The position numbers were made by a program, and so were the translations under genes. The notes beneath the pieces were generated by a model that saw only the letters and a list, made by a program, of their open reading frames with translations, did no database searches and was not told the DNA's origin. A DNA stretch of 20,000 nt from an uncultured virus (IMG/VR IMGVR_UViG_3300020595_000024) (lineage: Duplodnaviria; Heunggongvirae; Uroviricota; Caudoviricetes; Crassvirales): IMG/VR virus record IMGVR_UViG_3300020595_000024; one strand, given 5' to 3'. Shown here one piece after another: positions 1-20,000 of this stretch (within the stretch, counting starts at the first letter, position 1; each line of letters starts with the position of its first letter).

Positions 1-3000
1 AGACAATGCTAATGCAAACTTTTCAGCACTATGTTCTCCTGATAAGAATTTATCAAATCCTCTCATCCCTTTTAGTCTACCTAAAATTATAGAGTCTTGA
101 ACTTCAGCAGTAAAGATTGTGTTTCCAGGAATACCTTGATTCTTAACCTCTTCTTTTAATGTATCTTTTATAAATTGATGAGACCCTACAGCACTAGAAG
201 CTTTCTTATTTGGATTAGCTGCTCTTTGCTCTCTTACCATTTTATCTTGCAAAGCAAACACTTCGTCTATTGTCATTGTAGTAATAGGCTTATCAGGTGT
301 GCCACTCCATCCTGAGTACACTATGTTAGGATCACCACCTTTAGATTCAAACTGACCTATAAATTCAAGTAAACCTTTTTCTTGAGAAGTTACTTGGCTA
401 GAAGGAGTTATTGCCGCGATTTTATTTGCCTCATTAGTTAATACAGGAGCTTCAGGATCTGCAATAGGATCTGCATCTGGATCATTGTACATCTTCATGT
501 CATCTGGAGTAGATACTTCAGGTGCTGCTTGTGACATATCAGCCGCAATCTCTGCTTGAACAGCAGCATTTGGATCTTCATTTGCTACAATTTGAGTTCC
601 GCCATATCCTTCTACAAAAGAAACTCCATTCTGAGAAGTCATTAAGAAATTAACATCTTCCATTGAAACAAAAGAATTCTCTTCTGTTTCTTCTACAGTA
701 GTTTTTCCATTTAAAATAGCTGATACACTAGGACTAACTTCACTTGTAACAACTTCAGTGTCAGCTGATGCATCGTAATTAGGATCAGCTTCTTTTGTTA
801 TTTGAGCTTGAATCTCTGTAGCTGCTTTTGCCATTTTTAAAGATAGGTCAGCTCTAGAATATATAGGCTGATCAGATATACTTATAGGGCCATTTGGTCC
901 CGGAATGCTAACAGCATAAAAATTTCCTGTATCATCTTGCTTGTATGTAGCTTCGAAATTTGTATCTCCAACTTTCATTGTTATTACTCCGTCAGGTTGT
1001 TTACCAAACCCAGATTGCTTTATATTAGCCATGTGGTCTAAGTTAGCAAGTCCTTGCATACCAATAGCTCTTTGATCACTATTTCCTCCGTTAACAAATG
1101 ATTCAAATAAATCTATTCTTGCTCCGTTGTTAGAAGGGTCTAGTATTTGAAAAGAACCAGTACCATTACTTGTTGTAACTATAAGATTATTAAAGAATGT
1201 TCCGTCATCACTTTGTCCATCAGTTAAAGAAACTCTTATTTCAGGAACTTCGCCATCAGGAAGATTCTTAAGAAGAGCTTGATACTCTTCATCATCTTGA
1301 AGCATTCCTCTGTTGTAAGCTTGTTCAGCAGAAACAGGATTAAAATTTTCTGTTATTATTTCATTTCTACCACCAAGAGCACTATAATTTTTACCTGCAC
1401 CTGATCCGTCAAATACATTAAAGTATTCAGCTGTAGGATTAGCTGTCAAGTATTCATTTCTAAGCTCTGTTCTTGTGTCTTTTAATTTAGATTGCTGATA
1501 ATTAAATCCATGATTACTATTATGCATAAGATCTCCTTTATACACAGTATTTTCTAAACCAGCTTTTTGTTCTAAAATCTTTAAGGCCATTTTTTGTCTT
1601 GAGCCTTGAGACTTCCAACCAGTAGATGAAACTTCTTTAGGATCATGATCCCCTGGTATTACATTCTCTGGATCAGAATAATCAATTATAGTTTCTCCGT
1701 ACTCTTCAAAAAGTATACGCTCAAAATCTATAGTATTGTTTCCATCTATGTCAACTTGATTTGTTAAATGTCCAGAATATTTTTCATTAATTAATTTTTG
1801 AAAATCAAGTCTAGATCTTTGGTCAGAAGTTAATTTTGTATCTGCTTGTTTAGAAACATAATCTAATCTTTTTTCTGCATTAGAATAATTTGCGTAAGAC
1901 TTTTTGTAGTTACTGTTTAGTCTTTGCCATTCTTTATCTGCTTTAATTTGTTCTGGAGTAGCACCACCTGCTTCTAATTTTTTGTATAATTGGTCAGCTT
2001 GACTTTTAAATATCTCTGCTTGTTGCTTACCTGTAGCAACTAATTCCATGTCGTTATCAAATGTTTCTGCTGTAACAGAGTTAAGTTCTCCATTAGATAT
2101 GTTTACCATTCCGGCAGAACTTGCTGCATCTAATCCTGCATCGTAAGCAGCTGTTGCAGCAGGATCTTCACTTATTGTTATTGAATCTTTAGGGCTTACA
2201 TATTGTGCTGCTCTACCAAAGCCAGCCATTTTTTGTCCAAATCTAGATTTACCTGGAGTAAATTCTCTTTCAGGTCTAGTAACTTGTTTACCACCTTTCA
2301 TTACAGGATTTCCAGCACTGTCAAAAACAGGAACATTGTTCACGCTAAAACTACCAAAGTCTAAAGGATTATCTATCCCATACATTTCAGCTTCTTGGTT
2401 TAAAGATCTTACTAAGTCTGGATTGGTAGCTGCTGATGTGAGCATAGAGTCCATTAAAGTATTGTAGTCTTTTCTAGATATAGTTCTTTCTCTAAAAGCT
2501 CTTTCTAAAGAAGATATTCCGCCAACTTTTATTTGTGCTATTGTAGCGGGGTCTACTGTTTCAGCAACTCTTTCTATAGCATCGTCAAGCAACTCATCTT
2601 CTCCTTCAAACTTAGTTACAAGTTCTCTTCCTTGAAAAGAGTTGTAAGTACCGTCATCATTTCTTGTTGGACCAAATTCACTTACTTGTCTTTGTGCCCA
2701 TTGCTTTGCTTCTTGTGGGCTCCATCCAGCCTGTCTTACTTTATCAGTAGCTAAGTCATTAACAAACTTGCTTTGTGCAACTGCGTTTGCCTGTACTTTT
2801 CCTAAGTAACCATTCTTTCCATACTCTAATTCAGTTTCTTTTTTTAAAGCAGTAAAGTCACGCAAAAGGCTTCTGTCAAAACCCTTGTCTCCTAAGCTAG
2901 AAGATATGTTATTAGCTTTTGACCTAAGCTCTGATACTCTTGCCTCTGCACCTTCTTTGTCAGCAGAGCTATATTGTGCTTCAAGCAAAGAAGCCTTGTC

Positions 3001-3117
3001 AGCTTCAGCCTGTAGAGCATCATGCTGCTGTTGCATTGCCATAGGTACTGCCATTATTTCCTGCATTGTAAGAGGATTAAATGTACTAGTACTAAGTTTG
3101 CTATATCTATTTGCCAT
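1..3117 (-). CDS. Large internal virion (cargo/ejected) protein, >1039 aa, 3'-truncated by the window, with a lambda-lysozyme-like muramidase domain at about 1-390
   Basis: Not in the ORF track because there is no stop inside the window. ATG at 3117 gives MANRYSKLSTSTFNPLTMQEIMAVPMAMQQQHDALQAEADKA. The same frame at 390->1 reads KGLLEFIGQFESKGGDPNIVYSGWSGTPDKPITTMTIDEVFALQDK...SSAVGSHQFIKDTLKEEVKNQGIPGNTIFTAEVQDSIILGRLKGMRGFDKFLSGEHSAEKFALALS. I translated both ends and one internal stretch by hand. It lies where cargo genes follow the muzzle in crAss-like phages. Confidence 0.85.
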   Translation of the reverse strand, partial: MANRYSKLSTSTFNPLTMQEIMAVPMAMQQQHDALQAEADKASLLEAQYSSADKEGAEARVSELRSKANNISSSLGDKGFDRSLLRDFTALKKETELEYGKNGYLGKVQANAVAQSKFVNDLATDKVRQAGWSPQEAKQWAQRQVSEFGPTRNDDGTYNSFQGRELVTKFEGEDELLDDAIERVAETVDPATIAQIKVGGISSLERAFRERTISRKDYNTLMDSMLTSAATNPDLVRSLNQEAEMYGIDNPLDFGSFSVNNVPVFDSAGNPVMKGGKQVTRPEREFTPGKSRFGQKMAGFGRAAQYVSPKDSITISEDPAATAAYDAGLDAASSAGMVNISNGELNSVTAETFDNDMELVATGKQQAEIFKSQADQLYKKLEAGGATPEQIKADKEWQRLNSNYKKSYANYSNAEKRLDYVSKQADTKLTSDQRSRLDFQKLINEKYSGHLTNQVDIDGNNTIDFERILFEEYGETIIDYSDPENVIPGDHDPKEVSSTGWKSQGSRQKMALKILEQKAGLENTVYKGDLMHNSNHGFNYQQSKLKDTRTELRNEYLTANPTAEYFNVFDGSGAGKNYSALGGRNEIITENFNPVSAEQAYNRGMLQDDEEYQALLKNLPDGEVPEIRVSLTDGQSDDGTFFNNLIVTTSNGTGSFQILDPSNNGARIDLFESFVNGGNSDQRAIGMQGLANLDHMANIKQSGFGKQPDGVITMKVGDTNFEATYKQDDTGNFYAVSIPGPNGPISISDQPIYSRADLSLKMAKAATEIQAQITKEADPNYDASADTEVVTSEVSPSVSAILNGKTTVEETEENSFVSMEDVNFLMTSQNGVSFVEGYGGTQIVANEDPNAAVQAEIAADMSQAAPEVSTPDDMKMYNDPDADPIADPEAPVLTNEANKIAAITPSSQVTSQEKGLLEFIGQFESKGGDPNIVYSGWSGTPDKPITTMTIDEVFALQDKMVREQRAANPNKKASSAVGSHQFIKDTLKEEVKNQGIPGNTIFTAEVQDSIILGRLKGMRGFDKFLSGEHSAEKFALALS

Positions 3118-3136
3118 TTTTATTTTTTTATCTTTT

Positions 3137-3168
3137 CAAATATAGTTGTTATTTGCATAACATCCAAA
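3137..3168 (-). promoter_or_regulatory. Bacteroidota sigma-A type promoter (-33 TTTG / -7 TAnnTTTG) for the 3117 gene
   Basis: Minus strand TTTG (3168-3165), 20-nt spacer, TATATTTG (3144-3137), 19 nt upstream of the ATG. Confidence 0.75.
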
Positions 3169-3187
3169 TTTTACAAGGGTTTTTTTA

Positions 3188-4825
3188 TTACTTTTTTTTC
3201 TTTTTAGTATATCCTCCGTAAGCTGCAGTCTTGAACCTTCCTTTCCAGTTGTAGTCCATTCCCATAAGCTCAGGAAACTTCTTCAGCATTTCTTCTTTAC
3301 CAATTGCACCAGCACTATCACCTAAGCTAGCCATAAGCTGACTCATCTGACTGTCGTAAGCACCTTTGTTACGTGCGTTAATATCTTTTTCAGAATTGTC
3401 TTGAGTAAGATTGGTTCTGTCAACACCCATGTTAAAGTTTTGACCTCTTACATTGTCTTGTGCGTTGGCTTGGTTAGCAGCTAACTGTGCAGAAGATAAA
3501 GCCTTAGTTCCTTGTAGGTTGTTTGCTAAAAGGTTTGCTCTAGTTGCAGCAGCTGATCCGCTACCAGAATTAGTTATTGCTGATCTATTTGCAGACGTCT
3601 GTCCTGCAATAGCATTTTGCATTGCTTTCTCATCTACTTGCTGAGGATCGTATCTAGTATTAAGTCTACCTAAAGTTTCTGTATCAAATCCATCTTTTTT
3701 AAGTTTAGCTAATTGAGCTAAGTTCATTAAAGAAGGTGCGTACCTTAGAGCTTCTAATGGGCTACCTTTCTTTTTGCTTCCTTCTTTTTCTCCTTCAGAA
3801 TCATTCATTTTTCCAGAAGAAAGCTCTGCACTTTGTTTAGAACCTAGATCTCCATAAGTACTAGTTCTTCCGTCAGCACCTTTAAACTGAGTAGGGTTTG
3901 ACAAGCCTGCTGAATAATCTGTTCCTGTTCCTTTGAATCCTGCCTCTGTTCCTGCAGCTGCAGCTTCTTTTGCTTCTCTAAGCATTTTTTGAAGTGGAGT
4001 TTCTGTTTCTCCGAAACCACCTTCTTCCATTTTTCTTTGTCCCATATTTTTACTTGTATAACCGCCATGAGCGAATATTGAATCTTTTTGTGTGTGCTTT
4101 GCAGCAACCTGTTCCATGTGTGCCTCTGAGGCTGCTTCGTCAGCTAGGTTTTTTGCTACTATACCTCCAACTCCAGGAATAACAGACAATGCTTTTTGCC
4201 CTGTACTTGCATCTTTATTTTGAAGTGTAGCAGCAATTGCTTTGTGTGGTGCAGCAATACCAGCAACATAAGCACCAGCATCTCCACCAATTCTATCTCC
4301 AACACCTTCTACTAATTTAGATGCACCATCAACAGCCATTCCCACAGGTCCAAATGCTGTAGCAACTGTGCTTTGAAGTTGATCCATTTGTGCATTTTGT
4401 TCTGGGTCACCAGCTATTACACTATCTGCAGGATCTTTTTGTTTAAGTAATCCACCTAGCAATGAGCCACCAGCTGATATACCTGCACCAGCTCCAGCAC
4501 TCAAACCTTCTGCACCTCCAGGAACACCTCCACCACCAAACATTTGGTTTAGCTTAAGCTGTTCTACTCCGCCACCATAAGCATAAGCAGATTGTGAGGT
4601 CTCTTCTGGTATCATACCATTCCCTTCTGGGTTGGCAGATTGTTGCTCCATAGACTTAGTATACTCTTGTGCATCTTTAAGTCTTTCCATTAACTCCCTT
4701 TTAGTTTCTACCGACTCAGGATCAGTTCTGTCTCCAGACTTTTTGTTTATTAACATACTTGCTTCAGCAAAAGACTTTCCTTTTATGTATGAAGGTAAGT
4801 TAAATTTTGAAATTATATCTTCCAT
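3188..4825 (-). CDS. Cargo/ejection protein (C-terminal part of a crAss-like cargo protein 1), with Gly/Ala-rich hydrophobic segments
   Basis: 545-aa ORF. N-terminal KGKSFAEAS...DPESVETKRELMERLKDAQE and C-terminal ALRYAP...ATRANLLA...QFNM-like region resemble crAss-like cargo proteins as I recall them. Gly-rich amphipathic stretches (GAGISAGGSLLGGLL, AFGPVGMAVDGASKLV, ALSVIPGVGGIVAK). Synteny after the muzzle. Confidence 0.7.
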   Translation of the reverse strand: MEDIISKFNLPSYIKGKSFAEASMLINKKSGDRTDPESVETKRELMERLKDAQEYTKSMEQQSANPEGNGMIPEETSQSAYAYGGGVEQLKLNQMFGGGGVPGGAEGLSAGAGAGISAGGSLLGGLLKQKDPADSVIAGDPEQNAQMDQLQSTVATAFGPVGMAVDGASKLVEGVGDRIGGDAGAYVAGIAAPHKAIAATLQNKDASTGQKALSVIPGVGGIVAKNLADEAASEAHMEQVAAKHTQKDSIFAHGGYTSKNMGQRKMEEGGFGETETPLQKMLREAKEAAAAGTEAGFKGTGTDYSAGLSNPTQFKGADGRTSTYGDLGSKQSAELSSGKMNDSEGEKEGSKKKGSPLEALRYAPSLMNLAQLAKLKKDGFDTETLGRLNTRYDPQQVDEKAMQNAIAGQTSANRSAITNSGSGSAAATRANLLANNLQGTKALSSAQLAANQANAQDNVRGQNFNMGVDRTNLTQDNSEKDINARNKGAYDSQMSQLMASLGDSAGAIGKEEMLKKFPELMGMDYNWKGRFKTAAYGGYTKKKKK

Positions 4826-4835
4826 TTTTTATTTT

Positions 4836-7598
4836 TTATAATTTGATTCTATCAGAGAACACATAGTCTCCATCTTTAAAAGAGTACTTGCTTTCGCCAG
4901 CCTCTACACTATTCATTTGTCCTTGATTGTTCATGCCTATAGGAATTCCTCCTAGTGGATTCTGCTCGTGAGTGCCGCCACCCTTAAACTCTATAAGGTC
5001 ATTTTTTCCGCCTCTAGTAACCAAATCATTTACTGATCCGCCTAGTGCCATTTGAAATTGTTTAAAGTTCATGTATCCTCCTTTAGCCGCAGTGTTTAAG
5101 TATCTGTTACTTCCACCGATATCTGCCACAGTTTTTAATGCAGTAGATAAGTTTTCGTCATTATATGTTTTATAAAATCCTGATTGATCAAGACCTTTCT
5201 TTTTTACTAACATTTTTAATTCTTCTGGAGATATATCTGTTCCAGGCTCTAGACCTAATCCTTCTCTAAACTGTACAAAATTTCCATATTGTTCATGAGG
5301 TTGATCTATGTAGCTGGTGTATGATGCTCCTTTTTTGTTGTCTTTGCCTTGCTTGTAAGCACTACCAAGTGCCTTCTTAATATTTGCCTGCTGTATAACA
5401 TCAAACTGAGATGCATGTGATCTCTCGTGTGCCTCCATAGCTGCATCATTTTCATTTCCTACACCCATGTATACAGTTCCATTCTTGTACTGTGCAGCAG
5501 ATCCAGGTTCATTTCCTCCAACTACAGTTTTAGGTTCCATTCCTTGAACAACCATGTTGTCGTACTGTTCGCTAGTAAGGTCAGTTTGTGCCAACATCAT
5601 AGCTTTGGTTTTAGGATTGTTGTATGTATTTGAAAAAGCAGTAGCACCAGGGCTATTCTCTAAAGAACTAAGATCCATTTGATTACTTGGATTGGTAGAT
5701 AATATAGAGTTGTTTTTGTAGCTGCTACTGTTTCCAGTAATAGGCTTCATACTCTGCCAGTTAGCTTTCTTTACGACAGATAAAGGATTACGTAAACTAG
5801 TCTCTCCTGAGTCAGGTCTAACATATCCAAATTTAGTTTTGTCGTTAACACCAGATCTCTGAACAGGACCTATTAAAGGATCTGTTGGTGGATCTACTTC
5901 ACCACCTTCTGCCATTTCCATTGACAGCTCATTAAGAGACTGTTGAACAGCAGGACTAACTCCTTGTGTAAAGTTCATTGCTTGACTAAATCTGCTTGGA
6001 GCAGAACTAGTTGATGCTTCATTAGATAAGTTGTTAGCAACCATATTAGGAACACCTCTACCAGAATCATTACTAGCCATCATTTGTTGTTTCTGCTCAG
6101 GGTTCAACATTGTGCTATTAGCTATAACTTCAGGATTAACTGAAGAATTATTTTCTAAATTAGAGTAGTTAAGTAAAACATCTTTTTTGTGCTCAGGAAG
6201 TTTATCATATTTTTCGTAAGGATTTACTGATTGCTCTCTAGCGTCTTGTGCTGATTCATAAGTAGTAAAATCATGTCCTCTGTTCTTCATTGTTTGAAGC
6301 GTGAGCAATGTACTGTTATAGAAATCACTACTGTTACTTGCTGGGTCAATACCTAGTTCTTGTGCAGCTGTTTTTATCTCTTGCTCTGTCTTGTTATTAC
6401 CTCCATAACCTGATGCAGTAAGCTGAAGTACTCCACGACCACCAGCAAAATTACTGTGATTAGTGTTTCCGTAATACATTACAGACAGCTTATCTTTTGA
6501 AGTCAAACTGTCGTAGTCTCCTCCTTCGTCTGTAAACTTTTTCCAATTGTTTACTATGCTTTTGTATTGAGGATCATTCTCTTTGTCTTTTAAATTTTTA
6601 GTAGACCAAGCACTTTCTTTTAGTTTACCCCATCCAGTTTCTAGTTCAACATTACCTAGTATGTTGTTAATAGTTTTCTGACTAACATCTTGTCCATAGG
6701 CATCACGTATAGCCCTAATAGTGTCTCTTTGTGCTTGCCTTTCTCTATCATTATATTCTCCTTCAGGAAGAAGTGCTTCTAGAGTTGCCTCTCTTTCAGA
6801 TATTCTTGTTAAACTTTTTTCTTTTTCAGTTGTAGGTGCGTCTGTATCTCCTCCTTCAGCCATAGGGTTAGCACCCTGAACTCCAGTCATTTGTTGTAAC
6901 GCCTGATTAGCAGGATCCATCTGAGGAATCTCTACGTTGGTCATAGGACTTGTATCAATAGGTTCGTTGCTAACAGGAGCTTGCATTTGAGCTTCAGGCA
7001 TCTCTACCGGTGCTACAGGTTGCACAGGCATCTGTTGCATTTGATCTTGCTCAGACATCATAGGATCTTGTCCTTGAGGCATCTGAACTTGTTGTTGTTG
7101 TACAACTGGTTCTGGTGTAGTTTGTTTTGGGGCGGGACGATAAGAAGGGTCAGTTCCTTGTGCAGTATTAAATTTATCTAGCATACCAGTAAGTTGCTGT
7201 GTTGATATGCCCGCAGAGTTTTCTGCTGAAGGATTAGCCAAGAAACTTTCTAGCTTTTCCTCCCCAAGTATGTGGGCTAAAGCAGCCACTTCGTCAGACC
7301 TTAATACTGTATTATATTTGTTTTTTAAATTGTAAGCTACTTTGTTGTATCCCTTTCTTCCAGGTATCTTTCCATCTATAGCTAATTCCATAGCAGAATC
7401 CTGCATATCTTCATCTGTAAGGAACTGTCTTTTACTGACACCTTTGAACTCAGGAAGATCTTTTACATCATCATACTTAAACCTATAAGACCCTGAACTA
7501 GAGGGTACTAGGTTGCTGTTGTCTCCTGCGTAAAAGGAGTCAAAATCTTTTATTGCTTGTTTAAAAGCAGATGTGTTAAATTGATCTTTGTTATTCAT
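4836..7598 (-). CDS. Multidomain cargo protein: degenerate lysozyme-like domain, GH19-like glycosidase, HExxH metallopeptidase, and conserved GGTHE-NPLGG C-terminal domain
   Basis: 920-aa ORF. Motifs NILGNVELETG...GGRGVLQLT (GH19-like), AHERSHASQ...YIDQPHEQYG (zincin) and GGGTHEQNPLGGIPIG...VEAGE...DYVFSDRI (crAss-like cargo domain). Q/P/M-rich linkers. Confidence 0.75.
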   Translation of the reverse strand: MNNKDQFNTSAFKQAIKDFDSFYAGDNSNLVPSSSGSYRFKYDDVKDLPEFKGVSKRQFLTDEDMQDSAMELAIDGKIPGRKGYNKVAYNLKNKYNTVLRSDEVAALAHILGEEKLESFLANPSAENSAGISTQQLTGMLDKFNTAQGTDPSYRPAPKQTTPEPVVQQQQVQMPQGQDPMMSEQDQMQQMPVQPVAPVEMPEAQMQAPVSNEPIDTSPMTNVEIPQMDPANQALQQMTGVQGANPMAEGGDTDAPTTEKEKSLTRISEREATLEALLPEGEYNDRERQAQRDTIRAIRDAYGQDVSQKTINNILGNVELETGWGKLKESAWSTKNLKDKENDPQYKSIVNNWKKFTDEGGDYDSLTSKDKLSVMYYGNTNHSNFAGGRGVLQLTASGYGGNNKTEQEIKTAAQELGIDPASNSSDFYNSTLLTLQTMKNRGHDFTTYESAQDAREQSVNPYEKYDKLPEHKKDVLLNYSNLENNSSVNPEVIANSTMLNPEQKQQMMASNDSGRGVPNMVANNLSNEASTSSAPSRFSQAMNFTQGVSPAVQQSLNELSMEMAEGGEVDPPTDPLIGPVQRSGVNDKTKFGYVRPDSGETSLRNPLSVVKKANWQSMKPITGNSSSYKNNSILSTNPSNQMDLSSLENSPGATAFSNTYNNPKTKAMMLAQTDLTSEQYDNMVVQGMEPKTVVGGNEPGSAAQYKNGTVYMGVGNENDAAMEAHERSHASQFDVIQQANIKKALGSAYKQGKDNKKGASYTSYIDQPHEQYGNFVQFREGLGLEPGTDISPEELKMLVKKKGLDQSGFYKTYNDENLSTALKTVADIGGSNRYLNTAAKGGYMNFKQFQMALGGSVNDLVTRGGKNDLIEFKGGGTHEQNPLGGIPIGMNNQGQMNSVEAGESKYSFKDGDYVFSDRIKL

Positions 7599-7605
7599 AA
7601 TAATA

Positions 7606-7647
7606 CAAATATAGGGAATACTGTAACATTATACAACATTCCCTATA
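7606..7647 (-). promoter_or_regulatory. Bacteroidota-type promoter overlapped by a 10-bp inverted repeat
   Basis: Minus strand GTTG (7637-7634, one mismatch to TTTG), 20-nt spacer, TATATTTG (7613-7606). Perfect inverted repeat TATAGGGAAT (7610-7619) / ATTCCCTATA (7638-7647). Confidence 0.6.
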
Positions 7648-7655
7648 ATACACTT

Positions 7656-10600
7656 TTAATACTCGGTATATGACACTATTAAGTCATGTGCAACCATGCT
7701 TAAATTATTACTATTGTCTATTGACAAGGTTAGCAAAACCCAAGGAGATTTAATCCTATTCATACTATTTTGCTCCCTTGGCAACACTACTGACCAGGTT
7801 CTATTTTTTCTTTTTAAATTCTTTCCTAGTACAAGATCTCTAATGCCACTCTTTTGGTACTCATTAGACAACTCTACTTTATCAAATGAAGAGTCTCTAA
7901 CATCATTGCCAAGAGAATCTTTAGCCTCCATCTTATACATAACATTGTTAAATGTAAACTCTCCATCTCCTTGTACAGGAATTACATTAAAAGATATAGA
8001 AGAGTCGTATGTTACTCCATAAAAGCTTCCGTTGTTTCCTTTAAAGTGACCCCAAAGTTGTTTAGATGTTGGATCAGAAGTAAGCATGTGATTACCTTTG
8101 TTTATGTACCAAGCAGGAGTGTAATCGTAAAAACTAGTAAACTTCTGAAGATTTTCATTCAAACACAAAGTGTAATCATTTCTTTCTCCTACTTCTGCTA
8201 ATCCTGTGCCACCACTGTTAAGTTGTTTCATTGTAAAGTAAACTTCATTGTTTACTGGGTTGTAAGAGAAAGCAGGTCCTTGCCCTATCACAGCATTATC
8301 TTTTACAAGAGAGTCGTAAGTTAAGTTGTTTGCCAGAAAGCTATGAAAACCTTTCTGATCAGACACGTCAATAACTCCTTGGCCATTTGATTGCATCAAA
8401 GACAATGTGTTTAGATCTAAATAATAGAAAGCATTAGGAGTTGCAATTACGCCTCTCTTGTTAAGAGATCCTGACTCAGTACTTAAATATCTATAGTCGT
8501 GAAGTATTCCACCAGTACCAAGCTCAATACTTTCTCCGTCTCCAGGAGCCACTTGAACTCTAGGATTAATGTTTATAAGAGCCAATGCTGTATCCTGAAA
8601 TGCAATTATGTTGTCTTTAAAGTTTAACGTAGCATTAATAGGTCCGTACTTTCCGTCCAAATCCATCGTCTCATTTTCTAAGAAGTCAGTCCAAGAATCA
8701 ATTTTTTCTCCAGGAGTTTTTAGCTTTGTGCTAATTATTCTTCCGTCAAATTCTTTAACTTTCTTAAAGCTAAACCCTGGATCAGTAGTCTGAACTAGGT
8801 TAGCTTCTTGAGAATAAACTGGATTGTATTCCTGGTACTCATTATACCTTGGGTGGTATCTGTTGTCCCAAGGGTATATTGATATATCATTTCTATTCTT
8901 AAGATCAATTGATGTTTCAACCATAAAGCTAACAAACTCAGTACACTGAGAAAGACTTCTATCGCTAACTTCAGTATCAGTTTTAGATAGCTTTGTAAAA
9001 ATAAACTCTTGAACAAAAGTATCTCCAGCAGAATCTATTTGAAGTTCAGTTGTATCAACGCTTGCATAACCACCAACTTCTATGTATGTAGAGGTAGTCT
9101 TTGATTCATAGGAGTTTCCTCCGTATATGTTTCCAGCGTATAGAAATTGATCTGGCTTAAAAAATTCTGCAGTAAGTATACCAAATCCGTCTCCTCCTGA
9201 TGGAGCAGCAGCTGCGTATATTTCTTCTATTGATTTTCTCCAGCTAATTGGCACACTAGCATCATCTGTTCCTTCAGCAAAAGTTATACACTTTGCTCCC
9301 CAAGAGTTTACGCCTACTATTTGCTGAGGACTATCTGCCGCATCCGCATTCTCCCAGTTGTCCATCAAAAGAGTCTCTAAACTATTAGAGTATCTTAAGC
9401 CAGATATTCCATTGTAAGGAGTAAAGCCAGCACCTCTTTCAGTTACCTCTGGAGTTCCAAAAGTATTGTAAACTTCTACACCCGTAGATGGGTGAAATGT
9501 TTTATGTCTTTTATATAGTTGAGAAAATCCTGTTGCATCACTATTTTCTGTTGGACCCCATATACCTTGATCACCCATGTGTTCAGGCTCTCCTTCTATA
9601 GGCTCTAATATTACAGGGTTTACAACATTTGTTACAGTTATTATACCAGTAGTAGGATCTACACTTAGTGAAGTTGGATCTACTGCCCATCCATTTCTAA
9701 ACTTAGCTTCTGATGTATTCTGCTTTGTGACTGGGTTCCATTCCCCGTTCCAAGCACCAGACTCTTCTAGTTCTTGTAATCCAAGAACCCTAAGCTTATA
9801 AGAAGAATCTATTTCTATATTTTCAAATAATAGCTCAGGAGTATACATCTGCATAAGCTTGTTGAATTGCCAAGTTTGTGCAAGAAAATCATCACCAGTA
9901 CCAGCGGTGTAACCTTCTGTAAAGTAATTATAACCCCATGCAGGAGCCTGTCCAGGATAATTTTTTTGTGAGATGTCTCTACCGTTATGGTATGCAGCTA
10001 TTAAGTTTTTTCTTTGAGTATTAGTAAAAGGATCTGCCTCACCAAACTGTCTTGTCAAAGAAGGTAGCTTAGAAGCAGTTTCTTCATAACCAATCGTGTA
10101 CATAGAAGTTTTGTCCGTGGATCTACTGTTTACTAACATTCCATTAAGCATTCCTTGAGTAAGGATAGTCCTGTCTGACAAGGTTCTTTCTGCTCTAACT
10201 ATTTTGTATCCAACAGGCTTTTGACCTTTTTCAAATGCAGTAGTGGCTAGCCAAGTTGCAAAAGCAGGTTTTGTTTCAAACTTTACAGTATTAAACTTTC
10301 CTTCTAAATTACCGACAGGTGCTTTTATATCACACAACCATTTAGGAGGAGTTGTTTGTCCAACATTATTATAGAACACTATACCAAACCTATATATCTC
10401 TCTATCCTTTAAGTATCTGTTTAATACAGATTCTTCTTCGTTAAATTCTTTTTGATTAATACTAAGTCTAAAGTATTTACCTTCTGCTCCATAGCTAGTA
10501 ACAGCGTCAGTTCCATCAGTACTTACTTCACTATATGTCAGGCCATTTGAGTCAGTTACAACAGTGTCAAGTCTATTACCTACAGTAGTGCTTAAAATCC

Positions 10601-12173
10601 TTAAATAAACTTTATTGCCAAATGGGTTAGAAGTTAGTACTGATGAAATGTGTTCACTAACATTAGTGTTTATATAATCTCTCATCTTTACTGCAACTTG
10701 CTCTTTAGTATCTCCACCAGAAACAGGAACATTATATGTAGTTCCATCTATTGATATAGATACAAGAGAATTAGCAGTAGCAGATCCAGAAAGCTCTATT
10801 CTAGTATACTCTCCAGTACCTCCAGTTTCATTGCCTGGTGCAACAAAAGGATATGTAATGTAGCTTCTGTTTATTGCGTCATGCTTTTCTGGCAGCTCGT
10901 AAGTTGTTGTATCTATTTGTGTTTCAGACCCACTTAAGTTTCCGTCAATAAAGCTAATGTCTTCCCAAACCTTAACTTCCCCAGTAGCACTATGGCCATA
11001 TATTCTTGTATCAAGATCAACATCAAATGATCTTTCTTTAAAGTTAAAAGCAAATAGTCTATTGTCTTTTGATTCTATGTGCTTAGGAGTTATTGGGTTG
11101 GAACCCAAGAAAATGAACTCAGAAAGATTTAATGGCTCAATTATAGTACCTGCATCAAAGTAACTGAATACATCGTAATTTCCTATTTCTCTATCTGCAA
11201 TTAATCCTATTTCAGGAACAGTATTTTTTGCTGTATACTTTATAGCATAAAGTCTTATGTGAGTAAAGTCTTTGTCAATGTTTTCTACATTAACAGTAAC
11301 TGTTCTAGATACATTTTCATTGACAGCTCCTCCACCTCTAAGAGGTCCATTGTCTAAAGCCTGTGATTCAGACAAAGGAGATATAGATGTTTGTGATCCA
11401 TTTAAAATATACAAGTTATATGCATACTGAATCTTACCGGCAGTGTGTTCACCACCAGGGGCAGTATCCTTTATTATAGGAGCAGACAAATTAAATTCAC
11501 TAACAATGTTTATTGAAGAGGTTTTTATGTCTACCAAATTCAATAGGTCACCATTGTCTATGCTTTGTCTAATGTTCATAAACCTAAGTTGGTTTATTCC
11601 ATCTGTAAAATATATTTTTTCTATAATAGAATTTTCGTAATTGTAAACAACTTGAACAAGATTCTGTTTGCTAAGATTAAGATCATTAACATAAAGAAGG
11701 TCAAGATCTATTCTGTCTCTGTCTACATTAGAAACCTCCCAAAAACAATCCCATCCATTGTCATCACTAGTAACTATGATAGCACCATTTCTAGTATCGC
11801 AAACCCCTATGATAACTTGGTCGCCCGAAGTATCACCATTAGAATAATTATCTTCTAATTCGCAAAACTCAAATGTCCCGGGACTTCCTAAGACTGGTAT
11901 CTTTGAATAAGGTAAGTGTTTCATTGATCCACTAACGGCATTGTAATCTTTGTTAAGATAAGATAACCTAGTGTTTGTGTGGTCAATAGTTACAGCAGGT
12001 ATGCTAAACTCTAACTCATTACCTTTTTCATTAGTCAGTGCAAATGAACTTCTCTGATCACTAGCAACTACTCTTATATTCTTTGCTGATACGTATGTTT
12101 CTGGATTGCTTTTAGACTTAGCAAAGTCTTGAGACATACCTCCCGTATAGCCTAGCTTGTGTTGTCTTATCAT
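7656..12173 (-). CDS. Tail stabilisation / muzzle protein (P22 gp10-like, crAss-like muzzle)
   Basis: 1505-aa beta-rich ORF. N-terminal GGMSQDFAKSK...AKNIR...LTNEKGN, KIYFTDGINQLRFMNI, IQYAYNLY..NGSQT, EIYRFGIVFYN, IDSWTDF...LDGKYGPI...FQD, and LCLNENLQKFTSFYDY match the family as I recall it. Directly follows the tubular protein gene. Confidence 0.85.
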   Translation of the reverse strand: MIRQHKLGYTGGMSQDFAKSKSNPETYVSAKNIRVVASDQRSSFALTNEKGNELEFSIPAVTIDHTNTRLSYLNKDYNAVSGSMKHLPYSKIPVLGSPGTFEFCELEDNYSNGDTSGDQVIIGVCDTRNGAIIVTSDDNGWDCFWEVSNVDRDRIDLDLLYVNDLNLSKQNLVQVVYNYENSIIEKIYFTDGINQLRFMNIRQSIDNGDLLNLVDIKTSSINIVSEFNLSAPIIKDTAPGGEHTAGKIQYAYNLYILNGSQTSISPLSESQALDNGPLRGGGAVNENVSRTVTVNVENIDKDFTHIRLYAIKYTAKNTVPEIGLIADREIGNYDVFSYFDAGTIIEPLNLSEFIFLGSNPITPKHIESKDNRLFAFNFKERSFDVDLDTRIYGHSATGEVKVWEDISFIDGNLSGSETQIDTTTYELPEKHDAINRSYITYPFVAPGNETGGTGEYTRIELSGSATANSLVSISIDGTTYNVPVSGGDTKEQVAVKMRDYINTNVSEHISSVLTSNPFGNKVYLRILSTTVGNRLDTVVTDSNGLTYSEVSTDGTDAVTSYGAEGKYFRLSINQKEFNEEESVLNRYLKDREIYRFGIVFYNNVGQTTPPKWLCDIKAPVGNLEGKFNTVKFETKPAFATWLATTAFEKGQKPVGYKIVRAERTLSDRTILTQGMLNGMLVNSRSTDKTSMYTIGYEETASKLPSLTRQFGEADPFTNTQRKNLIAAYHNGRDISQKNYPGQAPAWGYNYFTEGYTAGTGDDFLAQTWQFNKLMQMYTPELLFENIEIDSSYKLRVLGLQELEESGAWNGEWNPVTKQNTSEAKFRNGWAVDPTSLSVDPTTGIITVTNVVNPVILEPIEGEPEHMGDQGIWGPTENSDATGFSQLYKRHKTFHPSTGVEVYNTFGTPEVTERGAGFTPYNGISGLRYSNSLETLLMDNWENADAADSPQQIVGVNSWGAKCITFAEGTDDASVPISWRKSIEEIYAAAAPSGGDGFGILTAEFFKPDQFLYAGNIYGGNSYESKTTSTYIEVGGYASVDTTELQIDSAGDTFVQEFIFTKLSKTDTEVSDRSLSQCTEFVSFMVETSIDLKNRNDISIYPWDNRYHPRYNEYQEYNPVYSQEANLVQTTDPGFSFKKVKEFDGRIISTKLKTPGEKIDSWTDFLENETMDLDGKYGPINATLNFKDNIIAFQDTALALININPRVQVAPGDGESIELGTGGILHDYRYLSTESGSLNKRGVIATPNAFYYLDLNTLSLMQSNGQGVIDVSDQKGFHSFLANNLTYDSLVKDNAVIGQGPAFSYNPVNNEVYFTMKQLNSGGTGLAEVGERNDYTLCLNENLQKFTSFYDYTPAWYINKGNHMLTSDPTSKQLWGHFKGNNGSFYGVTYDSSISFNVIPVQGDGEFTFNNVMYKMEAKDSLGNDVRDSSFDKVELSNEYQKSGIRDLVLGKNLKRKNRTWSVVLPREQNSMNRIKSPWVLLTLSIDNSNNLSMVAHDLIVSYTEY

Positions 12174-12174
12174 G

Positions 12175-12885
12175 TTATTGTATTTTTAAGAATTCTTGAC
12201 TACCTAGAAATTTAAACCTGTTCTGGAACTCAGTCCTAGAAGGAAGTATCTTAGTCATAGAATTAACAAGTGCTTCCATCTCTGCTTCGTCAGGCATCTG
12301 TAAGTTAGATTGTGCCTGGCCAACATAGTAAGAATAATCTATTTCTGCTTTTTGTAATTTTGCTCCAGAGATCTTATCCAGGTCATTAAGGATATCAAAC
12401 CACTGGTATTTTATGTATGCTCGTAGTGCTCTTATAAGTTCCTGATTGTCAGGTATAAGAGGATAACACTCTTCATCTGTAGCAATTGCTTTGTATATAA
12501 TTAGTAGCTTACCTTCTTCAAAGTTAGGAAAGATTCTAGAATTATTAAGTGTGTAAGATAATCCGCCAGCTTGTCCAGCAGCAGAAGAATAAGAGTCATA
12601 GTGAGCAGCCAAAGTATCCTGGTTGTCACTCATTGGAGTTAGAGTTCCGCCAGCTTCAACTTTCATCACAGCATTTACGTTAATGATATCTATAGGAAGA
12701 GATCCTTTAAAGTTCTTTACCTGTATAACTTCTTCTTTAGATACAAACATTGCTGGAGTACCAACAATACGCATACACTCTACAGCGTTAGATACAATAA
12801 ATTCCCAAGACAAATCTTTTAGTAAAGGGTTCTGCATTAGTGTATCAGCAATAAGCTTTATAGATACTAGTTTTCCATTTTTCAT
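12175..12885 (-). CDS. Tail tubular / ring protein (P22 gp4-like, crAss-like ring protein 1)
   Basis: 236 aa. VSIKLIADTLMQNPLLKDL...GSLPID...YKAIATDEECYPLIPDN...RALRAYIK...YSYYVGQAQ pattern. Located between the IHF-like and muzzle genes. Confidence 0.85.
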   Translation of the reverse strand: MKNGKLVSIKLIADTLMQNPLLKDLSWEFIVSNAVECMRIVGTPAMFVSKEEVIQVKNFKGSLPIDIINVNAVMKVEAGGTLTPMSDNQDTLAAHYDSYSSAAGQAGGLSYTLNNSRIFPNFEEGKLLIIYKAIATDEECYPLIPDNQELIRALRAYIKYQWFDILNDLDKISGAKLQKAEIDYSYYVGQAQSNLQMPDEAEMEALVNSMTKILPSRTEFQNRFKFLGSQEFLKIQ

Positions 12886-12893
12886 TTCTTATC

Positions 12894-13400
12894 TTATTTT
12901 ATAAAAGCATCAATTCTTCCTTTGAAGATACTTCTGCTTAGGTTTCTTTTTAGTTCTCTGTTAAATCTAATTTTGTATACAGACTTATTTTTGTACAGTG
13001 CCTTACTCTTCAGGTAAGATACTTTAAATGTGTATCCATCAGTGTGCTCGTTAGTGAACTTTATACTTATCTTTTTTTCTTTTGCTTCAGGATTAGACTT
13101 CCAGAACTCTCTTGTAGCTTTCCAGTTTACAGGTAGATTGTTTACTATGTTCCCATTTTCATCAACCTTAACCTCAGTCTTAATCTTTCTTAGTTCTACC
13201 CTTCCAATACGGCACGGTAGGATAAAGCCAGCTCCTTTACTAGATATCTTTTCTCTAAGGTGAGAATTAAAACTATTCAGTATTAATCCATACTCCCCTC
13301 TGGTCATTTCTATCTCAGGGTTACTCTTCTTAAAGTCCCTGTAAAAGTCATTAGCTCCATAGTCGCTCTTAACAAAATGATTCCTCTTATCCTCAATCAT
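12894..13400 (-). CDS. IHF/HU-like DNA-binding protein conserved in crAss-like structural modules
   Basis: 168 aa, basic. DFYRDFKK...YGLILNSFN...FILPCRIGRVELRK...LPVNWKAT...FNRELKRNLS pattern. Canonical position upstream of the tubular gene. Confidence 0.8.
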   Translation of the reverse strand: MIEDKRNHFVKSDYGANDFYRDFKKSNPEIEMTRGEYGLILNSFNSHLREKISSKGAGFILPCRIGRVELRKIKTEVKVDENGNIVNNLPVNWKATREFWKSNPEAKEKKISIKFTNEHTDGYTFKVSYLKSKALYKNKSVYKIRFNRELKRNLSRSIFKGRIDAFIK

Positions 13401-13403
13401 AGT

Positions 13404-14093
13404 TTATGCTTTTTCTTGTCTCTTATCCTCTGAGTCATTAATGTTGTCTTCAGGTAACTGAAGTCTGGTAGCTAAACCTTTCATAACAACTCCAAGAACT
13501 ATGTCCTGCAGTGCAAGCTCCAAAGGATACTCTTCATCCCATGGCTCACATTCCTGTGACGCTGATGTGCATTTTAATTCAGCAGCTAGCTCAGGGCTTT
13601 CGTAAACTCCATCTACTCTTACTGCTTCCATAAACATGTGCTTCTTGTTTGCCGATACTAAGTAAAGATATCTGTCCACATCAACTGCAGCATATATCAT
13701 GTTAGCTGTAAATGTGTTGTGACCAATCATAGGTAACCTTTCTACAGGAACAATGTTTATCTGAGTTGACTGTCTGTCGTATCTCTTTACTCTAAGCAAC
13801 GCTCCGTCACCTCCTTTTATAGATATTCCTTTTGGCAACCTTTCTGTGCTTCTTAGTATTTTTCCTAAACACCTAGCTCCTTGAACAGAGTCTGCTGGAA
13901 CAAGCCCAATACACACTTCTTGTCTAAGCTCTATAGGAAGGTTCCAATCTTTGTTGCCATACATCTGTTTTAGAGTGGTAGCTCTAGCAGCATCGATAAG
14001 ACTAGATATCAACTCCTGAGACACATCAGTGTCATCAGACTGAATCTTAAGCCCCTCCATTACTGTAAAAATTAGTTCTCTTTTAGTTGCCAT
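13404..14093 (-). CDS. Tail ring protein (crAss-like ring protein 2-like)
   Basis: 229 aa. MATKRELIFTVMEGLKIQSDDTD...QEVCIGL...ILRSTERLP...DRYLYL...GVYESP...CEPWDEEYPLE...PEDNINDSED pattern plus synteny. Confidence 0.75.
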   Translation of the reverse strand: MATKRELIFTVMEGLKIQSDDTDVSQELISSLIDAARATTLKQMYGNKDWNLPIELRQEVCIGLVPADSVQGARCLGKILRSTERLPKGISIKGGDGALLRVKRYDRQSTQINIVPVERLPMIGHNTFTANMIYAAVDVDRYLYLVSANKKHMFMEAVRVDGVYESPELAAELKCTSASQECEPWDEEYPLELALQDIVLGVVMKGLATRLQLPEDNINDSEDKRQEKA

Positions 14094-14125
14094 TTGTATT
14101 CTTTTTTAATTTAGTTATTTAAACC

Positions 14126-14164
14126 TCAGAAAGGCTAACCTATAAATAGGATAGCCTTCGCTGA
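14126..14164. terminator. Long interrupted stem-loop downstream of the phosphoesterase gene (possible terminator or processing site)
   Basis: TCAG-a-AAGGCTA-a-CCTAT-aa-ATAGG-a-TAGCCTT-cg-CTGA. Only a weak U-tract on either side. Confidence 0.45.
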
Positions 14165-14194
14165 ATTTTCTTAATTTGTTTTATAAATTTCTCA

Positions 14195-15163
14195 CTAGTT
14201 TTTGTATTTTTCTAAATCCATTGCTACTAGTATAGGCTGGTTACCTCCATCGAGTACTACTCCACATCCTATTGCATTTTTCTTTCCTCCAGCTGCATAA
14301 GCAAAAGCATATTGGCTGTCATCAATTCCACATCCTACTGCCATTGCAAATAAACTTCTGGTCTTGCCAAACATAAAGTCAATGTAGAAGTCTGTGTGAT
14401 AATGGCCAGTAACTGTAGACACCATGTCTCTTCTTGTTGCAGTTCTTGCTTTAGAGCTCTTATGTCCGTGAACATATCTAATTCCGTTAATGTAAGTATC
14501 TGTAACCCATTTCCAATTTGGTGTGCCTAATACGTCATTAAAATCTTTAATCCATATCTTTGGCACACCCGAATCAAAAGCTTTACGCATAATTATTGCA
14601 TCGTGATTACCTATACAAATCTCCGCTTGGGGAAATGCTGCGTACCAATCCTTAACTCTCTCAATACATAACTCAAGTTCTGCTCCTCCTCCTAGTCCGT
14701 CAGGATCTGTAGCATGAAATGAACTGTAGTGCGAGTCAATTATGTCTCCAATGAATACTACTCTATTACATTTGTGTTTCTTATAAGTATCTATACAAAA
14801 TTCTAAATACCCTGGTCTCTCAAATGGCAAGTGTAAATCACCGATTACTAGTACATTATATTTTTTTTCTTTTCTTACTTTTACTGTTGGCCTTTTCTTA
14901 GGTGTTTCATATCCTAGTCTTTCAGCTAACTCAGCAAACTTTGCTTCAACATCATTGCTCTCTTCAAATTGAATTGGAACAATAGGTACAATCTCTATAC
15001 CCTTCAGTTCTTGTCTAGCTGCCTTCTTAGCCGCTTTTATTATCATTAGCTGATTACCACTCACATTTTTTATTTTGAGCTTCTTAGCTATTCTTTCTAG
15101 TCCAGATTTTAAATGACTTGGGTTACTTAAAATCAATTCTCTTACTCTCTCCTCTAATCTCAT
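14195..15163 (-). CDS. Calcineurin-like metallophosphoesterase with a basic N-terminal extension
   Basis: All five motifs are present: IGDLH, FIGDIID, IGNHD, YVHGH, TGHYH. About 100 aa of Lys/Arg-rich, probably helical N-terminus. Confidence 0.9.
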   Translation of the reverse strand: MRLEERVRELILSNPSHLKSGLERIAKKLKIKNVSGNQLMIIKAAKKAARQELKGIEIVPIVPIQFEESNDVEAKFAELAERLGYETPKKRPTVKVRKEKKYNVLVIGDLHLPFERPGYLEFCIDTYKKHKCNRVVFIGDIIDSHYSSFHATDPDGLGGGAELELCIERVKDWYAAFPQAEICIGNHDAIIMRKAFDSGVPKIWIKDFNDVLGTPNWKWVTDTYINGIRYVHGHKSSKARTATRRDMVSTVTGHYHTDFYIDFMFGKTRSLFAMAVGCGIDDSQYAFAYAAGGKKNAIGCGVVLDGGNQPILVAMDLEKYKN

Positions 15164-15195
15164 AATTTGTTTTTATTAGTTAATCACAACTGAAA

Positions 15196-15228
15196 CAAAT
15201 ATACGAAACTTTTAGTTAACAATCCAAA
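15196..15228 (-). promoter_or_regulatory. Bacteroidota sigma-A type promoter for the phosphoesterase gene
   Basis: Minus strand TTTG (15228-15225), 21-nt spacer, TATATTTG (15203-15196). Shares AATTTGGAT with the 3137-3170 promoter. Confidence 0.75.
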
Positions 15229-15262
15229 TTAACTATAATGCATTTAGCATTAGTTATTAACA

Positions 15263-15613
15263 TTAATCTTTAAGAAGAGTTACAGTTTCTGAATAATCTG
15301 CAAGTCTACTGGCTGTGTATCCAACCCTTGTTACTTCCAAAAGCCCGTCTGTAAAGGTTCCTAAAGTGCCTGATGTCGAAAGAGTGAAGATAATGCTCAT
15401 AGAGTTTGAGAAAGTAAAGTTTCCGTTAACAAGAGTAGTCTCAACACCATCTTCAGTAATGACTTTGTTAGATCCAGGAACAGTTAAGGTCAAGATCTCA
15501 CCATTAGGTGCTCCTATTTCATACTCATAAACAACACTATGGCCCGTGTCTTTTGCAGATGTTCTAGTAACATAGAACTCAGCTGCTTCAAAAAATACTT
15601 CAAATTTTCCCAT
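15263..15613 (-). CDS. Small beta-rich virion accessory protein (putative fibre tip)
   Basis: 116 aa, Thr/Val/Gly-rich. Start overlaps the upstream stop (TAATG at 15613), indicating translational coupling. Confidence 0.6.
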   Translation of the reverse strand: MGKFEVFFEAAEFYVTRTSAKDTGHSVVYEYEIGAPNGEILTLTVPGSNKVITEDGVETTLVNGNFTFSNSMSIIFTLSTSGTLGTFTDGLLEVTRVGYTASRLADYSETVTLLKD

Positions 15614-16356
15614 TATACTATTTCGTTAGAGTACGATCCAGCAGAGTCAGCTATCTCGAAGTTAAAAGATCCTGATCCAAAACCTGTAAAACCTGTAGGT
15701 CCAACAAAGGTTAAGAATCCGCTAGTTATGTCAGCAAAGTCTATCTCTGCATTAAGAAGTGCTGGCTTACCTTTATATTTAATAGTACCGTTAGTTGGTA
15801 AAGAGGTTAGCTTTAACTTGTCAGGAGTATTTCCTTCTGCGTCAGAATACGCAGGAGTAGTGTCTGTTGTAAACATTGCTGCTGTAAATGTAAGGGTGAG
15901 CCCATAAAACAGTGTAGCTGTATTGTCTCCTATAACTGGAGGTGTATTTGCTTCTGCAAGTACACTAGCACTAATGGTTCCTATTACCGACCCAAAAGAA
16001 TTGGATACAACATCAGAAGCAAAGTATGTAAAGTTTGATGTATGTGCAGTAGCATCAGAACTATCATCTACAAAAGTAAGTAGTCCAGAAGCTATGTCTG
16101 TAACATCTATCTCTTGTCCGACAATAATGTCTGTTCCTGTTAACTGAAAGCTTCCTGCTACATTTGTTAATGTGTCTATCTTTATCTTGCTTATAGCGTG
16201 TCCTTGTGGGTGACTATATACAGGTGCACAGTTTGTTGTGAAGTCATTTTCAGAAAAAGTAAAACTTCCTGCGTGAGGTAAAGTAATAGTTATAGATCCT
16301 ACTTGGTTAGGAGTTGCAGCTACTGGAGCTGTTGTTGTTATTGTAAATAATGCCAT
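15613..16356 (-). CDS. Two-repeat Ig/cadherin-like protein (putative fibre shaft subunit)
   Basis: 247 aa. Two copies of FT...P.YS...G....KI.I..L...G.....G.......EID..DI.SG.LTFV....F.Y/F...D. Confidence 0.7.
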   Translation of the reverse strand: MALFTITTTAPVAATPNQVGSITITLPHAGSFTFSENDFTTNCAPVYSHPQGHAISKIKIDTLTNVAGSFQLTGTDIIVGQEIDVTDIASGLLTFVDDSSDATAHTSNFTYFASDVVSNSFGSVIGTISASVLAEANTPPVIGDNTATLFYGLTLTFTAAMFTTDTTPAYSDAEGNTPDKLKLTSLPTNGTIKYKGKPALLNAEIDFADITSGFLTFVGPTGFTGFGSGSFNFEIADSAGSYSNEIV

Positions 16357-16357
16357 T

Positions 16358-16657
16358 TTAACAATTTGATTTTATGTACACGCTATTTTCATCTAGCGTT
16401 ATGAATGTTCCTTTAGGTATGTTATAGTCTTTCTTTAGACCAGTAGTGTTCTTTAGTGTAGTAAGACCTGAATCAGAATACACAGTAACTCCAAGTGTAA
16501 ATGAAGTTCCGTCATGATAAGCTACAGAGTCAACTGCTCTGTAAACTAGTGGGTCAGTACATCTACTTGCTTCTTGTGAAGAGATCTTAATCTCTGAAGC
16601 AGATGGAGGAGTAACTGTGTCATCACTCCTCTTTGCTGTAATATTTAATATAGCCAT
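16358..16657 (-). CDS. Small virion accessory protein with a two-Cys beta domain (putative fibre tip)
   Basis: 99 aa. C...AYHDG...LGVTVYSDSGLTT...C(terminal). One-nt spacers to both neighbouring genes. Confidence 0.6.
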   Translation of the reverse strand: MAILNITAKRSDDTVTPPSASEIKISSQEASRCTDPLVYRAVDSVAYHDGTSFTLGVTVYSDSGLTTLKNTTGLKKDYNIPKGTFITLDENSVYIKSNC

Positions 16658-16658
16658 A

Positions 16659-17669
16659 TTATGATACCCATATTAGTGATCCGGTGTCTCTTGCAGAAAA
16701 CAAGATAACATCAGAAGTTATTGTACTTGCTGTTGCACCAGTGTGGGTAAATAAACCTGCATCTAGTTCAGCCTTTGTTATTACCTGCCCAATCACAAGA
16801 GCCCCTGAATTGTAAAGGAATGTACCTTGGTTGCTTCCAGAAACCTCGTCAATTCTAATCGCATCTAATAAGTCTCCATCTGGATCAGCGTAAGCTGGCG
16901 ACAGCTGGCTAGTAAACATGTCTGAAGTAAGAATTGTAATTACATTGTTGTCTACATACATTGTGCTATCTCCTAGAGAGCTTATAGCTGAGTTACCTAC
17001 AGGAGCAACAGTTATAGATATAGTAGTGTTAGAGCTCCAAAGAGTATTGTCAGTATCATTGTTTGATATACTAAACACTAAACTTTCAGATATTGCAGCA
17101 TTTGTTATTTTCCAGTAGCTAAGAGATCCAAGATCTGCATTAGCTATTACTTGGCCATTAACTACATCCACATTGTTTAGTCTTAAAACTCCTGTAGATG
17201 GAACGGTAACAATAACAACGTCTCCTGCAGAGTTTCCAGATGTATCAGCAAATCCTGTAGTAAATGATGTTGAAGCAATATCAACTGCTTTAGTATACAC
17301 ATCAACAGGTTCCTCACCTGAGTTGTCTTTATCAACAGGAATCTCATCTGATTGAACTATGCCAGCACCAGTAACTGTAACTGCAAAGGCAGAAAAAACA
17401 GCTGCCGCATCTACTCCCGCAAGAGAAGGTGCAAAGTCTTGACCTGCTATCATGTTAGTGCATATATTTTTATCTGACTGTTGTAGATTACTAATCATAG
17501 CATCTATCCTGTTTAAGCAATCATAAGATGGTGAGAAACCAGCATACTTGTACAGTAGCTTTAATAAGCTAATCTCTGACAAAGATCCTTCTCCATAATA
17601 CTTTAATTGCTTGTCGTAGTTTTCTACAGAGCAAATAAATACATTTGCATTGTTTGGTTTCATTTCCAT
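16659..17669 (-). CDS. Tail hub B-like N-terminal domain fused to two Ig/cadherin-like repeats
   Basis: 336 aa. Helical N-terminus (SVENYDKQLKYYG...ISLLKLLY) resembles the small crAss protein that follows tail hub A. C-terminal repeats such as PAYADPDGDLLDAIRID...GQVITKAELDAGLFTH are homologous to those of the 247-aa protein. Confidence 0.65.
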   Translation of the reverse strand: MEMKPNNANVFICSVENYDKQLKYYGEGSLSEISLLKLLYKYAGFSPSYDCLNRIDAMISNLQQSDKNICTNMIAGQDFAPSLAGVDAAAVFSAFAVTVTGAGIVQSDEIPVDKDNSGEEPVDVYTKAVDIASTSFTTGFADTSGNSAGDVVIVTVPSTGVLRLNNVDVVNGQVIANADLGSLSYWKITNAAISESLVFSISNNDTDNTLWSSNTTISITVAPVGNSAISSLGDSTMYVDNNVITILTSDMFTSQLSPAYADPDGDLLDAIRIDEVSGSNQGTFLYNSGALVIGQVITKAELDAGLFTHTGATASTITSDVILFSARDTGSLIWVS

Positions 17670-17672
17670 ATC

Positions 17673-18248
17673 TTATAAGTCTAATATGCAATCAACTACA
17701 CCAACACTTACTATGTTACCTGCAGTAGATACAACTGGGTTAATGTTAGAGCATTCTCCACAACTAATTTCTTCAAAGATGTTTATCTTCTTAAGAAATT
17801 CTATAGAGTCTCTAAACCTACCTATTTTAATTGAGTTCTTCATTGCCTCTACGTACATGTCTAGTAGTAGTGCATTCTGAAAGTTGTCATTGCAGTTTAA
17901 GCAAGAAAGATCTACATTAGCCAAAAGAGCAGCTAATACAGCGTAGTATCTTGTTAAGCTTAATGTAGCAACTATTCCAGGAGCGTCAGTGACATTATCG
18001 CTCTCTATCTCTGCAAAGTATATTCCGTCAAAACTAGGAACTCCAGCAGCAGATGCTGATATAGTTATGTCTTCTACTATTCCCGTACCTACTATAAGAG
18101 ATGATAGGTCAATAGCTTGAGACTGAACTTTATACGTAGCATCTGTCCATAAAAGAATAGATGTTACAAGTTCTCCAGATCCTACAGTAACCTTTAGTGC
18201 TAGAGACAATCTGTCTGCAGATACTTCAAATTTATTTACTGTTATCAT
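17673..18248 (-). CDS. Tail hub A-like structural protein
   Basis: 191 aa. MITVNKFEVSADRLSL...SILLWT...GIYFAEI...CLNC...ALLL...SIKIGRFRDSIEF...CGEC. Position after the auxiliary capsid gene. Confidence 0.6.
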   Translation of the reverse strand: MITVNKFEVSADRLSLALKVTVGSGELVTSILLWTDATYKVQSQAIDLSSLIVGTGIVEDITISASAAGVPSFDGIYFAEIESDNVTDAPGIVATLSLTRYYAVLAALLANVDLSCLNCNDNFQNALLLDMYVEAMKNSIKIGRFRDSIEFLKKINIFEEISCGECSNINPVVSTAGNIVSVGVVDCILDL

Positions 18249-18268
18249 TTAATTTTTGTTATATGGTT

Positions 18269-18304
18269 AAAAAAAAAGGGATAAGAGCATAACTCTTACC
18301 CCTT
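18269..18304 (-). terminator. Rho-independent terminator after the auxiliary capsid gene
   Basis: Minus strand GGGGTAAGAG-TTATG-CTCTTATCCC followed by T9. Confidence 0.9.
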
Positions 18305-18342
18305 CTTGGTTTATTTGTTTCTTGATTATTTCAAGAAAGTAA

Positions 18343-19359
18343 TTATGAAGTTGCTAGTGCATCTACAGATCCTGCACCTAAAATAGTGTTTAGGTCAGCA
18401 ATAAGTAGGTTAGCAGTTGTGTTACTAGCTAGATCAGTGAAAGGTAAGTAGATAGTAATACCTTTGTTACTTTTCTTAGCTTCGTCACGTCCTTCTTCGA
18501 AGTATCCGATTTCAATTGCATTGTACTTTCCAGTTACGTCAGCATCGTACTTTCCTTCAAAGTTGTGTGGGTATCCAGCACCTCTTAAGTAATCGTTACG
18601 CTCACCTTTAAGGAAGAATTCCATTTCTGCAACTTGCTTACCAGTTCCTACACCTGGAGTTCCTCCGGTTTGTACGATAGTTGGTAGAGTTGAGAAGCTT
18701 GCTCCTACAGTAAAGTCTAATTGTTGACGAGTCATTTTGTTTGCATTGAAAGATGCGTCAGCCCAGTCAGCTTTCTCAGTAATAACTAGTGCAGCAGATG
18801 CTCCAGTTCCAGTCTTAGTGAAAGAGAAATACACGTTAGAAGCTTCTTGTGTTACCACAGCAGCAGCGTCAGTATAAGCAACAGTCTCGTTGGTTATTGG
18901 CTCTTCTCTTTTGAAATTACGAGATAATGATTTTACTAGACCATCTACGATGTTCTCAGCGTCATCTCCTGTTTTTGCTTTGTAAAAAGCTTTCTTTACA
19001 TACTCATTCTCAGCAGATAAAGATCCAAATTGAGAGATGATTAATTCAACTGTGTACAGAGTATTTGCGTTTGCAGTGATACCTGAGATAGTTGCTACTC
19101 CTAACACTGGAGCTTGGTATGCTACAGATCTTGCAAAAGACACCTTTGAAGGGTCTACAATGTCTGAAGTTAACAAACCACCGTTGTTACTTTTCTTTAA
19201 TAGTGAGAATTTTTTTCCTGCTCCTATTGCAGAACCATCCTGAGATAGTAATGCTAAGTCACCATTCGCTCCAGCCTTAAGGGCTCCTACGTTTGCGTGT
19301 TGAGGAAAATCTGATCCTACATAAAGTTGTCTTACTTGTTTTTGTGCAGCTAATGCCAT
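18343..19359 (-). CDS. Auxiliary capsid (decoration) protein of crAss-like phages
   Basis: 338 aa. QVRQLYV...TSDIVDP..V...QFGSLSAENEYVK...LVITEK...GTGKQVAEMEFFLKGERNDYLRGAGYPHN...YNAIEIGY. Followed by a strong terminator, as expected for a high-copy protein. Confidence 0.85.
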   Translation of the reverse strand: MALAAQKQVRQLYVGSDFPQHANVGALKAGANGDLALLSQDGSAIGAGKKFSLLKKSNNGGLLTSDIVDPSKVSFARSVAYQAPVLGVATISGITANANTLYTVELIISQFGSLSAENEYVKKAFYKAKTGDDAENIVDGLVKSLSRNFKREEPITNETVAYTDAAAVVTQEASNVYFSFTKTGTGASAALVITEKADWADASFNANKMTRQQLDFTVGASFSTLPTIVQTGGTPGVGTGKQVAEMEFFLKGERNDYLRGAGYPHNFEGKYDADVTGKYNAIEIGYFEEGRDEAKKSNKGITIYLPFTDLASNTTANLLIADLNTILGAGSVDALATS

Positions 19360-19377
19360 AATTTTAAATTGTTTTAA

Positions 19378-20000
19378 TTATACTATTTTTTTATTTACTT
19401 GTACTCTTGTCATTAAATTGTTTTCTCTTGCGGTTAAAACTGCAAGATCAACAGCTCTTATTAATATGTCTCTGTGTACCTCTGTATTTAGTTCGCAATC
19501 TTTTCTTGTATTGTAACCATCTATACTAAGATTCATTCCAGATATGTCGTCATCTTCTTCAAAATCTGCTAGAATTATTGGCTTTGGTTTCCTCACGTAT
19601 CTAACGTGATATTCTGATATTGTATCAATTGCAAATAATTCAGCTTGTTGTTTAGAGGCTCCGTATCTAGTCAGATCCATTCTCCAAGCTTTACGTAAGT
19701 TAGGCTTTTTAAATGGGTTGTCTATATCTACTTGAAACTCATCGTGAGTGATTGGCTTTACTTTTATTTTTTTGCCATTCAGACAGGAATTTGTTCCACC
19801 CAGGGTAACTGATTCGAGTACAATATACAACAAATCATCTGGTAGTCCAAAGAATTGAGAAGAACTTATCAGGTTTTGTTCACTACCTTCTTCAGTAGTG
19901 AGTATAGTTCCTGGTCCACCAAAGTTAGATAATCTGGTTGTTGTCTTGTAATCCCCAACCAATTCACTTAACTGCCTTCTTCTTCTTTCGGATCCTTCAA
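19378..20000 (-). CDS. Tail ring protein (crAss-like ring protein 3-like), 5'-truncated
   Basis: The frame stays open upstream of the track's TTG start (EGSERRRRQLSELVGDYK), so the true start is outside the window. Motifs LPDDLLYIVLES, VKPITHDEF...NPFKKP...AWRMD, YHVRYVRKPKPIIL, CELNTEVHRDILIRAV. Confidence 0.8.
   Translation of the reverse strand, partial: EGSERRRRQLSELVGDYKTTTRLSNFGGPGTILTTEEGSEQNLISSSQFFGLPDDLLYIVLESVTLGGTNSCLNGKKIKVKPITHDEFQVDIDNPFKKPNLRKAWRMDLTRYGASKQQAELFAIDTISEYHVRYVRKPKPIILADFEEDDDISGMNLSIDGYNTRKDCELNTEVHRDILIRAVDLAVLTARENNLMTRVQVNKKIV

Follow-up and report, generated by a model that had tools for sequence, protein, structure and literature searches.

The window analysed here, a 20,000-nucleotide stretch of DNA from a marine crAss-like phage, encodes on its minus strand, at positions 15263-17669, four proteins of 336, 99, 247 and 116 amino acids (p336, p99, p247 and p116; Table 1). 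The ORFs and their junctions match the initial annotation, every peptide it quoted is found in them, and the genes are as tightly coupled as it stated, with the out-of-frame junctions TAA-T-ATG, TAA-A-ATG and TAATG and a change of frame at each gene. The block is flanked by a homologue of tail hub protein A (THA), here p191, and by ring protein 2. The p191 gene comes after the auxiliary capsid protein gene, as in crAss001, and its protein family (alignment A4) matches crAss001 gp38 with a moderate hhalign probability of 80.7% (E 1.3e-5, 149 columns). Just 3 nt separate the p336 gene from the upstream THA gene, and many loci preserve this adjacency to THA, ahead of ring protein 2. Megablast of positions 12000-20000 against phage records returned no match. 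A search for related loci with a single-protein query gave 8 pattern matches and 0 confirmed; with an alignment as query, 45 loci were obtained. The presence of such proteins in virions, which the initial annotation presupposed, agrees with the phi14:2 record for the Ig-like pieces: g080 and g083, which are homologous to p247 and p336, bear the annotation of virion proteins detected by MS/MS. The small plug proteins g079 and g082 carry no MS/MS remark in that record.

Table 1. Features of the p336-p116 block and the adjacent hub gene (positions in the window)
Feature	Position	Strand	Basis
p191, tail hub protein A (THA) homologue; hub context, outside the Ig chain	17673..18248	-	hhalign and position
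p336, whole ORF	16659..17669	-	
p336 residues 1-70, helical module with conserved Cys70; candidate hub anchor (THB position)	17460..17669	-	AF2; conservation
p336 Ig-like repeat A, residues ~126-221, complete, G strand 215-221	17007..17294	-	HMM to 123; AF2 strands
p336 Ig-like repeat B, residues ~238-336, G-less; 'W-type' socket ending RDxGSxIWVS	16662..16958	-	HMM stops at 100
p99, plug MAILNITAK (residues 1-10, 16628-16657) and small two-Cys adaptor domain	16358..16657	-	relatives
p247, whole ORF	15613..16356	-	
p247 plug, residues 1-21, G-strand-like peptide and inter-domain linker (MALFTITTTAPVAATPNQVGS)	16294..16356	-	conservation; HMM
p247 Ig-like repeat C, residues 22-144, complete, G strand 126-132	15925..16293	-	HMM; AF2
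p247 Ig-like repeat D, residues 145-247, G-less; 'F-type' socket	15616..15924	-	HMM stops at 97
p116, plug (residues 1-11, 15581-15613) and ~105-aa beta-rich adaptor domain	15263..15613	-	complex model; homologues

Ig-like repeats and their last strand

p336 and p247 are homologous to each other (BLASTP E 1e-13), and both match phrog_22884. A repeat HMM of 123 positions, for which domain C was taken from 14 of the 15 rows in alignment A1, recovers the four repeats of the initial annotation, two in each protein: residues 137-234 (HMM 23-123) and 238-334 (HMM 4-100) of p336, and residues 23-144 (HMM 2-123) and 147-240 (HMM 3-97) of p247. Because the matches of the internal repeats extend to position 123, these repeats include the G strand and linker (HMM ~102-123); the matches of the terminal repeats stop at positions 100 and 97, so p336 and p247 end ahead of the G strand, with two residues (p336) and seven residues (p247) between the end of the repeat and the stop codon. 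The AF2 monomer models (pLDDT 91.5 for p247 and 72.5 for p336, with 81-97 in the Ig part of the latter) predict a tandem beta-sandwich for both proteins, in which the internal domains are complete and the terminal domains have no G strand. The final long strand of p336 repeat B spans residues 322-328 and the last strand of p247 repeat D residues 233-237, and R327, D328, W334 and V335 at the end of p336 are invariant across 19 sequences.

Pfam Cadherin_3 (PF16184) scores 18.0 bits against p247, its gathering cut-off being 25.5, and precomputed Pfam matches among the homologues are to PF16184 in four and to PF17803 in one. A Pfam scan of p336 found no family at E up to 0.1, and PDB sequence searches with p191, p336 and p247 gave no meaningful match. 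Foldseek against the PDB returned generic tandem Ig matches (cadherins, pilins; TM at most 0.36) for both models and no crassvirus chain.

Among the complete Ig-bearing ORFs in 45 viral loci, L001 and the window, 67 of 70 (56 of the 59 that are unique) end in this way, at most 8 residues beyond a last domain that breaks off ahead of its G strand, which is far above chance; as the loci come from related phages, with duplicates collapsed by identical sequence only, these counts and the Fisher tests given below do not represent independent events. In L026 and L044 the gene in p336 position (THB-type) is cut after a complete G strand and the next protein has no plug, so the split-domain joint is not universal.

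Upstream of its Ig part, p336 carries a module for which AF2 predicts helices at residues 5-25, 30-45 and 49-65, with a pLDDT of only 50-57. The module is kept in 27 further ORFs of the loci (duplicates included), 17 of which form alignment A5. The initial annotation had regarded p336 as a fusion with tail hub protein B (THB). The argument for that identity is the position of the gene after THA; profile similarity to crAss001 gp39 is absent, with hhalign probabilities of 0.08% for A5 against gp39 itself and 0.2% against the gp39 family (A7, 18 sequences; tail hub protein B, PF25711). From this position, rather than from homology, we infer that the helical N-terminus probably anchors p336 in the tail-hub collar.

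N-terminal plugs and the modelled p247-p116 joint

We refer to the terminal G-less domains as sockets and to the G-strand-like N-terminal peptides as plugs. Socket genes are closely followed by the next gene, the gap being at most 3 nt in 32 of 55 unique cases and at most 20 nt in 47 (range among relatives -13 to +46 nt), and that gene usually begins with a G-strand-like peptide. Conserved in the p247 plug are M1, T5, T7, P16 and G20. The G-strand character that the initial annotation had seen in the p247 N-terminus is evident in the family, in which 15 of 31 N-termini of p247 type align at HMM 105-123 and above all 620 shuffles, but it is not significant for the window's own p247, whose score of 1.5 lies below the shuffle maximum of 3.6 (n=620). 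This HMM with shuffles took the place of an ungapped PSSM of internal G strands, whose outcome was mixed: the N-terminus ranked as second-best window in 16 of 31 proteins and as the best in 1.

Among non-Ig ORFs directly after sockets, 32 of 42 score above the 95th percentile of the background (n=343 ORFs; Mann-Whitney p 4e-17) on a donor PSSM trained solely on p247-type N-termini, and the highest background scorers are further ORFs of the same fibre clusters. Simple plug regexes, which the PSSM replaced, performed poorly: they matched 27 to 30 of the 53 pairs but also 18 to 36 of the 391 background ORFs, and many of these background matches belonged to the system itself. A strand-like start had been assigned to both small proteins of the window; p99 bears this out with a score of 4.3, whereas MGKFEVFFE of p116, at -2.1, falls slightly below the background 95th percentile of -1.1. 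The pattern of a truncated acceptor followed by an N-terminal donor is conserved in the homologous loci. Moreover, the internal G-strand words of fused forms equal the N-terminal plug words of neighbouring genes: 7 of 44 unique internal G-strand segments read M-A-x-h-x-h-x-h (e.g. ...FSNMATFTFNINEYVNLPP...), and NMATFTINI occurs literally as an internal G strand in fused relatives.

Behind their plugs, p99 and p116 carry small domains. p99 has 22 relatives, mostly of 97-126 aa, in a representative library and none within the 45 loci. Fourteen of the 19 sequences of its family that were read start with MA[IVL][FL][NTV][IVM][TIV], and the other five with MAS/MAT or MGKLM variants of the strand; a p99-type domain also stands at the N-terminus of P0066 (668 aa) and P0067 (218 aa). 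p116 has 16 close homologues, each of 116 aa, and relatives encode proteins of 149-1114 aa whose N-terminal ~110 aa are homologous to its domain. Domains of the p99 and p116 types head fibres of 462-1114 aa there, some with a Peptidase_S74 chaperone domain (above the Pfam cut-off in P0066, L027_3580 and L032_7316). The 'two tips' proposed initially, p99 and p116, are better seen as stand-alone copies of these N-terminal adaptor domains. The three plugs of a trimeric fibre do not obviously match single sockets. A kinship of p116 with THA, which appeared in jackhmmer from iteration 2 onwards, was rejected as profile drift because hhalign of A3 against A4 gave a probability of 0.28%.

The joint itself was modelled for p247 with p116. 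The complex reached an ipSAE of 0.83, 0.84 and 0.82 in three runs and the best of 3 controls 0.00, a comparison that excludes non-specific docking only, as the predictor may have learned a general grammar of strand complementation. Of 157 solved complexes 116 reach the ipSAE mark used, as against 2 of 215 mismatched pairs, counts that hold only roughly here owing to the custom alignments. At least 87% of contacts are common to the runs, and the partner pLDDT is at least 78. On the p116 side the confident interface consists of residues 1-11 and 14 only; on the p247 side it comprises residues 142-153 (strand A), 223-234 (loop and strand F) and 243-244. In the model, p116 residues 3-8 run parallel to p247 residues 144-149 and antiparallel to 233-229, and the p116:p247 pairs 4:145, 6:147, 7:148 and 8:149 together with 4:231 and 6:229 give the register of a G strand. 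The N-terminal strand of p116 is accordingly predicted to enter the G slot of the last p247 domain, as the initial annotation had anticipated. Strand complementation between these proteins is well supported in silico.

Plug classes and a probable order of assembly

We propose that the four genes encode parts of one tail appendage joined by split Ig domains. The last Ig domain of p336 would be cut in its F-G loop, so that the missing final strand leaves a socket, and the following proteins would start, right at Met-Ala/Gly, with the missing strand as a plug. Lying antiparallel to strand F and parallel to strand A, the plug would rebuild the canonical sandwich from two chains. p247, consisting of plug, linker, Ig domain and socket, would serve as an extension piece, and p99 and p116 would each add a plug with a small adaptor domain. 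Tight translational coupling may deliver plug and socket together without a dedicated chaperone.

Two classes of socket can be told apart by the plugs that follow them. After W-type sockets, as in p336, position 3 of the plug is hydrophobic in 11 of 14 cases and position 8 in 3 of 14; after F-type sockets, as in p247, the figures are 7 of 31 and 25 of 31. Fisher tests, subject to the kinship of the loci noted above, give p 7e-4 for position 3 and 5e-4 for position 8, or 8e-3 and 2.5e-3 without three adjusted W-class rows for which an internal start was used or an ORF of 61-69 aa skipped. The plugs of p99 and p247 fall into the W-socket class and that of p116 into the F-socket class. The most likely order therefore appears to be p336 <- p247 <- p116, where p99 could fill the p336 socket instead of p247, and this order would give a defined short arm instead of an open polymer. 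We put the probability of the reading as a whole, that is split-Ig joints, a hub-anchored p336 and a defined short arm in which p336 receives p247 followed by p116, or p99, at roughly 0.7. While the observations of the initial annotation are confirmed, its interpretation is partly supported.

That interpretation included p247 as a polymerisable shaft, chaining head to tail in variable length on a p336 anchor and capped by p99 or p116. p247 does combine a plug with a socket, its socket is homologous to that of p336, and some p247-type proteins elsewhere bear plugs of the F-socket class, e.g. MATFTVTVN and MGTLTISIN. The plug of the window's p247 (L3, F4, I6, T8), however, is of the class that follows THB-type sockets, whereas 24 of the 31 plugs behind p247-type sockets have a polar residue at position 3, and 25 of the 31 a hydrophobic one at position 8. 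Also, L011, L013, L014, L018, L019, L020-L023 (one sequence), L025 and L036 each show the succession of a THB-type protein, a p247-type protein and a small plug protein. Judged by its plug sequence, self-polymerisation of p247 is disfavoured, and we regard it as unlikely.

Alternatively, no joint between proteins may exist at all: gene fission could have left independent Ig-like adhesins or decorations, whose N-terminal motif is their own first strand and whose shortened last domain is stable alone. The p116 and p99 families are compact, so a conserved N-terminus could be their own edge strand, and p336 has a conserved ...IWVS tail after strand F, residues 334-335 of which form a short bridge in the model. 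Against this scenario, a single motif opens downstream proteins of three unrelated architectures (Ig, p116-type and p99-type) and recurs as the internal G strand in fused forms. In the p247 monomer it lacks structure; in the complex, p116 contacts p247 through this motif only, in the G slot, while the controls stay at 0.00. Neutral fission is also hard to reconcile with a cut in the F-G loop, and not at a domain border, in 56 of the 59 unique proteins. We consider independent adhesins distinctly unlikely.

A third scenario keeps the plug within p247, where it would fill the last domain of its own chain across antiparallel domains, or be swapped between two chains in a closed dimer. The 21 residues of plug and linker could in principle span one domain, and closed swaps are common among strand-exchanging proteins. 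In the best AF2 model, in contrast, residues 1-17 of p247 are coil and the first 10 have a mean pLDDT of 60, that is, the peptide does not fold back, and the socket of full-length p247 was occupied by p116 in 3 of 3 runs. Self-complementation thus appears very improbable. Recoding, by which frameshifting would yield one polyprotein with covalently joined strands, could draw on the very short gaps and the overlap of stop and start, but is barely credible given the in-frame stop at every junction and the change of frame at the ATG behind it (+1, +1, -1), the variable spacing among relatives and the separate annotation of the products in the phi14:2 record.

Comparison with known systems and significance

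Most likely, these tail-fibre proteins clip together like pilus subunits; the product would probably be a defined chain rather than an open-ended polymer. In chaperone-usher pili (Fim, Pap, Csu, CFA/I) the Ig-like subunit is devoid of its seventh (G) strand, as the terminal domains are predicted to be here, and the N-terminal extension of the next subunit, with alternating hydrophobic residues, fills the groove antiparallel to strand F, much as in the p116 model. The two-domain tip adhesins CsuE and FimH were among the top Foldseek matches of each model, joined by FocH in the case of p336 alone; all of these matches were weak (E 7.5e-5 to 1e-3, TM again no higher than 0.36). Comparison with fimbrial families gave no Pfam match and no PDB sequence match, and no PapD-like chaperone or usher was found by Pfam or PHROG in the 12 ORFs of positions 7656-19962. 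Unlike chaperone-usher pilins, the proteins have no signal peptides, their N-termini being the plugs themselves, and assembly would be cytoplasmic. Subunits of several kinds are involved (Ig pieces, adaptor domains, long fibres), which probably follow a fixed order; the repeat array is interrupted precisely at the F-G loop, and there are relatives in which the parts are fused. Strand-exchange polymers also occur beyond chaperone-usher pili, in the type V pili of Bacteroidota, the phylum of crassvirus hosts, and in TasA fibres. Unlike the heterogeneous parts seen here, these are homopolymers, and type V assembly requires proteolytic removal of a strand.

Our searches of the literature on strand complementation in phage fibres found no such case; the precedent is BppU-BppA of Lactococcus phage Tuc2009, a solved strand completion of an Ig-like domain between baseplate proteins (PMC4742702). 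The same feature, a strand of one protein completing the Ig-like sandwich of another, is found here in the p247-p116 model, together with fusion and fission among relatives. The Tuc2009 donor is a C-terminal beta-hairpin of 25 residues, compared with what would be a single N-terminal strand in our system; the setting is a siphophage baseplate and not, as we suppose here, a crassvirus tail collar, and no portable plug motif common to many fibre genes is described there (PMC4742702). crAss001 belongs to the same virus order and has the same gene neighbourhood (AUX, THA, THB position, R2, IHF-like, R1, muzzle). Its fibres likewise attach by their extreme N-termini, the tail hub (THA2-THB) docking residues 1-26 of the trimeric fibre gp22, although the structural atlas left the fibres and their attachment poorly resolved (PMC10172136). 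The crAss001 THB has 114 aa, no Ig domains and a docking site in the hub itself, and p336 has no detectable similarity to gp39. In contractile sheaths of phages and injection systems, N- and C-terminal strands extend the sheets of neighbouring subunits (PMC13266070); this is sheet augmentation in a helical homopolymer, whereas the joint proposed here would restore a cut Ig domain from two different fibre proteins.

For a large branch of marine crassviruses our analysis provides a testable rule for the attachment of fibre parts to the hub, in which a cut Ig domain serves as socket and the protein encoded next supplies the plug with its first ten residues. The rule accounts for the tiny ORFs of 46-130 aa between fibre genes, predicts which gene products touch each other and thereby helps to annotate uncultured crassviruses, and suggests that fibre modules may be exchanged between phages by keeping a ten-residue tag. 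If plug and socket bind in the virion as modelled, the locus would add a cytoplasmic, chaperone-free case to the known strand-complementation assemblies. More tentatively, and with the odds somewhat against it, the N-terminal tag M-A/G-x-h-x-h-x-h may be a portable, general docking plug for fibre, spike and adaptor genes of marine crassviruses, with its classes ordering assembly and coupling replacing the chaperone. Any such gene could then clip onto Ig sockets extending from the tail hub, the two socket classes (THB-type ...IWVS and ...GSGxFxx) would set the order of assembly, and a barely described but widespread principle of phage fibre assembly and module exchange would come into view.

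Gene order and nearest relatives

Every long ORF is on the minus strand of the window, and the Pfam matches identify the source as a crAss-like phage. The genes follow the order described for crAss001 in PMC10172136, namely the auxiliary capsid protein (AUX), tail hub protein A (THA, gp38), tail hub protein B (THB, gp39), R2, IHF-like, R1 and MUZ. Four proteins named by their length in amino acids (p336, p99, p247 and p116) sit between p191, the THA homologue, and a metallophosphatase gene. The DNA-level search of phage records returned none close to the window; at the protein level the cultured phage nearest to it is Cellulophaga phage phi14:2 (Steigviridae), whose g080 is 38.7% identical to p247. 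The calcineurin-like metallophosphatase recurs at the same place in phi14:2 (g075) and in several related loci. At the position of the 168-aa protein between ring 2 and ring 1, phi14:2 has a gene annotated as an IHF subunit, and crAss001 has the HU/IHF-like gp42.

Genes of the structural module in the window
Feature	Coordinates	Strand	Evidence
Ring protein 3/4	19962-19378	minus	Pfam
Auxiliary capsid protein	19359-18343	minus	Pfam
p191, THA-position gene	18248-17673	minus	
p336, p99, p247, p116	15263-17669	minus	
Calcineurin-like metallophosphatase	14195-15163	minus	phrog_221, E 1e-49; Pfam Metallophos
Ring 2	14093-13404	minus	Pfam
168-aa protein	12894-13400	minus	phrog_12177, E 9e-40
Ring 1	12885-12175	minus	Pfam
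Muzzle protein	12173-7656	minus	Pfam

Split Ig-like domains and the plug motif

The initial annotation's coordinates, quoted peptides and gene junctions (TAA-T-ATG, TAA-A-ATG, TAATG) were all correct on re-reading, and p336 and p247 do carry two homologous Ig-like repeats each (BLASTP E 1e-13; phrog_22884). In a repeat HMM of 123 positions, where a match running to position 123 includes the final (G) strand and linker, the internal repeats (p336 137-234, p247 23-144) reach the last position. Matches to the terminal repeats (p336 238-334, p247 147-240) stop at positions 100 and 97, at the protein ends. AF2 monomers concur that the internal repeats are complete and that the C-terminal ones lack the G strand. 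In p247 (pLDDT 91.5) the first domain has its G strand at 126-132, the second ends with strand F (233-237) and nothing after it, and residues 1-17 are coil (mean pLDDT 60 over the first ten). The p336 monomer (pLDDT 72.5) starts with three helices of low confidence (5-65); a disordered stretch leads to a complete domain with G strand 215-221, and the last domain ends in strand 322-328 plus a two-residue bridge. Such an open last domain is here called a socket, and the G-strand-like N-terminal peptide of the next protein a plug.

The p247 query returned 29 proteins; all full-length homologues begin MALFTIT-like and end directly after FxFEIADxGSGxxxx, and the p336 homologues (315-318 aa) end in RDEGSxxWVx. 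An alignment query yielded 45 viral loci. Across these, the window and L001, the last domain is truncated in 67/70 complete Ig-bearing ORFs, truncation meaning that the ORF ends at most 8 residues past a last domain stopping at HMM position 105 or earlier. Once identical sequences were collapsed and L001 (the phage of L005) was dropped, 56/59 ends remained truncated; together with the downstream plug scores, this confirms that the expected pairing of truncated acceptor and N-terminal donor is kept in homologous loci.

The exceptions are two THB-type proteins with a full G strand at the end (L026_5099, L044_5147) and L044_6468. The THB-type proteins (L026:5099-6740, L044:5147-6893) close with ...TTTITINVI and ...ISTITILIR, and the downstream gene, which overlaps by 4 nt, has no plug and opens with strand A; the first joint is thus cut at the domain border, unlike later joints of the same loci, where the cut lies in the F-G loop. 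A plug followed by a single complete Ig, L044_6468 (141 aa) is a natural end cap.

Sockets lie within 3 nt of the next gene in 32/55 unique pairs and within 20 nt in 47/55. A plug PSSM was trained on 16 p247-type N-termini starting MA or MG, MLYTIT-type starts being excluded. Its median score was 7.1 for non-Ig ORFs directly downstream of sockets versus -11.5 for 343 other ORFs; of the 42 downstream ORFs, 32 exceeded the 95th percentile of the background (Mann-Whitney p 4e-17), and the top background scores came from further genes of the same clusters. The claim that the neighbouring proteins start with a strand-like peptide held for p99 (4.3) but not quite for p116 (-2.1, slightly below threshold). 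Likewise, alignment of the p247-type N-terminus to the G strand was borne out in the family, where 15/31 N-terminal 24-mers align to HMM positions 105-123 above all 620 shuffles, but not for the window p247 itself (score 1.5).

Judged by sequence, the plug motif is the G strand. A fused relative, L029, carries ...KYFSNMATFTFNINEYVNLPPTAVGD internally, and its next gene starts MATFTININ; the literal pattern M-A-x-h-x-h-x-h occurs in 7/44 unique internal G segments. Since plug words stand inside fused relatives, the cut falls in the F-G loop, at a Met already there in uncut arrays. Socket C-terminus and plug N-terminus are neighbouring residues in fused forms, so the joint looks as if an F-G loop had been nicked, leaving two free ends next to each other. 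Plug position 2 is almost always Ala or Gly (window 15581-15613, 16628-16657, 16294-16356, and the loci), which would permit removal of the initiator Met.

The modelled joint and the proposed order of assembly

A complex of full-length p247 and p116 was modelled from alignments of 31 and 21 rows, giving ipSAE 0.83, 0.84 and 0.82 in three runs against 0.00 for the best of three controls. The mark of the tool was reached by 116/157 solved complexes and 2/215 mismatched pairs, counts that are approximate with custom alignments. At least 87% of contacts recur between the runs, and partner pLDDT is 78 or higher. On the p116 side, only residues 1-11 and 14 belong to the confident interface; on the p247 side it takes in strand A of the last domain (142-153), a loop together with strand F (223-234), and 243-244. 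The lowest-error p116:p247 pairs (4:145, 4:231, 6:147, 6:229, 7:148, 8:149) place the plug alongside strand A in parallel and strand F in antiparallel orientation, the canonical G position. The prediction thus agrees with the proposed completion of the p247 last domain by the N-terminal strand of p116, and supports binding of the p116 plug to the p247 socket. A PDB sequence search found no relative of p247 or p116, so recall of a homologous complex by the predictor is unlikely; a learned general preference for strand insertion is a possible alternative source of the modelled joint.

Two socket types occur, THB-type (end ...IWVS) and p247-type (end ...GSGxFxx). Plugs after the former are hydrophobic at position 3 in 11/14 and at position 8 in 3/14, plugs after the latter in 7/31 and 25/31 (Fisher p 7e-4 and 5e-4; 8e-3 and 2.5e-3 without three rows in which an internal start was used or a small ORF skipped), p-values that overstate independence because the plug sequences are related. 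Of the window's plugs, those of p99 (MAILNITAK) and p247 (MALFTITTT) are of the after-THB class, and that of p116 (MGKFEVFFE) is of the after-p247 class. From these classes we infer the chain p336 <- p247 <- p116, in which p99 would compete with p247 for the p336 socket. The head-to-tail polymerisation of p247 proposed at first was not established: its plug is of the class found after THB-type, not p247-type, sockets, and p247 is unlikely to plug into itself.

In other loci, larger downstream proteins begin with ~110 residues homologous to p116 (149-229 aa at iteration 1; at iteration 2, proteins of 462, 492 and 1114 aa as well as phi14:2 g079). Most of the 22 relatives of p99 have 97-126 aa; 14 of 19 sequences read start MA[IVL][FL][NTV]I-like, the remainder being MAS/MAT or MGKLM variants, and N-proximal and C-terminal Cys recur in most. 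The p99 domain also heads the library proteins P0066 (668 aa) and P0067 (218 aa). Peptidase_S74, an intramolecular chaperone domain typical of trimeric fibres, scores above the Pfam cut-off in P0066, L027_3580 (p116-type head) and L032_7316. Because these domains head larger proteins, some with Peptidase_S74, p99 and p116 are best described as stand-alone copies of two putative fibre-anchoring adaptor domains. Stretches matching the C-terminal half of p99 (residues ~57-97) occur 22 times in P0048 (2789 aa) and 8 times in P0064 (1688 aa), which makes this part of p99 a repeat unit found in giant proteins elsewhere.

Proposed hub anchoring and known systems

In hhalign the p191 family matches crAss001 THA with a probability of 80.7% and E 1.3e-5. 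For p336, earlier read as a hub-B fusion anchoring the fibre, the place in the gene order stood: its conserved N-terminal module lies at the THB position. Neither gp39 itself nor a profile of 18 gp39-family sequences showed similarity to this module, and a Pfam search of p336 gave no match, so the fusion is a positional hypothesis. The phi14:2 record annotates MS/MS detection for g080 (p247-type), g083 (p336-type) and g081; its small plug proteins g079 and g082 carry no MS/MS note there.

In L037:3193-4233, L039:5320-6366, L043:5323-6366, L041:4882-6372 and P0023 a Cys-rich N-terminal domain precedes an internal plug-like strand (...NNMGLFTINNGAYVNQPP...), one or two Ig and a truncated end; the L039 protein matches the THA family (jackhmmer E 1.4e-11). 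These candidate hub proteins with plug and socket might interlock round the collar. The spike-like, MS/MS-detected pectate lyase g086 of phi14:2 (L048:801-4628, 1275 aa), between THA (g087) and the THB-type g083, starts MSEFKITKIQV, a plug-like alternating pattern, and may be another plug-bearing fibre.

The mechanism predicted for the window works, as in chaperone-usher pili, by donor-strand complementation. Unlike in those pili, neither a chaperone nor an usher was found here among the 12 ORFs scanned, and signal peptides and any sequence relationship are absent, so membership of that class fails. A solved phage precedent for sandwich completion between proteins exists in Tuc2009, where a C-terminal hairpin of BppU completes a sheet of the BppA sandwich to give a titin-like composite domain (PMC4742702). 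The limited literature collection searched gave no description in crassviruses and no N-terminal plug common to many fibre genes. The sequence observation as a whole is confirmed and strand complementation is well supported in silico, and the split-Ig plug and socket are of real interest to phage structural biology.
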